64,000 nt of DNA from a virus: positions 1-64,000 of the IMG/VR virus record IMGVR_UViG_3300048839_000196; one strand, given 5' to 3'. Positions within the stretch are counted from its first letter, which is position 1, and each line of letters opens with the position of its first letter. Positions 1-64,000 of the stretch are shown here, piece after piece. The notes under the pieces were generated by a model. That model searched no databases. It saw only the letters and a program-made list of their open reading frames with translations, and had not been told where the DNA came from. Both the position numbers and the translations under genes were made by a program.

Positions 1-2
1 GG

Positions 3-2165
3 GATTCGTCGTTTTCAGGTTCAACGCTGCCCTTTTCTTGCGAACGCATAGAGGTACAATGGCGAGGCGACGAAGCCCGCGAACGGTTCTCCCCCATCAT
101 TGGAAGCGAATGCAGCCTTTCGCTAATTGTTTCAAATTCCGACCTGGAAACGTTTGTTACGGACTTAGTAGGAGCTGAAGAAGGGCGGTTCACCGTAACG
201 GTAGCGATGTTTGCCGGCCTGTCTGCCCCGTTTACATGGTCGGGGTATATCACTACTGATAACGTAAGAATAGAAGATACAACCCTAGAAGTAGGCTACC
301 GGGTTGAAATTCGAGCCGTTGACGGACTGGGGCGGCTTAAAAGCGTGGATTATAATAACGACGGCACACAATACGCCGGAAAGGAAACGTTTGTTCAGCA
401 CGTCCTAAAGGCCCTAAACAAGCTGCCATTTATCACGTCGCTTTTTGGCCCGTCCGATACGCTGCTGAACGTTGTGGCAAACTGGCATGAAAACAGCTAC
501 ACCTACGCAGCGACCATCAACCCGATGAACCGCGCCCGCGTATCACACGGCGCGTTTTACTACCGGGACACGAAGGGCAATAACGTCTATTCAAGCGCAT
601 ACGAGGTATTAGAAGAAATTTGCACGGCATGGGGCGCACGGCTGGTATTTTCTGGTAATGCGTTCTGGTTGATGCAGGTGGGCGAAGGTGACAACCTGGC
701 AAGCGTGAACGTATTCCGATACACGAAAGGCGGAACAGAAAGCGTAGCAACGGCTCAGGACTTAACTATGTTTCACTTTCCGAACGCGGCGGGAAACAAG
801 CTACTCCGGTTTTCAGGCGGAGCTTTCGAGTTCTTTGTCCCGCTGAAAAGCGTTCAAGTTGATTATAGGCATATTCAAAGCCGCAACTTGTTGGCTGGCT
901 ACACCTGGAGCGACATCAACAATACAGAGGTGACGGTAGAAGACATCGACGATAGCGACGGCGAAGGACGGCTATCTTATACCGGAACCCTGACAATTAA
1001 CACCTCGTGGATTAACGTCACCGGCCCGGCATTCCAACCGCACTATGTTGTTCTTGCGTTTAAGGTGCAGGTTGGTAGCTTTTTTCTGAATGGCGATGTA
1101 ATTGCAACGCCCACCGGCCCGGTGGCGGATAATATGGAATGGAATAACGACAGCGCCTCCCGGATGTACGTCGTTACGCCTGTTTTTCAATTCGACGGGC
1201 AAACGATTGCTTTCCCCATCAATTTCATTACACCACCACTTGAACAAAGCGGAGATCTTACTTTTTCGTTCGACAAGTACAAGGCGTACTACGGCGCTGA
1301 TGAAATCGGGTTTGTTGTTGGTGATCCGTACCTGATTTTAGGCTACCAACTGACCAATAACTACCTGGAATTGCTTGGAGATGGGACATTTGAGAATCAA
1401 GCCGACATCTACCGATACAAATCAACAAATGACGCAACCGCATCCAAGCGCGTTGAACTCGTAACAAGCATAGGCGACGGCCCGAACCTGGCAAGCCCCG
1501 GACACATCGAAGTAAAAGATGATACAGATGAATGGGTAATTTCCGACGCGTGGCGCGTTGGGAACTTAGGAGATTACAAGGCATTTTCGCAGTTATTAGC
1601 GAACGAAACCATACGCGGGCAACTTTTGCCAGTGAAAAAATTGTCGGGCATGCCGTTTCAAAACTTGGACAGCCCTAGCAACCCGTTACGCCCGCACCTA
1701 GCGATAGATTACGACAGTGCAAAGTGGCTATTCCTCGCAGGGCGGTACAACGTGCAAACCGAAATTTGGCAGGGCGATTGGTTCAAGGTGCAAAGCGGTA
1801 CAGGCTACACGGAGGAAACCATGCAGCTAATTCCAAAAGATGCAAAGGACGGTGCGCCAACGTCGGGAGGCACAGGAGGCACAGCGCCAACGGGCGGGAC
1901 AAGTACGACAGGGGGCAGCACAGGCAGCGCGGGCAACACGGTACGGGTATTCAGGCAAGAGTTTTTAAACAATAGCGACGGCGAATTACTGATCACTGAA
2001 AACGGCGGCGCGTTGCCATTTGTTGAAATTCAGATTCAGGTGTTTCAGAACGGGCAAAAGCTCCTACCTGTTCAATACGACATTGTAAGTAGCACGATAA
2101 CCATAGACGCAGACACGCACTTTGTAGGGGCAAATTATGAAGTTTACTTTACGATAATCCAATAG
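3..2165 (+). CDS. Tail protein of Bacteroidota sipho-/prophage type (5'-truncated)
   Basis: The frame is open from base 3 (DSSFSGSTLPF...SPIIGSECSL), upstream of the track start at 207. Motif WSGYI...VEIRAVDGLGRLK...LEEICTAWGARL resembles post-tape-measure tail proteins. Gly/Thr linker before a small C-terminal domain. Confidence 0.6.
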   Translation, partial: DSSFSGSTLPFSCERIEVQWRGDEARERFSPIIGSECSLSLIVSNSDLETFVTDLVGAEEGRFTVTVAMFAGLSAPFTWSGYITTDNVRIEDTTLEVGYRVEIRAVDGLGRLKSVDYNNDGTQYAGKETFVQHVLKALNKLPFITSLFGPSDTLLNVVANWHENSYTYAATINPMNRARVSHGAFYYRDTKGNNVYSSAYEVLEEICTAWGARLVFSGNAFWLMQVGEGDNLASVNVFRYTKGGTESVATAQDLTMFHFPNAAGNKLLRFSGGAFEFFVPLKSVQVDYRHIQSRNLLAGYTWSDINNTEVTVEDIDDSDGEGRLSYTGTLTINTSWINVTGPAFQPHYVVLAFKVQVGSFFLNGDVIATPTGPVADNMEWNNDSASRMYVVTPVFQFDGQTIAFPINFITPPLEQSGDLTFSFDKYKAYYGADEIGFVVGDPYLILGYQLTNNYLELLGDGTFENQADIYRYKSTNDATASKRVELVTSIGDGPNLASPGHIEVKDDTDEWVISDAWRVGNLGDYKAFSQLLANETIRGQLLPVKKLSGMPFQNLDSPSNPLRPHLAIDYDSAKWLFLAGRYNVQTEIWQGDWFKVQSGTGYTEETMQLIPKDAKDGAPTSGGTGGTAPTGGTSTTGGSTGSAGNTVRVFRQEFLNNSDGELLITENGGALPFVEIQIQVFQNGQKLLPVQYDIVSSTITIDADTHFVGANYEVYFTIIQ

Positions 2166-2167
2166 AT

Positions 2168-3388
2168 ATGATACTAAAACCGATAGGGCCTGACTATTAT
2201 TCTGATGTGCGCGTGACAACGGAACGGGACGCTTTCGGGCGCTTTCGTGTATCGGCCCCTGAAACGCTGTTTGATTCCAAGCTCAGTACAGCGAACCATG
2301 CGCTTTTTTGGAACTTCTCGCAAGTTTCGGGAACGTGTACAAACACCTACTCAAAAGACCGTTCGTCTTATACCCTGGCAGTAGCCAACGAAACAGCCGG
2401 GCGCGGGGTATGGCAGACAAAGCAGCGGTTCAACTACCAACCCGGCAAAAGTCAATTGGTAATGATGACCGCCGTCCCCTCTGGAATGAAAGCGGGCATA
2501 ACGTACCGCGTGGGTATTTTTGACGACAATAACGGCCTGTTTTTTGAAATAGATGGGGCGGACGGATTGCGGGCGGTGCGGCGGTCAAGGGTAAGTGGCG
2601 AAGCGGTTGATACTGTGGTCAATTTCCCGCAATTCAATCTGGATGCAATGGATGGGAAATCAGGTTCCAGCGTGCTATTTGACTACACCAAATCACAGAT
2701 TTTTGTAATCGACTTTGAATCTTTACAGGTCGGCAGCGTGCGCTTTGGCCTGGTTGTTGACGGCGTAATTATCTACCTCCATCAGATGAACCACGCCAAT
2801 ATCCTGGATGCGGCGTACTTTTCAACGCCCAACCTGCCCCTCAGATACGAACTTGTGAACGACGGCACAGGCGGCGCGGCAACGCTTGAAGCGATATGTA
2901 GCACGGTAATTAGCGAGGGAGGCAGCCAGGAAACCGGTATCACGCGCTATGTGGGCACGGAAACCCATGTGGACGCGAATAGCACAGCGGCAACTTATGC
3001 GTGCGTAGGGGTACGACTGAAAGCTGCGAACCTGGACAGCGTAGTAAAGATTGCAGCAACTACGCTGATTAATATTGCAGCAAGTACGCAAGACTTTGAA
3101 TGGAAGTTGATTCTTAATCCCACCGTTGCGGGAACGTTCACTTATTCCGACCTGACCAACAGCGCGGTACAGGTGGCCTATGGCGCGACAGCCAACACCG
3201 TCACGGACGGTACAGTCCTTGCTGGCGGCTTTGCGCAGGGCAACGAAACGACGGCGGCCTTAATTAATTCCCTGTACTATCTCGGTGCGACGATCGCAGG
3301 CACGCCGGACAGCATGGTGCTTTGCGTGCGGCCTCTGAGCGCAAACGAGGACATCCATGCAGGGATCACTATTAAAGAAATCGCGTGA
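2168..3388 (+). CDS. Virion structural/tail-associated beta-rich protein (paralogue of 8209-9489)
   Basis: Motifs RDAFGRFRVS, F.YQPGKSQLV, QIFVIDF.SL.VG.VRFG, H..NHAN, LP.R and CS.VISEGG are shared with 8209-9489. No signal peptide. Confidence 0.55.
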   Translation: MILKPIGPDYYSDVRVTTERDAFGRFRVSAPETLFDSKLSTANHALFWNFSQVSGTCTNTYSKDRSSYTLAVANETAGRGVWQTKQRFNYQPGKSQLVMMTAVPSGMKAGITYRVGIFDDNNGLFFEIDGADGLRAVRRSRVSGEAVDTVVNFPQFNLDAMDGKSGSSVLFDYTKSQIFVIDFESLQVGSVRFGLVVDGVIIYLHQMNHANILDAAYFSTPNLPLRYELVNDGTGGAATLEAICSTVISEGGSQETGITRYVGTETHVDANSTAATYACVGVRLKAANLDSVVKIAATTLINIAASTQDFEWKLILNPTVAGTFTYSDLTNSAVQVAYGATANTVTDGTVLAGGFAQGNETTAALINSLYYLGATIAGTPDSMVLCVRPLSANEDIHAGITIKEIA

Positions 3389-6045
3389 TGAAAAACTATA
3401 TCTGTGTTTTTGTTTTACTTTTTGTTGCGGGGGCTGCTTTCGGGCAGTTCCCCAATTCGCCCAACAAAATACGCCTGGGTAACCAGACCACAGGCGACGG
3501 CCTACTTTACCGCACGGCTGGCAGTCCTGCCTACACGCCAACGGGAATTAATAACGCGTGGGTTGCCCTGGACACGGTGACCGGAACGATCTATTATTAT
3601 GAAGGCGGGACGTGGAACGCGATAGCAAGCGGCGGCACGGACATAGATAGCCTTGTCTATGCAAGTGATACGTTATACCTATACACGCCTTCGGAAACGT
3701 TCAAGGTTGAAATCCTTGCTGGCAGCGCAACGCCTGACAGCCTGAGCTACACGGCAACAACACAGGCATTAAGCATCATAGGCTCCAACACTGTTTCGCT
3801 TCTGATGAACACAGACGCAACGCTGTTAGGCAGCAACACCAACGCACAACTCTTGCGGGTTGATACGTCTATAATCGCATCGAAAACGTGGATTGCCGGC
3901 AACGTCCTGGACACTGCCGCAAAGCTGTCTTTTTCCGGCACGCTTGGCCCGATTAAGCTCCGGGCGGGCACGGCTGACACGGTGAACTTCGATGACGGCA
4001 CAGGCACAAGCGTTTCCCAGAGCGCGGGCGTACTTCGCTACAACCTGACCAGCATAGGCACACCGGGAACGTACACGAGCGTTACGGTAGATGCCAACGG
4101 GCGGGTAACGTCGGGGAGCAATCCGGGCTATGTGACGGTAGTAGATTCGACGCGCATCATATCCGACAGCGTAGCGGTGTATTATCAGAATGGCTCCGAG
4201 GTGGGCAGGGACACGATTCGCGTGCCAAGCACAGGCGGGGGCGGAAGCATCACCGGCAGCGGAACAACAAACACCATACCCCTATGGGCAGGCTCAACGG
4301 CGCTTGGAGATTCACCCCTCACCGTAGCAATCGGCGGCGTCACAGCGACGGGCACAGGGTTTTTCAGGCTGCCCAATGGCACCACAGCGCAGAGGCCCGG
4401 AACGCCAGCAGCGGGGCAACTTAGGTACAATACCACAGCCGGAAACCTCGACTTTTACGGGGCGTCGGCGTGGGAGAACCCGGTCAAAAGCGCAACGGCG
4501 ACGGGGTTGGGTACGGCTAATTTTGCAGCGGTATTCGATGCAAACGGAAGGCTTACAACAGGGTCACGAATAGGGTACGACCAGACCGCAGGATTAACCT
4601 ATATAGATGCTGGATATGTTAATGCAGGTGATCCTCAATTTGCGTTTAGGCGCGGCGGGAACAACAATGGATTTGTTTTAAGGGCAATAAATAGCACTAC
4701 TCCATCCGGAGAAGGCTTAGTATGGTGGAACGCTGCGGCATCGGGTAGGATATTTGCATTTTACAGCGATGGTTCGATAGCTTTTGGGCAGGGTAACGGA
4801 AATAATATTACTAATTTTGCGGGCTATATTGGATCAAGTGGCCAATTTTCCGCAGGCAACGCACAGAATTATTTCTTAGGCAACGCCTCTAGCGCGACCG
4901 GCAACAGAAACGTTCTATATTCAGTGCTGGGGGGCCTTGGAAATATCACATCTGGCGCGTATGAGTTGAAAAATATGTACTTGCTTTCTGGTGGCACAGG
5001 TATAAGCGGTACGTTTTCAGGATTTGCCGTTAACTTAGATCAGCTAATGAGCAACAACGATCCGCAAAAAGGCACTTGGTACGGCATCCGTTCGCGTCTT
5101 AATCACCAACCAACCGCCGGAGATTCAAGATCGTATAATATATATGTAGGCGGAACAATTAACCATCGGGGCGAAAATACATCTATTTCTTCTGGCGTGA
5201 CGATAGACCCGACAATAGCAGCAGTAGCATCAGGGAGTTATAGAGGGTTGGAGCTGACGCAAAACAGCCAAACCGCTATATATCAATCCGGTGCAAGCGC
5301 AGTAAATAACCTAGCAGGCTCTACCCGCATCGGCTCCACCTCTGCCCCTGCCCGTCGCCTCCACGTTTCCGGCGTGGTGCGCTTGGATTCACTTGCATCA
5401 TTCACCCCGACGCGCATAGTAGGCGCGGATGCAGATGGGGACTTGGGCGCGCTGACACTAGGCACAGGCGTAACGATCGACGCGGGCGTGTTGAACGTGG
5501 CAGCTTCTGGAGTTTCCGACGGCGACAAAGGCGACATCACCGTGTCAAGCAGCGGAGCGACGTGGACAATAGACAACAACGCGGTGACCACTGCGAAAAT
5601 AGCAGACGCGAATGTAACGGCCGACAAGCTTGCAAGCGGGGCCGCAGGTGGGGCGAAGTTGGGCGGGCTGACTTACTTAAGCGTAGATGACGCAGATGTG
5701 GACTTAAGCAATTATCTGACAATCGACTGGATAAGCAACTATTCGCAGCTTGTTGTCTGGCTGCGCATCGGAAACACCGCAAGCAGGACAGTGACTTTCC
5801 CGGAGCCGTCAAGTACATACGCAGGGAAAATAGTTGAAGTGTTTTTCGGAACAACAAACGGCGGTACGCACTTCGGGCAGATCACAAGCGGCGGCACAAA
5901 CCGCCTGACGTACCGGGATGGAGTAAACGTCGCAACCGCAACAACGTACGACGGAGGACAAACACTGAAATACGCACGGGTTATTTGCAGTCAGGACCCA
6001 AACACGCTCGCGTATCAGTGGCTAATTATGGACGAACGCAATTAA
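3388..6045 (+). CDS. Tail fibre-like protein with an N-terminal Sec signal peptide
   Basis: Fibre motifs GTYTSVTVDANGRVT, LPNGTTAQRP..GQLRYNTT and DGDKGDITVS..WTID..AVTTAKIAD. N-terminus MKNYICVFVLLFVAGAAFG|Q. ATG 3388 overlaps the upstream stop. Confidence 0.75.
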   Translation: MKNYICVFVLLFVAGAAFGQFPNSPNKIRLGNQTTGDGLLYRTAGSPAYTPTGINNAWVALDTVTGTIYYYEGGTWNAIASGGTDIDSLVYASDTLYLYTPSETFKVEILAGSATPDSLSYTATTQALSIIGSNTVSLLMNTDATLLGSNTNAQLLRVDTSIIASKTWIAGNVLDTAAKLSFSGTLGPIKLRAGTADTVNFDDGTGTSVSQSAGVLRYNLTSIGTPGTYTSVTVDANGRVTSGSNPGYVTVVDSTRIISDSVAVYYQNGSEVGRDTIRVPSTGGGGSITGSGTTNTIPLWAGSTALGDSPLTVAIGGVTATGTGFFRLPNGTTAQRPGTPAAGQLRYNTTAGNLDFYGASAWENPVKSATATGLGTANFAAVFDANGRLTTGSRIGYDQTAGLTYIDAGYVNAGDPQFAFRRGGNNNGFVLRAINSTTPSGEGLVWWNAAASGRIFAFYSDGSIAFGQGNGNNITNFAGYIGSSGQFSAGNAQNYFLGNASSATGNRNVLYSVLGGLGNITSGAYELKNMYLLSGGTGISGTFSGFAVNLDQLMSNNDPQKGTWYGIRSRLNHQPTAGDSRSYNIYVGGTINHRGENTSISSGVTIDPTIAAVASGSYRGLELTQNSQTAIYQSGASAVNNLAGSTRIGSTSAPARRLHVSGVVRLDSLASFTPTRIVGADADGDLGALTLGTGVTIDAGVLNVAASGVSDGDKGDITVSSSGATWTIDNNAVTTAKIADANVTADKLASGAAGGAKLGGLTYLSVDDADVDLSNYLTIDWISNYSQLVVWLRIGNTASRTVTFPEPSSTYAGKIVEVFFGTTNGGTHFGQITSGGTNRLTYRDGVNVATATTYDGGQTLKYARVICSQDPNTLAYQWLIMDERN

Positions 6046-6056
6046 AAATAGCAACC

Positions 6057-6788
6057 ATGAAACGAATATTGATTTTTCTCCTATGCAGCCTATCTGCATT
6101 TCTTGCCAGCGCACAGACCGGCGAATACTCTGATACGATGTATCTGAGCATACAAGGCGAACAGCGCTACTTGTATCACATCCGCACGTTCGAAGACGGC
6201 ACGCAGCGCGGATTGCTTGACGGCGCTTTCCGTATTCCAGTTGACAGCGCAACCGCTGCCAACTATGTAGCAGGGCAGATATGGCAAGTGGCAAATGACT
6301 ACTGGCAGCGGGAAACGGCCCGGATCAACGCGGGAACGTACATCCGCAAGATCACAGAGCTTGACAGCCTATCTATTCAGCAATTCGGCATCAGTGCGCG
6401 CAACGTGGCCAGAGATGCGGCGAAGCCAGAGATATTGACCTACAAAGCCGAAACAGGGCAGGACACGGTTTTTCTATGGCGTTGGCGGATACTTAAGACA
6501 GGCGCTGCGGGCGTGGATGCGCAGATCGTGGAGCGCTTTTCAACCAAGGTACTCCGACTGATACCGGCAGCAGGCCCCGGCGCAGGCACTGAGATCATTT
6601 TCACGGTGGATAATACCAACGTTTTCAGAATGACCTACGACGGCGCAACGCGGTTTTTCCTGCGCAACCCGGCGAACGTTAACGAATGGGTAGCTTTCGA
6701 CGCTAACCGGGGCGTCGCCTACCGATTAGTAAGGGCGGTTAACGCACGGGCAACGGCGGCATTCAAGGCACAAAATACGGCACAATGA
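6057..6788 (+). CDS. Exported hypothetical protein (signal peptide)
   Basis: ATG 6057 follows an A-rich leader; N-terminus MKRILIFLLCSLSAFLASA|Q. Confidence 0.7.
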   Translation: MKRILIFLLCSLSAFLASAQTGEYSDTMYLSIQGEQRYLYHIRTFEDGTQRGLLDGAFRIPVDSATAANYVAGQIWQVANDYWQRETARINAGTYIRKITELDSLSIQQFGISARNVARDAAKPEILTYKAETGQDTVFLWRWRILKTGAAGVDAQIVERFSTKVLRLIPAAGPGAGTEIIFTVDNTNVFRMTYDGATRFFLRNPANVNEWVAFDANRGVAYRLVRAVNARATAAFKAQNTAQ

Positions 6789-6913
6789 AAACAATAGCAT
6801 TCATCGTAATCGTAATAGCCATAGCATTCGCAGCTAGTGTATTAGCTCTAGTCATCAACGAAAGCAAAGACTACACTGGAGATGTAAACTCAGGTAAAAC
6901 TTTTGAGAAATGA
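6785..6913 (+). CDS. 42-aa single-TM membrane peptide
   Basis: MKTIAFIVIVIAIAFAASVLALVINESK...; ATGA overlaps at both ends; too short for the ORF track. Confidence 0.6.
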   Translation: MKTIAFIVIVIAIAFAASVLALVINESKDYTGDVNSGKTFEK

Positions 6914-7023
6914 CAGACGTAAGTGTGCTCATACTGGACATTATAAAGTGGGTATCATTGATAATCGCCGCATTCTTCATTGCTGTTGCTTTCTACGCGA
7001 GGCATAAAAAACTACAAAAATGA
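6910..7023 (+). CDS. 37-aa single-TM membrane peptide
   Basis: MTDVSVLILDIIKWVSLIIAAFFIAVAFYARHKKLQK; ATGA overlaps at both ends. Confidence 0.6.
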   Translation: MTDVSVLILDIIKWVSLIIAAFFIAVAFYARHKKLQK

Positions 7024-7583
7024 GGTACCAAGTAAAGCAAGGTCAGCATGACTTCAAGCCCAATGGGATCAACCAGATCACGCCGATACTTGGGAGGTAT
7101 TCTGAGCTAATCACTCTAGACCTAGACCAGAGTTGCTGGTACGACATCAAGGAGTTCCCCGGGAAGGACTCTTGGAATAAAGCTGGCGGCGTAGGTGCTG
7201 CACTAAGCGCCAACAACAAGAGCGCCTTGCTTCTAGCGTGGAGGCCAGACGAAAATTTCATGCACTTCCGCGCAGCCATATACGAGAATGACGAGAACGG
7301 CGGCTGGGATGTCCATGGCGAGGTGATGTTCTCTCTATATGATACCGCTTGCCTTGCGATTGTAAAGGACGGAGGTAAGTTGAATGCCGAGCTTTTTTAT
7401 GTGACCGCTGGCGATAATCATTCAGAGCGCAACGGAGTTACTTCGTATATTTGGGCTAAGATCCCAAGCATACTCAGACGGCGCGGACCTTGGTTTGGAG
7501 GTAGATTCCCGGCGCCGAATGATATGGAAAAATGGGTCAGCTTTAAGAAATGGAGAAGTTCTGGGTCTGGGCCTTACAAATAA
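7020..7583 (+). CDS. Hypothetical protein (aromatic, beta-rich)
   Basis: 187-aa ORF translationally coupled within the operon. Confidence 0.65.
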   Translation: MRYQVKQGQHDFKPNGINQITPILGRYSELITLDLDQSCWYDIKEFPGKDSWNKAGGVGAALSANNKSALLLAWRPDENFMHFRAAIYENDENGGWDVHGEVMFSLYDTACLAIVKDGGKLNAELFYVTAGDNHSERNGVTSYIWAKIPSILRRRGPWFGGRFPAPNDMEKWVSFKKWRSSGSGPYK

Positions 7584-7960
7584 CCAAAGAGGAGTGCGTT
7601 GCAATCTTCGGAGGCTTCATTGGTGCTATTGCCTACCTGCAAAATAAGAAGAAGTCCTTCTGGGACAGAGTTATTATTTTAGGCATTGGAGGATCAATGG
7701 CTTATCTAGCCACCCCGTTCTTTGTTTACAAGCTCGGGCTACAAGAAGTCCCCGGGGCAGCAGGATTAATTGGAGCTATCATTGGAGGATCTTCAATGGA
7801 GTTGTTTGAGCTATTCATCGCGCTGCTCGACGAGATACAGAGCAACCCGAAATTCATAATTCAGATCATTAAATCAAAATTAGGAATAAAAGATGAAAAA
7901 GAAGTGCAAAGGAAAGAAAGGAAAAGGAACCAAGATGACTCCGAAGGCGCCGAAAATTAA
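7550..7960 (+). CDS. Putative holin
   Basis: Three hydrophobic segments and a highly charged C-terminal tail. Confidence 0.6.
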   Translation: MEKFWVWALQITKEECVAIFGGFIGAIAYLQNKKKSFWDRVIILGIGGSMAYLATPFFVYKLGLQEVPGAAGLIGAIIGGSSMELFELFIALLDEIQSNPKFIIQIIKSKLGIKDEKEVQRKERKRNQDDSEGAEN

Positions 7961-7973
7961 GAAGAGCTACTGA
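7893..7973 (+). CDS. 26-aa Lys-rich peptide
   Basis: MKKKCKGKKGKGTKMTPKAPKIKKSY*. Overlaps the holin 3' end in another frame; its TGA overlaps the next ATG. Confidence 0.4.
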   Translation: MKKKCKGKKGKGTKMTPKAPKIKKSY

Positions 7974-8212
7974 TGGCAGCTGGGAAGAAGTTCAAAAAAG
8001 TTGTAACCAATCTAAAGACCGGGCGTAAGAAAACTGTTCGCTACGGAGCCAAGGGCTACACTATCGCCCCGGGCACAGAACGTGGCGACTCCTACTGTGC
8101 CCGGTCAGCAGGTCAGATGAAGAAACACCCGGAAGCTGCGAAAGATCCAAACTCACCGCTGCGCCTATCCAGAAAGAAATGGAAATGTAGCGGTAAAAAA
8201 TCCAAGAAATGA
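7973..8212 (+). CDS. Small basic conserved phage protein (DUF6321-like)
   Basis: Motif R.DSYCARS.G...AAKDPNS.LR.SRKKWKC. Confidence 0.7.
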   Translation: MAAGKKFKKVVTNLKTGRKKTVRYGAKGYTIAPGTERGDSYCARSAGQMKKHPEAAKDPNSPLRLSRKKWKCSGKKSKK

Positions 8213-9489
8213 GAACCCTTTTATTGATCGCACTGGTTTGTGTTTCACTAATCAGCCTTAATTCGCAGGTTGTAGAGAATGTGGTCAAGGTGACGATGAA
8301 TGAGCCTCTACCAGCTAGGGATGCGTTCTCGCGGCTAAGGGTTTCAAATGCTACCGGCCTGACCGACCATCAGTTCACATACGACTTGGCGCCACTTTTG
8401 TTCGACACGATCACAGTTGGTACCGGCACAGCCATCTCGCACGACAAGACGAACCGCTGCGCAAAGATGACCATGGCTGCTTCCCCGGCGAACTCTGAGG
8501 TTGCTATGCAGACCTTCGAGTGGTTTAAGTATCAGGCCGGTAAGAGTCAGTTGGTATTCATTACATTTAATCTTCGCGGAGCTAAAGACTCGATTATAAA
8601 GTACGCAGGCTATGGCAATAAAGACAACGCAATACGCCTGCAACTTAATGGCACACAAGCTCAGATCGCCATATTGTCAAAGACTGGGTCAGGAAATGAA
8701 GTAGTGAATCAAGAAGACTGGAACCTTGACCGAATGGACGGGAATGGATGCGGTATCAAGCTAGACTGGAATAAGACGCAGATCTTAGTCCTTGATTTTC
8801 AGGCGCTATTTGTTGGCAGAGTCAGAGTTGGTTTTGATGTGGATGGAGATATCATCTATGCCCACGAATTTAATCACGCGAACATCTTATCTGATCCGTA
8901 CATACAGACTGCAACGCTACCAATCAGAGTTGGGATGATCTCAAGTGCGGCGTCAACTACGGACACATTGGATTTGATATGCTCAAGTGTGATAAGCGAA
9001 GGCGGATCAGAAGATATTTCTGCCTACCAATTTGCATCCTCTACATCCGTGACCGCAGGGAATAATACGGACACGCATGTAATCTCTATACAGCCAGACA
9101 CGTCAATCGAGGGCATTGAGAATCACGAGAAAATTCTGCTGGATGGATTCGACATCATTGTTACAGGGAATAACCCGGTGATATACAAGGTGGTTATCGG
9201 TCAGGAGTTGACCAGCATTACTGCAACCGATGCTAATGCCGCTTACTCTGGCGTCGATGTAGTTGCTGGCACACTATCTGGTTCACCAGCAATTGTCATA
9301 GATCAGGGGTATATAGCATCTGGCGCATCCGTAAAGGGGACGATATCAAGACCAATATCCTTTAAGTACCCGATTACTCTTGGCCATGACGGCCTCCCTA
9401 GAGCGCTAGGCAGGATCACAATACTTGCTCAAGGTATAGGAGGCATATCTGCAATTCAATGTACACTAAAATGGAGAGAGATACGATGA
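8209..9489 (+). CDS. Structural/tail-associated beta-rich protein with signal peptide (paralogue of 2168-3388)
   Basis: N-terminus MRTLLLIALVCVSLISLNS|Q; motifs RDAFSRLRVS, YQAGKSQLV and CSSVISEGG. Confidence 0.6.
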   Translation: MRTLLLIALVCVSLISLNSQVVENVVKVTMNEPLPARDAFSRLRVSNATGLTDHQFTYDLAPLLFDTITVGTGTAISHDKTNRCAKMTMAASPANSEVAMQTFEWFKYQAGKSQLVFITFNLRGAKDSIIKYAGYGNKDNAIRLQLNGTQAQIAILSKTGSGNEVVNQEDWNLDRMDGNGCGIKLDWNKTQILVLDFQALFVGRVRVGFDVDGDIIYAHEFNHANILSDPYIQTATLPIRVGMISSAASTTDTLDLICSSVISEGGSEDISAYQFASSTSVTAGNNTDTHVISIQPDTSIEGIENHEKILLDGFDIIVTGNNPVIYKVVIGQELTSITATDANAAYSGVDVVAGTLSGSPAIVIDQGYIASGASVKGTISRPISFKYPITLGHDGLPRALGRITILAQGIGGISAIQCTLKWREIR

Positions 9490-10967
9490 AGAAAATTATC
9501 ATACTGCTATTGCAGTTCTTATGTATTGGGATGCACGCACAGGATGTTGTGCTTCCACCCGAAGAGATCACGCCGGTATATGAGCGTAGCATCTTCTCTA
9601 CCGGCAATTGGGGCAGCGTCTTCTTAGGCGCCCCAAAGAATTATCAGCGCATTCAGTCCATGGCCAAGCGATCTGTGCATATCATTATTGGTGACACCGG
9701 ATCTGGATATGCGCACGATGCACTAAAGAAGGTGACCAGAACTGGAAAGTCTTTTGTTGGCGAACCGGTTGGCCCAGATAAGCAAGGGCACTCCACTCAT
9801 GTAGCTGGTATTGTCGCCGCAAGAAATGGCGTAGATCACCTTGGTATCGCGGAGGCTTTGGTTGATATTGGGATGATCCACATATATCCTTATCAGTATT
9901 TATCATCTCAGGGTTTCGGGAGCTATGCTCAAATTGCAGCAGGTCTAAATCAAGCAGCTATTGACTTTGCGCCAATGGTTCAACGCGGAGATTTTGTTAT
10001 GATAAACCTAAGCCTCGGTGGGGCTGGCACAGATGCCGCTGTTGAAGCTGCGCTTAAGCGCTGTAAGGATGCAGGCATCTTAATCTTCGTCGCAGCTGGA
10101 AATACAGGGCAAGTAGGTGTTCAGTTCCCGGGCAAAAGTATTAGCGTGAAAGCTATTGCCGCGCTAGAGCAAACGGCTGATTATGTTCGACGGGCCGGGT
10201 ACTCCACAATGGGCCCAGAGGTATGGATGAGCGCGCCCGGATCAAATGTCTGGTCAACCTATGTTCCGGGCAATACTTACGCATCGCTATCTGGCACAAG
10301 TATGGCTACTCCGACTATGACTGGACTTGCTGCTATCCTAGCCTCCACTAAAAATAAGTACAACCCAGATCAAGTAGTAGCGGCTCTTGAGCGAATAGCT
10401 ACTGATTTACCTCCTGTCGGCAGGGACCAAGAGACAGGCCACGGCATAACCTTCATCGACAAAATCCTATCACTTCCAGACGACCCGGGCAGCGCTCCTA
10501 AGCCTGATCCTAAGCCAGACCCACAACCAGAGCCAAAGCCTGAGCCTGTATATCCGAAGCAGACGAACTACATAGATATCGGCGCCACTCTATCGGCGCG
10601 CTGGGCTAGCAACGGAAAGAACAACTGGCAGGACACGAAGTTCGAGATGGAGATTGAATACACGCACGGGAAAGAGATCAATTCCGCTATTGCAGAGATC
10701 TCAAAGGTAACGCAGGCGCACTTTACAAACAGAGGGTATTTGCTTCTTGGAGATGACGACCTAGAGGATGCGTTGAAATGGTTCGCCTACTTCTACGAAA
10801 TGATCCTGAAGATGGAGGGCCACGAAGTAAGAGTTGCGAAGATACATACAGCTAGTGCAGACAGGCTTGTAGTCACAAACCCTGTAAGATCAAAGATTTC
10901 CGTGAAGAGCGCAAGGCAAGCAAAGCCCGTGCGACTAGGAGTCACTTCATTTAATTTAATTCGATAA
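9486..10967 (+). CDS. Exported subtilisin-like (S8) serine peptidase
   Basis: Catalytic motifs IGDTG (Asp), HSTHVAGIV (His), AAGN (oxyanion Asn) and SGTSMATP (Ser). Signal peptide MKKIIILLLQFLCIGMHA|Q. PKPDP linker followed by a C-terminal domain. Confidence 0.9.
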   Translation: MKKIIILLLQFLCIGMHAQDVVLPPEEITPVYERSIFSTGNWGSVFLGAPKNYQRIQSMAKRSVHIIIGDTGSGYAHDALKKVTRTGKSFVGEPVGPDKQGHSTHVAGIVAARNGVDHLGIAEALVDIGMIHIYPYQYLSSQGFGSYAQIAAGLNQAAIDFAPMVQRGDFVMINLSLGGAGTDAAVEAALKRCKDAGILIFVAAGNTGQVGVQFPGKSISVKAIAALEQTADYVRRAGYSTMGPEVWMSAPGSNVWSTYVPGNTYASLSGTSMATPTMTGLAAILASTKNKYNPDQVVAALERIATDLPPVGRDQETGHGITFIDKILSLPDDPGSAPKPDPKPDPQPEPKPEPVYPKQTNYIDIGATLSARWASNGKNNWQDTKFEMEIEYTHGKEINSAIAEISKVTQAHFTNRGYLLLGDDDLEDALKWFAYFYEMILKMEGHEVRVAKIHTASADRLVVTNPVRSKISVKSARQAKPVRLGVTSFNLIR

Positions 10968-10977
10968 AACATTAATC

Positions 10978-11574
10978 ATGGCTAAAGAGAGAGAACCAAA
11001 ATTGAAGCCGATTGGCGACATCAGTGCAACAATCATGCGGCTTTTCTTGAACTTCACTGGAGCACAGCTTGAGAAGAAGATCGGGAACGAAGACGTAAAG
11101 GACGGAGTCATGCTGGCATTCCCGCTAGCAAAGACTATCATCGAGGTGCTTAATGATGAAATCCCAGAGAACGACAAGCAGGTGCGCGAGGCACTGCTCG
11201 ATCACATTAATGGCCCGGTAGCTGACTTCTTGGACCGTATTCTCGGGCAAAAGATCGAGCCGATCGAGAATGAAGACGTTGAGGCTCTGCTGGTATTTAT
11301 TAAGGACAAGGCTATTAGCGCTCTGCGCCTGATCACGGATGATGACGCACAGAACAAGGCCCAGCTCGATCTGTTCTTTGACGAACTCATGCGTGACCCA
11401 CAGTTCCATGCACTGGTCATAGACCGCATCTTGATCCCGATTGCCGTAAAGGCTGGCGCCACTGAAGAGTGGGTGGAGTTCCTGCGTGAAGTCATACAGA
11501 CGACGCTTGATGGCCTACTCAAGGTAAAGGCGGCTCAGCTTCGCGCTCAGCTTAAGCAAATTCAGGAGGCATGA
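10978..11574 (+). CDS. Hypothetical helical protein
   Basis: 198-aa ORF in the operon. Confidence 0.65.
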   Translation: MAKEREPKLKPIGDISATIMRLFLNFTGAQLEKKIGNEDVKDGVMLAFPLAKTIIEVLNDEIPENDKQVREALLDHINGPVADFLDRILGQKIEPIENEDVEALLVFIKDKAISALRLITDDDAQNKAQLDLFFDELMRDPQFHALVIDRILIPIAVKAGATEEWVEFLREVIQTTLDGLLKVKAAQLRAQLKQIQEA

Positions 11575-11972
11575 GAACACTGGCCATTATTGCAGTGCTC
11601 ATGATACACGGACTGACGCTGAGCGCACAGACGCTTGACCCATTCTACCGGTATGCAATCAGTGATACTATCACTGACACGGAGTCCGACACCATTACAC
11701 TACCGGCGCTTATGCTTTCGCCATGGTCTTATAACTGGACCATACAGACTACACAACTCTCTGGAACACAGAACGTTGCGTGTGTCTTACAGGAAAGCGC
11801 AAGTGCCACAGGGACAGACTGGATTCAGATTGACTCGAAGACTACGACTGGATCTACTGATTTGGATCGTATGGTTGGCGCCTTAATCTATGGCCAGCGA
11901 CAAAGGGTCATACTCACTGGAACCGGCACACAGAGTACTCGATACACCATCTACTTTGTAGCGAAGAAATAA
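11571..11972 (+). CDS. Small exported beta-sandwich protein (signal peptide)
   Basis: N-terminus MRTLAIIAVLMIHGLTLSA|Q; Thr-rich all-beta pattern. Confidence 0.65.
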   Translation: MRTLAIIAVLMIHGLTLSAQTLDPFYRYAISDTITDTESDTITLPALMLSPWSYNWTIQTTQLSGTQNVACVLQESASATGTDWIQIDSKTTTGSTDLDRMVGALIYGQRQRVILTGTGTQSTRYTIYFVAKK

Positions 11973-11992
11973 ACGCTCCTTAACCGTTATAG

Positions 11993-12030
11993 CAAAAGCC
12001 CCGGTCGGTTTGTCCGATCCGGGGCTTTGT
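11993..12030. terminator. Bidirectional intrinsic terminator
   Basis: AAAAGCCCCGG-TCGG...CCGA-T-CCGGGGCTTTG hairpin between convergent operons. Confidence 0.8.
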
Positions 12031-12032
12031 AT

Positions 12033-15000
12033 TTAATCACCTTTCTCTGCTTCTCGCAACTTCTTACGGAACCCGTCGCGCCCTCCGGATGAAACGATCG
12101 CCATGATCTTCTGGCGGTACGTCTTGCCATCGGAAGCCTTTCGATCAAGCTGACCTGAGCGCTGCATTTCAAGGGCTACGTTTACCATTTGTGAGTTAAT
12201 ATCCTGCTCGCGCAGAAGTTTCTCCCTTCGGATAACCTTAGCTGCTCTTGTCAGGTACTCGATCTCTTGGTCAGTCCAAGTCGGAGGAACAAGCGGAGCC
12301 TTAGCGCCGACGTCTGTCATAGACATAAAGTTATACATATCCTGTCGCTCATTCTGACTCAGGTTGGGCTTGTATGCGATCAGGTTTATTCTGCCCTGAT
12401 CCCACATCCACTCAGTAAAGGTCTTATCCTCTTTGTCTTTGTCGGCGGATTTATTGAAGTCATCCCATGACTTTCCCCATCCGTACGCAAACTTTAGCGG
12501 ATATAGTGTCCTTGTGTACGACTCAATAATATGTTCCATGTGCGTAGGAGATATGCTCAGTCCGGTAGCTGCGTACAACGACGGCGTCAGATCTTTGTAG
12601 AACTGAAGCGTACGCTTGTTTGCCTGTGCGTACATTCGTGTATCTTCTCGGCTAAAGAGAATCTGCCTGCCCATCCAGTCCCGGTTAACAATAACCTCGG
12701 CGAAAGGACGCATCAAGGTAGGCACTGCATTTGTGATCTCACCACTGACAAATCCGATCGGATCGAGCGAAGTGAAGAATGCGCTCTTCACATCACTGGT
12801 CACGCTAAGCAGCGAGCGCTTGCCTAGACTTGCATCTACTACTCCATCAGCCACCAGACCAACAACTCGAAGCGCTCCGTACGGCCTCGGGATTAACACA
12901 GGATCATCCACGTCAAACGGGTTCGGAATAGCTAGGTAAAACTGTCGCATGAATGCAGAGTTCATATAGCGATCGAGCCCGTGTTGCATAGTGATCTCGC
13001 CCTTCTCTTTGGGCTCTTCGTCATCATCTCCAGTGGCATATAGTGCATGAAGCATAACCCTGAAGGCAGTAGATCCCATGCCGTACAAGGCAAGCATCCT
13101 CCGGCCAGCAGGATTGGATAGTTGCTTAACCAGCTTTCGCCCTGACTGAAGACCCGCGTTCAAGAAGAGGTACAAGCCGGAGATAAACCTACCTGCACTA
13201 CCCCTAAAGAACTGCCCTTTCTTCTCGAAGTTCAACGTGATGTTCTTGGCGATAGCTGCTGCGCGAATGGGATCTACGCCAAGATCACGCATAGATGCGT
13301 AGGCGGCAAGGCGGGACACGTTCTCGAACCTAGCTGACAGACCCATCATCATTTCGATCATCGCATTCTTTGAGGTAGCCAGATCTCTTGGAAGCCCAGA
13401 TGCGGCCACCCGCTCTGCGTCACGGATGCGCTCATTTACTTTACCGGCGATATCGGTGAAGATGCCTGAGCTATCAAAGTTCCAGCCCATTGACGCACCT
13501 ATTTGTAGGTACTCTGCGTAGTACCTATCCATATCTGAATGCACGCGCTTGCTTGCTATGAACGGGGTGATCTGCTGAGCAGCAGCTTCTCGCCAGCGCT
13601 TTCTCCAAGCCTTCTTCAGCTTCGTGTTGTTGATCTGCAAGAGATCATTCTCTACGCGGATATTAATCGAGCTTTCTTGTATGTCACGCAGGAAGTTATT
13701 TAGAATAAATGTTGGAGAAAGCGAAGTAATACCGATGCGCATGACTCCAAGTATAGCGGAGTACCACTTCATGAACGTACTCATTTCTCCTTCCACGTCT
13801 GGCGAACGAAGCATCGCCAACATCTGATCGCCCGGGTTGGAGAAGTAGATGTACTTCACCTTACCGCCTTCGTAAAACGGCACAGAGTTCTCAAGGATCT
13901 CTTTTGGTAGCAGGCTTTGCGCGCCAACTATGTTGCCATACTTATCCATCTTGGGTACGTTCCTAGCAGAGAATACCCGAATGCGATCAGTTGCCCCGTG
14001 TTGACGTGCAAGCTCAGCGAACCTACGCAGTGCATCCTGCCGGTGCTTCTGCCGGGTGGCTGAGGCGAGTCTTGCGAACGCCAGCTCTAGTGGTCGCACT
14101 ACATCCTCGGCCTGCATATTCAGCAACTTGTGCCTAGTCTTTTGATCATACGGCTTTGACAAGCCTTCAATGCCATTCAGGTTTACAATGCGCTCGCCAT
14201 TTGTGATCCCAAGTTCGTGATTCACAGCATCCTCCGAGTACATCATTGGCACATAGTACTTCCACTGTATAGTGGATTCATCACTGGTGCCCTTGACTAA
14301 GTGATCATAGCGCTTTTGATCTATGCGACCGGCGGCCATGAGTGCGTCAAGGTATGGCGTCAGCATCTTGTCGCGGAACTCCTCATAGAATTGCATATAC
14401 TTATTGAGTTCCGGGTTCGTGGGTAGTGGCTGACCGGGTTGAATAACTGGGAATGATTGCCCAGATATCCTACTCAAGAACTCAGCCTGTCGGTCAAGTG
14501 CCTTTATGTACGCATCGTTCATTTCAGCTATACGCTGTTGAAGATCATTAAACTTGGCGATAAGCCTAGCTAGGTTTGGATCGACTGAAGCCTGCTGATT
14601 GGCCACCTGCCAGAACTGAGCAGTACCTATTCCGGTAGTTTGTAATGAACTTATACCTTGCTGTGCCGATGCCATTAAGCGCTCTATGTCTGAGAATATA
14701 TCCTTCTGATATTTCTCAAGTAGATCTAGCTTCCTAAGCAACCTCTCTGGCAGGTGTAGCGCCAGAAGAAACTCATTGAATTTATTCACACCGCCAAGTT
14801 GCTTTGTGACGCGTCCAACGAATGACTTATCCTTGGATGACTTACTACCGTTGTCACCCCAGAACCAGAGCGTGTGCGCCTGAAGTTCGTAGATAGATGC
14901 AGAGCTGTAAAGCTGCATAGCATCGTATGCATTGAGCGTCCCGGGTAGAAGTACCCCGATCTGCTTTTCTATATCCCGCTGAAACTTTCTTAATGGCGCT

Positions 15001-18000
15001 AAGAAGTTTCCAAAGCGGAAGTCAAATGAGTAGGCGAAGTCTCGCTTGTTCTTGACTTGACTATCGCCAAGTAACTTGCCCATGCGGCGCCAGAAGCGAT
15101 TAGCTTCTTCCACTGCCCCGGCCATAGGCGACCCCGGTGCCCGGTAGCCTCGGCCAGAAACAACCTCGAATAATTCTTTGGCATCGCTCTCAAACATTCC
15201 GAAGTTCCTCGCCGTATTGCGAACGATCTCTAGGTCAGGTATGCGGTCGTAGTTGTCATTAACGTATTTGCGAGCAGCTTTGTACTCCGGGTATGCGCGA
15301 AGAGCTGGGCTGGCTTTTTGCTGGCGGATATCTATACCACTATCGCCATCCTTTATCGCCATGGCCTGCAACTCAAATCCAAATTCATTCTGTGCCAGCT
15401 CAAAGAAAGCATCATCCCTACTCTGTGCCGGGATCTCATTCCAGATGGCGTTAAAGATCGACTCGACGACTGGTGTCTTCTGCCCGGTGGCCTGAGCAAT
15501 GATGGATGCCCGGCTAGACATAGGTGTGACCTTGTAGTCAACACCCGGCTTTGGAGTGTAGCCCGTGGCGACTTTGTGCAACAGACTGTCTTTTGCTACA
15601 CGACCAAGCCCGACCACGGCAGCAGGTATAGACCTACCTTTCGTGTCGATTTTTGGCGAAATTTTCGACACGTTATACCCTTGTGTAGATTCCGCGTACG
15701 CATCTAATGTCGAATTAATTTTTTCTACGCGATTCTCAGCGGCATTGTCGTAAAGAGAAAGGAGCTGTTTCGCCTCAGCGCTATCCAAACCTCCGGGCGT
15801 GTTAGCAAGAAGAGATACTGCATCTTCAACTCGCACCATTTGCTGACCATCCACGGTCGAAACGAACACATCGTCTATGGCGCCAACCACTCCGAGTACA
15901 TCGTACACCGGAACTGCATCTTTATCCAGCGATGCGACAAGCGCTCCGCGCATCACATCCTCCCGGCTCACCTTTCCATCTTTGACAGTAGAGATTCGCT
16001 CTGTAATCCGGGACACCATTTCATAAAGTGGCCGGGCATTGTCAGATAGGGCAGCCTCCACCTTGGCCACATTGCCAACACTCCCGCCTTTCTCAAAAGC
16101 GACGAACGTCTTTCCAACCCTCTCAAGCGAAGATAAATCGTCGGTCTGTACAGATGAAGGGTGCTTGTCAAACATCGCCTCATAGCGCTGCTTTGACTCC
16201 TGATGGTATGTTTCAGCCCTCTTGTTTGACTTTGCGGTAAAGTCAGATAAGTCAAAGACCGGGGGTTCGGAGCGCAGCTTTTCGGTCGTGTCGATCTTTT
16301 TCTGCTGACGGATATCCACTCCTTCTCCAAAGGTCATATTCGATCCGTCAGCAAGTTTGATCTGATTAGCAAACTCGTCGAACACATGGATATGCGCGGT
16401 CATATCCTGCATGTCCATACTTGGGAAACGTACACTAGCATTTATGATGATGCCATCGTGGCCTAAATTTCTGAAAGTCTGGGCGACAATTTGAGAAGAA
16501 ACTAATCTACCTTCTTCGTCCTCCGCGTATGGCAAGTCTCTACGAATAGCTGCTTCAAGCGCGGCGGTAGATATACTATCTTCATATATCCGATCCTCAA
16601 GAATCTGATCTGCCGTGGTAGTTTCTCTAGGCGCCCACTCGTCAATCGCATCTTGCAGCGCTTGAACTACGGTTAGTTCTTCGCCGGAAAGATCGAGTGC
16701 CCTTTGACGAACATCGAACTCATAATCTTCTAGCGCCTCCTCCGGAGTGATGTCATTCTCGTCAGCCATCTCTTGAGCCGCGTCTTCCATATAGGCAGAC
16801 ACGTCCGGCATCATGTCGATGTATTGATCATCGGCGATGCGCACCGGATTATTCAGCTTGACAAAAAGATCGAGAACTTTGTCCTCTCCTCCGTTGTGAC
16901 GATTGTACGAAATAGCAAGCGCTAAAGACTCAAGGTCATTGCGATCAAATGTTTCGAGCTGAGCGTCCGTCAGGTTGAACATATCAATCACCTCTTCTGG
17001 TGATAGCCCGTCCATATCAAAAGACTGCGACAGGTCATCCGCATCGCGCCTGATCTTATACTCAAGGTCTGGGCCGCCCGTGGTGTAGTTGGCCTGCGCG
17101 TCATACTGATCGGATGTGAAATAATTCACCTTTCCAAACTGGCCACCTATCTCACCTTTCTCATTCGCCTTATCAAAAGAGTAGAAGGAGTTTGTCGTTC
17201 CATGGAAGGCTTGGATAACTACCGGCTGCCCGGTCTGAATTTCTAGGACATCCTCGCCATCGACAATAGGTGCATCGCCCACCCATTTTCTGAAGTTCTC
17301 CTGCCCTTCAGGGCCGAGCCATTCAAAGTCTTCGACGGATAGTTTTTGCTGGCGGATTTCTGGTTGCTGATTAACGGCGCTCTGGACTTCGCTCAAAAAA
17401 ATAATTGACTCTGTAGCAATATCGTAAAACTCAGATATTGGCATGACTTTCCGCTCTACATCTGTCAACTTTCTTCTTTGCTGAGCAGCCCTAGATTCAA
17501 CTTCGCCAGCGGTTGCACGGTAAGCTGCGAAAGAATCCAAAATGCCTTTTAGTGGCCCTGTCAATTTCGACTTCTCACCATCTAGCTTAGCTTGCTCTTC
17601 CCTTCCTTTTCGGTAGTAATCATCAGCCATGCCGCTATCCTCCCATCTCTTCCTGAAGCTAGCAAGCATATCAGGGATATAACTATACTCAACAGTGATA
17701 GGAACGAACGTTTCTGAAAATATCCTATACTGCATTATAGTTATCTTTTTATTCGCTAAATCTGGGTCTTGATTCAGCTTGTCTTCAGCAGCCATGAGTT
17801 CTTTCTCGTACTTAATTGCATCAAAAAATGCTCTTAAGTACCTAGACTCTAGGCGCCCAACTCGTTCCAAGATACTTTGGTAGTAGTTTGAATTAGCGCC
17901 AGATTCGAAGCCCTCGATGTATTGTATCGCGTGCTGGACTTCATGCGTAAAAGTTGAGTTTAAGTCATCTATGGACTTGGCTAACTTTTCATCGGACATC

Positions 18001-21000
18001 AATTTATCCCAAGCCTCATCCTTATGTACGAGATAGTAATTCTTGGCCATCGACATCGCATATCCATACACATCTGGATTTATGTTTATGGTGCCAAATC
18101 CAGTCCGGCTCGGAGGCTTTCTAAATGCCCCTCGCCATGAACTATCATCTTCTTCTTGGAAGGTAACTCGGAACCTATCCTCAATAACATTTTCAGAGCG
18201 CACGATTAATTCGTCATTGTATAGGCGCACTATCTCTGAATCCGTACCAAGCGCAGCTCTCAGTCCGATAGAATTACCTCTGTCTAATCCTCGCGCAATC
18301 CTCGGCAGCGATTCCTTGCTTATTAAATCTTGATATGGCACTTCATATCTCCACTTCCCATCAACTCCCTTCTCCCATCCAGTTTGATTCCATATAGCTC
18401 GTCTTGATTTCTCGTACTCATCGCCAGATTTTTCGGCCAACTTCTTGGCGAACTCCAAGTTCTCTAGTATATCCGCCCTTAAGTCGGCGCGTTCGCCAAC
18501 TATTTGCTTATACACCTTAAGCTTATCTTCTTTAGCTGCGTCAATACCTTCTTTCTCGACAGCCCCTACATTGGCCTCCGTACTTGCAAACACCCCTCTC
18601 CTACCTTCAGCCGCCCGCCCAAACATCTGCATGGCCTGCTGCACGGCTTGACGGTCACCATACTGAAGACCTTTCTGCATGGTATTGAAAAGTGCTACCG
18701 CATCTCCAGATGTGGTAAGCCGGATCACCAACTTATTCTCTCCAATGATTGCAGCGATAAAGTCATTGATCGCCTTCTCTATACGGCCAAGCGCGGTCTT
18801 ATCTTTAACCTCGGCTAGTCCTTGAGAAACAACGGCGCCAAGTTCGGCAAGGTATTCTTCGCTCTGTACGTCTTGTCGATCCTTGTATTGAGCAACAAAG
18901 AGATCTAGGTATTCGCCAACAGTTATCGTCCTGCCGTCCTTGAGTTTCACTGGCGTGCGCTGATTGACGTGCGGCTTTATCTTCTGCACAAGCGCATCTA
19001 CCTCTTCTGGGCGCTGCGTGGCTGCGTGTTCTATGATAACGTGGAAGCCTTCATGTAATGCAGAGTCAGATGTTGCAGCGCCCCTATTTAGCATGATGAT
19101 CTTCGACTTCCCTTTGCCGCCACTAGCGTACACAGCCCGGCTTCCGAGTACATTATCGGCACCCTCTTTGCCAAGCGTCTGCTCCAGCTTCGGCCTTGAA
19201 GACTCATCTACCACGAGCACCGGCACGCCAAGTCCTTTAAGCGCATCGGCTACGCGGTATGCAGACGAAAGAACCGGGTCATTGTTTAGCTCGCCCATGT
19301 CCATGGCCTGCACATTCTGTACGGTGCGCCCATCAGTAAGTCCGAAGTCGCCCTTGTCTTTGGCCTGCATCCGGCCTATGAGGTCCGTCTCTGCGTCGCG
19401 GCGCTCCTGCTCAAGCCTAGCCCTTGTTTCTGGCGTGATACCCTGATCAGCCAATACCTCATCCAAGTACTCCACCCGCATCACGCTCTCGCGTATGTCG
19501 TTAGCTGCTGCTTTCTCTTCTGTTAGGAATGCGACAACCTCCTCGCCACGGGTCACAGCTTGACGGTATTCAGGGCTTTCTTGTCCGAATTGCGCCTCTA
19601 CTTTATCAAGGTGTGCATCGTATGCAACCTTCACCCCTTCGGCGTCGTCTGTTTCAGACACCGGGATCTGGGTTGCAATCATCTTCGCTTCGTCGGAGTA
19701 CTGCCTGCCGGTAGGCTGAGCTACCTCCTGCTGCTCTTGAATAGCATCGGCCTGCGCGTTCCTTCCTTGAGTAATACGACCGGCCTCTTCGCGCATGATA
19801 TCTGCCCTAGCTTGATAGTCCTCTTGAGTTGGCGTAGTTCCTGCCATCATCTGGTCTGCGGCAGCACGACCTACTACCGGAGCTGCACCAATCGCTGCGC
19901 CAGTTGAAGTGACACCTCCACCGGCTATACCGCCAATGACCGCTGCATCGAGCACGCCTTCGAATATATTCCTGCCTTTGTCTATCGTAGCCTTGTCCAC
20001 AATATTCTCCGCCAACTGAGCAAGCGCTTCACTGCCAGCTTCTTCAAGCGTGTTCCCTGCAATTCTGCCTAGCGTGTTTACAATGGCAGCCTTTACACCT
20101 TTGACGGCGAAATCCCTGCCGTAGCGGGTGGCCATCTTCAGCGCCTCCTTGCCAATCTTACCACTCACTGCTTCCGTTATCCCCTCGAATGCTCCAGTGA
20201 GCACAGAGTTCAAGGCTTCCTTCGCTCCAATGTCATACCCTTCTTCGACGAGCTGTTCGTACTTCCCCTTACCGGCAGACAGACCAACAGCAGTTGTCCC
20301 AACCCCGGGCACCATGGCCATCATCATATATGGCATAGATCCGATGGCTTCGATACTTGCCTTCCTGAATCCCTCGCTGATCCTACCTTGAGAAACTAGA
20401 CTAGTGAATGTTTCATCTGCGTTCTCTAGCTTCGCACGAACTACTTTCGTGTTTGCGCGCTGACGATCCGCCCACTTATCAAGACCTCCAAATTCATCAG
20501 AGATGTATTCTGCTGCTTTGAGCATAGCGGGGCCGGGTGTCCAGTCCAACCCTCGCTCAACATTCCTTCTAATTGTTTCTTTTTTCTCGTCATGTTGCGC
20601 TTGAGTTATCTCCCCGCGCTTCAACCTCCTGTCTTCTTTCATCATCGCCACATCCGTCATTAAGGCGTAGTACACATCACGGATGTATTCTGGCGCTTCA
20701 AGTGCATTAGCTACTGCTTCTTTCCCAACAGCTCCAATCATTGCTGAGCCTTGCTCTAGCACAGACTTTTCACTCAGCGGCCTAGCTCTTTCCTCCGCTT
20801 TCATTTTTTCCACAACGGGCGACGACTCCTCTACCCGGACGCCCGGATATGGAGACACCTGTCTGCGTGCGTTACGCGCCTGCCTTACCTCTTCGATTGC
20901 CTGATCGGCGCCTTTTATACCGAACTCAGAGAGCGTGGGGTTGCTCTTGACGCCTGCTGACGGGGTGGAGGGTGTGCCCGGTAGCCCAGCTATGTTTGTG

Positions 21001-21350
21001 GTCGCCACTGGAGCTACACCCTCCTCTATAAATTGCTTCTCTCTTCCAACTGCTACCGGCGCAGGAACCTCCTGCCCCGCAAAAGTCCTAGTGCCCAGAC
21101 CTGAGCCAGCGGTTTCCACTGAGCCAGTCCCAGATTCTTGCACTGATGGATTTTTTTTTTCAACGGTCGTCAGGTGACCACGAACGAAAACATCTTCCGG
21201 ATCAGCCGTGAGCTTATTCTCTAGCATAAATCCATGGAGTTTCCTCAATCCGTCTTCTGTGGACACATTATCCCTGAATGACTTCTCGTCGATCTCGCCA
21301 AGTTTGCCGGTACCCTTGAGGTAGGCGTATAAATTTTTAATTGGGTCCAT
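12033..21350 (-). CDS. Large polyvalent protein / ejected virion cargo protein (3105 aa)
   Basis: Two HExxH zincin motifs (LHEGFH, THEVQH..Q..EGF). LPD23-like TGWEKGVDGKWRYE. ART-fold FHGT...YFTSD...GHDGII. LPD38-like C-terminus (FENVSRLAAY...AKNITLNF.KKG). Confidence 0.8.
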   Translation of the reverse strand: MDPIKNLYAYLKGTGKLGEIDEKSFRDNVSTEDGLRKLHGFMLENKLTADPEDVFVRGHLTTVEKKNPSVQESGTGSVETAGSGLGTRTFAGQEVPAPVAVGREKQFIEEGVAPVATTNIAGLPGTPSTPSAGVKSNPTLSEFGIKGADQAIEEVRQARNARRQVSPYPGVRVEESSPVVEKMKAEERARPLSEKSVLEQGSAMIGAVGKEAVANALEAPEYIRDVYYALMTDVAMMKEDRRLKRGEITQAQHDEKKETIRRNVERGLDWTPGPAMLKAAEYISDEFGGLDKWADRQRANTKVVRAKLENADETFTSLVSQGRISEGFRKASIEAIGSMPYMMMAMVPGVGTTAVGLSAGKGKYEQLVEEGYDIGAKEALNSVLTGAFEGITEAVSGKIGKEALKMATRYGRDFAVKGVKAAIVNTLGRIAGNTLEEAGSEALAQLAENIVDKATIDKGRNIFEGVLDAAVIGGIAGGGVTSTGAAIGAAPVVGRAAADQMMAGTTPTQEDYQARADIMREEAGRITQGRNAQADAIQEQQEVAQPTGRQYSDEAKMIATQIPVSETDDAEGVKVAYDAHLDKVEAQFGQESPEYRQAVTRGEEVVAFLTEEKAAANDIRESVMRVEYLDEVLADQGITPETRARLEQERRDAETDLIGRMQAKDKGDFGLTDGRTVQNVQAMDMGELNNDPVLSSAYRVADALKGLGVPVLVVDESSRPKLEQTLGKEGADNVLGSRAVYASGGKGKSKIIMLNRGAATSDSALHEGFHVIIEHAATQRPEEVDALVQKIKPHVNQRTPVKLKDGRTITVGEYLDLFVAQYKDRQDVQSEEYLAELGAVVSQGLAEVKDKTALGRIEKAINDFIAAIIGENKLVIRLTTSGDAVALFNTMQKGLQYGDRQAVQQAMQMFGRAAEGRRGVFASTEANVGAVEKEGIDAAKEDKLKVYKQIVGERADLRADILENLEFAKKLAEKSGDEYEKSRRAIWNQTGWEKGVDGKWRYEVPYQDLISKESLPRIARGLDRGNSIGLRAALGTDSEIVRLYNDELIVRSENVIEDRFRVTFQEEDDSSWRGAFRKPPSRTGFGTININPDVYGYAMSMAKNYYLVHKDEAWDKLMSDEKLAKSIDDLNSTFTHEVQHAIQYIEGFESGANSNYYQSILERVGRLESRYLRAFFDAIKYEKELMAAEDKLNQDPDLANKKITIMQYRIFSETFVPITVEYSYIPDMLASFRKRWEDSGMADDYYRKGREEQAKLDGEKSKLTGPLKGILDSFAAYRATAGEVESRAAQQRRKLTDVERKVMPISEFYDIATESIIFLSEVQSAVNQQPEIRQQKLSVEDFEWLGPEGQENFRKWVGDAPIVDGEDVLEIQTGQPVVIQAFHGTTNSFYSFDKANEKGEIGGQFGKVNYFTSDQYDAQANYTTGGPDLEYKIRRDADDLSQSFDMDGLSPEEVIDMFNLTDAQLETFDRNDLESLALAISYNRHNGGEDKVLDLFVKLNNPVRIADDQYIDMMPDVSAYMEDAAQEMADENDITPEEALEDYEFDVRQRALDLSGEELTVVQALQDAIDEWAPRETTTADQILEDRIYEDSISTAALEAAIRRDLPYAEDEEGRLVSSQIVAQTFRNLGHDGIIINASVRFPSMDMQDMTAHIHVFDEFANQIKLADGSNMTFGEGVDIRQQKKIDTTEKLRSEPPVFDLSDFTAKSNKRAETYHQESKQRYEAMFDKHPSSVQTDDLSSLERVGKTFVAFEKGGSVGNVAKVEAALSDNARPLYEMVSRITERISTVKDGKVSREDVMRGALVASLDKDAVPVYDVLGVVGAIDDVFVSTVDGQQMVRVEDAVSLLANTPGGLDSAEAKQLLSLYDNAAENRVEKINSTLDAYAESTQGYNVSKISPKIDTKGRSIPAAVVGLGRVAKDSLLHKVATGYTPKPGVDYKVTPMSSRASIIAQATGQKTPVVESIFNAIWNEIPAQSRDDAFFELAQNEFGFELQAMAIKDGDSGIDIRQQKASPALRAYPEYKAARKYVNDNYDRIPDLEIVRNTARNFGMFESDAKELFEVVSGRGYRAPGSPMAGAVEEANRFWRRMGKLLGDSQVKNKRDFAYSFDFRFGNFLAPLRKFQRDIEKQIGVLLPGTLNAYDAMQLYSSASIYELQAHTLWFWGDNGSKSSKDKSFVGRVTKQLGGVNKFNEFLLALHLPERLLRKLDLLEKYQKDIFSDIERLMASAQQGISSLQTTGIGTAQFWQVANQQASVDPNLARLIAKFNDLQQRIAEMNDAYIKALDRQAEFLSRISGQSFPVIQPGQPLPTNPELNKYMQFYEEFRDKMLTPYLDALMAAGRIDQKRYDHLVKGTSDESTIQWKYYVPMMYSEDAVNHELGITNGERIVNLNGIEGLSKPYDQKTRHKLLNMQAEDVVRPLELAFARLASATRQKHRQDALRRFAELARQHGATDRIRVFSARNVPKMDKYGNIVGAQSLLPKEILENSVPFYEGGKVKYIYFSNPGDQMLAMLRSPDVEGEMSTFMKWYSAILGVMRIGITSLSPTFILNNFLRDIQESSINIRVENDLLQINNTKLKKAWRKRWREAAAQQITPFIASKRVHSDMDRYYAEYLQIGASMGWNFDSSGIFTDIAGKVNERIRDAERVAASGLPRDLATSKNAMIEMMMGLSARFENVSRLAAYASMRDLGVDPIRAAAIAKNITLNFEKKGQFFRGSAGRFISGLYLFLNAGLQSGRKLVKQLSNPAGRRMLALYGMGSTAFRVMLHALYATGDDDEEPKEKGEITMQHGLDRYMNSAFMRQFYLAIPNPFDVDDPVLIPRPYGALRVVGLVADGVVDASLGKRSLLSVTSDVKSAFFTSLDPIGFVSGEITNAVPTLMRPFAEVIVNRDWMGRQILFSREDTRMYAQANKRTLQFYKDLTPSLYAATGLSISPTHMEHIIESYTRTLYPLKFAYGWGKSWDDFNKSADKDKEDKTFTEWMWDQGRINLIAYKPNLSQNERQDMYNFMSMTDVGAKAPLVPPTWTDQEIEYLTRAAKVIRREKLLREQDINSQMVNVALEMQRSGQLDRKASDGKTYRQKIMAIVSSGGRDGFRKKLREAEKGD

Positions 21351-21416
21351 CCGTTATTATTTGAGCGGCAACTCCTGTCACCATGAATATCAATAGTAAT
21401 ATGCCAAATAGCGCGA

Positions 21417-23027
21417 TCACTGAGATCCGGGCGTTTTGTACATGAGTGGGACTGTGGGCCCGGTAACTTTCACTGGCTCTGGCGCCTTGAATAACTCCGA
21501 CACATTGCTGGCCTTTTTTTCCGGCTGCGCTTGAGCTGGCTTTGCTGCGCCACCTTTCGTTCTAATTGGGTAAGAGAAGGTGGACATTCCATAGCCAGTG
21601 ATGATTTGATTATACGAACTCCTTGAGTTTGCGTCACGAAGAGCGCCATCGAACAAAGATGGCGAGAATGGCAAGAACTCTGGGCGATTAGACACCGTTA
21701 CTGTTTCAGAGTAAGAGTCGCCCTCAGTACCATCAACGCCTATCGAACGCTTTACATCCTTGGCGTAGGCTTCCATCCAAGCGTTCCCTTCTTGATCCAC
21801 AAGCATCCTTCCGAACCGATAGGTCGGAGTTTCAATCCCTTGAGGAATGAGGCTTGACTGGCCGAGAAGTTTTGCTCCTGAAGCCGGTATAACTATGCGC
21901 TCGCCGTACTTCTCTGGCCGTTCTCCGGGCTTCAGCGGTTGGCCGGTTTCTTTATTAATTACCTTGCCTTCGTGATTCCGCACATACTGCGCCTCATTGA
22001 AGCGGATATTTGCGAGATCCCATGCGCCGCGCTTCTCTTCGATAGTCTTGGCCGCGACGATTGCATTCGTAGCAAGTATCAGCGCATCCCCCGATGGCTG
22101 ATCACCACCTCTTGCTGCCATCCTTGCTATGTTGTTCCGCTCGCGCTCAAGAGCTTGTTCAATCGCTGGATTCTTAACAAAGGTTCTCTTAATATCCCTT
22201 GTCACTTTGGCGCTGGTGTACGGAGCAAGAACTCTTGGAAGCTCAGCCAAACGATTGTCCTCGGTGAGTTCTACACCTCTGTCAGATAGGCGCCTATCGA
22301 CAATGGCCTGTACGCGCTTGTCTGAAAGTAGTGCATCTGCGATGCCGCTATCCACAAGACCTTGTGGATCTTTGATCTTCACTGTGCCGGTGGAAGTATC
22401 ATACTCCATGACATTCGAGAACTCCATCTTGAAGGTCTCCTCGTCCATGCCAAAGTAGTGACGTGCGGCTGCGCCCTGTGCTGGCGTCAGGTTGCCCGGG
22501 GTGGTGATCTCACTGACCACTTTGCCGATCTGATCTAGCCGGTTCTTCATTACAATATCCTCATTGAGGGCGCCGGGTGTTTTGAGTAGCACGTCCTCTG
22601 CGTCCATGCCATTCATTATGTTTTTCTCCAGCTCGTCAAGCGTCCCTTCTTTAACATACTGCGCACGGATAGCCGCTAGCGCTGTTGGTGTATTCACCTC
22701 ATTGTCAGCCTTATATACTGCTGCACTCTGTTCAATGAAGTCCTTGAACTGCTCTGAGTAGCCATACACTTTGGCGTACTCAGCCGCAGCCGCAGATACC
22801 TTTTGCTGATCCACGTCAAGGCTATCCCCGATCGCTTTGATCTGATCGGTCAGTAGCTTTGATGCCTGCTCAGCATACGGGCCATAGATCTGCTTAGCAT
22901 CCATGATGCCTTGCAGTTTTTCCGTAGCTACGTCCTTGCGCTGACGTTGCCGCTTGGCTACATCTGCAAAGATTTCACTAAAGGACGGGTCTTGCCCGGA
23001 GAAATATGATCTGATTCCTGATCTCAT
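21417..23027 (-). CDS. Putative ejected virion cargo protein
   Basis: Helical N-terminus; lies between the muzzle-linked small cargo gene and the giant protein. Confidence 0.5.
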   Translation of the reverse strand: MRSGIRSYFSGQDPSFSEIFADVAKRQRQRKDVATEKLQGIMDAKQIYGPYAEQASKLLTDQIKAIGDSLDVDQQKVSAAAAEYAKVYGYSEQFKDFIEQSAAVYKADNEVNTPTALAAIRAQYVKEGTLDELEKNIMNGMDAEDVLLKTPGALNEDIVMKNRLDQIGKVVSEITTPGNLTPAQGAAARHYFGMDEETFKMEFSNVMEYDTSTGTVKIKDPQGLVDSGIADALLSDKRVQAIVDRRLSDRGVELTEDNRLAELPRVLAPYTSAKVTRDIKRTFVKNPAIEQALERERNNIARMAARGGDQPSGDALILATNAIVAAKTIEEKRGAWDLANIRFNEAQYVRNHEGKVINKETGQPLKPGERPEKYGERIVIPASGAKLLGQSSLIPQGIETPTYRFGRMLVDQEGNAWMEAYAKDVKRSIGVDGTEGDSYSETVTVSNRPEFLPFSPSLFDGALRDANSRSSYNQIITGYGMSTFSYPIRTKGGAAKPAQAQPEKKASNVSELFKAPEPVKVTGPTVPLMYKTPGSQ

Positions 23028-23028
23028 A

Positions 23029-23739
23029 TTAAATATATGGACTATTCGTAGGGAATGGAGCGTGCATTCCAGTGAATTTTGGCGCCCTCTTATTATTCAT
23101 AAACAATCCCATCAGCGTTGACACCACCTTGTTATCCGCCTCAGCGGAGTACAGGTTCCCAAAGGTCGATCCAAGCGAGCGCAAGCCTCCGTAAACATTT
23201 GCCCCGCCCATGCCCATCATCTCAAGGCCAAGCGAAGAGCGCTGTTCGAAAGGCTGCATCTCGTTTATATCAAATGCCTTCTGCCGTTCACCGATCATTA
23301 CACGCTGCGCTCCTTCAAGTCCGGACAAGCGCTCCTGATATGCGGCATCCTCCTGCATAGCTGTCTGACGAAGTGCCCGGTTTGTTTCAGCTTGGGTCGT
23401 TCCAATGGCGCCAAGTAGTGCAGCACTGCCGGGGGCAGCTTGCCGGGCGTTGTAGATAGTCCCTGCCTGATTGGCAAAGATATCATTCTCCAGATCACGG
23501 AAAGCACCGGGCGTTGCGTTGAGCGTAGCTTGCCGCATACCCATCATCTGTCTAGCTTCCGGGGCGATGTCATACGTTGGTCGATTAGCGAACGAATCCT
23601 CAAACATCTTGCGACCACGGCGGCGATCGGCAATACCCTGAAAGATTCCATAAAGAGACGATCCTATATCGAACGCAGCCCCAATTCCACCGAGTGCTGC
23701 CATAGTTCCCATTTGAGTAGGTCCAGTAGGTCCAGCCAT
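23029..23739 (-). CDS. Putative small ejected/internal virion (pilot-like) protein
   Basis: Gly/Ala-rich hydrophobic N-terminus and a Gln/Ala coiled coil; directly follows the stabilisation protein. Confidence 0.55.
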   Translation of the reverse strand: MAGPTGPTQMGTMAALGGIGAAFDIGSSLYGIFQGIADRRRGRKMFEDSFANRPTYDIAPEARQMMGMRQATLNATPGAFRDLENDIFANQAGTIYNARQAAPGSAALLGAIGTTQAETNRALRQTAMQEDAAYQERLSGLEGAQRVMIGERQKAFDINEMQPFEQRSSLGLEMMGMGGANVYGGLRSLGSTFGNLYSAEADNKVVSTLMGLFMNNKRAPKFTGMHAPFPTNSPYI

Positions 23740-23775
23740 AGCTTTAAATTTTGCTGTAAATATACAAATATAGTT

Positions 23776-26700
23776 TTAACTTTGCAACATGGCGTGTCCT
23801 CTCGATACGTCATATTGAACAACAACGGTATTCATAGCAAAGTTCTGATCGAACTGTATTGCCAGTGGAAGATAAAGTCCCCTGACTTGTTCGCCAAAGA
23901 TCAGAGCTTCTTCGTATGTCGTGTGCCCCGGGGACAATCTGTCCCTAAGAAAGGATGCGTAGAACATACTCTCCATGTGCGCGTATTCATCGGCCACTAG
24001 GTCGGTGCCCTGAATGAATGGCTGATCGCTCTTCAGGTGTGTCCACTCTGGCGCAACAGAAGAGGCTATACCTATACTTTGCGGTAGCTTCACCTCTATA
24101 TCTCCGCTTCCAATCGGGAAGGATATGATCGACTTGAATGCCTGACCGTAGTAACTCATGCTACTACTGTCATGAATATAAAGGTCGGCGCCATTAAATG
24201 ACAGAACGTACCTACTCACACAGGCCATCCAAGAGGGAATAAAATCCTGCGCTGTTGACCAGCCATTTACCTCCGGGTGATAGCGCCACACCTGACCGGC
24301 AGCAGGCTCATGCGGGTCGATCACCGTGGTGTCGTAGCCAAGTAGGCTATTAACCCCGATCTCATTTGGGATAAACACACAGTACTCGCTAGTCCTGCCG
24401 TCCACCGTGGCGTATAGCCTGTTCGATGAGTCTAGTTCGTACAAATTCTCCGTAAAGAACCGGGCCATGCCGTTCTCGCTGATTGGTGTGAGTCCGTTTT
24501 GCGAGTACTGTACAACAAGGCCATTGATGCGATCTACGAAATATACCCTGCCTTCATCGACCGCTACGCTTTCCGGGTTCACTGTGCCGTAGCTTCCGCG
24601 TAGGTTATTAATGGTACCTATGACAGCGCCAGACGTAGCAAGAATGGCTGCTCCTGCATTGTCAACCAGTCTTGTTTCGCCAAGGTAGATTGAGCTTGTC
24701 TCTGTTTCACAGATGGCGAGCATAATTGATCCATACTCTTGTGTCCGGATGGTTAGCTTGAGTGACCTGAGTGGACCAGCGTTGCTATCTAGGTCCACAT
24801 AATCCAGCGCATCAAAGCTACTCAGCCCATTTACCTGTGTGTCAGCGAGGCGAACGTTCGAGTAGCAGATACTCCCGGGGCGAACCGATCTTGACCCATC
24901 AAGTATAACAATATTGGGGCGTCCTATGTCTGTGATCCACTGCTTCCAGTGCTGATCCGATGGGTTCATGGTTTCGACAAGACCATCTCCGGTAAGTTCG
25001 TATGTTCGTTCCTTGATGGTTATGTCGCCAGATAGAACTACAGACGTAGCAGATAGAGATCTTGTTGGCGATCCGGGGTTCGTTACCGGGTGTACAGAGG
25101 CGACCTCATAGAATGTTTCCTCAAGGAATCCCCGCTTAGGTGTGATGATCTCGAACAAATGATTCTTGCCCGCCGAGGTCAATGACCCTATATCCTTGCC
25201 CTGAATAACAACATACGAACCGACCGTATCAATAATCTCTGCGGTGTATTTCTCGCCTGACTCAAAGTACAGCTTGAGCACATCGCCTTCAAGGAAAGAG
25301 TAACCCATGCCGAATGAAACAGCAGGAGATATGTTTATGGCAACGCCCTGTACTTTACTGGTGTCGAACGTGTCGGTCAGTACAGCCCCGGGCGTGTCGG
25401 CGAACTGCCAATTCCCATCCTTGTCTTTGCCAACATACTGAATGTCAGTGCCAAACCCTTGCAGGAATGACTGATGCGTTAGTGACTTGGTGCGAACGAC
25501 CTGATAATGTGTTGCCCACTCTGGGATCTGATTTGAAGTGAAGCTCAGTGTCACCGCTATATTCGGCGCTGCTGTTGGGCGCTGATAATCCCGATCTGGG
25601 ATCAGGACCACTGCATCTTCTGGCGAATAAACCCCTGAGTTGCGACCAGCGAAGTCGTAGAAGACTACACCCACGCGATACCGGGCACCTGATTTGAATG
25701 CTGCGCCAGAGTCGAATACAGATGGCGTGCCGTCGATACCGTAGACGAGTGCATCCCCGTCTGGAGTACCGCCTGCGTATGTGCGGTTCACCAAGAATAC
25801 TTCGACGGTTTGAAACTCCGGTGATATAGTGAGCTGATTCCTCAAGTAAAGCTCAAGTAGTGTGTCATCATCCCCTTCAGCTAGAGTTAGCACGCGCTTC
25901 AGTGGATCGAGTACAATGTTTGCCGGTAGGCTATTGGTAAAAAACCCGTTGTAAGAGATACTGTCTAGTCGGTAATATCCGTTGATCGAATCATCAAGAC
26001 TATCTACCCTAATGAATAGCATATTGCTGGTTAGTTCACCAGCGCCAAAGACTGCGTTAGGGTCGCCCGGGTTGAACAGGTTTACGATGAGTGACGCATA
26101 TACATACGTTCCCCAGATCGAAGACTCACCTACCTCCCCTGCTTCCGCTTGAGCCGTGATCGTGCCCTGCGTAACCGCCTCGTAACCGAATACGTTGTTT
26201 CCAAGGAAAAGGCGATTTTTCGCTGCTGCCAGAGCGCGAGAAGAGATTGGTACGTTGTCAAATAGTTTTGCTGAATACTCCTCCGATATTGCAATCCCAT
26301 TCGTGTCGTTGTAAAAATTGTAGGAAAGCGATTGAACTCCTTGATTGTGTAGGTCTATGGCCTGACTATCTCGATCCTTGCGCCACTCCTTAATGGTGAA
26401 AAACGAACCGGTATTGCCAAGCCTGACATGCAAGCGTATCTTATCTACCTCGTAGTCAATGTTTTGCCTAGAGTCCATGGTCACAACGATCGTGTCGAAC
26501 TCTTCGTCTTCGCTGTTTTGAAGTGCGGCTCTTGAGTATGGAGAGATCACAGAGAACTCATAATCCCTGTACACAAATGAAAACGCGAACTGAAAGGCAT
26601 CGTCGTCTATGAGATTGAGCTCCCGATTGTTGTCCTGCTTTGAAACAAGTGGCGCATAACGTGGGTATGGCCGAATAAGTTCTACATCTTCTGCTGTTGG

Positions 26701-27192
26701 GCTGACATATATAACCGGCACTGATCCGTTTGGCGAAACGTAGGTTGCATTGTATGTACGAAGCCCGCGCTCTACATTTATTTTCTTTGGAGGCTTGTCA
26801 TCTTGAACCCAATAGAGGATATCTCCAACCTTATCAACCCCGGTGATCGGTGTGTCGCCAAGCCCAAGGTATGCGCCGGTCGCAACAATTCGGATGGCCT
26901 CGGTGCGCTCATCGAACATCATAATGCGGTGTTCGGTAGATGCGTTGTACAGGAAATAGTACAGGCGACCCAGTTCTTTTTCTTCATAGGCGCCAACAAC
27001 CACTGATCCGGCAAGCTGTATGCGCTCTGTGATCTTCCTATTCCCCGGCGTCGGCTTGACGCTGGTTATACTCCCGTCCTGAGCGATGACATAGCTGACG
27101 TTCTCCGCATTAAGCAGATCGGTTTCCGGGAACACGGAAAGGTCGGCATCACTATTAACCCTGCCGCTGAATATTTTCCTTTGTGTCTTCAT
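23776..27192 (-). CDS. Tail stabilisation/muzzle protein (crAss-like)
   Basis: N-terminal F..R.NSD.D...LNAENV, YWVQD...PKKINV, NRLFLGN, YRVGVVFYD..GR, YG..NPES...YFVD; beta-propeller pattern. Confidence 0.8.
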   Translation of the reverse strand: MKTQRKIFSGRVNSDADLSVFPETDLLNAENVSYVIAQDGSITSVKPTPGNRKITERIQLAGSVVVGAYEEKELGRLYYFLYNASTEHRIMMFDERTEAIRIVATGAYLGLGDTPITGVDKVGDILYWVQDDKPPKKINVERGLRTYNATYVSPNGSVPVIYVSPTAEDVELIRPYPRYAPLVSKQDNNRELNLIDDDAFQFAFSFVYRDYEFSVISPYSRAALQNSEDEEFDTIVVTMDSRQNIDYEVDKIRLHVRLGNTGSFFTIKEWRKDRDSQAIDLHNQGVQSLSYNFYNDTNGIAISEEYSAKLFDNVPISSRALAAAKNRLFLGNNVFGYEAVTQGTITAQAEAGEVGESSIWGTYVYASLIVNLFNPGDPNAVFGAGELTSNMLFIRVDSLDDSINGYYRLDSISYNGFFTNSLPANIVLDPLKRVLTLAEGDDDTLLELYLRNQLTISPEFQTVEVFLVNRTYAGGTPDGDALVYGIDGTPSVFDSGAAFKSGARYRVGVVFYDFAGRNSGVYSPEDAVVLIPDRDYQRPTAAPNIAVTLSFTSNQIPEWATHYQVVRTKSLTHQSFLQGFGTDIQYVGKDKDGNWQFADTPGAVLTDTFDTSKVQGVAINISPAVSFGMGYSFLEGDVLKLYFESGEKYTAEIIDTVGSYVVIQGKDIGSLTSAGKNHLFEIITPKRGFLEETFYEVASVHPVTNPGSPTRSLSATSVVLSGDITIKERTYELTGDGLVETMNPSDQHWKQWITDIGRPNIVILDGSRSVRPGSICYSNVRLADTQVNGLSSFDALDYVDLDSNAGPLRSLKLTIRTQEYGSIMLAICETETSSIYLGETRLVDNAGAAILATSGAVIGTINNLRGSYGTVNPESVAVDEGRVYFVDRINGLVVQYSQNGLTPISENGMARFFTENLYELDSSNRLYATVDGRTSEYCVFIPNEIGVNSLLGYDTTVIDPHEPAAGQVWRYHPEVNGWSTAQDFIPSWMACVSRYVLSFNGADLYIHDSSSMSYYGQAFKSIISFPIGSGDIEVKLPQSIGIASSVAPEWTHLKSDQPFIQGTDLVADEYAHMESMFYASFLRDRLSPGHTTYEEALIFGEQVRGLYLPLAIQFDQNFAMNTVVVQYDVSRGHAMLQS

Positions 27193-27929
27193 CCCTTGAT
27201 GGACATTTTAATGTTGTCGCGCTCGATGTTCAACAAATCTTCTTTTGTTAGTGCGTAGTTAGCTGCCCGCATCTTGCGCTCAGCGTTGCGGTAGTCTCGC
27301 TGAAGGCGCTCTACTTCTCCGATCCGCTTGCCGGATAGCTTAGCTAGTTGCAAAGAGATGTAGGTTTCCACCGTCTCTTCTGCATATGCAGGAATGAAAG
27401 CTCCTGCGCTTGCGTACTGCGTCTGTCCGATGTACTCCACAACCACGGTCTCGCCAGCAGGAATGTGCTCCCCGATAAGCATGGCGTTCCTTTCTGGGAT
27501 TACTTTAAAAACATCCGTCTTCGTGCCTGTGCCAAGGCCATACAGGCGCCCAAGTTGTTCGCCATACTGAGAGATGTAGGAAGAGTTATACGGGTCGTAT
27601 ATGCCTGATATGCCGTAGCTATCGAACGGCACCTGATCGTTCGTCCTGATGGACGGACGGCGGCTGTACGATACATTCTGACTCATAGGTACAACATAAC
27701 GCCCGCGCTTGTGTCCGACCTTGATATAGTCGATATAATTGGCTGGCAGTTTAATCTCGCCGTTGTCGTCCACGGTTAGCTCTGCTGTCATAATAACGCC
27801 AGAGTGCAGCAAGTGGATCTCGCGAAGACAGCGGAGTGCCATCTGAAGTACGTTGACATAGTAGTGCATGGTCAATCCATTTGACGCTAGGGATGAACGC
27901 ACTATTGAGTCTATGGTTGTTTGGTACAT
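27189..27929 (-). CDS. Tail tubular/ring protein
   Basis: LP.NYIDYIKVG and P.YAEE.V..YI motifs; directly upstream of the muzzle gene. Confidence 0.7.
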   Translation of the reverse strand: MYQTTIDSIVRSSLASNGLTMHYYVNVLQMALRCLREIHLLHSGVIMTAELTVDDNGEIKLPANYIDYIKVGHKRGRYVVPMSQNVSYSRRPSIRTNDQVPFDSYGISGIYDPYNSSYISQYGEQLGRLYGLGTGTKTDVFKVIPERNAMLIGEHIPAGETVVVEYIGQTQYASAGAFIPAYAEETVETYISLQLAKLSGKRIGEVERLQRDYRNAERKMRAANYALTKEDLLNIERDNIKMSIKG

Positions 27930-29059
27930 TATTGAATAGGTTGTTTATCGGTTCGTAAATCCGCTGGCCCATCCGCACTCAGGATATTTAGCACTGCTTC
28001 GATGACTGAGGACTCATAGTCAGCAGGGATGGGCAGCAAGTCGTTCTCTCCGATCTGTTCCGGGTCAACCACTACGAGTCGAACACGCACTGTGCTAGGC
28101 ATGACCGATGCTGGCTTATTAAATACTACGGTCTTGTGCCCGTACCACTCATAGGCTATCTGATCTGCCAAGATATCTGAAAGGCCGGTATGTGATACGC
28201 CAGACATAACCGACATCTCGTTTGGCTGTACCGGAATGTAAGCAGAAAAGTGATCAGTCGGATGGCCGATGTTCCAGATTCCCATGCCATGCGGCAAAGA
28301 GATCGGCTGAGTGGGCAGTGTGATCTTAGCCCGGCCTCTTGTGTCGGTGATTACTACATCGCAGCGCTGAAGGCTTGAGATATTCTCGTAGTAGGTGTTG
28401 TTACCTACAAGGATGTTGTTCGTCTCGCCAACTAAAGTAAGCACCTCCTGCTCTAGCGTTAGTGAGTCCTGCCAGAAGTATTCAAAGCGCAGGAAGTTTT
28501 CGCCGACAACTATATCGCTCATGGCTATCAGTGCGAACTTACTTGGCGTTCCGTCTTGGGCGCCAACGAGTTCAATGTATGAATTGTCTGTTCCCGCCCG
28601 GATGAATGACTCAAGGTTATCTGGAGTCTTGCCTTCGGGGAGTGTGAATCCAGAGATCAGAATGGTGTATTGTGCCTGAGATACTTCGGTTACTGCGATG
28701 GTCAATCCCTGACCACCTAATGCCCAATAGTCATCATCTTCCGTGGACCAGCCCTCTCCGTCCTGTATTGCCCAGACTTGGGACGAGTACTTAAACTGTC
28801 CGAAGTCGTAACACTTTTGGTTGGTGACCCTTCCGCCTGTGTCTGAGGTGACGGCTAATTCATAGGTGGCAATCGCAGATCCGTTGACATAGCGCTCAAC
28901 TAGTGGGATGTGGATATTGGTGTACTCCGTCTTGATCATGGCGTTGATTGACTTTATGATCAGGTCGTACACTTCCCGCTCGTCGATGTTCGCATCATCA
29001 GTGTAAGCAGCGCCATATCTCCTAAGCAGAATTTGCTCTGCCATTTGCTTTAGTGTCAT
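27929..29059 (-). CDS. Tail ring/neck protein with an internal insertion
   Basis: N-terminal MTLKQMAEQI...IDEREV; C-terminal LP..PISLP.GMGI...LPIPADYE..VI..VL. Confidence 0.65.
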   Translation of the reverse strand: MTLKQMAEQILLRRYGAAYTDDANIDEREVYDLIIKSINAMIKTEYTNIHIPLVERYVNGSAIATYELAVTSDTGGRVTNQKCYDFGQFKYSSQVWAIQDGEGWSTEDDDYWALGGQGLTIAVTEVSQAQYTILISGFTLPEGKTPDNLESFIRAGTDNSYIELVGAQDGTPSKFALIAMSDIVVGENFLRFEYFWQDSLTLEQEVLTLVGETNNILVGNNTYYENISSLQRCDVVITDTRGRAKITLPTQPISLPHGMGIWNIGHPTDHFSAYIPVQPNEMSVMSGVSHTGLSDILADQIAYEWYGHKTVVFNKPASVMPSTVRVRLVVVDPEQIGENDLLPIPADYESSVIEAVLNILSADGPADLRTDKQPIQ

Positions 29060-29751
29060 TGGTTCGCTTTTTGGTAATTAGAGATCGCCAAGTCTTCTCG
29101 CATAGTCTCGCCGAGTAAAGCAATGGCTCTTTGAATAACGCGCACCATGGCCGAATCATTCCAAGGCATCTGTGTGGAGTTTGTTGCGTTGTATGTCACC
29201 GTGCGGCCATTGATTGTGCCCTGCCAATACGGTACAGGCGGGCGCTTTAGATAGTACACCTCACCCTCAAATGGCCGTTCTGGAAATATCTGTATGCGCC
29301 GGTGGCCAGAAGTGGATGACTCAGACAGGATGGCGATTGGCCGGGTTGCTGTCGGCATGCGTAGTACAGAGGTAAGTCGATGCGGAAGTTCGTCCTCGGA
29401 TATAAACTTCACCGGTCTGAGGTCGCAATTCATGCCGGTGAGATACATGAAATCACTTGGGAGTGTAACAATGCCTGCTGGCCCTGATCCCATAGGTGAT
29501 AGGGACTCATTGTAATTGTCGGCTGTGAATGCTAGTTTAGCTTTAAACGGTTGTAGGTCTATGTGTATTTTATAGGTAGCTCCGAAACTAACCAGCGGCA
29601 TAGGCATCTTCCTATCGTCGCCATATAGGTGTGTGAACTCCTGCATCTGCGCTAAGTCAAGAGCCAAGTCTATCTGCCCGGGAGTCAGGTACCCTCCCTG
29701 ATCCTTATTGAAGGCTTGTCGTACCTGTTTGTGGATGATGTCGAGATCCAT
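29056..29751 (-). CDS. Tail ring/neck protein (crAss gene 74-like)
   Basis: Motifs NKDQGGYLTP.QI..AL..AQ, LPSDFMY and YLKRP..P.W. Confidence 0.75.
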   Translation of the reverse strand: MDLDIIHKQVRQAFNKDQGGYLTPGQIDLALDLAQMQEFTHLYGDDRKMPMPLVSFGATYKIHIDLQPFKAKLAFTADNYNESLSPMGSGPAGIVTLPSDFMYLTGMNCDLRPVKFISEDELPHRLTSVLRMPTATRPIAILSESSTSGHRRIQIFPERPFEGEVYYLKRPPVPYWQGTINGRTVTYNATNSTQMPWNDSAMVRVIQRAIALLGETMREDLAISNYQKANQ

Positions 29752-29779
29752 TGTGCTTTATTATACCGCTAATGTAAAA

Positions 29780-29817
29780 CAAAAAGCCGCCAACCGAGAA
29801 ACGGCTGACGGCTTTTG
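29780..29817 (-). terminator. Intrinsic terminator after the lysis genes
   Basis: AAAAGCCG-CAACCG...CGGCTG-CGGCTTTT hairpin with a T-run on the - strand. Confidence 0.7.
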
Positions 29818-29836
29818 TCTGCGGGGTAGCTAAAAT

Positions 29837-30310
29837 TTAATCGTATTTGCGTAGCCCCTCCCGGTTAATGACGTTCATAACTTTGTCTCTATACCGCTTC
29901 TTGGCTTCGGCACTTGCGTACACGCCAACGTACGATTCGGATATACAGTCAACCCACTCTTCTGAAGTGGTGCAACTTTTGCACCTGTTGTAGTATGGCT
30001 TGGTTGTAATGTGAATTCCAAAGTCGTTAAAGGATTCCCAAGCATTCGGATAGGCCCGGGTTTCGCCATCTTGACTGATCCAATAGGAGCTATTGTACCG
30101 GCCCGAGATACCGAAGTAGGCGTTGTGCTTGCGTGCGCCCTCACTCGTGCCCCATCCGGACTCTACTGCGGAGATGCCGAGTTGTACACTAGCGGGGATT
30201 CCATAGCGCTCGCTCATGGATTGGGCCAGTGGAGCGAAGCGCTCCTGAAAAGAGGTCACATGCGCCGGTGTGGCAAAGAATAAGGTAATGATAAATAAAA
30301 TCAGATTCAT
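29837..30310 (-). CDS. Glucosaminidase (GH73) cell-wall hydrolase with signal peptide
   Basis: YGIPASV...SAVESGWG...HNAYFGI and Y..KV..VI motifs; hydrophobic N-terminus. Confidence 0.8.
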   Translation of the reverse strand: MNLILFIITLFFATPAHVTSFQERFAPLAQSMSERYGIPASVQLGISAVESGWGTSEGARKHNAYFGISGRYNSSYWISQDGETRAYPNAWESFNDFGIHITTKPYYNRCKSCTTSEEWVDCISESYVGVYASAEAKKRYRDKVMNVINREGLRKYD

Positions 30311-30328
30311 AGTTGTTCTGTTTTTGAG

Positions 30329-31309
30329 TTAAAAAACAATGTCAATAAATTCATTCCGTCTAATTACCAGCTTCGCCCGGTCAAACTTCCCACGAGAGTA
30401 AAATATAACTAGCTGCGTGAGAAATTTCTGTGGATCTTTTCGCGTATCGAAGTCTAGTTTTTCGGTCAGCGATATCTGTCTGACGTGCGTGGCGACCGAA
30501 TCCTTGACGACCTTATACACACTGGTCTTGCCATGCGCAGATAGGATCAAGAAGCCTTCTCTCATTTCAAGATAGCCGCCATCCATGGAGGATGATCGCT
30601 TACCTTTCTTTGAGAGCTGCGTGTACAGAATATCCGTTCGCTCTATATTCTCATAGCTGTAATCTTCGTGCGGATCTACCGTCAAGTATCTGGGCACTTG
30701 AGCTTCAGTTAAGCTACAAACAAACAACAGTGTGAACACAGCAAACAATCGGAGCGCTAAGCCCTTAACATACTCGTACACCTGCTGTGTGCGACGCAGC
30801 CAGCCGGTCAGAAACACACGGAGTGATGGGCGCCGGGTGACAAGGTTGCGATAAAATGCTTCGCGGACTGCGCGGTACTCAGAGTTTACCTCATCGCAGC
30901 CTTTGGCCCTGCAAAGATTGTTGATCGCCTGTATAGTTACCGGGCCGATCTTCCCATCCTTCGTCACACCCGTCATGCTCTGGATAGCCCGGATGGCCGT
31001 GGCGCCTGCGTTTACATGCCAGTCAAACACCTGTATTGCGAGTCCTTCGCATTCGATTTGATCTGCACGAATAGGTAGCCAGTACAGGGCGTGGTAGATA
31101 TCCTTGGCGGTTTCGAGCGACATCTCACGCATGTCTTGCTCTGTTGGCGGGCGCTTCAGATATCGCTCATAAGTCGGCGCAGCAATACCGTGGTTAGTGC
31201 CGACCAATTCTTTACGGGAGTTGTAGTTCCCGCTATCGTTCTTGTGCTTCTGATACCCGCCTTCTTTTTTAAGGACGAGCGCCACGGCTCTATCGAATCT
31301 TGTTTCCAT
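30329..31309 (-). CDS. GH108-family lysozyme/endolysin with a C-terminal TM/signal-like extension
   Basis: EGGY..H..DSG...TNHGI, VFDWHVNAG, DGKIGP.T and FLTGWLRR motifs, then LRLFAVFTLLFVCSLTEAQ and about 120 further aa. Confidence 0.85.
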   Translation of the reverse strand: METRFDRAVALVLKKEGGYQKHKNDSGNYNSRKELVGTNHGIAAPTYERYLKRPPTEQDMREMSLETAKDIYHALYWLPIRADQIECEGLAIQVFDWHVNAGATAIRAIQSMTGVTKDGKIGPVTIQAINNLCRAKGCDEVNSEYRAVREAFYRNLVTRRPSLRVFLTGWLRRTQQVYEYVKGLALRLFAVFTLLFVCSLTEAQVPRYLTVDPHEDYSYENIERTDILYTQLSKKGKRSSSMDGGYLEMREGFLILSAHGKTSVYKVVKDSVATHVRQISLTEKLDFDTRKDPQKFLTQLVIFYSRGKFDRAKLVIRRNEFIDIVF

Positions 31310-31804
31310 CTAGCGTTCTTTTACATCGAACTCACCAGCGCCGCCCATTAGGGCTAGGCACATGATTTCGCCGATGTTGTTAAAGAAATCTTCGCAAGAC
31401 TGCGAAGTAATAAGGTCTTCCATGTCTGCTATCGCCCCTGCATCGAACCCAATATCAACCAGTAAGATCCCGTCGTTCCAGACAAAGAACACATCCTTGT
31501 CGTTAACCCCTGTCAGGATCATAAGCTGAGCGGGTATGCCGTTTACTTCGATGTCGGTCATGCTCCTCTCCCTTGTCGGTAAGACACTGATACAGCGCCA
31601 CACCTTTTCGGGCAAGTCCTTGCTGTCGATATACTTTACGATGATCTGATGGGGAACTTCGCAAGAGGCGATCTCGAAGCTGAATCCATCCTCGGATTTC
31701 AGCGTGCTGATGACCTCCTTTTCCATGAGGAGCGCTTCGTCCTCGCCTATAAATTCAAAGCTGTAATTCATGGCTGTGTGGTTAGGGCGCATGACTACTG
31801 CCAT
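31310..31804 (-). CDS. Hypothetical acidic protein
   Basis: 164-aa ORF in the operon. Confidence 0.6.
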   Translation of the reverse strand: MAVVMRPNHTAMNYSFEFIGEDEALLMEKEVISTLKSEDGFSFEIASCEVPHQIIVKYIDSKDLPEKVWRCISVLPTRERSMTDIEVNGIPAQLMILTGVNDKDVFFVWNDGILLVDIGFDAGAIADMEDLITSQSCEDFFNNIGEIMCLALMGGAGEFDVKER

Positions 31805-31816
31805 GCGCCCTGAGTT

Positions 31817-32737
31817 TTAGAATGGGAGATCGTCGTCGCCTACTGGCTCTGGATCAGGCTCGAAGCCGATCTTGCTGAGTTCCGCAGCAGCGGCCTTAAG
31901 CAGGTCTGCCTTGTCTTCAGCGGCAGGAGCAGCAGATTCTTTGGTGGCAGTAGCGGGTACGTCTCCGCGCTTACCAGCAAGGCGCTCATGGAGTACGCCA
32001 AGATAAGAGGCTTTAGCCTCGACGGCTTCGGTGAAGACATCAGCGGATTCTGGCGTGACCTTGGCAATCTGGAAGACAGGCGCAATGTAGCCCTCGCCTT
32101 TACCAGCATGGTCCTTGCCATCAGCATCAAGCATCACAAGATCTCCTTTGTACACGACAACATAAAAGCGGCGGTCATTCCCGTCGATCGCCCAGAGATT
32201 CGCGTTGGGCTGAACAGGTTTGCCCGGGTTTTCAAGCACAAAGAAAGCCCGGCGCACTGCGTTGTCCACCGTGTTGTTCATTTGTACGGTGACCAATTTC
32301 TTTGTGACTGGAGAGAAGAGCAGTAAGTAGCGGTAAGCACGGGTTTCCTTGGATGGAAACTCTTCTTTCAGATCGCTATACAACCCGGACTTCCATTTCT
32401 CTCCGGCTCGATATAGCGTCATGACATCGCGCTTGATGTCAAGCACAGGAGAAGAAGTAATTTTGATGGCGCCTTGCCCGGTGAAGGTGTCAACTCTCCA
32501 GAATGTGCCGAGCAGGATCATCTCAAACTTGCTAACAGGAATGGATCTGGAATCCTCGGAGTTCCAATACGAGAATCCAGCATCTCCAGCGGTTGACATG
32601 GATGCAAGGTCTTTTGCGACACGCTGCACCATGTTGGCTTGGATTTTCCCGCCTTTAAAACTGACCTGCATAGTTGCCGGAAGGCTAGCTCCAGACTTGG
32701 GTGCATCCTCTGCGGATGCTTCTTGATACCAACTCAT
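31817..32737 (-). CDS. Single-stranded DNA-binding protein (putative)
   Basis: Acidic C-terminal tip GDDDLPF; adjacent to the primase-helicase. Confidence 0.65.
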   Translation of the reverse strand: MSWYQEASAEDAPKSGASLPATMQVSFKGGKIQANMVQRVAKDLASMSTAGDAGFSYWNSEDSRSIPVSKFEMILLGTFWRVDTFTGQGAIKITSSPVLDIKRDVMTLYRAGEKWKSGLYSDLKEEFPSKETRAYRYLLLFSPVTKKLVTVQMNNTVDNAVRRAFFVLENPGKPVQPNANLWAIDGNDRRFYVVVYKGDLVMLDADGKDHAGKGEGYIAPVFQIAKVTPESADVFTEAVEAKASYLGVLHERLAGKRGDVPATATKESAAPAAEDKADLLKAAAAELSKIGFEPDPEPVGDDDLPF

Positions 32738-32775
32738 ACAATATGGTTTTGTGCAATGAAAAAATACTTACAACT

Positions 32776-32806
32776 CAAAGGTAAGAAAAAATACAATCCC
32801 GCGCAA
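32776..32806 (-). promoter_or_regulatory. Bacteroidota sigma-A-type promoter
   Basis: TTG-N20-TACCTTTG upstream of the SSB gene. Confidence 0.75.
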
Positions 32807-32813
32807 GTTTTTA

Positions 32814-34601
32814 TCAGTCAAAATTTAAAACTTCTTGTCGGTTTGGCTCAATCTTCATATCCTTTACAAGCTGAGCCACTTCCCTAAAGGAATCGAATTG
32901 AAATTCCTCCAGCTCCTTTGTGTTCTTCATCCTAGCAAGCTCAGCCTTTGATACCTCGGTATAGTTCCCACCAGACTTCCAGTCAAACTGGATAGTGCGA
33001 GCACCCAGATCATGGATCGGGGCAACGAACTCCATGTTCTTTATTTTGCGGGTGACGACTTCCACTGCCGTGCTATCACGCCTAGCCATGGCGATGATGT
33101 TGTCGGTCAGGTTGTAGTAGTGACCTGATCCAAGGATGTCATACCCACTTGGAACCGGGAACTGACCAGACATATCGGCCTCTAGCTTTCTTGGATGCGC
33201 CACTAGGAATGTAGCAAGCCGGTACTTCTTTGTAAACGCTTTCACCTTTGCCATTAGCGCAGCAGCAGCATCGGATATGTTGTTCGCATTCGGCTGCTTA
33301 ACATACGATAGGTTGTCAATCACAAGGATCTTTATCCCTCTTGACTTAACAAGCTGTTCGGCTCTATGCAGGATGTCTTCAATAGTCAACAGCCCATCGC
33401 TGGATATGTAGAAGAAGTGGTCATTTAAGTGCGCTAATGCTGGCATAACCTCTTCTGTTGACACCTCTGCCTTGTTTAGATACTTGCGCACAAGGCCGGT
33501 AATGTGCAAGGCTGATGACTTCTCGGCGCTCAGAACTCCAGAGCGCATGCCGGTTCTCGACATATTAACCGTAATGGCGTCAACCAAATTTGATTTACCT
33601 GCGCCCGGAGGAGCCACGACAATTGTCACTTCTGACGGGTAGATTGTGAAAAGGTCATCAAGCCCCGGCACGCCTGTGTACAGTGTCTCTGGATAGCCAT
33701 GAATAAGGTAGCGATACGCCTCATCCATGTTGTCCTGTACAGTTTCGATCCCGTCGATAGGAAACGGTACCGCTGACGCGAAGCAGTCTTTAAGTACAGG
33801 TACGCCATACTCAAGGCCAAATCGCTGGAGGACTTCGTTGCTGTCCTTTATGCCATCGGGGAATTTAATCAGCTTGCATTTCTCCCTGCCGATCCTATCG
33901 GCTAGTGTCAACGCAAGCTCAGTCCCTTTATTATCTGAGTCGGCTGCGATATAGACCGACTCGATCCTGTTGAAGATGTCCATGCTATCATCCAAGTACG
34001 ATGTATTGGATGATGCACCATTCGGAACTGACACCACGAGCTGATAGCCAGCAGCCCGCCAAGACAAAGCATCGAGTTCACCTTCGGTGATGATGGCGTA
34101 CTTGTCGGCCAGCTTCAAATGGTCGATCAAATAGAGTGACAGCTTCGCGCCTCGCTCTAGTTGAAACGCCTTTTGCTTGAGGCTGCGGTACTTTGTATTG
34201 ATGTGAACGCCGTTTTCATGGTAGTTAAAGGCGATGTACCCTTCTTTTGAAGTGGGGTGCAAATAGTACCCCACTTCACGCATCTCAGCGATATCCTCTG
34301 GAAGGTTCCTGCTTTTCAGGAAAGCAATCAGATCTGGGTGTACCTCTGTGTACTCATGCTTCGGGCGCTGGTACAACTTCTCAGACTTACTTTTAAGTAG
34401 GGCGCCTTTACGGTCGCAGTGATGGCAGTGGTACAAACCATTACCCACATTGATAGACAGGCTCCTGTCTTTTGGGTTAGATCGCGTGTCAATACAGAAT
34501 GGGCAGACGACCTTTACGTTCTGACTCGGGCCCGGATTAGGGATGGGAATCCACTTCCCCGACTCCTGTTGGAGTAACATGGACAACTCCTGTGTATTCA
34601 T
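32814..34601 (-). CDS. DNA primase-helicase (T7 gp4/Twinkle-like)
   Basis: Zn finger CPFC...CHHC, TOPRIM IITEGELDALS/AADSD, Walker A APPGAGKS, DnaB motifs LVIDNL and LVAHPRK. ATG 34601 preferred over TTG 34649. Confidence 0.92.
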   Translation of the reverse strand: MNTQELSMLLQQESGKWIPIPNPGPSQNVKVVCPFCIDTRSNPKDRSLSINVGNGLYHCHHCDRKGALLKSKSEKLYQRPKHEYTEVHPDLIAFLKSRNLPEDIAEMREVGYYLHPTSKEGYIAFNYHENGVHINTKYRSLKQKAFQLERGAKLSLYLIDHLKLADKYAIITEGELDALSWRAAGYQLVVSVPNGASSNTSYLDDSMDIFNRIESVYIAADSDNKGTELALTLADRIGREKCKLIKFPDGIKDSNEVLQRFGLEYGVPVLKDCFASAVPFPIDGIETVQDNMDEAYRYLIHGYPETLYTGVPGLDDLFTIYPSEVTIVVAPPGAGKSNLVDAITVNMSRTGMRSGVLSAEKSSALHITGLVRKYLNKAEVSTEEVMPALAHLNDHFFYISSDGLLTIEDILHRAEQLVKSRGIKILVIDNLSYVKQPNANNISDAAAALMAKVKAFTKKYRLATFLVAHPRKLEADMSGQFPVPSGYDILGSGHYYNLTDNIIAMARRDSTAVEVVTRKIKNMEFVAPIHDLGARTIQFDWKSGGNYTEVSKAELARMKNTKELEEFQFDSFREVAQLVKDMKIEPNRQEVLNFD

Positions 34602-34785
34602 GATGGCTGGATTTTTAAAAAGAAGTGGGTCCCAATTTAACTCGTCCAAGATTTCGCCCGGTCTTAAGCTGCCGTCGCAGCTTAAGCACAGCTAATGCCC
34701 GGGGTACTCTCCCTCAAATTGTGTCCTGTCTGGCTAAGGGACCAGAAGCCGCTCTACTTTTCTGCGCCGAAGCGGGCGCCTCTAT

Positions 34786-35652
34786 CTAATCCTCTTCAGT
34801 GTCCTGCGCCTTCGCCTCTGCGGCGAGTCTCTGATAGACCCGCTGCTCTACGTTTTCTGGATCGTATGCAAATAGCTGGTCGGACTTCGTTTGCATCGCT
34901 TTTTCAACGATGTTGATGTGCTTTTGGGCGGCAATCAATCGCTCTGGGAATTTTGCTGGATCGCAGGCGCGCACGATATTGATAAGGTGCTTGTACTTGT
35001 TGTCCCAATCGTACCGCATCCAGCGGAGAACGCCCATGACCTGAGTGATGCGAACCTCTGTGTGTCTATACATGAGCGCTTCAAGCGCAGCGTCTATGCT
35101 ATCATCGGATGATAAGTACTGAGGGTTGCGACTTTTGATGTCAATCTTTTCCGCATACGTCTTCAGAACTTCCCTCCACTTGGTCCACTTCTCCGGGGTC
35201 GGAAGCTCCATGAGGTATGACCTGCCATTGAGGTATGTCGAGAAGTGCATTTTAAACACTCCTGTTACTTGGCAGTATCGGTTGTATCGAACTATCGCCT
35301 TGAGAACTTTCTCTTGCGTCTTCACGGACAGTCGGCGCCATGCTTTCTCGGCCCGCTGTTTTGACCCCATACTATACCCGTATAGCTCCCATGCTGTCTC
35401 AAACGGGATGTTGTCTTTCTTTTTTTCGTACTCTGCGAGCGCTTCAAGCGCCATGCCTGACTGAATGAATGCCTCTAGCATGGCCACCTCATCAAGGCCA
35501 AAGCCCATGGCGCCTAGCTTTCTCACCCAGCCGTCCACGGTCTGCGGCCACTTAGAGAAATTCTGTGCCTTGATAGCAGCGCTGTCGCTAACTATCTCAG
35601 CTTCTTCTAGCGCCAGCGTTACTTGGTCGGTGTATTTTCTTTTAGCGGGCAT
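34786..35652 (-). CDS. Replication initiator/replisome organiser-like protein
   Basis: Motif FE.AW.LY...K..A.KAW.RL...H.STYLN; upstream of the helicase. Confidence 0.6.
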   Translation of the reverse strand: MPAKRKYTDQVTLALEEAEIVSDSAAIKAQNFSKWPQTVDGWVRKLGAMGFGLDEVAMLEAFIQSGMALEALAEYEKKKDNIPFETAWELYGYSMGSKQRAEKAWRRLSVKTQEKVLKAIVRYNRYCQVTGVFKMHFSTYLNGRSYLMELPTPEKWTKWREVLKTYAEKIDIKSRNPQYLSSDDSIDAALEALMYRHTEVRITQVMGVLRWMRYDWDNKYKHLINIVRACDPAKFPERLIAAQKHINIVEKAMQTKSDQLFAYDPENVEQRVYQRLAAEAKAQDTEED

Positions 35653-36043
35653 GGCTTTTTATTTTGATCTTCACGCTGTGTGAAGACATGTTTCCAATAA
35701 AGACATTCAAATGTTCACGGCATTCCTCACAGCAGGAATGCTGCGTCTTGTCGCGTACATTTATATACGAGCTCGACGATATGTACCAAACTGAGAAGTG
35801 CCTGCCTCCACAGGTACCACAGATAAAGTGCGGCTTCTGTGCCCGGCGAAGGAAGATGTGACAGTACTTTGATAGGTAGCACTGCCGAGCAACTGGCAGT
35901 AGCGCCGGGTGTATGTTTGCAAACAGCCTTTCCTCTTCTTCTGCAAAGAACTTCTGCAAGTCCTCTGCATACCGGTCTGGCATGTACGAAGCCATGGATC
36001 TGGCTTCCGGGTAGTCAAGTTCTATCTTCAGTTTGTTGCTCAT
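35642..36043 (-). CDS. Small Zn-finger protein
   Basis: CGTC...CEEC cysteine pairs. Confidence 0.5.
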   Translation of the reverse strand: MSNKLKIELDYPEARSMASYMPDRYAEDLQKFFAEEEERLFANIHPALLPVARQCYLSKYCHIFLRRAQKPHFICGTCGGRHFSVWYISSSSYINVRDKTQHSCCEECREHLNVFIGNMSSHSVKIKIKSHAR

Positions 36044-36230
36044 TGATCTTGTTTCTTTCATTCTCAAGATGTGATATCTTCTCCTGCCAGCGAGCGATCT
36101 CCAATTCGGATCGCTCTTTGTCCCCGGTGCCTTCAGCTATGGATAGTCTTGCCATAGCTATGGCGAATTTACATCGGAAGATCTCTCTGTTTATCCGGTT
36201 TGTTTCGATCCACTTGAATAGGTCATTCAT
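36015..36230 (-). CDS. Hypothetical coiled-coil protein
   Basis: Overlapping start/stop coupling. Confidence 0.55.
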   Translation of the reverse strand: MNDLFKWIETNRINREIFRCKFAIAMARLSIAEGTGDKERSELEIARWQEKISHLENERNKINEQQTEDRT

Positions 36231-36627
36231 TGTATTTTATTTTCAAAATGGTACTACTTTCACTCATGTTTCTGAGCGTGAGCGACACCGCGATCATTGC
36301 CCGTCTGACACCGGGCAAGTCTTCGCTAGAATGCTCGATTAGCTTATGCCACTTTCGGCGAAGCTGATCAAGGCGAAAGGTATTCTGCTGCCGAGTATCG
36401 CCAATAAGGAGAGGTGAGCACTGCTCCATAGCTGAGCGGTCAATGCGGTACATCTCGGCGATGCCGAAGACAACGACCTTTGGAAGCTCGTCCGTCCTGA
36501 TTTTTAATTCAGGCAGTTGTACTACATCCGAAATGTCAGGTCTTCCCTTTAATTCACCCTCCCGAATTGCAAATGTTTTCCGGGTTGCTTTTACAATGGC
36601 GTCGAGTACTTGCGCTTGGTCTTTCAT
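36223..36627 (-). CDS. Hypothetical protein
   Basis: Coupled ORF in the replication operon. Confidence 0.6.
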   Translation of the reverse strand: MKDQAQVLDAIVKATRKTFAIREGELKGRPDISDVVQLPELKIRTDELPKVVVFGIAEMYRIDRSAMEQCSPLLIGDTRQQNTFRLDQLRRKWHKLIEHSSEDLPGVRRAMIAVSLTLRNMSESSTILKIKYNE

Positions 36628-37643
36628 CTTTGCTCTGTTATTGTCAAATACTTTTTGTTCATTATTCTGTATCGGTCACTGATGACTAAGTCGGCTCCGA
36701 CCTTCTCCATGGCTAGGCGGATATGGTTCTTAGCTGCTTCAAGTTCTTTCTCTACGGCCTTCTTATCGGCATCGAGTTTCTTGATGCGCTCGGCCAGTGC
36801 GTCAAGGGCATCAGATTTGATCGTACTGTAAGGGTTGTCCGTCCGTAGCCCGGATAACATATCCTTGCTTCGGTCGGTGACGTAAAGCACATCGCTGTAC
36901 CTGAGCATCAGCTCAAGTACTTCCGTTCGCTTTTCGTCTGAACTCAGGGTTGACGCCATAACATCGCGCCCTTCTTGTATGGCGTCAAAGAACTTAGGAA
37001 GGCGCCAGAAATGGCCAATGAAAGCCTTGTACTCAGGCATGCCTTTGTCAATCGTTCTGACATTCAGCTTCACCCCATCTTCGAGCAGGGCTATGCGCCC
37101 GAAGTCAAGGCCCAAGAAGTAGATGTAGCTACAAAGCTGGGCCAGATAGTACGTAGGAACTCCGCCGGGGTATTTACCAGCAGACATGCCATTTATCTTC
37201 TTAGCTTCTGCCACGCCCGTCATTCCGGGGTAGTCTTTATCACTCAGTATAATGCCGTCCACATTGAGCGCCATGTATGGAGCGCTTAGCGGTAAGAAAG
37301 TAACCGCTGGCTTATCTACCTTGCGGAACTTAACGCCAGCCTGATGATGGCTAGCCCAGACGTTGCCATCCCAGTGCTCAAGGCGCTCGATGATTCCGCC
37401 TTCGTCTATGTGCCCACCTTGAACGGCCTCCGATGTAATGAAGTTGTCCTCAATGAAGCCAATCTTCTTAGCCCACAATGACAAGGCATCCTGATATGGA
37501 TTTAGATTAAGGATCGCTCCTACCTCTGACCCGCCAATGTGTATCGACGCCTTTCTATACACCTGCCAGTCTTGTTGGCTCATTCCGCTCAGATCAATGG
37601 CGTCAATATATCTATCCCCTAGTTGGTACTTCAATGTCGTCAT
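36624..37643 (-). CDS. YqaJ/lambda-type exonuclease
   Basis: W...R...IGGSEV.AILNLNPY, G...E, ALNVDG, EAK and P.YY.AQ motifs. Confidence 0.9.
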   Translation of the reverse strand: MTTLKYQLGDRYIDAIDLSGMSQQDWQVYRKASIHIGGSEVGAILNLNPYQDALSLWAKKIGFIEDNFITSEAVQGGHIDEGGIIERLEHWDGNVWASHHQAGVKFRKVDKPAVTFLPLSAPYMALNVDGIILSDKDYPGMTGVAEAKKINGMSAGKYPGGVPTYYLAQLCSYIYFLGLDFGRIALLEDGVKLNVRTIDKGMPEYKAFIGHFWRLPKFFDAIQEGRDVMASTLSSDEKRTEVLELMLRYSDVLYVTDRSKDMLSGLRTDNPYSTIKSDALDALAERIKKLDADKKAVEKELEAAKNHIRLAMEKVGADLVISDRYRIMNKKYLTITEQR

Positions 37644-38134
37644 AGCACACTTTCTGAGGCAAAGAAGAGCGCCTGCTTTGATAATAACTTATTTAGGTGG
37701 TCGAGCGCAGTAGGCTTGAGTTCATCGCTCAAACTATCGACGTACCTGCGCGCCTCGATCTCAGAGATGGCGAGCTTGCCGGACACATTTGACAAGACAT
37801 AGATCAAGTGCTGATTCATGTCTTCTTCAGATGCGATTTCTTCCTCTCCCTCCAGTAGGAAGCCCATCGCCCTGCTAACAGCCATTGTTTCTGCGGCTGA
37901 GTAGGCGGAGGTGTCCTTGATGCCTGAAATTTCCTCCTTAAAGTACACCATCTTGTGCCCTGTCGCGGAGAACAAAACTCCATCACCGGGGTCAGTGATT
38001 TTGACCTTGGCTTTGGCTAAGACATAATCACCAATGATCTGGACTTCGGTATCTATGGCGTAGTACGCATTTAGGCTGGCGCACAATTCATGGAATCGCT
38101 TACGGCGATCTGCGAACGTTTCTCTTTTTAACAT
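37640..38134 (-). CDS. Putative single-strand annealing protein (Rad52/Sak-like)
   Basis: ATGH...TSA..AAETMAVSRAMGF motif; coupled to the exonuclease; ATG 38134 preferred. Confidence 0.6.
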   Translation of the reverse strand: MLKRETFADRRKRFHELCASLNAYYAIDTEVQIIGDYVLAKAKVKITDPGDGVLFSATGHKMVYFKEEISGIKDTSAYSAAETMAVSRAMGFLLEGEEEIASEEDMNQHLIYVLSNVSGKLAISEIEARRYVDSLSDELKPTALDHLNKLLSKQALFFASESVL

Positions 38135-38399
38135 GGTATTGTTTTTGCTTTGACATGGCGAGATAAATGATGGACTTCGTAAGGTCATGGAGCAGGCATC
38201 CTTGCCAGTCCACCTGTCTAACCTCCGTGGTTGTTTCACTGGAGAATAAACCTTTTGGTGGGGTCGTTTGAATCCCTGTCTTCACAACAAACGCATCCAG
38301 AATGGATGGGTATGTCGTAATTAGGAGTTTCTTCGCATCCTCAATTGGGATGCGAAGATCTCCAAGTACAATAGTGTTATGCCTGAGCTCAGCCTTCAT
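38100..38399 (-). CDS. Hypothetical protein
   Basis: First ORF after the promoter at 38415-38445. Confidence 0.55.
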   Translation of the reverse strand: MKAELRHNTIVLGDLRIPIEDAKKLLITTYPSILDAFVVKTGIQTTPPKGLFSSETTTEVRQVDWQGCLLHDLTKSIIYLAMSKQKQYHVKKRNVRRSP

Positions 38400-38414
38400 C
38401 TGATTTATTTCTTA

Positions 38415-38445
38415 CAAAGGTAGTGTTTTGTGCCGAGAAAAGCAA
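38415..38445 (-). promoter_or_regulatory. Bacteroidota sigma-A-type promoter
   Basis: TTG-N20-TACCTTTG driving the recombination/replication operon. Confidence 0.75.
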
Positions 38446-38465
38446 GAGGTGCGTGTATTTTTTTA

Positions 38466-38532
38466 CGCATAACTTTAGCTTTGTGTATATGCGCCTATGC
38501 GGCGCACATCGCAAATGCTGGAGTTAGCAGCA
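38466..38532. repeat. attC-like hairpin site (short)
   Basis: CGCATAAC...imperfect inverted repeat with extrahelical bases...GTTAGCAGCA. Confidence 0.65.
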
Positions 38533-38535
38533 ACC

Positions 38536-38847
38536 TTAGCGGACACTGTCTAACCATTCAAAATCTTCTTTTGTACCATATTCCCAATCGTGGGACAAAA
38601 CCTTCGGTTTGTAATTCAAATCAAGCAGACACATCACAAGGTTTAAAACAAAACCTTCTGCGTATTGACCACTTACACCAAATGAGCCACTTACTCTTAT
38701 GTAATGTGGGTTATCAAAATTCACATCACAAACAGGTAATCCAGCTAAACCTTGTTTATTAAACTTTGACAAATTAACCATTGCCGTATCAAAATCATTT
38801 TGACTAATCGGCTTTTCTTTACTTGCTATATAAAAAGAATATCCCAT
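38536..38847 (-). CDS. Cassette-borne hypothetical protein (103 aa)
   Basis: ATG 38847 (MGYSFYIASKEK...) lies close to one core site and the stop lies 3 nt from the other; AT-richer than the flanks. Confidence 0.7.
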   Translation of the reverse strand: MGYSFYIASKEKPISQNDFDTAMVNLSKFNKQGLAGLPVCDVNFDNPHYIRVSGSFGVSGQYAEGFVLNLVMCLLDLNYKPKVLSHDWEYGTKEDFEWLDSVR

Positions 38848-38857
38848 AATAAAAGGC

Positions 38858-38991
38858 TGCTGCCAACACCTGCTTTGCAAAAAAGGGGCAGACGGATGTA
38901 AGTCAGCGTTTGTTTATAAATCAACTTTTGTAGTTATGCCAAGCGAAGTGCAATAAATCCCCTTCTTCGCAAAGCATTGTAACGTTATGCG
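38858..38991. repeat. attC-like hairpin site (long)
   Basis: TGCTGCCAAC-acc-TGCTTTGC-AAAAAAGGGG...CCCCTTCTT-c-GCAAAGCA-ttgtaac-GTTATGCG. Confidence 0.7.
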
Positions 38992-39058
38992 AAAATAATT
39001 TGCATTAACCAGTTAAAAAATCAGCCACAATCTCTGGTGACTAAGTATAGATTCATGG

Positions 39059-40204
39059 CTATTTATTTATCTCGTCATCAAATAATCCCTCCATACTCTC
39101 AAGAATGCGTGCATCCCGGCTGCCAGCTCTGCCAGTAACGATCTCATTGTACCCGTAAAGCGCCTTCGCCGTTTCATTGAAGGCAAAGTCCTTTACGAAT
39201 GATGCGCGCTGTGTCACCGGGTCAACGTAGAACTCGCGTAAAGTTTTGATGTCATCGTGCCCGGTGTATAAGGCAGCTATAGTCTCAAGACTCATACCCA
39301 TTGCTGCGTAGTAAGTTGCGCCTGACCTGCGCAGTAGGTGAGCAGCACGCGAGTATCTAGGGATGCTTATGTAAGAAGGCTCCCCCTTGAATGATACTGT
39401 CTTGATCGTTGCATCCGCACCAAAAGCAGTAGCCAGTGCTTTCCTAACGTCATGCACAAAGCGCCTTGACCTCGGATCGCCAGACACACAGGGCGTATCG
39501 AACTTCAGGAGGTACTTTGACTCCAAGTTCGGATCGCTCGGATCGTGCCCGAAGTATTTGAAGATGCGCGTCATCAGAGCGAAAGGCACAGGTGTGCTCA
39601 TCCGTTTCTTTGTCTTTTCTGTAATGCGGGTGATCCAGTACGTCCTCCCATCTTTGGATAACTCTACATCGCCGACCCTCAAGCTGACAAGATCATTGAC
39701 CCGCCAGCAGGTTATGAGTGCCAGCTTGGTGTTGATACTGGCTGAGCTGGTGTTTGGGAGTTGCAGGATTTTTTCTACCTGCTCTACACTCAAGGCAACC
39801 ACCCGATCTTTCGGACGGATCTTTGTCTTAAAGAAATCGGGTACAGGTATCTGAAGTTTCACCCGCTTGAAGTTTCGCCAGTTCAGGAACACAACCAAGT
39901 TGGTTCTATGTTGATTGATTGTGCTGTGTTGCAGCCCCTCAATTGTATCAAGGAAATCCCGGAAGCCAAGAAAGAAATCTTCGAGCCACTGTCCCTTATC
40001 AAGGCGCTCTTGTGGTGAGCGGTTTACGGTGAAATCATAGTCGAACAGATCGAAATCTTCGATAAGTTCAGCCTGCATGTACGCCAGCATCTTGTGGTAT
40101 GTGCTTTGCCTATTGGTAGCTGTACTCGACGTGACGCGATTGCCGGTTTTTTGGTCGTCGCTCCACGCTTTCATTTGTTCAAGGAACATAAGTTTACTAT
40201 TCAT
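39059..40204 (-). CDS. Tyrosine recombinase/integrase (Bacteroidota phage-integrase type)
   Basis: Catalytic R (TCWRVND), K (TEKT), HxxR (HLLRRS), H (TGH) and Y (REFY); N-terminal SAM-like region. Confidence 0.88.
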   Translation of the reverse strand: MNSKLMFLEQMKAWSDDQKTGNRVTSSTATNRQSTYHKMLAYMQAELIEDFDLFDYDFTVNRSPQERLDKGQWLEDFFLGFRDFLDTIEGLQHSTINQHRTNLVVFLNWRNFKRVKLQIPVPDFFKTKIRPKDRVVALSVEQVEKILQLPNTSSASINTKLALITCWRVNDLVSLRVGDVELSKDGRTYWITRITEKTKKRMSTPVPFALMTRIFKYFGHDPSDPNLESKYLLKFDTPCVSGDPRSRRFVHDVRKALATAFGADATIKTVSFKGEPSYISIPRYSRAAHLLRRSGATYYAAMGMSLETIAALYTGHDDIKTLREFYVDPVTQRASFVKDFAFNETAKALYGYNEIVTGRAGSRDARILESMEGLFDDEINK

Positions 40205-40384
40205 AGTTGCGTTTGTTTTTTACGAACATCACTGCGAAGGCAGTGAACAGCCCGATGATTGGTAAGAACGCCCAGAATTGTTCGGGCGATTCGAGATATA
40301 TCGACGCCATGACGGCGACGAAAATTGAGGTTAATAGCTTGCCCATCTTTAAAGTATTATGTGATCTTGAATAACCATATTAGC

Positions 40385-41134
40385 TTAGGATTTATTTTCG
40401 CGCATGAATAGGTTTGCATAAGCCATGATCGCAAGCGGCCAACTAAGCGAGAAGATGACGTGCGAAATCATCTCCGACTTAATTACGCCCGTGACGCACA
40501 GATCGGTGATGATCTGTACGACGAAGAACGCCGTAAGCCAGATAGACCGAAGCGAAATCTCGTCTCCTCCAATAGTAATTTTCCGGTCATTAAAGTTGGC
40601 GCCGAAGAATACGCCGACCATCTCAAAGACCAGCGCTGCGGCCATGACTAGCCAGAACACAGCGCTCGCAATAGTGATGATGATACCCATGTCTTTGAAG
40701 ACGTCAATCGACAGCATCGCATACATGAACGCTTGGAATGCAAGCGCCAGTATAGCAAATACCATGTGTACAGTTGCGCTGCGCAGGAACACCATCCCGA
40801 AGTGTTCGCTGCTGATGTTCGGGAATGTAGCCGAAGTGGCAGGTTGCGTAGGCTGCTGGCTCTGAGCCTGTGCCTTTTGCGAGCTGTCTTCCATGATCCC
40901 TAACTGTATCAGTTTGGCCCGGAGTTCTGGTCGGGACAAAGCGATCAGGTCAGCGGCTTTTGCACGTGTGTCCGGGTGCTGAGCGGCGGCGGCGACCTGA
41001 TTGAGCAAAGCCTCGGCCTGCTCTATCGAGATCATTCCGGCCGTAGTTCCTCCTCGGTTCTTCCGAGAGAGGAAAGTGTCGGCACTGTCGTAGGTAGTGC
41101 CGAGATGGTCCGTGAGTAATTGGAGGTTGATCAT
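40385..41134 (-). CDS. Membrane protein (4 TM) with a soluble N-terminal domain
   Basis: Four hydrophobic helices in the C-terminal half; Q/P/T linker. Confidence 0.7.
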   Translation of the reverse strand: MINLQLLTDHLGTTYDSADTFLSRKNRGGTTAGMISIEQAEALLNQVAAAAQHPDTRAKAADLIALSRPELRAKLIQLGIMEDSSQKAQAQSQQPTQPATSATFPNISSEHFGMVFLRSATVHMVFAILALAFQAFMYAMLSIDVFKDMGIIITIASAVFWLVMAAALVFEMVGVFFGANFNDRKITIGGDEISLRSIWLTAFFVVQIITDLCVTGVIKSEMISHVIFSLSWPLAIMAYANLFMRENKS

Positions 41135-41397
41135 ACAGGTATTGTTTTGACTTCTGAAAAATCAGGGAATTTTCGCCGAAATCTATTGGTCAGATTCACA
41201 ATCTCCCGGCTTTTACCATATAAAGTTCGGCATATACACGGGCTGCCTTCGTTGTCAAGCGCAAGGTACGGCAGGGTTCCATTCTGACTAGGCTGCCAAG
41301 AGCCAAGATAGCACCATTCTGACTTATCCTTTCCGACCTTGGCGGCATTCAACACAAGTCCAGATTTGTTTATGTAGAGATCAAATGAGTATGCCAT
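41131..41397 (-). CDS. Hypothetical protein
   Basis: Coupled ORF with an A-rich leader. Confidence 0.6.
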   Translation of the reverse strand: MAYSFDLYINKSGLVLNAAKVGKDKSEWCYLGSWQPSQNGTLPYLALDNEGSPCICRTLYGKSREIVNLTNRFRRKFPDFSEVKTIPV

Positions 41398-41446
41398 AAT
41401 GTTTTACTTTTGTTTGCCCCGACCTGTGAAAGCCGGGGCTATGTGT

Positions 41447-42121
41447 TTATAAATCAAGGAACTCCGACTCTTTATACACCTTAAATCCGGGGCGCATGAC
41501 AGCAACCGTGGGATTATAGCAGCCGCTCGTATTTTGCTCTTCCCGATGGATCACTTCAAAACCAAACGGAAGTTTTGATGCTTCAACTCCGTAGTTGACC
41601 GAAGATGTCCCGATGTCGCAGATCGCAATTTCGTCGCCGGGGACGAGCACAAAATGCTGGCATGTTCCCCACTTCTCTTGCGTTGTGAACTCCGTAGTCA
41701 TCGCGCCTTGGTGTACGCCTCTCCTGCCCCTGATTTGCTTTTCAAATCTCTTGGGATAGTGCACAACTACCCTATCGTCATAAGCCCTGAGCTCGTTTCC
41801 ATGTTTCTCGCGATAGCTCTGAGTGACAGTGGTCCGCATCCAGCCTCTAGCCTCAGCAGGATTGTCACTGCTCGGCCATTTAGACGGGTACATGAAGTCA
41901 AACTCGGCTCTTGATTCTCGCTTAAACAGGGCCAGATTATCTTGCTGGCTGATTGGCATGTTGTCGTCAGGAGAAAGCGCCTCAATGAACTCGATGTTTG
42001 AAATGTTCTCATCTCTAGTTCTCGATGGAGAAACCACCCGGTTCTCAACGTACTTGCCATTGATTCTGAGCTGTGTCCCGCCGAACGCAGGTTTCCAAGT
42101 GCCGAAATCATAGATTTTCAT
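41447..42121 (-). CDS. Hypothetical protein
   Basis: 224-aa ORF with an A-rich leader. Confidence 0.65.
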   Translation of the reverse strand: MKIYDFGTWKPAFGGTQLRINGKYVENRVVSPSRTRDENISNIEFIEALSPDDNMPISQQDNLALFKRESRAEFDFMYPSKWPSSDNPAEARGWMRTTVTQSYREKHGNELRAYDDRVVVHYPKRFEKQIRGRRGVHQGAMTTEFTTQEKWGTCQHFVLVPGDEIAICDIGTSSVNYGVEASKLPFGFEVIHREEQNTSGCYNPTVAVMRPGFKVYKESEFLDL

Positions 42122-42139
42122 ATTGATTGTTTTTTTGGT

Positions 42140-42505
42140 TTACAGATAGTTTACAATTTTCGTGGTCACGAACCCGTCCTCCGGGTCCATACTAAAGAGA
42201 ACCCCTCTGACGAAAATCTCATCGTCATTCTTACAGAACGCCTCACCGAAACCCTGCTCGAAGTGGCGAAGCCTGAGCTTTGCTACCCTTAGCTGGTTTT
42301 CAAGGCGACGAACTTCCTGCTCGGCCTCGATTAATATTTCAACATCTACTGGATTATCGAACCCAACATATCCGCCCTCAGTGATATGCCCTTCGTCGAG
42401 TGGTTCAATGCAGTGAGCCATGTTTACTGACAACTGCCAGTCTGAATCGGCGAGAGCAAGGCAAACATCGCCCGTTTCCGGGTTGAAAAATAAGTCTTTC
42501 TTCAT
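42140..42505 (-). CDS. Hypothetical protein
   Basis: ORF in the early operon. Confidence 0.6.
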   Translation of the reverse strand: MKKDLFFNPETGDVCLALADSDWQLSVNMAHCIEPLDEGHITEGGYVGFDNPVDVEILIEAEQEVRRLENQLRVAKLRLRHFEQGFGEAFCKNDDEIFVRGVLFSMDPEDGFVTTKIVNYL

Positions 42506-42524
42506 AGCTATTCAGGTTTTGCGT

Positions 42525-42896
42525 TTACAATTTATCCCCAAGTTTTGGCTCGCCCACTCCGGGTGGACTGACAAGGACATCCAAATAGCCATCGCCTCCG
42601 GACTGCCCAAGATTCATTGTCTTGGCGATTACTCCTTTACGAAGGAGAGCATGCTCTTCTTCCGGCAGAAAGTCGATCAGTTGCAGGATGAACTGCTTGA
42701 GATCGGCCACCGGGATATGGATTTCGCAGCTTGCCGGGCCACGGCTATTGATCGGAGTGATCTTTACATACAGTAGCGCGCCTTCGTACCCGCCTATAAA
42801 TTCTGCTGTGTCAATCAGGTCAACGGCTTTGGAGGTCGCCCATCCTGAGCGGCCCCAATATGAGGCGGGGTGGGCGAATGGAATTACTCTTCTCAT
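42525..42896 (-). CDS. Hypothetical protein
   Basis: ORF in the early operon. Confidence 0.55.
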   Translation of the reverse strand: MRRVIPFAHPASYWGRSGWATSKAVDLIDTAEFIGGYEGALLYVKITPINSRGPASCEIHIPVADLKQFILQLIDFLPEEEHALLRKGVIAKTMNLGQSGGDGYLDVLVSPPGVGEPKLGDKL

Positions 42897-42924
42897 GGTT
42901 GGTTGGGTTGCTAGGTTATTAAAA

Positions 42925-43146
42925 TTACTGCGCGTATCGCTCCATCTCTTTGTGGATTACTGCACTTGGGTATTCATACACGGCATGCTGGTATTCAAGG
43001 CTAGCCAGCAAGTCTTCGTATGACTTTTCATCCTCGATGACCGCTCGCGGCAATTCGTCGTGGTCAATGACCACGACTCGTGAGGATTCGGAGGTAATCA
43101 CATTCTGTACAATTCCTCCCTCTACAATAATGATTATGGTATTCAT
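42925..43146 (-). CDS. Small conserved phage protein
   Basis: Motif IIIVEGG.VQ.V...VVVID.D. Confidence 0.6.
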   Translation of the reverse strand: MNTIIIIVEGGIVQNVITSESSRVVVIDHDELPRAVIEDEKSYEDLLASLEYQHAVYEYPSAVIHKEMERYAQ

Positions 43147-43165
43147 GTGGTTTTGTTTTTACAAT

Positions 43166-43411
43166 TCAAAACTTTGGCATTGGCCGGAAGGCCATGTCGA
43201 TGAAAACGATCTGTATATCCCATCCAGTTTTTTGTTTCGTGTATTCCAGCATTCTTTCTGGTATCTGAATGTTTTTATTGCATTGGGCCGTGTCATTGAA
43301 GAAAATTGCCTGCTTCTCATCTCCATCCTTACAGAGCCAGTACACTTCTCGAACTACAACCCAGCCTTGCTTGGGGTTGGTAACGTCAATGGTATTATAT
43401 CCTTTATTCAT
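43166..43411 (-). CDS. Hypothetical protein
   Basis: ORF in the early operon. Confidence 0.55.
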   Translation of the reverse strand: MNKGYNTIDVTNPKQGWVVVREVYWLCKDGDEKQAIFFNDTAQCNKNIQIPERMLEYTKQKTGWDIQIVFIDMAFRPMPKF

Positions 43412-43457
43412 GGTCTATTGGATTCACGGGGCCAGCCGAAAGGCCGCCCTGATTTGG

Positions 43458-44171
43458 TTAATTCATTACTGCTGCGTAAACGCGCTGATTGACTTCCTCG
43501 TACGTCTTAGCTGAGCGCAGCCGACCTGCTGGGCGTTTCATGCCCGGAGCTTTGAACCCGCCATTGAGGATGCGCTCTTGAAGTACATTGAGCACGGTCC
43601 AGCGGTCCATGCCCTCATCTTCAGGGCGTGCCCTTTCGAGAAGGATTCGGGCCTGCTCAGGCGTGAAGGCTTTCTTCCAGCGGGCGGCGCTGGCTTTCAT
43701 AGCCAGATTAATGGCCTGTTCCTCAGTGATCTCTTCGGCCTGCGCTTTCTCGATCTTTTGGCGCAGCTCTTGGATTTTCTCAACCATTAATTTGGTGGAT
43801 TCGATGGCGATTGACGCCTCATCACCTATGTGACGGACGGTGTACGCGCCAAATTCCTGATCTACGATGGTCATTCCGTTACTGCAAACCAGCCGGAAGA
43901 TACCGACCTGAACTGAGAACTTGGAGTTCCCGTTGTAAGAGTTCCGGATGACGATTTCGGGGTACAGAATTTCCCCTTTTGTGTTTGGAACGGCCTTGTC
44001 AAGGCGCATACGCACTATGTGGACGCCGCCTTTCTTACTAAGCCCCATTTGTTGCCGGAATTGCCAGCCGATAGTCGTCAAGTGCCCGACGAGGGCGTTT
44101 GTGCTTATGGTCCGGTAGAGTTTGGAGCGGCCAATTGGCCTTTCGTCGTAAGGTTGGAATTGATTTTGCAT
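43458..44171 (-). CDS. DUF932/DUF945-family protein
   Basis: Motifs H.VRMR, EIVIRNSYNG, GIFRLVCSNGM, RHIG and W..LNVLQE. Confidence 0.85.
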   Translation of the reverse strand: MQNQFQPYDERPIGRSKLYRTISTNALVGHLTTIGWQFRQQMGLSKKGGVHIVRMRLDKAVPNTKGEILYPEIVIRNSYNGNSKFSVQVGIFRLVCSNGMTIVDQEFGAYTVRHIGDEASIAIESTKLMVEKIQELRQKIEKAQAEEITEEQAINLAMKASAARWKKAFTPEQARILLERARPEDEGMDRWTVLNVLQERILNGGFKAPGMKRPAGRLRSAKTYEEVNQRVYAAVMN

Positions 44172-44192
44172 GGTGGTTTGATTTTGTTTTTA

Positions 44193-44223
44193 CAAAGGTA
44201 TTAAACTTTATCTGAATTGTCAA
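44193..44223 (-). promoter_or_regulatory. Early promoter with operator-like motif
   Basis: TTGACAATTCAGATAAAGTTTAA-TACCTTTG. Confidence 0.8.
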
Positions 44224-44272
44224 GTGTTTTGTGATATTTTTTTTTGAAATTTAATTTATCTATGTTAAATTT

Positions 44273-44408
44273 TAGCCCGGCAGGTGGGATTCAAACCCAC
44301 AACCCAGCCTTATTTTGCGCCGCTAAGCGCAACTTCTAGCCGGTTTTTTAGAGCAGCTTGGCCTTCGCCACTCATCATCGCGTCTGCGCAGTTTCCGCCA
44401 CTGCCGGG
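44273..44408 (-). ncRNA. Enlarged tRNA-like RNA 1
   Basis: Acceptor CCGGCAG/CTGCCGG; Leu-like D arm TGGCGGAAACTGCGCAGACGC; T arm GTGGG-TTTGAAT-CCCAC; 3' G-CTA; two extra hairpins in the middle; intergenic. Confidence 0.65.
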
Positions 44409-44414
44409 TATTTC

Positions 44415-44642
44415 TTACATCCAGCCCTGATCTACGATCTTAGGTTTGTTGTCTATGATTCGCCATACTTCCCGCCATTCGCCCCATTGGCCGCGGCGCT
44501 TGCGGAAAATCACCGCCTCGCTGTTTGCAGATGCGTCAATCATTCGCCGCACTGCCTTTAAAGCAGCCTTGTAATTTTTAAAGCATTCCCATACATGCGA
44601 TCCTTTATCTTCGATCCAAATAGTTGGCCCGTTATGTTTCAT
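44415..44642 (-). CDS. Hypothetical protein
   Basis: Coupled ORF that stops just before tRNA-like RNA 1. Confidence 0.6.
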   Translation of the reverse strand: MKHNGPTIWIEDKGSHVWECFKNYKAALKAVRRMIDASANSEAVIFRKRRGQWGEWREVWRIIDNKPKIVDQGWM

Positions 44643-44959
44643 GGTAAGTTGTTTTTGATTTTTGTCCTGTAATTTTTGCGGTCAAACTCAGTGGCCACAT
44701 AAGCAGCTATGCACTGCGTCCTGAACTCCTGATCATTTTTCTTGGCCAAGTTTTGAAGTAAATGCTTGCTCCTGATAGCCAGAAAACCACTTCCAGTTGC
44801 ATTTGAGCAAAGCCTAACTAGCGCTAGGTTAATAATAAACCTCATTCGCTTAGGCAGGATGGGTACTTTTTCAAATAAGGAGCTGTAACGATCCATAGCG
44901 CAGGCGGTAGGGGTTTTTGAACGCGTTGGTGTATTACGGTCTGGTTTTTTGTTATACAT
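44639..44959 (-). CDS. Hypothetical basic protein
   Basis: ORF in the early operon. Confidence 0.5.
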   Translation of the reverse strand: MYNKKPDRNTPTRSKTPTACAMDRYSSLFEKVPILPKRMRFIINLALVRLCSNATGSGFLAIRSKHLLQNLAKKNDQEFRTQCIAAYVATEFDRKNYRTKIKNNLP

Positions 44960-44971
44960 GGCAGGTTCTTT

Positions 44972-45235
44972 TTAAAGTCCATAATAATTTAAAGCATTCT
45001 CCAGCGTTCCTTTTGTTCCGGGCTGTAATTCCGACCTTGCTGGAATGTAGTTTCTGTAGTAATCGCGTGTTGGTTTGTCTGGCAGCCAGCAAGCGCCAGA
45101 CGTCAGGGCGACCATAGCTGCACGGCCCATTGATCCTTCAAATTTCCAGATTTCGCCGCTGTTAATAAGGCTTTGCATTTGGTCGTTTCCGGCTGCCTTT
45201 TGAGCCTTAATAAGCGCTTTAGTTGGGTTTTTCAT
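44972..45235 (-). CDS. Small conserved phage early protein
   Basis: Motif Q.LINSG..W..EGS.GRAA...L..G.C. Confidence 0.65.
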   Translation of the reverse strand: MKNPTKALIKAQKAAGNDQMQSLINSGEIWKFEGSMGRAAMVALTSGACWLPDKPTRDYYRNYIPARSELQPGTKGTLENALNYYGL

Positions 45236-45246
45236 GTTAGTAACCT

Positions 45247-45798
45247 TTACTTGCTGTGAATAAATATCCTGTCTAATGGATTTCTGTTTTGAACTCTTTT
45301 AATGTGTTCAAACATCCAGTCTGAAGGAGGGGCCGCGCATTCGTTCGCCACTAACAGCTTTAGCATGTCGTCGGCTGCCTTATTAAGCGCGTAGTCTTTA
45401 AAATCCATCTCCAAATCTTTGCATACACGCGCAAACTTTCCATAAATCTTATTTATTTTTGGCCCGCAATTTTCACGGGCAAATCTCCATTGGGATTGAC
45501 TAGTCTTGCGATTATTTTTTACCCATGCTACAATATTTTCAAATTCGTTTTTTGCGTCAGGCTCATTGTCAAGCCACATAAAGAATTGATCTATAATATA
45601 GTAAGGTTGACCAGTATAGTTGAAGGCATTGCATATCCTTATTTCCCTTTCGGGGTAAAAGTACGCATTCCAACTGCCATTCTTTAGGTTTTGCTTATGA
45701 AATTCGCACAACCCTTCGCGAAGGGTTAAACAATCGCCGTAATTTCCAATAAAGATAGCCGTATTATTTGACAGCACAAAATAAATATCTTCTTTCAT
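45247..45798 (-). CDS. Hypothetical protein
   Basis: ATG 45798 (MKEDIYF) after an A-rich leader; the track start at 45828 lies inside the tRNA-like RNA. Confidence 0.65.
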   Translation of the reverse strand: MKEDIYFVLSNNTAIFIGNYGDCLTLREGLCEFHKQNLKNGSWNAYFYPEREIRICNAFNYTGQPYYIIDQFFMWLDNEPDAKNEFENIVAWVKNNRKTSQSQWRFARENCGPKINKIYGKFARVCKDLEMDFKDYALNKAADDMLKLLVANECAAPPSDWMFEHIKRVQNRNPLDRIFIHSK

Positions 45799-45818
45799 GG
45801 ATTTTGTTTTTAATGCTT

Positions 45819-45947
45819 TAGCCCCCACCGGACGGCTCGAACGTCCTAAGTTTTTCCCGCAAGACTTACTTTATCTGATACGCTTCCAACGCTTTCCTCC
45901 GAAAGCCTCGCAGTACTCAACTATCTTGCCCTGTTGCAATGGTGGGG
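45819..45947 (-). ncRNA. Enlarged tRNA-like RNA 2
   Basis: Acceptor CCCCACC/GGTGGGG; D-like arm TTGC-AACAGG-GCAA; T arm GGACG-TTCGAGC-CGTCC; 3' G-CTA; expanded middle containing GCTTTC-GGAG-GAAAGC; intergenic. Confidence 0.65.
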
Positions 45948-45959
45948 TAAGGGATGGTA

Positions 45960-46256
45960 TTATTTAACGTCTGTCAAGCTTCCATCCCACTTTTGGCCGT
46001 TCAGATACAATTTACCGCGTTTTTGCCATACCGAAACGCCGGGGATGCCATTCAGGCGGTCTCTAGTTGTTACAGTATTCCAGTATGCCGTTGTTACTGT
46101 CAGAGTCCTTTCAGGATCATTGTAACGATATGCAATTTCATTCCCATGTAACTTGAGGATTGTTACGTTTGGCAGTACTTCCACAGAAGTATTGGAAGAC
46201 CGGAATTTTTTGCCGTTCATAAAAGCGTCAATTGCTTGTCTTGTTACTTTTCTCAT
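45960..46256 (-). CDS. Small conserved phage early protein
   Basis: Motif LHGNEIA...W.T.TTR.RLNG. Confidence 0.7.
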   Translation of the reverse strand: MRKVTRQAIDAFMNGKKFRSSNTSVEVLPNVTILKLHGNEIAYRYNDPERTLTVTTAYWNTVTTRDRLNGIPGVSVWQKRGKLYLNGQKWDGSLTDVK

Positions 46257-46277
46257 TTTAGTTGCTTTTTGATGGTA

Positions 46278-46308
46278 TAAAGATACGAAAATTTATCTAA
46301 CTTGTCAA
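46278..46308 (-). promoter_or_regulatory. Early promoter with operator-like motif
   Basis: TTGACAAGTTAGATAAATTTTCG-TATCTTTA. Confidence 0.7.
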
Positions 46309-46347
46309 TAGGTAGGGTGAAAAAATTTTCACCCTACCTATTTTTTT
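46307..46347. terminator. Perfect hairpin/terminator abutting a promoter
   Basis: AATAGGTAGGGTGAAAA-aa-TTTTCACCCTACCTATT. Confidence 0.65.
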
Positions 46348-46350
46348 GCT

Positions 46351-46632
46351 TCAAATTACAATATATTCCTTTCCGGCAAATTTCACAAATCGGATTGTAT
46401 TTAAGTCTATGCGAATGAATCCGCCTTTGTTTACGTCAAAGGCTGTAAGGTAGTCAAGCGCAATTTTCCGGCGAATTTCGGCGCTTTGCACGCCTTTGAC
46501 GCCTTTTTTAACGCCTTTTCGGATTGTCGCACAGCGTATTTCGCCGTCTTTTTTGGTGAAAATTACACGCGCAAACTTCCCATTGGTTTGATTCAACAAG
46601 TTAACCGCACCTGCTTTGCTTATCGTTTTCAT
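46351..46632 (-). CDS. WYL_2/Sm-like SH3-fold protein
   Basis: Motif V.FTKKDG.IR...T.FDV.KGGF..I...TI. Confidence 0.7.
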   Translation of the reverse strand: MKTISKAGAVNLLNQTNGKFARVIFTKKDGEIRCATIRKGVKKGVKGVQSAEIRRKIALDYLTAFDVNKGGFIRIDLNTIRFVKFAGKEYIVI

Positions 46633-46643
46633 TGTTTTGATTT

Positions 46644-47393
46644 TTAGTGCTCAATGATGAAAATATTTTTACGTTTGTCGTTTTCCTTGCGCCCATTACA
46701 TAGGCCACAATCTTCACAGGTTGTTTTATAACCGCTTTCTTTTGATGCGGGGCAATTAATAATGCCATTCCCTTTTTCCGGCGCTGTTTTTGTAGCCTGA
46801 AAACATCTCCAGCCCATAGCAGACGCCAAAAAAGTTTCTGAAATGTTATTTGTACTCGCCATAAAATACGATAGGTAAGGCTGAGCAAGGTCTGTTTTCC
46901 ATTGGTGTGTATAACCTGTCCAATTTTTGGCATTTTTAGTCAGTGCTTCAACCCAAACAACAGGTAAAATAATAGACTCGCCATACACACCAAATCGCAT
47001 ATACTTATCTTTGACATCATTAATAATGCCGCTTTCCGGCAGTTCTGGCAGTTCTGGTAGTTGTTCAAAAGTAGGGTAATTTTTTTTGACGTCATTTAAG
47101 ACGTTCAAAAATGATAAGAATGAGTGAAATTTGTGCGTATAACAACCTCCGCCATTACCGGACGAAAAAGGACAATCAAAGCAAACATCTTTGTCAGCGC
47201 TGAAAAACGCCTTTAGGGGTTGCTTTTGGTCTTTTTTTTCAGCTTGTTCAAATTGACCTTTGGAAAATGAGTATTGTTGAACAATTGGCGTTTTTGAGGA
47301 TGTTATTTTATCGTTACTGGATGGCGCAACTTTAAAAATTATTATTGCGCCGTCCTTGCGATATGCGAAAATTTTCTTTTTAGCTGTTTTCAT
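46644..47393 (-). CDS. Gp88-like (radical-SAM-related) Fe-S protein
   Basis: CFDCPF....GGCY, RFGVYGE, WTGYTHQW and CPAS....TTCEDCGLC motifs. Confidence 0.7.
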   Translation of the reverse strand: MKTAKKKIFAYRKDGAIIIFKVAPSSNDKITSSKTPIVQQYSFSKGQFEQAEKKDQKQPLKAFFSADKDVCFDCPFSSGNGGGCYTHKFHSFLSFLNVLNDVKKNYPTFEQLPELPELPESGIINDVKDKYMRFGVYGESIILPVVWVEALTKNAKNWTGYTHQWKTDLAQPYLSYFMASTNNISETFLASAMGWRCFQATKTAPEKGNGIINCPASKESGYKTTCEDCGLCNGRKENDKRKNIFIIEH

Positions 47394-47416
47394 CTCTTGT
47401 TTTGTTTTTGATGAAA

Positions 47417-47447
47417 CAAAGGTAAAACAATTTACCTAATTTGTCAA
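47417..47447 (-). promoter_or_regulatory. Early promoter with operator-like motif
   Basis: TTG-N20-TACCTTTG with AATTAGGTAAATT in the spacer. Confidence 0.8.
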
Positions 47448-47467
47448 GTGTTGACCGCAAATATTTT

Positions 47468-47692
47468 TTATTTATTTTTTGCGGTCCTTTTCCGCCTGAA
47501 ATAAACTAAAGTAAATTTCAGGCTTTCCACTGCTCTATCAGGAGTATCACCATGACCATACATATTTGGAAATTCACCGCCTAATAATAAGGCGTAATAC
47601 AACCCCGTAAAAACATTATAGCTTAAATGGTATCTGATAGAGTGACTGCCGTTTTTGTCCGTCCACTGATGGATAAAAATATTATTTTCCAT
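47468..47692 (-). CDS. Hypothetical protein (HicB-like fold possible)
   Basis: Motif FPNMYGHGDTPDRAVESL; has its own promoter. Confidence 0.55.
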   Translation of the reverse strand: MENNIFIHQWTDKNGSHSIRYHLSYNVFTGLYYALLLGGEFPNMYGHGDTPDRAVESLKFTLVYFRRKRTAKNK

Positions 47693-47705
47693 TACTTTCC
47701 TTTTT

Positions 47706-47783
47706 TTATTGAATACTGCAAAGCTATTTGTTTATTTGATACGGCACAAGTAATTAGGTAAATTTATTTTTGTTGGTGGTGTA
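47706..47783 (-). repeat. 78-bp direct repeat, copy 1, containing a promoter (47719-47749)
   Basis: 71/78 identical to 48437-48514 by manual alignment; TTG-N20-TAGCTTTG. Confidence 0.85.
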
Positions 47784-47848
47784 TTTTACTGGTTATTAGT
47801 TGTTTGTTATTGCGTGTATATACATTGATTGTTGTTGCGGGAATATAG

Positions 47849-47891
47849 TAAAAAAAAATGCCGTAACTTTTAATAAGACACGGCAATTTTT
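47849..47891 (-). terminator. Intrinsic terminator
   Basis: TGCCGT...ACGGCA stem followed by a long T-run on the - strand. Confidence 0.6.
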
Positions 47892-47910
47892 AGCGGATAT
47901 TCTCAGCGAG

Positions 47911-48138
47911 TTATTTTAACATCTGTTTTAACTCGCTTTTTATCCGTTTTGCAGTTTCGCCTTTCCATGTTTGTGCGTTGGCAAGAAAGTACAAAACAAT
48001 ACTTTTGCCGGAGTCTTCGTAAAAATTGTCAGTGATTTTTTGGAGGGATTGCATTGCATCCAAATAAGGTACCGCCCCGAAATAGGGTTTTTCCCAATCG
48101 GCTTTAATTTCGCGCGCAATTTCGTTTAACGTTCTCAT
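47911..48138 (-). CDS. Small conserved phage early protein
   Basis: Motif IA.EI..DW.KPYFGAVPYLDAM...YFL.NA.TW.G..A...K.EL. Confidence 0.75.
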   Translation of the reverse strand: MRTLNEIAREIKADWEKPYFGAVPYLDAMQSLQKITDNFYEDSGKSIVLYFLANAQTWKGETAKRIKSELKQMLK

Positions 48139-48159
48139 TGTTTTAGTTTTTGTTAGTTG

Positions 48160-48420
48160 TTAAATATCCAAAGTGTAAAACGTGGTATATTTTCCCGCTT
48201 CGCCGTTACAATTGTAAAACTCAAACGAGTTAACAATTTGATCGAATGGCGTGAAATAGTGGTTATCTACCTCAGCGCCAATACTCCACGGTCCGAATGG
48301 CTTAAAATTTACGGGGCAAAGATGGATTTTTGTACCGCTGTTATATAGTTTCTTTGCAGTAGGTTTAGATACTTGTTTCCAATATCTGCCTGCACTGTCT
48401 TTGAACCTTAAATTTCTCAT
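48160..48420 (-). CDS. Small conserved phage early protein
   Basis: Motif VSK.TA.KLYN.G...F...VN.FE.YNC; first gene after promoter copy 2. Confidence 0.7.
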   Translation of the reverse strand: MRNLRFKDSAGRYWKQVSKPTAKKLYNSGTKIHLCPVNFKPFGPWSIGAEVDNHYFTPFDQIVNSFEFYNCNGEAGKYTTFYTLDI

Positions 48421-48436
48421 TGTTTTGGCTGTTTTG

Positions 48437-48514
48437 TTATTGAATACTGCAAAGCTATGTATTTATTTAATACGGAGCAAGTAATTGGATAAATTTATTT
48501 TTGTTGGTGGTGTA
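48437..48514 (-). repeat. 78-bp direct repeat, copy 2, containing a promoter (48450-48480)
   Basis: Near-identical to 47706-47783. Confidence 0.85.
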
Positions 48515-49127
48515 ATGCTTTTGTTTATTGGTATAACTAAACTTTCGTTGCTGTGACTAAAGGTTTAGTTGTGTAACTAAAGTTTTAGTTATACTCCATA
48601 GGTGCACCCTACCATAAGTATTTTTAATTCCTACTAAAAAGATAGGAATATCTTTTTTTATTACCTTTATATAACTTCTCCACAAAGTTAGTCTATGTAC
48701 AAACCAATGAACACGCGCAAAAAGAACTGTTTAACTGAATTGTATTGCAGTGGAGTATATTTTTCTCATCGTCGCAAGGCCAAAAAACGGAAATTTGTAG
48801 GTGTGCCCGGACGAGAATCCGCAAAGCCCAACGCGAGCGACACCCGCCCGATCCATAGATCCGCTCCCACTCCCCATTCGATGTAACCCCTGCAAGAATC
48901 TTCAAAAATCTCCCCAACAAAATTCTTCGCCAAAAACAAAAGCGGCGCCGTCACATCCCTGTAACAAGCGCCGCCCTAACGACCAACCTAAATTCCAACC
49001 TAATTACCAGCTATCCTCCACCGAGTCGGCGGATCATACTCGTGATCTACGATTATCTGCGGTGGCCGTGCTGACATCCAGATCTTGAGCATGAGGGTGT
49101 AGCACACCACTGCAAATAAAAATGAGA

Positions 49128-49619
49128 TCATAAGCGAATAATTTTTGCGTGAGCTAATCTAATGAATGCGTTCTCTCTTATTGCAGACCCGCCATTAATG
49201 GTAGCCTGCGTCCTTGTTACTTCAGTTCGGTAGTCCATCTCGGCGCCCGTCTTGTAGTCGTAAGCGGTAAAGATCGCTAAGCAATCAGACATCTCGAAGT
49301 ACACAATGATGAAGTAATTAATCTGATGCGCCTTGGCGTGGGCCACGCCACCTTTGATCTTCTCAGCGGTGATCAGATATTCATCATACGCCTTCCCGTT
49401 GTACACCACCCGGCACTGCTCGTCTATCCCTGCGTTCCGGGACTTGGTTTCAAAGATGCCGGTGATCACGCCATTGACTACCACATACCCGTCATACGGG
49501 GAAGAGGAGTAGTCAGGGAACCAAACAAAGCGCGGATGGCTCGCTTCAAATCTAGTCAGTGCTTCCTTTGCCCGTACTGCCGCATCGCGGCCTTTTCTAG
49601 TGTTGACCGCAAGCGCCAT
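49128..49619 (-). CDS. PD-(D/E)xK nuclease-like protein
   Basis: Motif SPYDG...IFETKSR...I...K. Confidence 0.6.
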   Translation of the reverse strand: MALAVNTRKGRDAAVRAKEALTRFEASHPRFVWFPDYSSSPYDGYVVVNGVITGIFETKSRNAGIDEQCRVVYNGKAYDEYLITAEKIKGGVAHAKAHQINYFIIVYFEMSDCLAIFTAYDYKTGAEMDYRTEVTRTQATINGGSAIRENAFIRLAHAKIIRL

Positions 49620-50350
49620 TATACGTTGCTTTTAGGGAAGTTGTTTGCAATGAACTCGACATACTGATGAGCAATAACTGCCCGATACTTCCAGCCTTTG
49701 CCAGTGTAGTAGCCTGCTTTCTTCAGACAGGCGCAAGTGTCGTCAATTTGTCGGCGCTTGCAATCCTTATACCGCTCTGAGTTAAAGACCTCCGCCCAAT
49801 AATGCACCGCTTGGTCAAAGCTAGAGAACGACTCAAACGCGCAAGGTACCGGCCCGCAGTCGTCTTTCGCCATAACCACATTGGCTCTACCCCTGTACTT
49901 GATCCCTCCCGGGTTCCAGTGATCTGCCCAGAGGTCGGACTCCCTGCCTTCGATCGTGGCCTCTATGATAAAGTAAGCAAACACAACCGGCTCAGCAATC
50001 CCTGACTTTCGGGCAACCCGCTCATAGAGCGCTTTATAGTGCCAAGCTAGAAACAGACGCCGCATCATACTTAAGCTGAGATCGTCAACGCCACGGAAGC
50101 CAGCCTCGCTGAGCATGGTGCGCAGCTCTGTCTCGGACATCTCTGCAATTGCCCTGCCAGCCTTATTGTGAGGCGGTGTGTTGGAGTGATAGTACGCCAA
50201 AGGCGCGGCTACCAGTTCCGTACCGGGTACATCAGACTCTACTGTTTCTGCCTTTCCTAATACGGCTACCCAGAAGATGCTAGAAATCACGAAGATCCCT
50301 AGCGCCATCTGTTTCACCTGATTTTCTGAGTAGTATCTCTCTGTCTTCAT
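49619..50350 (-). CDS. Membrane-anchored glucosaminidase (GH73-like)
   Basis: N-terminal TM; A.FIIE, WNPGGIKY, F.SF.SF and LKKAGYYT motifs. Confidence 0.7.
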   Translation of the reverse strand: MKTERYYSENQVKQMALGIFVISSIFWVAVLGKAETVESDVPGTELVAAPLAYYHSNTPPHNKAGRAIAEMSETELRTMLSEAGFRGVDDLSLSMMRRLFLAWHYKALYERVARKSGIAEPVVFAYFIIEATIEGRESDLWADHWNPGGIKYRGRANVVMAKDDCGPVPCAFESFSSFDQAVHYWAEVFNSERYKDCKRRQIDDTCACLKKAGYYTGKGWKYRAVIAHQYVEFIANNFPKSNV

Positions 50351-50723
50351 CTGTCATTTTTTTGATTTGGACTCCGCCATAGATCGACCAAATCTTAGTG
50401 GCGAATATGGTGTGCACACCTGCGTCATCAATAAGCATGGCGTCCATGAGTCCTTTTACAAAGTTATCTATATCTGGTTTTTGTTTGTGCGGCTTGCCAA
50501 GCATTTCACTATACTTCCTACCTGACCAAGATTTCGGCATCGGAATATAGAATACAGCGAACATCATACCGCTTGGTGTGAAGTCACACACATCCATGGC
50601 GGATTTCACTATGTCTTTAAACGACCAGTAGCGCTGCACGCATGGCCTCTTGGCCCAGCGATCGCGCTGAGTCATACGAGGCTTGGGCGCCGGGGCCACT
50701 GGTATGTACATGGAATCACTCAT
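50280..50723 (-). CDS. rusA: RusA-like Holliday junction resolvase
   Basis: PKPRMT..D.W, F..PMPKSWS and H.QKPDIDN..K.LMDA...DD motifs. Confidence 0.8.
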   Translation of the reverse strand: MSDSMYIPVAPAPKPRMTQRDRWAKRPCVQRYWSFKDIVKSAMDVCDFTPSGMMFAVFYIPMPKSWSGRKYSEMLGKPHKQKPDIDNFVKGLMDAMLIDDAGVHTIFATKIWSIYGGVQIKKMTDEDREILLRKSGETDGARDLRDF

Positions 50724-50913
50724 GCTCCTCTGAGTTTCTCAGGTCCTCCTCAAGCGCAGCGCGCCAAGACTGCTGTGCGTAACCAAGCCCAAGCACGATA
50801 GCTTTCAGTACATCCAAGACATCATAGATATCGTGATCGCTGCCCGGCATCTCTATGGTGATCTTACGCCCATGACTTTCGCCGGTGAAAATAGTGTTGT
50901 TTTCTGCTGTCAT
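50716..50913 (-). CDS. Hypothetical protein
   Basis: Coupled small ORF. Confidence 0.55.
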   Translation of the reverse strand: MTAENNTIFTGESHGRKITIEMPGSDHDIYDVLDVLKAIVLGLGYAQQSWRAALEEDLRNSEEHE

Positions 50914-51194
50914 TACCATATTGTTTCGTCTAGGAACTTATCAACCAGTTCGGCGCTCGTACAGCGCTGGCCACTAATGCGACCATTAAGTACCCAGATA
51001 TCTCCAGAAGCTATCTGGCTGTGCTGGTGGTTTTCTTTGGCCATCCAATCAAGAAGATCAATAGCGAGCATACGCCTGAGCTCCATGTATGTGTCTTTAA
51101 TCTGAAGCACATTACGCTCAAGCTCATTGAGCTTTTCCTGTCTATCTTCGCTCTCTTTGAGTAGCTGAAGAAACGCCTGTTCTGTGATCACCAT
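50913..51194 (-). CDS. Hypothetical protein
   Basis: First ORF after the tRNAs. Confidence 0.6.
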   Translation of the reverse strand: MVITEQAFLQLLKESEDRQEKLNELERNVLQIKDTYMELRRMLAIDLLDWMAKENHQHSQIASGDIWVLNGRISGQRCTSAELVDKFLDETIW

Positions 51195-51210
51195 AAGATT
51201 TTGTTTTTTG

Positions 51211-51282
51211 ACGCGCAGCCGAGAGTCGAACTCGGGGCTGGGGATTATGAGACCCCTGTGTTACCAGCTACACCACCGCGCA
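51211..51282 (-). tRNA. tRNA-Met(CAT)
   Basis: Cloverleaf: acceptor TGCGCGG/CTGCGCG, D arm GTGT/ACAC, anticodon arm GGGGT-CTCATAA-TCCCC, T arm CCGAG-TTCGACT-CTCGG; CCA not encoded. Confidence 0.88.
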
Positions 51283-51287
51283 AGTTT

Positions 51288-51357
51288 TGGCCCGCAGCCG
51301 GAATCGAACCGGACTCTGGGAGCGACCCAGCTATGCTACCATTACACCACTGCGAGC
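51288..51357 (-). tRNA. Non-canonical tRNA-like RNA (shrunken anticodon arm, undetermined identity)
   Basis: (G)CTCGCAG/CTGCGGG(C) acceptor, normal D arm GTGT-AATGGTA-GCAT, CTGGG-TCGCT-CCCAG arm with a 5-nt loop, 4-bp T stem CCGG-TTCGATT-CCGG, ends in CCA. Confidence 0.65.
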
Positions 51358-51363
51358 AAATTA

Positions 51364-51430
51364 CCCAACCGCCGCCACACGCCGCTCGTCCCCACTTACC
51401 TCAGACAAAGCCGGGCACATCACGGTTGGG
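51364..51430 (-). ncRNA. Long hairpin RNA at the 5' end of the tRNA transcript
   Basis: CCCAACCG/CGGTTGGG 8-bp closing stem plus inner G-U-rich stems; begins at the predicted TSS. Confidence 0.45.
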
Positions 51431-51436
51431 ATAGGA

Positions 51437-51467
51437 CAAAGGTAAGGAATTTTTTAATACGATGCAA
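51437..51467 (-). promoter_or_regulatory. Promoter of the tRNA operon
   Basis: TTG-N20-TACCTTTG. Confidence 0.8.
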
Positions 51468-51520
51468 TAGCTGCGGTGAAAAAATCTCAAAACTTTTTTA
51501 CGATAAAGTGCGTCAGCTAT

Positions 51521-51551
51521 TTGCATCTTAACGCAGAATGGCGTATATTTG
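51521..51551 (+). promoter_or_regulatory. Divergent promoter
   Basis: TTG-N20-TATATTTG, 4 nt before ATG 51556. Confidence 0.7.
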
Positions 51552-51555
51552 TGGC

Positions 51556-52629
51556 ATGATGAACCGTATCGAATATCACAAGCACACTATGCCGGTAAAC
51601 ATCGGCAGGTGGGCCTTGGCCGAAGGGCGCCACAGGGAACTGTTGGTGTACCTCTATGCCCGGGCCATAGCTAGTGTCAATGCGGGCTACATCCAAGATG
51701 ACAAGCTGATCCTTATTCAAAGCGCTCTTGGCTGGACTAAGAAGCGCTTTGCTCGTTGGTTCGACCGGACCGTTGAGTGTGGACTCATTGAGCGCCATGG
51801 TGCAAAGTGGCACGTTGTGGCCGCTCAAGTATTCCATGGCCGGTTGCTCACGGATTACTTCAAGGACAAGCGTTACGCCAAGATGAAGGTGAACGTGAAT
51901 CCGGAGTGGTACAAGGATCTGTCTGTCACACAATTCAAGGGGCTTTTGTATGGCTGGCTTAAAAGTGCTGACGCCAAACAGAAGTATCACCTTGAGAAGT
52001 TCCGCAATCCCGACGCATATAAGAGAGCGCAGTCGGTAAAAGAGTACGCTGAAGATGGCCTCTTGGCAGTTGCCAAGGATCGCGGAAATGCTTCCTATCG
52101 TTATTTCGCTGACGCACACATGAACATCGGGCTGCCGCTTTCCACGCAGTCTCGCCTGATGAAGGTGTGTGTAAGTAAGGGCTGGCTCTGGCGCAGCCTT
52201 GAGTGTGACCCGGAGTGTGACGCAAAGAAGATCACGACTTACGACGAGATGTCGGAGTTTCTGATCTCTAAGCGGCGCTTAGGTCACCTAGAGGGCTACG
52301 AGTCAAGCAGGGTGTTCCGCATGAATACCGGGCCATACGCCGGTCAGTTGCGGATCTTGCGCAGGGTGTACTCCCGGGCGAAGACGAAGGAGGTGACTGT
52401 GTTTTCTTCAAAGGTGGGCATACCTAAAGGGTTATCATACGATGAACCTAAAAAAGTGATCGCGCCAATTTTTGAAGCTATTAGGACTGTTGGAGGGTTT
52501 GGAGAGTTTAAATCAAGTGGAGATCTCTTCTCTTTCTTGGATGAATTAGTAGAAGTAAAGCAAAGTAATAAATGCTCCTCTAATTCTTCTCCTTCTACTT
52601 CTAATAATTATTATAGTAATATAGTATAA
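51556..52629 (+). CDS. Hypothetical basic protein (possible DNA-binding/replication or regulatory protein)
   Basis: Long ORF; the promoter position favours ATG 51556/51559; low-complexity S/N C-terminus. Confidence 0.6.
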   Translation: MMNRIEYHKHTMPVNIGRWALAEGRHRELLVYLYARAIASVNAGYIQDDKLILIQSALGWTKKRFARWFDRTVECGLIERHGAKWHVVAAQVFHGRLLTDYFKDKRYAKMKVNVNPEWYKDLSVTQFKGLLYGWLKSADAKQKYHLEKFRNPDAYKRAQSVKEYAEDGLLAVAKDRGNASYRYFADAHMNIGLPLSTQSRLMKVCVSKGWLWRSLECDPECDAKKITTYDEMSEFLISKRRLGHLEGYESSRVFRMNTGPYAGQLRILRRVYSRAKTKEVTVFSSKVGIPKGLSYDEPKKVIAPIFEAIRTVGGFGEFKSSGDLFSFLDELVEVKQSNKCSSNSSPSTSNNYYSNIV

Positions 52630-52759
52630 GAGCCCCATCCCCGGAGAAGGGTACTCTTTTATTAGTTCCAATTTAGGCAATGCACCAAAGCAAAGCCTGA
52701 TTTTCTATTTTACAAAAGAAGCAAACCGAAACAAAGTGAAAATAAATCCAAAAATAAAC

Positions 52760-52790
52760 TTGCGCAAGACCAAACAAAGGTTTATCTTTG
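52760..52790 (+). promoter_or_regulatory. Bacteroidota sigma-A-type promoter
   Basis: TTG-N20-TATCTTTG. Confidence 0.8.
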
Positions 52791-52812
52791 TCGGAGCAAA
52801 AACAAAAATGAT

Positions 52813-53043
52813 ATGACACATCAAGAGATGCAAGATCAATACAATCAAGACATCATTGAGTTCCACCGGAAGAAAGGATGGAGCGAAGAGCGGTTAAAGG
52901 CTCTGCCGCAATTGCCACTTCCGCATCTAATTGTTGATGAAAAGCGCGAGATACTTTGCCATGATGATGAAAAGGAGTTCCCGGAAGAAATAGCTAAGGA
53001 GACTGAACAATTCATTAATAGACTAAAAGAAAGAATGCCATGA
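52813..53043 (+). CDS. Hypothetical protein
   Basis: First ORF after the promoter. Confidence 0.6.
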   Translation: MTHQEMQDQYNQDIIEFHRKKGWSEERLKALPQLPLPHLIVDEKREILCHDDEKEFPEEIAKETEQFINRLKERMP

Positions 53044-53573
53044 CAAACCTTATCGAAAAAGTAATCGACTGGGCAAACGAAAGAAGCCTAGTCAAGCCAT
53101 ACGCCCAATACGCTCAGACGGTCAAGTTATCCGAAGAGCTTGGCGAGATATCAAGAGCAATCCTGAAAGAAGATCACGACGCACTCAAAGACGGCATCGG
53201 TGATGTCCTTGTCGTCTTGATCATCCTCTGTGCGCAAAAAGGAATCGACATCAGGCCATTCTTTAGTGAAAGTAACTTTGCCAAATGGAATGAGTCTTAC
53301 CGTTTTTATGAAACCCACAAAGAAAAAATCTTCGATTGGAAGTACGGATTCGTTATCGGACTTCAAAGCGATGTCGGGTTAATCTCGCAATCTATATACA
53401 AGCTTAGGCTTGATTCATTCACCGACCAATTGAAAGAAACACTTATAAGCCTCCACCACCTAGCCAAGCAGCACGATCTCACACTAGAAGAATGCCTACA
53501 AGCCGCCTACGATGAGATCAAAGACCGCAAAGGACAAACCATAAACGGAACCTTTATAAAGCAACAGCAATGA
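53040..53573 (+). CDS. MazG-like NTP pyrophosphohydrolase
   Basis: KLSEELGE...DGIGDVLVVL...ECLQAAYDEIKDRKG..INGTFIK. Confidence 0.85.
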   Translation: MTNLIEKVIDWANERSLVKPYAQYAQTVKLSEELGEISRAILKEDHDALKDGIGDVLVVLIILCAQKGIDIRPFFSESNFAKWNESYRFYETHKEKIFDWKYGFVIGLQSDVGLISQSIYKLRLDSFTDQLKETLISLHHLAKQHDLTLEECLQAAYDEIKDRKGQTINGTFIKQQQ

Positions 53574-53890
53574 GCGGAGGAAGATTTGACTATGATCAAT
53601 ACAGGATCAAGGATATCGCCGAGAAGATCGACCTGATCTTGAGGAGACAGGGCGATAAAAAATATCCAGAGGATCACTGGCAGGCAGATCTCTTCAGGCA
53701 ATACCCGGAGCTTGGATTTTACGAAACATATTCACCGGAGGTTCAAGAGGCGATGAAGAAAGCGGTGAACATTTTAAATGAATCTTTTGTTTACGCACAA
53801 AGAATCGACTACTTCCTATCTTCCGATGATTCCGAGGAGTCCTTTCTGAAGCGGCTTAAAGAAGACTTAGATAAACTAAAGAAGCTATAA
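53570..53890 (+). CDS. Conserved phage protein
   Basis: Motif MSGG.FDY.Q...YAQRID..LS.DD.EE.F..RL. Confidence 0.7.
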   Translation: MSGGRFDYDQYRIKDIAEKIDLILRRQGDKKYPEDHWQADLFRQYPELGFYETYSPEVQEAMKKAVNILNESFVYAQRIDYFLSSDDSEESFLKRLKEDLDKLKKL

Positions 53891-53926
53891 CTGCTTGTTT
53901 TGTTTTGTTTTGTTTTCATATTTTAG

Positions 53927-53963
53927 ATCCCGGGCAGCCGTAGAGCTTCCGGGATTTTTTTTT
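53927..53963 (+). terminator. Intrinsic terminator
   Basis: ATCCCGG...CCGGGAT followed by a T-run. Confidence 0.75.
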
Positions 53964-53972
53964 GAAAAAGAC

Positions 53973-54003
53973 TTGACAAGAACGGAATAAAAGACTATCT
54001 TTG
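53973..54003 (+). promoter_or_regulatory. Bacteroidota sigma-A-type promoter
   Basis: TTG-N20-TATCTTTG upstream of the packaging/head operon. Confidence 0.8.
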
Positions 54004-54018
54004 TAGAAACAAAAGGAC

Positions 54019-54210
54019 ATGGATGAATTGCAGACCAATAATATCCCGATACTCAATGAAAAGCAGATCAAAGAAGAGATGGAGCGCATGTTCTGGGATG
54101 GGGTAGAATTGTTCTGGAGGCAAGAAGGCCATAATAATAAGCCAGACCAAGAGGTCGCGAAAGAACTTGAAGACAGGTACGAGCAGATTATCAACTTACT
54201 AGAATCTTAA
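54019..54210 (+). CDS. Hypothetical acidic protein
   Basis: First ORF after the promoter. Confidence 0.55.
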   Translation: MDELQTNNIPILNEKQIKEEMERMFWDGVELFWRQEGHNNKPDQEVAKELEDRYEQIINLLES

Positions 54211-54215
54211 AGGAC

Positions 54216-54356
54216 ATGATCGGACACTGGACAGAACACGTTAAGCAATGGCACATCAAGAGCGTTGCATTCTTAGCCTTGATAGGCGCCATAGCCTTAG
54301 TGGCCGTTGCAATTGAAACTCTTTTATTGATCATCGAAACAATCAGAGCACTATGA
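54216..54356 (+). CDS. 46-aa single-TM peptide
   Basis: MIGHWTEHVKQWHIKSVAFLALIGAIALVAVAIETLLLIIETIRAL; ATGA coupling. Confidence 0.5.
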   Translation: MIGHWTEHVKQWHIKSVAFLALIGAIALVAVAIETLLLIIETIRAL

Positions 54357-54571
54357 GCAACCAATTTTTCTGGGCAGTGCCGAAATGGCGCACGAACAAA
54401 GAAGTTGTGGAGTATAACCCACGCTCGAACGCATATTTCAGACCCGGTTTTGAGGAGATATACTTGGAAAAAGACTTCGACTGGATCTCAGACACGCCGA
54501 TCCAAATGCCGGATATTCAAACCAAAACCTGTGCAAACTACGAAGCCGACTATGATGAAGTCCCCGAGTAA
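54353..54571 (+). CDS. Hypothetical protein
   Basis: Coupled ORF. Confidence 0.5.
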   Translation: MSNQFFWAVPKWRTNKEVVEYNPRSNAYFRPGFEEIYLEKDFDWISDTPIQMPDIQTKTCANYEADYDEVPE

Positions 54572-55151
54572 CCACTACATTGTCGCCTTTCCAAAGGAAC
54601 GTAAAGTTGGCAGCTTATTCCTGCCGACGCACCTTGGCGAAGAAGAGGGACTCTTTGCTCCAGAGGTAGGCCGGGTAGTTGGACTTCCTATGAAGTTCAC
54701 GAATAAGATGGCCATCCCATGCTCAGCGTTCGGCGAGTCCATGACCGTCAAGGATATCGAGCATAGCTTCTCGAACATTAAACTCGGCGATCAGGTCTTC
54801 TGTTCTTACCTTGCAACAGCGGATGAAGACAAACACATCATGGATGATGGCGATGATATGATCTACGCAGTACCAGCACACCTGCTTATAGCCATTGTCA
54901 ACGGAGAAGAACTCATCCCAACGGCGGACAAGGTAATTGTCATCCCGGCGGAAAAGCAGCTCAGTCAAATCGTTAAAGGCATCGAAGGCAAGGACTACGG
55001 CATGGGCACCATTGCCTTTAATTGCGATGGATTCACCAAAGGTCAGCGCGTAGTGTACTTAGAGAAATTCTCCTATGAGTTTAAATTTAAAAACCAAGCA
55101 TACGAAGCGGTGTATTCATCCGAGGTGTATGCTACAATTGAAAACAAATGA
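54552..55151 (+). CDS. GroES-like co-chaperonin (tandem domains)
   Basis: GSLFLP...GRVVGLP...IKLGDQV, then a second repeat P.ADKVIVIP...GTI...KGQRVVY. Confidence 0.7.
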   Translation: MMKSPSNHYIVAFPKERKVGSLFLPTHLGEEEGLFAPEVGRVVGLPMKFTNKMAIPCSAFGESMTVKDIEHSFSNIKLGDQVFCSYLATADEDKHIMDDGDDMIYAVPAHLLIAIVNGEELIPTADKVIVIPAEKQLSQIVKGIEGKDYGMGTIAFNCDGFTKGQRVVYLEKFSYEFKFKNQAYEAVYSSEVYATIENK

Positions 55152-55240
55152 GCAGTTTCCCAATCTATCTATTCTTTGCGATACTCGCAGTTTGCGTGGT
55201 GCTGAGTATCAAGCTGGCTAAAGAAATGAGCCAGTGGTAG
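55148..55240 (+). CDS. 30-aa single-TM peptide
   Basis: MSSFPISIFFAILAVCVVLSIKLAKEMSQW; ATGA coupling. Confidence 0.45.
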   Translation: MSSFPIYLFFAILAVCVVLSIKLAKEMSQW

Positions 55241-55461
55241 AGTACACGCGACTTGCCACAAACGCGCCTCCGCTTCCAGATAAGATCGAGGTGTACACCA
55301 GAACATACGAGGTGCTAGGGTACTACCGGCAACAATCCGGAAAGAAAGTTACGGTGCATAAAGACAAGGTTGTTCTGAAGAACATGAAAACAGAAGACAT
55401 AATTATTACCAACTGGCCGATGAACATCCGATTCGGTCACTACAAAGAGATCTATGGTTAG
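55234..55461 (+). CDS. Hypothetical protein
   Basis: Coupled ORF. Confidence 0.5.
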   Translation: MVEYTRLATNAPPLPDKIEVYTRTYEVLGYYRQQSGKKVTVHKDKVVLKNMKTEDIIITNWPMNIRFGHYKEIYG

Positions 55462-55963
55462 GCTGACAATAATAGAAACAGGCGACAAGGTACAGATCGA
55501 CGAAACAAAAGCAGCGATCTATAAGGTCAGTAATGGCGATGAAATTTCGCTTGCTCGCTGGCACGAGATTATTTCGTCTGACCTGCACGACGTCATAATG
55601 AATTACGCGGAAGATCAAAACAACTTATCTGACGCCCAGAAAACCATCAGTAGGCTCTGGAGTGAGCTAGGACGAACGATCGGTATAGAGGTGGAGTATA
55701 GTGACCTCCTTCATGCAATCATCAAACCAGAGGCTTCTGATGACGCTGTGGTGTTGCTTGCCGATTACTTCCTAACCATCAGAACATCTCTGATCGGGAA
55801 TATCGAGCTGGTCTTCCCAGCTAAGCGATACGAAGCGTATGCCAGAAACCACAGACAGTGGTTCATAGACTATATCGCAGATATGGACAAACAGACAAAA
55901 AAACTATTCCGCTCTAAATTAGAGCAGACACTTAAAAATCAGGAGCAATGCACGGAAAGATAA
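55454..55963 (+). CDS. Hypothetical protein
   Basis: Coupled ORF. Confidence 0.6.
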   Translation: MVRLTIIETGDKVQIDETKAAIYKVSNGDEISLARWHEIISSDLHDVIMNYAEDQNNLSDAQKTISRLWSELGRTIGIEVEYSDLLHAIIKPEASDDAVVLLADYFLTIRTSLIGNIELVFPAKRYEAYARNHRQWFIDYIADMDKQTKKLFRSKLEQTLKNQEQCTER

Positions 55964-56496
55964 TCGGTATCACTGGCCTATATGGTGCAGGTAAAGACAC
56001 AGTAGCGGATATCATCTGTATGATGTACCCGGAGTTCGGCTTCTCCAAGCTATCTTTGGCTGATGGAGTACGCCGGGTTTTCACTCAGATCACAGGCGAG
56101 GATGTGCCAAACGAGTACACACAGGACTGGAAGGCGCAATACAACTCGGTGATCGGAAAGACGAATCGGGAGATCCTTGAAGGGATCGGCAACGGCCTCC
56201 GGGAATCTATCTCCCCGGATATCTGGATAAACAGCCTGCTCATTCAGTTAAAGCGCGGCGGGAACTATGTCATCCCGGATGTCCGTTACGAGAATGAACT
56301 CCGCGCTATTGAGCAGCGCGGCGGGCTGATGATCCGGGTGGTTCGGCCAGACAATCCTACACCGCAAACAAACTCAGCTTCCAACAGCGATCTGAGTGGG
56401 TTTGATATGATCACGATTGAAAACTCCGGGCAAGTTGGCGACCTACTTAGCAAAGTGATTTCCGTAACCGAACAATACATAACAGGTGGCAAATAA
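55948..56496 (+). CDS. Deoxynucleoside monophosphate kinase
   Basis: IIGITG..GAGKDT, R..LE.IG...R...PD.WI and VIPDVRYENE motifs. Confidence 0.88.
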   Translation: MHGKIIGITGLYGAGKDTVADIICMMYPEFGFSKLSLADGVRRVFTQITGEDVPNEYTQDWKAQYNSVIGKTNREILEGIGNGLRESISPDIWINSLLIQLKRGGNYVIPDVRYENELRAIEQRGGLMIRVVRPDNPTPQTNSASNSDLSGFDMITIENSGQVGDLLSKVISVTEQYITGGK

Positions 56497-56749
56497 ATTC
56501 ATCGAGTCGATCCAGCAAAAGGAGTTCACCTCTGGAGCAGAAGTGATGGCTTTATTCAACGAATGCAAGAAGTACTGGAGTCACAGCGACCTGATCTTTA
56601 TTGGTGAGGACTTCGGCGCCTTTAACACAGCAACGCTGAACGATGAGGCTATCATACTTGCGTTCCTAGAAAACAATAGCTTACATGAGTTCATAGAGGA
56701 CTCCAAGATAAGTAAAGGCGGTGGATTCAAGTTCAAAATCACGGTATAA
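56486..56749 (+). CDS. Hypothetical protein
   Basis: Coupled ORF. Confidence 0.55.
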   Translation: MANKFIESIQQKEFTSGAEVMALFNECKKYWSHSDLIFIGEDFGAFNTATLNDEAIILAFLENNSLHEFIEDSKISKGGGFKFKITV

Positions 56750-57357
56750 TGAGCAGTATATTCAAGGCATCCGATTTTCACAAGATGCGCTGGAATGCGT
56801 ATAGGGCCAAGGACGAAGAGTCTCTTGGCCTTTCGCGTGATGTTCCGGCGGCTAAACGAATAATCAGTAACAAGCTCGAAGTACAAAAGTACTTCTGCTT
56901 TATGTACGATGTGAACTCTCCCCTGAATAAGCGGATTCAGAATGTCATGGAGCGAAAAGAAATGGCAGCACAGATGGCTGGCTTTGATCGCACGCTTGTT
57001 TCGACGATCAACGCTTTGCAGCAGCTTTTTAAGCTGGCGCTACCGATTCATCAGGAGGTTCTAGCTCAGATGCTTCGCGTACAGCACAATAGATCCTTTG
57101 ATCGGATCGTTGCTGAAGAGAACCTATTCTACCAATGCGTCGAGATCATCAACACGCCCCTTGAGTTTGGTGAAGATGTCGATCCGGAGAAAACCATTAA
57201 AGCGCTCAATGCGAAGCAGGTAACCCGTAAGATTATGGCGGAAACGGACGAGGCGTTACTCGCTCTACGGGCAAAGGTATTCTTTAATGAAGATGACCCA
57301 GCAAATGCAGTGGTCGAGAAGATGATCTCTTGGTCGCCAGAGGGAGTATCAGAGTAG
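56749..57357 (+). CDS. Putative terminase small subunit / conserved pre-TerL protein
   Basis: Y...MYD.NSPL motif; immediately upstream of TerL. Confidence 0.5.
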   Translation: MSSIFKASDFHKMRWNAYRAKDEESLGLSRDVPAAKRIISNKLEVQKYFCFMYDVNSPLNKRIQNVMERKEMAAQMAGFDRTLVSTINALQQLFKLALPIHQEVLAQMLRVQHNRSFDRIVAEENLFYQCVEIINTPLEFGEDVDPEKTIKALNAKQVTRKIMAETDEALLALRAKVFFNEDDPANAVVEKMISWSPEGVSE

Positions 57358-57365
57358 TATGAAAT

Positions 57366-59426
57366 ATGGAAAATAAAGATTGGTCACTCTGTGGACAGGG
57401 GCACGAGTCCTACATTTCTTGCCCGCTACCGGATGACTGGAGCTACGAGATCATTCAGGGTGTGCAGTGCGCCATACCTCCGGTTGGCTATGTACTCATG
57501 CCCGGGACTTCCGATCTGATATATATAGGCATAGACAAGAAGAACAAAGAGGAGGATGACTTCTACTGGATTCGCAATGGCCTACCTGATAACTACGAAG
57601 AAAAGCGAGCCGAGGAGATAATTAAGAAAGGCGAAGAGGAGAACTACGCCGATCCGGAGCTAGAGGCTTTCAGACAAGCGGCTTGGATTCGTAGGATATC
57701 CGGATGTTGGTTTGCTAACGGGCCAAAAGGAGAGCCCGTGTACATCTCAGGGAATCATTACTTCTACCTTGAATGGTGTTTCATCGCTGCCGAAGAGAAC
57801 AACGGCTACCCATCTTTCCGGGAAACAGACCGGCGCCTATTCCTTTTCCTAGAACACTGTGTCCAAAATCCAAACTCATACGGCATCCTTCTACTAACAA
57901 AGCGACGGAACGGGAAGACGCAAGCCAGCGCTTCGTTCGGGCTTAATCGGGTGACTAGAAAGAAGTATGCCAACTTAGGCATTCAGTCAAAGACTGCCGA
58001 GGATGCAGAAAAGGTAGTCTTCAAGGATGCAGTCATGCGCATGTTCCAACGCATGCCGCACTTCTTTCAACCAATACATGACTTTAGGAGAGCGGCCAAT
58101 GCTAAGAACACCTTTGTCTTCAAGCCAGCTCAAGGGGACATAAAGGCTATACAAGAAAAAAAATTCTTGGGTGGATGGATCGAGTGGAGGTCTTCCTCAG
58201 AAACAGCATTCGATGGTACCAAACTATCCGCATACATAGGCGATGAAATCTTCAAGACGCCCGTGGAAGTAGATATTTACAGCCGTTGGAATATTGTCAA
58301 GTACTGTTTGATCAATAACGGTCAGATATTCGGGAAGGCTATGCTTACCTCCACAGTAGAAGAGATTGAAGGCGCCATTGACGTGTACACAAAGTTCTGG
58401 AGAGATAGCGATCACCTGTACGCCAAAGGTAATGGCAAGTCAAAGACCGGTCTTTTCCGCTTCTTCATCCCCGGGGACGAGGCAAGGAATTATGACAAGT
58501 ACGGATATACAGACAAGACAAAGAACCGCAGTGAGATCCTTCAGGAGCGCGAGATGTTTAAGACGGATGTGCAGGTGTACAACTCCATTGTGCGCAAAGA
58601 CCCGCTTAGTGTGGATGAAGCGTTCCGATTTGTCTCCCGGGAATCTTTGTTCAACACGATAAAAATCTCAGACCAACTTGATGCCATTGCTTGGCGTGAA
58701 GACGAACTCCTAGAGCGGGGCAACCTGATCTGGACGGAGCACATGAAAGACTGCAAGTGGGTTCCATCACAGTCTGGTCGCTGGGTTCGCGTTCGTAAGA
58801 TTCAGTGGCCAGACGGGCCACTCACCACAGTGAAGGAGGAATATTCCAAGTCGTATATCCTTAACGGCGAGACTAAGTTCGTCATGGGCGTAGACCCTTA
58901 CAGGCACTCAAAGACGGAGTCCGGTTCTGGCTCTGATGGCGTTGGGTATATTCGCCTGAAGCACAATCCGCTCGATCCGGACAACTCAGATATGCCGGTC
59001 ATGTGCTATGCCTACCGGCACAAGATCGTAGATAAATTCCATGACGATATCTTAATCACGGCATTTTACTTGGGCTGCAAGGTGCTCTTCGAGAATCAGA
59101 TCATGGGGCTTGGCGAGTACTTCGAGGAGTACGGAGCCAGACAATTCCTTATAAAGGTTGGCGGAAACTCCAACTACGGCATAGCCGCTTCAAAGAAAAC
59201 GCTAGTTACTATGTGTAGCCTGATTGAAACAGACATAGAGAATAACTGCGACAAGAACTACTTCCCGGTACTTCTGCGTGACATAGCGAATTTTGACATA
59301 AACAACACGCAGCGATTTGACCACACCATGGCCTACGGATATTCTCTGCTTGCTGACAACCGAGTGCTAATCACCAAGAAAAAGCACGAATCGCTTAAGA
59401 TGATAGACATCGGCGATTTATTCTAA
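57366..59426 (+). CDS. terL: Terminase large subunit
   Basis: YISG.HYFYL, Walker A KRRNGKT, Walker B IGDE, RNase H-like MGVDPY, LFEN and FD.TMA.G motifs. Confidence 0.92.
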   Translation: MENKDWSLCGQGHESYISCPLPDDWSYEIIQGVQCAIPPVGYVLMPGTSDLIYIGIDKKNKEEDDFYWIRNGLPDNYEEKRAEEIIKKGEEENYADPELEAFRQAAWIRRISGCWFANGPKGEPVYISGNHYFYLEWCFIAAEENNGYPSFRETDRRLFLFLEHCVQNPNSYGILLLTKRRNGKTQASASFGLNRVTRKKYANLGIQSKTAEDAEKVVFKDAVMRMFQRMPHFFQPIHDFRRAANAKNTFVFKPAQGDIKAIQEKKFLGGWIEWRSSSETAFDGTKLSAYIGDEIFKTPVEVDIYSRWNIVKYCLINNGQIFGKAMLTSTVEEIEGAIDVYTKFWRDSDHLYAKGNGKSKTGLFRFFIPGDEARNYDKYGYTDKTKNRSEILQEREMFKTDVQVYNSIVRKDPLSVDEAFRFVSRESLFNTIKISDQLDAIAWREDELLERGNLIWTEHMKDCKWVPSQSGRWVRVRKIQWPDGPLTTVKEEYSKSYILNGETKFVMGVDPYRHSKTESGSGSDGVGYIRLKHNPLDPDNSDMPVMCYAYRHKIVDKFHDDILITAFYLGCKVLFENQIMGLGEYFEEYGARQFLIKVGGNSNYGIAASKKTLVTMCSLIETDIENNCDKNYFPVLLRDIANFDINNTQRFDHTMAYGYSLLADNRVLITKKKHESLKMIDIGDLF

Positions 59427-59465
59427 TGGCGAACAATAGTTTACTTTTGTAGCAAACAGGTTTTT

Positions 59466-61775
59466 ATGCAGGAATTTCCTAAGCTCGATATAGATGCCCG
59501 CAAGAAAGACAAGGCTTGGGGCATATCATTTGCAAAAGCTGCGTTTGATAATTATCACACCGGCGGATGGGGTTCGCTATTTGCGAATCGCAATCGCTAT
59601 CGGGAGTTCGCCGACTACTCCATGAACCGGCAGAGCGTAGAGCGCTACAAGCGTATGCTTAAGGTGGACGAGTCGCCAGACCCAACGTTCCAGAATCTAA
59701 ACTGGACACCACTGCCAATCCTCCCAAAGATTATAGAGCTTGCTCTCGCTATCACAAAGAAGGCAGACTTCGATATCATCGCTACACCTATAGATCCTAT
59801 GTCTAGGCTGGAAACTCAGCGCTTCTTTGCTCAGCAAGAAGCAAAGATCAGGATTCGTAAAGAGCTTGAGCGAATGGCGCCGGGCCTTGCTGAGCAATCG
59901 CCAATCCGAAAACAGGAGAACGAACCAAGCGATCTTGAAGAGCTGGAGATCCAGCGCATGTTTACATATAAACACGCAGCCGCAACAGAGATCGAGCAGT
60001 TCCTCAGTGTAGTTTCTCTCCAGAATAACATGGAGGAGATCAGGGCAGAGATAAAGCGCTCCGTACTTGTAAATGGGATCTCAGCCGTAAAGGAGTATGT
60101 TGATACAGATGGGATTATCCGGATAAGGAATGTCAACCCAGCAAACATGATATGCTCCCGCGTGATCCGAAGGGACTTCAAGGACGCTGCATTTATCGGC
60201 GAAGTGATCGAACTAAACCCATCAGATGTAATGGAGATGGCAGCAGGTGAAGTAACGCCGGAGCAACTAAAGGATATGCAGAACGGCATAAATAGAACCG
60301 CTTCTGCCTATGGCCTTCCAGCAGCTACCGTGTCACCGGGATCTTTCTTCGACGGTAAGATCAGGGTACTTGACCTAGAGTGGCTGGCCTATGATCCGAT
60401 TGCTATGGTGGTAAATACGGACAAGTATGGCAACAAGCATGTCAGCAGGACTAGCCCTGAGAAGGCTTCAAAGGTACAGTACGTCAAGACAATCTACAAA
60501 ATAAAGTGGGTGATCGGCACAGACATCTGCTTTGACTTTGGCCGGGTTACAAACATGAAGCGCAAGTCTTCATCACTCTCCGAGACAAGTCTTTCTTATC
60601 ACGTCTTCGCCCCTAGTTTTGATTACTTCTCTATGTCTGCTACCAGTAAGGTCGAGCAGGTCATGGGTATTGTCGATCAGATCAATCTGGCATGGTATCA
60701 GCTTCAGCACGCTATTGCTAAGTCAAGGCCAAAAGGGGTGACTATTGAGATTGGCGCCCTTGAAGATGTGAACGTAGGTAAAGGCGGGCAGGCTTTAACG
60801 CCAAAGGATCTTATTGAAGTGTACAATCAGACCGGCAACGTGTACTATCGTCAACGCGACCTAGAGGGTAATATGTCGAACTATCGTCCGATCACAGAAC
60901 TTCAGGGCGGTATGGGCGTAGTTGCTCAGGAGTTTATGACCCTGATGCAGTATAACATCGGGCTACTCAAAGAGGTAGTTGGAATCAACGACGCAACAGA
61001 TGGGTTTACCGGGCAAAGATCGTACTCAGCCGCCGTTAATGCTGGGGTAGAGGCGACAAACAATGCACTCTACTCGATCATAGAGTCGGATAGAGAGATC
61101 CTTCAGTCGCTTGCTGATGCGCTTGTTCTCCGCATTCAGTCGCTCGCCCGGTCAAAGAACATCAATCCAACCTATATCGCATCACTAGGAAAGCCATCCA
61201 TGGATTTCTTTAAATCCATCGGCGATATATCTGCTATTGAGTTCGGTATATCGCTAGACCCAAGGCCGAATCAACTAGAGCGCGAGCTATTCTTCCAAGA
61301 CTTAAACAAGCTGATAGATGCCGGGCAGGTAGATGTAGATGATGCAATCTATCTCAGGCAGATCCCATCACTCAAAGCGGCCACTGCGCTTCTGGCCTAT
61401 AAGGTGAAGAAGAAGCGCGAAAAGGCATTTGAGCAGCAGCAGCAGATGATGACGCAGAATGCGCAAGTGCAACAGCAGAGCGCCATGATGAATGAGCAGG
61501 CTAAGCAACAGACAATACAGATGCAGGCCGAGCTTGAATCACAAATCCTGCAACTCAAGCACCAGCAAGCCATGGAGCTTAAACAAATGGATATGCAGAT
61601 ACAGGCCATGAAAGCACAGATTGTTGCAGCTCAGACCATTGATGCGGAACAACTGAAGAGTGAAAGCAAGGAGTATATCGCTGAGCTTGCAGCAGAGGCA
61701 AGAAAGACAATGACTGAGCAACAGGGATCAGCTTCTAGGCGCCCATCACAGACGCTTAGTGATGCTGTTCGCTAA
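59466..61775 (+). CDS. Portal protein (crAss-like)
   Basis: LNWTPLPILPKI, IR.VNP.N, YQ.TG..YY, GINDA.DG and A.NNA motifs; Gln-rich coiled-coil C-terminus; follows TerL. Confidence 0.88.
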   Translation: MQEFPKLDIDARKKDKAWGISFAKAAFDNYHTGGWGSLFANRNRYREFADYSMNRQSVERYKRMLKVDESPDPTFQNLNWTPLPILPKIIELALAITKKADFDIIATPIDPMSRLETQRFFAQQEAKIRIRKELERMAPGLAEQSPIRKQENEPSDLEELEIQRMFTYKHAAATEIEQFLSVVSLQNNMEEIRAEIKRSVLVNGISAVKEYVDTDGIIRIRNVNPANMICSRVIRRDFKDAAFIGEVIELNPSDVMEMAAGEVTPEQLKDMQNGINRTASAYGLPAATVSPGSFFDGKIRVLDLEWLAYDPIAMVVNTDKYGNKHVSRTSPEKASKVQYVKTIYKIKWVIGTDICFDFGRVTNMKRKSSSLSETSLSYHVFAPSFDYFSMSATSKVEQVMGIVDQINLAWYQLQHAIAKSRPKGVTIEIGALEDVNVGKGGQALTPKDLIEVYNQTGNVYYRQRDLEGNMSNYRPITELQGGMGVVAQEFMTLMQYNIGLLKEVVGINDATDGFTGQRSYSAAVNAGVEATNNALYSIIESDREILQSLADALVLRIQSLARSKNINPTYIASLGKPSMDFFKSIGDISAIEFGISLDPRPNQLERELFFQDLNKLIDAGQVDVDDAIYLRQIPSLKAATALLAYKVKKKREKAFEQQQQMMTQNAQVQQQSAMMNEQAKQQTIQMQAELESQILQLKHQQAMELKQMDMQIQAMKAQIVAAQTIDAEQLKSESKEYIAELAAEARKTMTEQQGSASRRPSQTLSDAVR

Positions 61776-61835
61776 TTGATTACAACTATACGCAAGAAGG
61801 TTATAATATTTGCACATCGGTAAAACACACACAAT

Positions 61836-62924
61836 ATGCCCAAAATTGGAAACATTGAATTTAACGTCGGTTCGTCGCCGCAGGATCAGACGCCTGCTGC
61901 ACCAAGTGCTCAGGAAGGAACGGCAACTGCGCCTACTGCCGAGGCTAATACAGCTCCAGTTGCAAGCGCAACTGAGTCACCCGAAGGCACAAATGCTACT
62001 GCTGCACAGCAACCGGAGCAAGCTCAGTATAGTGCTGAGCAACCGAAAGCGCAGGCTGCAAGCACAGATCAACCGGCTGTTGTCCCACGGGAATGGGAGA
62101 TCCTACTAGCTGACGAAACATTCAAGTCACTTGCTCAGTCATTCTTGGCTGGTGACGAAGATGCAGTACTCAGCGTAATGTCCGAGCAGGTCGGACGCTT
62201 GAAAGAATTAAGGACGGATTATAAGTCCATGGATGCTGACTCAGTTATCCGGGCGAAAGTCCAGAAAGAATATCCTGACCTGTATGGCCGGGCGCTAGAG
62301 AAAGCCATAGAGCGGTATCATGCCGCAAACTTTGGCGAGGCGCCAGATCCAGACAGTGATGATGACGGAGACATCTCTCTTTACAACTCCACCAAGAACC
62401 GCCATGCGCAGAAATTGCGGGCAGAACTATTGGCAGAGCAAGAAAAGCTGAGATCGAAGTCCATTGATCATTTGAAATTAGAGGTAGAAGAGCACCTGAG
62501 TAAACAAAAGCAAGAGCAAGAAAAAGCGCAAAAGGCGTGGGAAGCTCAGCTCATGGGTAATCAGGTGATTGCATCAGCGATTAAAGATGGCTCCATTAAT
62601 GTTGGTAAACCCGACAAGCCAGTGCTTTTTAAGCTCCCCGATCAGGAGCGATTCAAAAAAGCAGTCGCAGAAGATGCAGAGTTCTTCAGCCTATTTGCTA
62701 CCGGCGATAAAGAAAAGCCGGTTGACTTATCACGCTGGGCGAGAGTAGTTGCCTTTGCGCTTGACCCAGAAGGGTACGATGCTGCGATCTTGGCAGCCGG
62801 AAGTTCTTCAGGCAAAGAAGCCATCATGGATGAACTAATCAATCCGGCTAAACCAAACCCGACATCACCTCCTTCACCGTCAACGCTTGGCGACGCAATC
62901 TTGTCGGCAATTCGTAAACGATAA
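61836..62924 (+). CDS. Putative scaffold/head assembly protein
   Basis: Acidic disordered N-terminus and a coiled coil; lies between the portal and the MCP. Confidence 0.6.
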   Translation: MPKIGNIEFNVGSSPQDQTPAAPSAQEGTATAPTAEANTAPVASATESPEGTNATAAQQPEQAQYSAEQPKAQAASTDQPAVVPREWEILLADETFKSLAQSFLAGDEDAVLSVMSEQVGRLKELRTDYKSMDADSVIRAKVQKEYPDLYGRALEKAIERYHAANFGEAPDPDSDDDGDISLYNSTKNRHAQKLRAELLAEQEKLRSKSIDHLKLEVEEHLSKQKQEQEKAQKAWEAQLMGNQVIASAIKDGSINVGKPDKPVLFKLPDQERFKKAVAEDAEFFSLFATGDKEKPVDLSRWARVVAFALDPEGYDAAILAAGSSSGKEAIMDELINPAKPNPTSPPSPSTLGDAILSAIRKR

Positions 62925-62937
62925 AAAGTAAACTCAA

Positions 62938-64000
62938 ATGCCTACATTTGGAACTACCACTAAGGGCCGCGTATCTGCCCTAACCGTGCCGAACATCATC
63001 GACCGGCGCGAAATCTTGAACCACGTTCTGAACGTGACGAACGAAGAGATCTCCTTTGTCGAGGTCATGCAGCTCATGGGCCGCATGGTGCCTACCGACC
63101 AAGTCGAGTACTACAACCTCATCAACGAGGAACTTAGCGTGAATGTAACCGTAACTGCGATTGACGACAGCACATACAGCACTGCTCGCCCACTCGTTAC
63201 GCTCAGTGCTGGCGACTATGCGAAAGTCCGTGAAGGCGAATTGGTTATATGTCCGAACAAGCAAGTTGGTTACATTGTAGCCAAGTCCAGCTACGGGTCA
63301 GTAACTCTTGGCGCCAATCAAATCGAACTCAAGAACGGCGCTGACGGCGTTAGCCTTGGTCTTGCAATTGGCTCAAAGCTCGCTGTGTTCTCCAACGCAT
63401 CCGGTGAAGGAAGCTCTGCCCCTGCGAATCGTCGCTACGATGTCTCCAAGGAAGTAAACCACATCCAGACCTTTAAGGAGAGCTACAAGGTCACGGATAT
63501 CGAAATGGGCAGCAAGGCCGAGTTCGAGTTTGAAGGCAAGCCAATGTACTTCAGCTACGAGCAGGCTCAAGTGTATGCCAAGTTCTTGCAGGCGGTTTCC
63601 GCTGGCTTGCTTTTTGGCCGTCAGTCCACCGATACCTTCAACGATGCCGTGACTTCTGCTACGCTTACCGACAAGTCCGGGAACATTGTCTCCCTGACCA
63701 AAGGTTTGAACCAGTACTGCGAAGAAGGCATCTCTGTTTCCGGCTCTGGAATCTCCACGACGACCTATGCTGACTACGCTCGCTTGCTTGCAAAGGCTCG
63801 TGCTCCGAAGCAGTATATGATCCTCATGGGTACCGAGATGAGCATAGCTCACGATAACATGTTAAAAGCGCTCAACGACACAGACGCGATCTCGCCTCTG
63901 GCGAGATTCTCCGTTGACGGCAAGAGCCTTGACTTCGGCGCCGATGCGTTTAAGCTGTATGGTTTCACTTTCACCAAAAAAGTGATGCCTGTCTTTGATC
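62938..64000 (+). CDS. Major capsid protein (3'-truncated)
   Basis: ATG 62938 MPTFGTTTKGRVSAL...; open to the window end (absent from the ORF track); SNASGEGS...NHIQTFKESYKVTD...TKGL; follows the portal and scaffold. Confidence 0.85.
   Translation, partial: MPTFGTTTKGRVSALTVPNIIDRREILNHVLNVTNEEISFVEVMQLMGRMVPTDQVEYYNLINEELSVNVTVTAIDDSTYSTARPLVTLSAGDYAKVREGELVICPNKQVGYIVAKSSYGSVTLGANQIELKNGADGVSLGLAIGSKLAVFSNASGEGSSAPANRRYDVSKEVNHIQTFKESYKVTDIEMGSKAEFEFEGKPMYFSYEQAQVYAKFLQAVSAGLLFGRQSTDTFNDAVTSATLTDKSGNIVSLTKGLNQYCEEGISVSGSGISTTTYADYARLLAKARAPKQYMILMGTEMSIAHDNMLKALNDTDAISPLARFSVDGKSLDFGADAFKLYGFTFTKKVMPVFD

Follow-up and report, generated by a model that had tools for sequence, protein, structure and literature searches.

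How did a small AT-rich gene come to lie between two imperfect hairpins beside a phage integrase, and was it brought there in the manner of an integron cassette? Integrons are the textbook bacterial device for single-gene capture and are generally taken to depend on the integrase IntI for their chemistry. The window analyzed here, a 64,000-nucleotide stretch of the IMG/VR record IMGVR_UViG_3300048839_000196, comes from a phage of 73.9 kb, and the original prediction had seen in it an integron-type cassette with exchanged boxes. The features on which that prediction was built (boxes, ORF, integrase and a 67-bp gap) were all found where it had placed them, with GTTATGCG at 38984-38991, GTTAGCAGCA at 38523-38532 and TGCTGCCAAC at 38858-38867. 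Our results indicate that the segment 38524-38984 is probably an integron-like cassette, inserted by a tyrosine recombinase at G/TT into an 85-nt palindrome that the phage already possessed. In what follows the cassette, the sites and their boxes are read on the plus strand, while the three genes discussed (the cassette ORF, the integrase and ORF99) lie on the minus strand.

The mobile unit is 461 bp long (38524-38984), extends from the TT of a first GTTA through the G of a second, and consists of an attC-like hairpin and one ORF of 103 aa. The GTTA repeat, at 38523-26 and 38984-87, is the region common to both partners. Copies of the unit with 92-98% identity were found in at least three other contexts. 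The match to L007, a 64-kb metagenome contig of which a 10.3-kb stretch was compared, is restricted to 38522-38988 (92% identity), with the alignment breaking at ..ATAAC/GTTA.. and ..GCTAAC/T... The other two copies are on contigs from two sequencing runs: X3 (35.9 kb) matches 38523-38987 with 10 differences in 465, X4, from a viral metagenome, matches 38523-38989 with 18 differences, and in each the flanks are unlike those of the window on both sides. Flanking homology is shared by none of the four contexts, similarity stops inside GTTA (38523-26 and 38984-89), and the breaks coincide within 4 bases. In the sequencing runs searched for the phage itself, the covered share was at most 0.11 and comprised the cassette part only. 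Since near-identical copies with the same edges occur in at least three unrelated contexts, the unit is a genuine integron-style cassette, mobile from one phage genome to another.

The hairpin upstream of the ORF (hairpin 2, 38854-38991) is homologous in all copies and was inherited together with the ORF in L007, X3, X4, L005, L006 and L004, whereas the hairpin downstream was different each time. Hairpin 2 is therefore the one that came with the gene, and the resident site is hairpin 1. Inverted repeat, fold and covariation all mark hairpin 2 as an attC-like site. Its R'' box, AGGCTGCTGCCAAC (38854-67), is followed by the spacer ACCT, by L'' (38872-88), a 70-nt loop and L' (38959-75), and then by the spacer ATTGTAAC, the G at 38984 and the TTATGCG of the resident site; the inverted repeat is 18 nt long with 89% identity (38871-88 and 38959-76). 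The cassette's half of its own R' box, TTAGCAGCAACCT (38524-38536), is found at the other end of the unit and pairs with 38854-38867 in the circular form. In the closed circle the cassette ends fold into a hairpin of 144 nt (-24.6 kcal/mol, z -4.2) with 12 of 14 R-box positions paired, and the circular-form sites of five homologous cassettes have z-scores of -3.0 to -4.3 and complementarity at 10-13 of 14 R-box positions. The half R' box after the stop codon is conserved in L004, L005, L007 and L008. Covariation of the R boxes between cassette copies is seen in the pairs GCTGC with GCAGC (window), CTACTGC with GCAGTAG (L005) and CGGCACATAAC with GTTAGGTGCC (L006), and RNAalifold on five homologous copies gave an L stem of 14 pairs, of which 10 show compensatory changes. 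Both stems have bulges. The box layout of attC, R''(..AAC), L'', L', R'(GTT..), is thus present, with R''-R' and L''-L' pairing and both stems covarying. The 9/10 match between boxes that the original prediction described holds for the window but not as a general feature, as the mismatch is private to it: the C at position 38864 is replaced by T in X3, X4 and L007, where the boxes pair at 10/10. An Rfam scan of 38000-39400 (E<=10) returned just chance microRNA and sRNA matches.

The resident site has its left arm, loop and most of its right arm at 38456-38523, and its crossover base is the G at 38523. It contains the predicted R''-like box CGCATAAC (38466-38473), and its separated right end, TTATGCGAAAATAAT, lies on the far side of the cassette at 38985-38999; this end is the exact complement of 38466-73, and the pairing runs on into an A/T run. 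Hairpin 1 is now completed by the cassette's half-box at 38524-38536 and as it stands reaches -15.4 kcal/mol (z -2.2). Removal of the cassette in silico (38455-38523 joined to 38985-39000) rebuilt an 85-nt near-perfect palindrome of -23.1 kcal/mol, with a z-score of -8.1. Each hairpin alone is modest, and the cross-pairing between them is far beyond chance. Border data and reciprocal complementarity agree on a crossover at G/TT with swapped outer half-boxes, so the central claim of the original prediction, that a cassette entered a resident attC-like hairpin at this point and left exchanged boxes as a scar, is borne out by the borders in L007, X3 and X4 and by the rebuilt fold.

The resident site is an attC-type palindrome and not an attI-type one, and the locus now holds two sites, attC-like by box layout and pairing, 330 bp apart and without IntI. 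The resident palindrome differs from classical attC in being an almost unbroken duplex that does not have the unpaired spacer, and it may be another element, for example an att site or a regulatory palindrome, that was merely used as a target. An intrinsic terminator was considered and dropped, as a T run follows the palindrome on neither strand. A third site, which would have closed an ORF-less second cassette ending at GGCATAAC (38376-83), was dropped because it lies within ORF99, a gene conserved in relatives, and because the resident palindrome pairs far better with the integrase-side flank.

ORF99, the next phage gene, forms the phage-side border of the site (38100-38445 with the promoter-like motif included; ATG at 38399). 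That motif, TTG-N20-TAccTTTG at about 38412-38445, is located between ORF99 and the palindrome and may be a Bacteroidota-type promoter, judging from its resemblance to the TTG/TAnnTTTG consensus of this group. A homologue of ORF99 also follows the integrase in L029 and L030, two distant syntenic relatives that have about 100 nt and a small membrane ORF at the equivalent place. Neither has a cassette, a palindrome or a significant hairpin there, and the expectation that relatives would display the empty site was not confirmed in these two. No relatives of the phage around the site were present in the GenBank phage collection, and the sole IMG/VR relative of the replication module stops 215 bp short of the site region.

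When the hairpins and the ORF were searched elsewhere, more distant copies turned up besides those in L007, X3 and X4; they belong to tandem site arrays on two further phage-like contigs, and their end boxes covary. At least five sites could be read in the first 1.9 kb of G003, with boxes complementary in chain, and L006 carries two cassettes in succession. An energy-ranked scan for AAC...GTT did not discriminate such sites, because long GC-rich coding stretches win. A stem-grammar scan recovered hairpin 2, the G003 array and the sites of L005 and L006, and missed the disrupted resident palindrome; four sites of the G003 array passed (16 hits vs 2.4 in shuffles), and the background in the phage was high (3 hits vs 1.3 in shuffles). 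The arrays in other phage-like contigs, the borders, the reciprocal boxes and the recurrence in at least four contexts are demonstrated by these comparisons. The long contexts are all phage-like, with terminase and portal, DNA polymerase and helicase, a PurZ-type enzyme, or PHROG matches in L007, and the ORF family is absent from 400 other genomes sampled from the same phylum. Both observations speak against the earlier suggestion that the phage captures cassettes from its host.

The circular intermediate, the chemistry on a folded strand and the enzyme are deduced parts of the mechanism that we propose. In a circular cassette, the ends AGGCTGCTGCCAAC and GTTAGCAGCAACCT would close a long attC-type hairpin site (R''-L''-loop-L'-R'), and a site-specific tyrosine recombinase would exchange strands at G/TT between this site and the R' arm of the 85-nt palindrome, already present in the phage between the integrase gene and the putative promoter of a recombination/replication operon. 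The exchange would open the circle, leave each hairpin with the other's outer half-box, and place the cassette's own hairpin in front of its own gene. Such a cassette can also land at simple ..G/TTA.. sites with little or no hairpin. The enzyme would most probably be supplied in trans by the host or a co-infecting phage, and could be either an integron integrase or a recombinase of the Xer-like type that adjoins variable small-gene regions in flavobacterial phages.

A rival candidate is the neighbouring tyrosine integrase (39059-40204, 381 aa; PF00589 8e-11, phrog_1), for which the 85-nt palindrome would be a docking site, making the phage its own integron-like platform without IntI. This enzyme is transcribed toward the site and ends 67 bp from it, with the palindrome 61-67 bp beyond its stop codon, and a profile search found it to be the only tyrosine recombinase of the 73.9-kb phage. 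As the original prediction had anticipated, it is not IntI, since it did not match the integron-integrase model TIGR02249 at E<=0.01. Its best NCBIfam match, XerA_Arch (43 bits vs a cut-off of 220), is a model of the Xer/integron-integrase type and not of arm-binding phage integrases, and the Polaribacter Freya phages show that a non-IntI, Xer-like recombinase gene can border such a variable region. However, the same or a homologous cassette occurs in G003 (202 kb) and G002:C7, where profile search found no tyrosine recombinase, and no ORF in the 10.3-kb stretch of L007 is long enough to encode one, judged by size only. The suggestion that the adjacent integrase catalyzes the exchange thus gained no positive support from these three cassette-bearing contexts. 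L029 and L030, syntenic as they are, also argue against a docking function, and the integrase family is tiny: a search of 1.84 billion proteins gave only 18 representatives at E<=1e-3, with 5 further clusters falling below 1e-18, and the sole close relative is P0058 (63%), on a 6-kb contig. It had no sequence match in the PDB and no relatives in IMG/VR, whether queried with one sequence or two. It resembles the Freya integrase and a Bacteroidia Xer-like protein only in a generic way (the latter, as an IMG/VR query, had no match), and here the cassette is located 3' of the integrase gene, whereas the Freya variable block is 5' of its own. The neighbouring integrase is therefore probably not the cassette recombinase, and we consider its role as such unlikely. 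Similarly doubtful is a broader version, where hairpin-headed cassettes would form their own exchange network among unrelated phages of Bacteroidota-host type (a temperate one of 74 kb, one above 200 kb, and others), driven by tyrosine recombinases other than IntI, with the rare-family integrase of this phage docking on the folded 85-nt palindrome as a self-contained integron analogue. In a separate record, G002:C28, the sequence reads as opening with a recombinase C-terminus followed by a restriction-enzyme-like gene, and no obvious hairpin-headed cassettes were seen there.

The arrays also bear on a different kind of element. The IS200/IS605 family and the related PATEs depend on hairpins, insert beside a fixed tetranucleotide and create no target duplication, and the unit could be imagined as a non-autonomous, PATE-like member that a Y1 HUH transposase mobilizes in single-stranded form and inserts 3' of TAAC. 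In the ORF direction each copy does directly follow ..TAAC and end in ..TAAC; apart from the shared core the target is not duplicated, terminal inverted repeats are lacking, and one end carries a large subterminal hairpin. However, these elements have subterminal hairpins at both ends and a second one is absent here; the right end, 13 nt past the stop codon, pairs with the box beyond the hairpin, and this pairing covaries. Different cassettes placed head to tail with chain-complementary boxes are the pattern of an integron and not of a transposon, and no transposase-family match was obtained among the phage proteins scanned, all of which makes this origin very improbable. Least credible of all, to the point of being already contradicted by the border data, is an ordinary phage moron acquired by homologous or illegitimate recombination, with promoter or terminator hairpins and coincidental boxes: the gene is AT-rich (GC 0.41 vs about 0.50 in the phage), phages often carry small accessory genes that bring their own regulatory hairpins, and PeSL-mediated shuffling in T4-type phages is a precedent, but four contexts without flanking homology break within the same 4 bases, the rebuilt palindrome has a z-score of -8.1, the boxes covary, and a T run follows neither hairpin on either strand.

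The integron-like cassette resembles its classical counterparts in being a small single-gene unit with one imperfect hairpin, laid out as R''(..AAC)-L''-loop-L'-R'(GTT..) and crossing over at G/TT. As in integron arrays, each arrayed site has one outer half-box from its neighbour, and the arrays contain unrelated small ORFs. Site length, about 43-122 nt from AAC to GTT, is in or close to the attC range, with a longer spacer on the R' side. In contrast to the classical layout of an ORF followed by attC on the sense strand, the ORF here is antisense to attC polarity and the hairpin heads the gene instead of following it. The R boxes pair at 10-14 of 14 positions, about twice the 7 bp of classical sites. 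Also unlike integrons, the cassettes reside in phage genomes, and profile search found no IntI in three cassette-bearing records (74, 22 and 202 kb). No protein of G001, G002 or G003 reached the integron-integrase cut-off of 265 bits, nor does the window's integrase supply the IntI of a complete integron. An attI site or a Pc promoter, which intI would anchor, was seen in none of the contexts. What is seen for this one cassette is the scar logic of integrons, in at least four contexts, with borders no more than 4 bases apart and a reconstructible empty site, in a setting that departs from the textbook.

Clusters of attC sites in phages (CALINs), recombined by IntI1, were described by Qi et al. 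(2023, Front Microbiol, PMC9892861), who relied on IntegronFinder calls together with assays of IntI1. They resemble the present locus, with its two attC-like sites, in having at least two attC-type sites in phages that lack IntI, a Polaribacter (Bacteroidota) phage among them, and small genes whose function is unknown or counter-defence. Relative to the part of that paper considered here, our analysis adds the recurrence of a single cassette across phage contexts, the reconstruction of an empty site and a hairpin-first layout, for sites that are attC-like by box layout. Among the Polaribacter phages that we compared (Freya_1 to Freya_10, MT732463-72), ten small genes that Freya_1 lacks make up a 4.1-kb block, which ends in ..GCT/AAC at a distance of 47 nt from the gene of a Xer-like integrase. 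A ..CTAAC border and differences of cassette size, in phages that are otherwise identical, are thus common ground, whereas the Freya block adjoins a 271-aa Xer-like integrase and our single cassette an unrelated one of 381 aa. If phages trade accessory genes in this way, annotation pipelines would be missing a route by which genes pass between unrelated phages. The resident palindrome and the circular cassette would then serve as a substrate pair on which candidate enzymes could be tested directly.

The cargo itself, P0001 (38536-38847), is conserved, well folded and recurrent in phages, without known relatives. It has 54 homologues with 53-98% identity, but belongs to no family in Pfam, PHROG or NCBIfam, and tblastn against 50,697 phage records gave no match. 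The AlphaFold2 model predicts a ferredoxin-like alpha/beta fold (pLDDT 95.8). A protein-atlas search and three fold searches returned only generic ferredoxin-like matches (best Z 7.3), ZipA-C, YajQ and CdiI among them, and no function was drawn from these. A part in host takeover or in counter-defence is a reasonable conjecture for P0001, whose homologues on long contigs include P0010, P0022, P0023 and P0028.

The evidence that is decisive for treating the cassette (window 38524-38984, 461 bp, comprising the attC-like hairpin 2 and a 103-aa ORF) as a mobile unit is comparative. The ORF (38536-38847, minus strand) has 54 homologues with 53-98% identity in a large protein collection, and one stretch obtained from the loci of this family, L007 (10.3 kb of a 64-kb metagenome contig), matches the window at 92% over 38522-38988 and nowhere else, with alignment breaks (marked ^) at ..ATAAC^GTTA.. 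for one border and at ..GCTAAC^T.. for the opposite one. Window positions 38523-38987 are also present, with 10 differences, in a 35.9-kb freshwater contig from a public run (X3), and positions 38523-38989 in short viral-metagenome contigs (X4), the flanks of both being unlike those of the window on either side. The same unit therefore occupies at least four unrelated places, with its borders inside the 4-base repeat GTTA. Since the shared copies cover hairpin 2 and the gene, it is hairpin 2 that moves along with the gene, hairpin 1 being the phage's own; this settles which hairpin came with the cassette, a point that the original prediction had left undecided.

All motif coordinates of that prediction were found in the sequence. 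Taken singly, hairpin 1 (38466-38532; folding at -15.4 kcal/mol, z -2.2) and hairpin 2 (38858-38991; an inverted repeat of 18 nt at 89% with a 70-nt loop) are unremarkable, but their reciprocal complementarity is not, and the claim that the two pair better with each other than within themselves was borne out. When the empty site was rebuilt by script, joining 38455-38523 to 38985-39000, it gave a near-perfect hairpin of 85 nt (-23.1 kcal/mol, z -8.1), while 38524-38984 closed as a circle gave a 144-nt hairpin in which AGGCTGCTGCCAAC is paired with GTTAGCAGCAACCT. The lone mismatch noticed earlier is private to the window copy, where base 38864 is C, versus T in three other copies.

More distant copies (L005/L008, L006 and L004; 66-82% protein identity) share one layout, which in the direction of the ORF runs from the ..TAAC of the previous unit through the hairpin, a GTTA-box and the ORF to a box-TAAC. 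The box past the stop codon and the box ahead of the start codon are complementary and vary together between copies, and compensatory changes affect 10 of the 14 pairs of the hairpin stem. Downstream of the ORF, each context has a different, unrelated hairpin, which in L004-L006 forms the head of the next unit; L006 holds two cassettes in succession. At least five sites can be read in the first 1.9 kb of G003, a 202-kb virus record, with chain-complementary boxes and all ORFs on one strand; four of them pass the stem scan, and the locus gave 16 hits versus 2.4 in shuffled sequence. The last site of this array (L025, G003:C1, 1776-1905) ends with 8 bases identical to the window junction at 38984-38991 (..AAC G^TTATGCG). 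On the gene strand the flank of both reads ..GCA TAA C^, with a stop codon within the target, and that of L007 reads ..GTA TAA C^; (A)TAAC^G may be a preferred docking sequence, or the match may be coincidental (odds of about 1 in 256, given TAAC). Cassette-bearing stretches (L004/L010, L005/L008, L006, L011) lie very often at contig ends, as at position 146 in a contig of 202 kb, at position 280 in one of 22 kb and on contigs of 1-3 kb. This would be expected if populations vary in their cassette content and such variation interrupts assembly.

These units have in common with integron attC cassettes the R''-L''-L'-R' boxes, the G^TT crossover, the swapped half-boxes and a longer R'-side spacer. 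Unlike in integron attC, the R boxes pair at 10-14 of 14 positions, and the order is hairpin, then gene, whereas a classical cassette has gene, then hairpin. The crossover lies at the hairpin end distal to the co-travelling ORF, which makes this ORF antisense, by the classical convention, to the attC top strand. As a third difference, no IntI was found: no hit reached the cut-off of the integron-integrase model TIGR02249 in two MAGs (G001 and G002) or in G003. With borders within GTTA and swapped half-boxes, the predicted integron-type insertion at G^TT is supported as a mechanism, but there is no support for assigning the units to the integron family proper, because of the missing IntI and the inverted cassette polarity. 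Qi et al. 2023 (PMC9892861) describe attC clusters without integrase in 17 phages, including a Polaribacter phage, and recombination by IntI1 of 5 of 6 phage attC sites tested, so phage-borne attC sites are already published; complete integrons are rare in Bacteroidetes according to the IntegronFinder 2.0 paper (PMC9024848). In the available portions of these two papers, no single cassette is traced through several contexts in phages, no empty site is reconstructed, and a hairpin-first arrangement is not mentioned.

All long contexts of the cassette family look like phage. The cassette-bearing contig G002:C7, despite its binning into a Bacteroidia MAG, carries genes for a family-A DNA polymerase, a helicase and a methyltransferase that match PHROG families; in G003 there are a PurZ-type enzyme and further PHROG families, L007 has PHROG hits and X4 is of viral metagenome origin. 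A sample of 400 further genomes within the phylum of G002 yielded no member of the ORF family. Given these contexts and this negative result, the proposal that the phage captures host cassettes is not shown by the data.

The window covers the initial 64 kb of an IMG/VR virus record of 73,882 bp, rated complete by CheckV. Among the products of its genes are terminase, portal and virion proteins as well as a primase-helicase and a RecE-like exonuclease. The cassette site is located between an operon with recombination and replication genes and the integrase (39059-40204, minus strand), the single tyrosine recombinase of the phage. The integrase had been judged not obviously an IntI and indeed gave no match to TIGR02249 in a profile search; by its top curated hit, XerA_Arch (43 bits, well below cut-off), it is a Xer-like 'simple' recombinase.

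We consider it probable that cassette recombination is catalysed in trans; no tyrosine recombinase was found in G003 or on G002:C7. That the adjacent integrase is the catalyst seems unlikely. Its family is tiny: a search of 1.84 billion proteins yielded 18 representatives at E<=1e-3, and the large collection gave one homologue versus 54 for the ORF. Two syntenic IMG/VR relatives (L029 and L030; 28-29% identity) have the gene order integrase, small membrane ORF, homologue of ORF99 (the next phage gene beyond hairpin 1), 155-aa ORF and RecE-like gene (43% identity), with about 100 nt from integrase to next gene versus about 660 nt in the window. Neither cassette nor significant hairpin is found at the equivalent place in them, so the palindrome and the cassette are both additions in the lineage of the window phage, and such sites are not a general feature of the integrase family. 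In the two relatives, the space held by palindrome and cassette in the window phage is taken by the small ORF between integrase and ORF99 homologue, which is hydrophobic (about 36-61 aa; L029 5020-5130, L030 4992-5177).

The general idea that such phages gain and lose cassette-sized blocks next to non-IntI recombinases is supported by Polaribacter phages Freya_1 to Freya_10, whose integrases were reached by tblastn with a Bacteroidia Xer-like protein and whose genomes (43,978-48,920 bp) differ in steps of 0.3-2.3 kb. Freya_10 (L031, MT732472.1, 1-4147) contains a block of 4,097 bp, made up of ten small hypothetical genes, that finds no match in Freya_1. The block is immediately upstream of the gene for a 271-aa Xer-like integrase, with a border at ..GTTGCT^AAC 47 nt ahead of that gene. 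The geometry differs in the window, where the cassette is 3' of its integrase gene, and the two integrases share generic similarity only.

Scattered over the G002 MAG are at least eight short frames whose match to the integron-integrase/Xer model is confined to its last 55-60 residues (contigs C4, C8, C28, C31, C51 and others), several at contig ends and some with stop codons, and a 361-aa Xer-like gene runs off the end of contig C9; this may represent a repeated element breaking the assembly.

The cassette protein P0001 is confidently predicted to fold as a ferredoxin-like alpha/beta domain (pLDDT 95.8) with only generic structural neighbours, and received no family assignment in domain/family and protein-atlas searches. 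About 40 nt past the start of the ORF99 coding sequence, a perfect 11-bp inverted repeat, TCTTCGCATCC / GGATGCGAAGA with a 7-nt loop (38330-38358), could serve as an operator or bind a recombinase, or may have arisen by chance. A palindromic AAC...GTT hairpin at 48535-48590, within the AT-rich early region, passes the stem scan on both strands but probably has no connection with the cassette sites.
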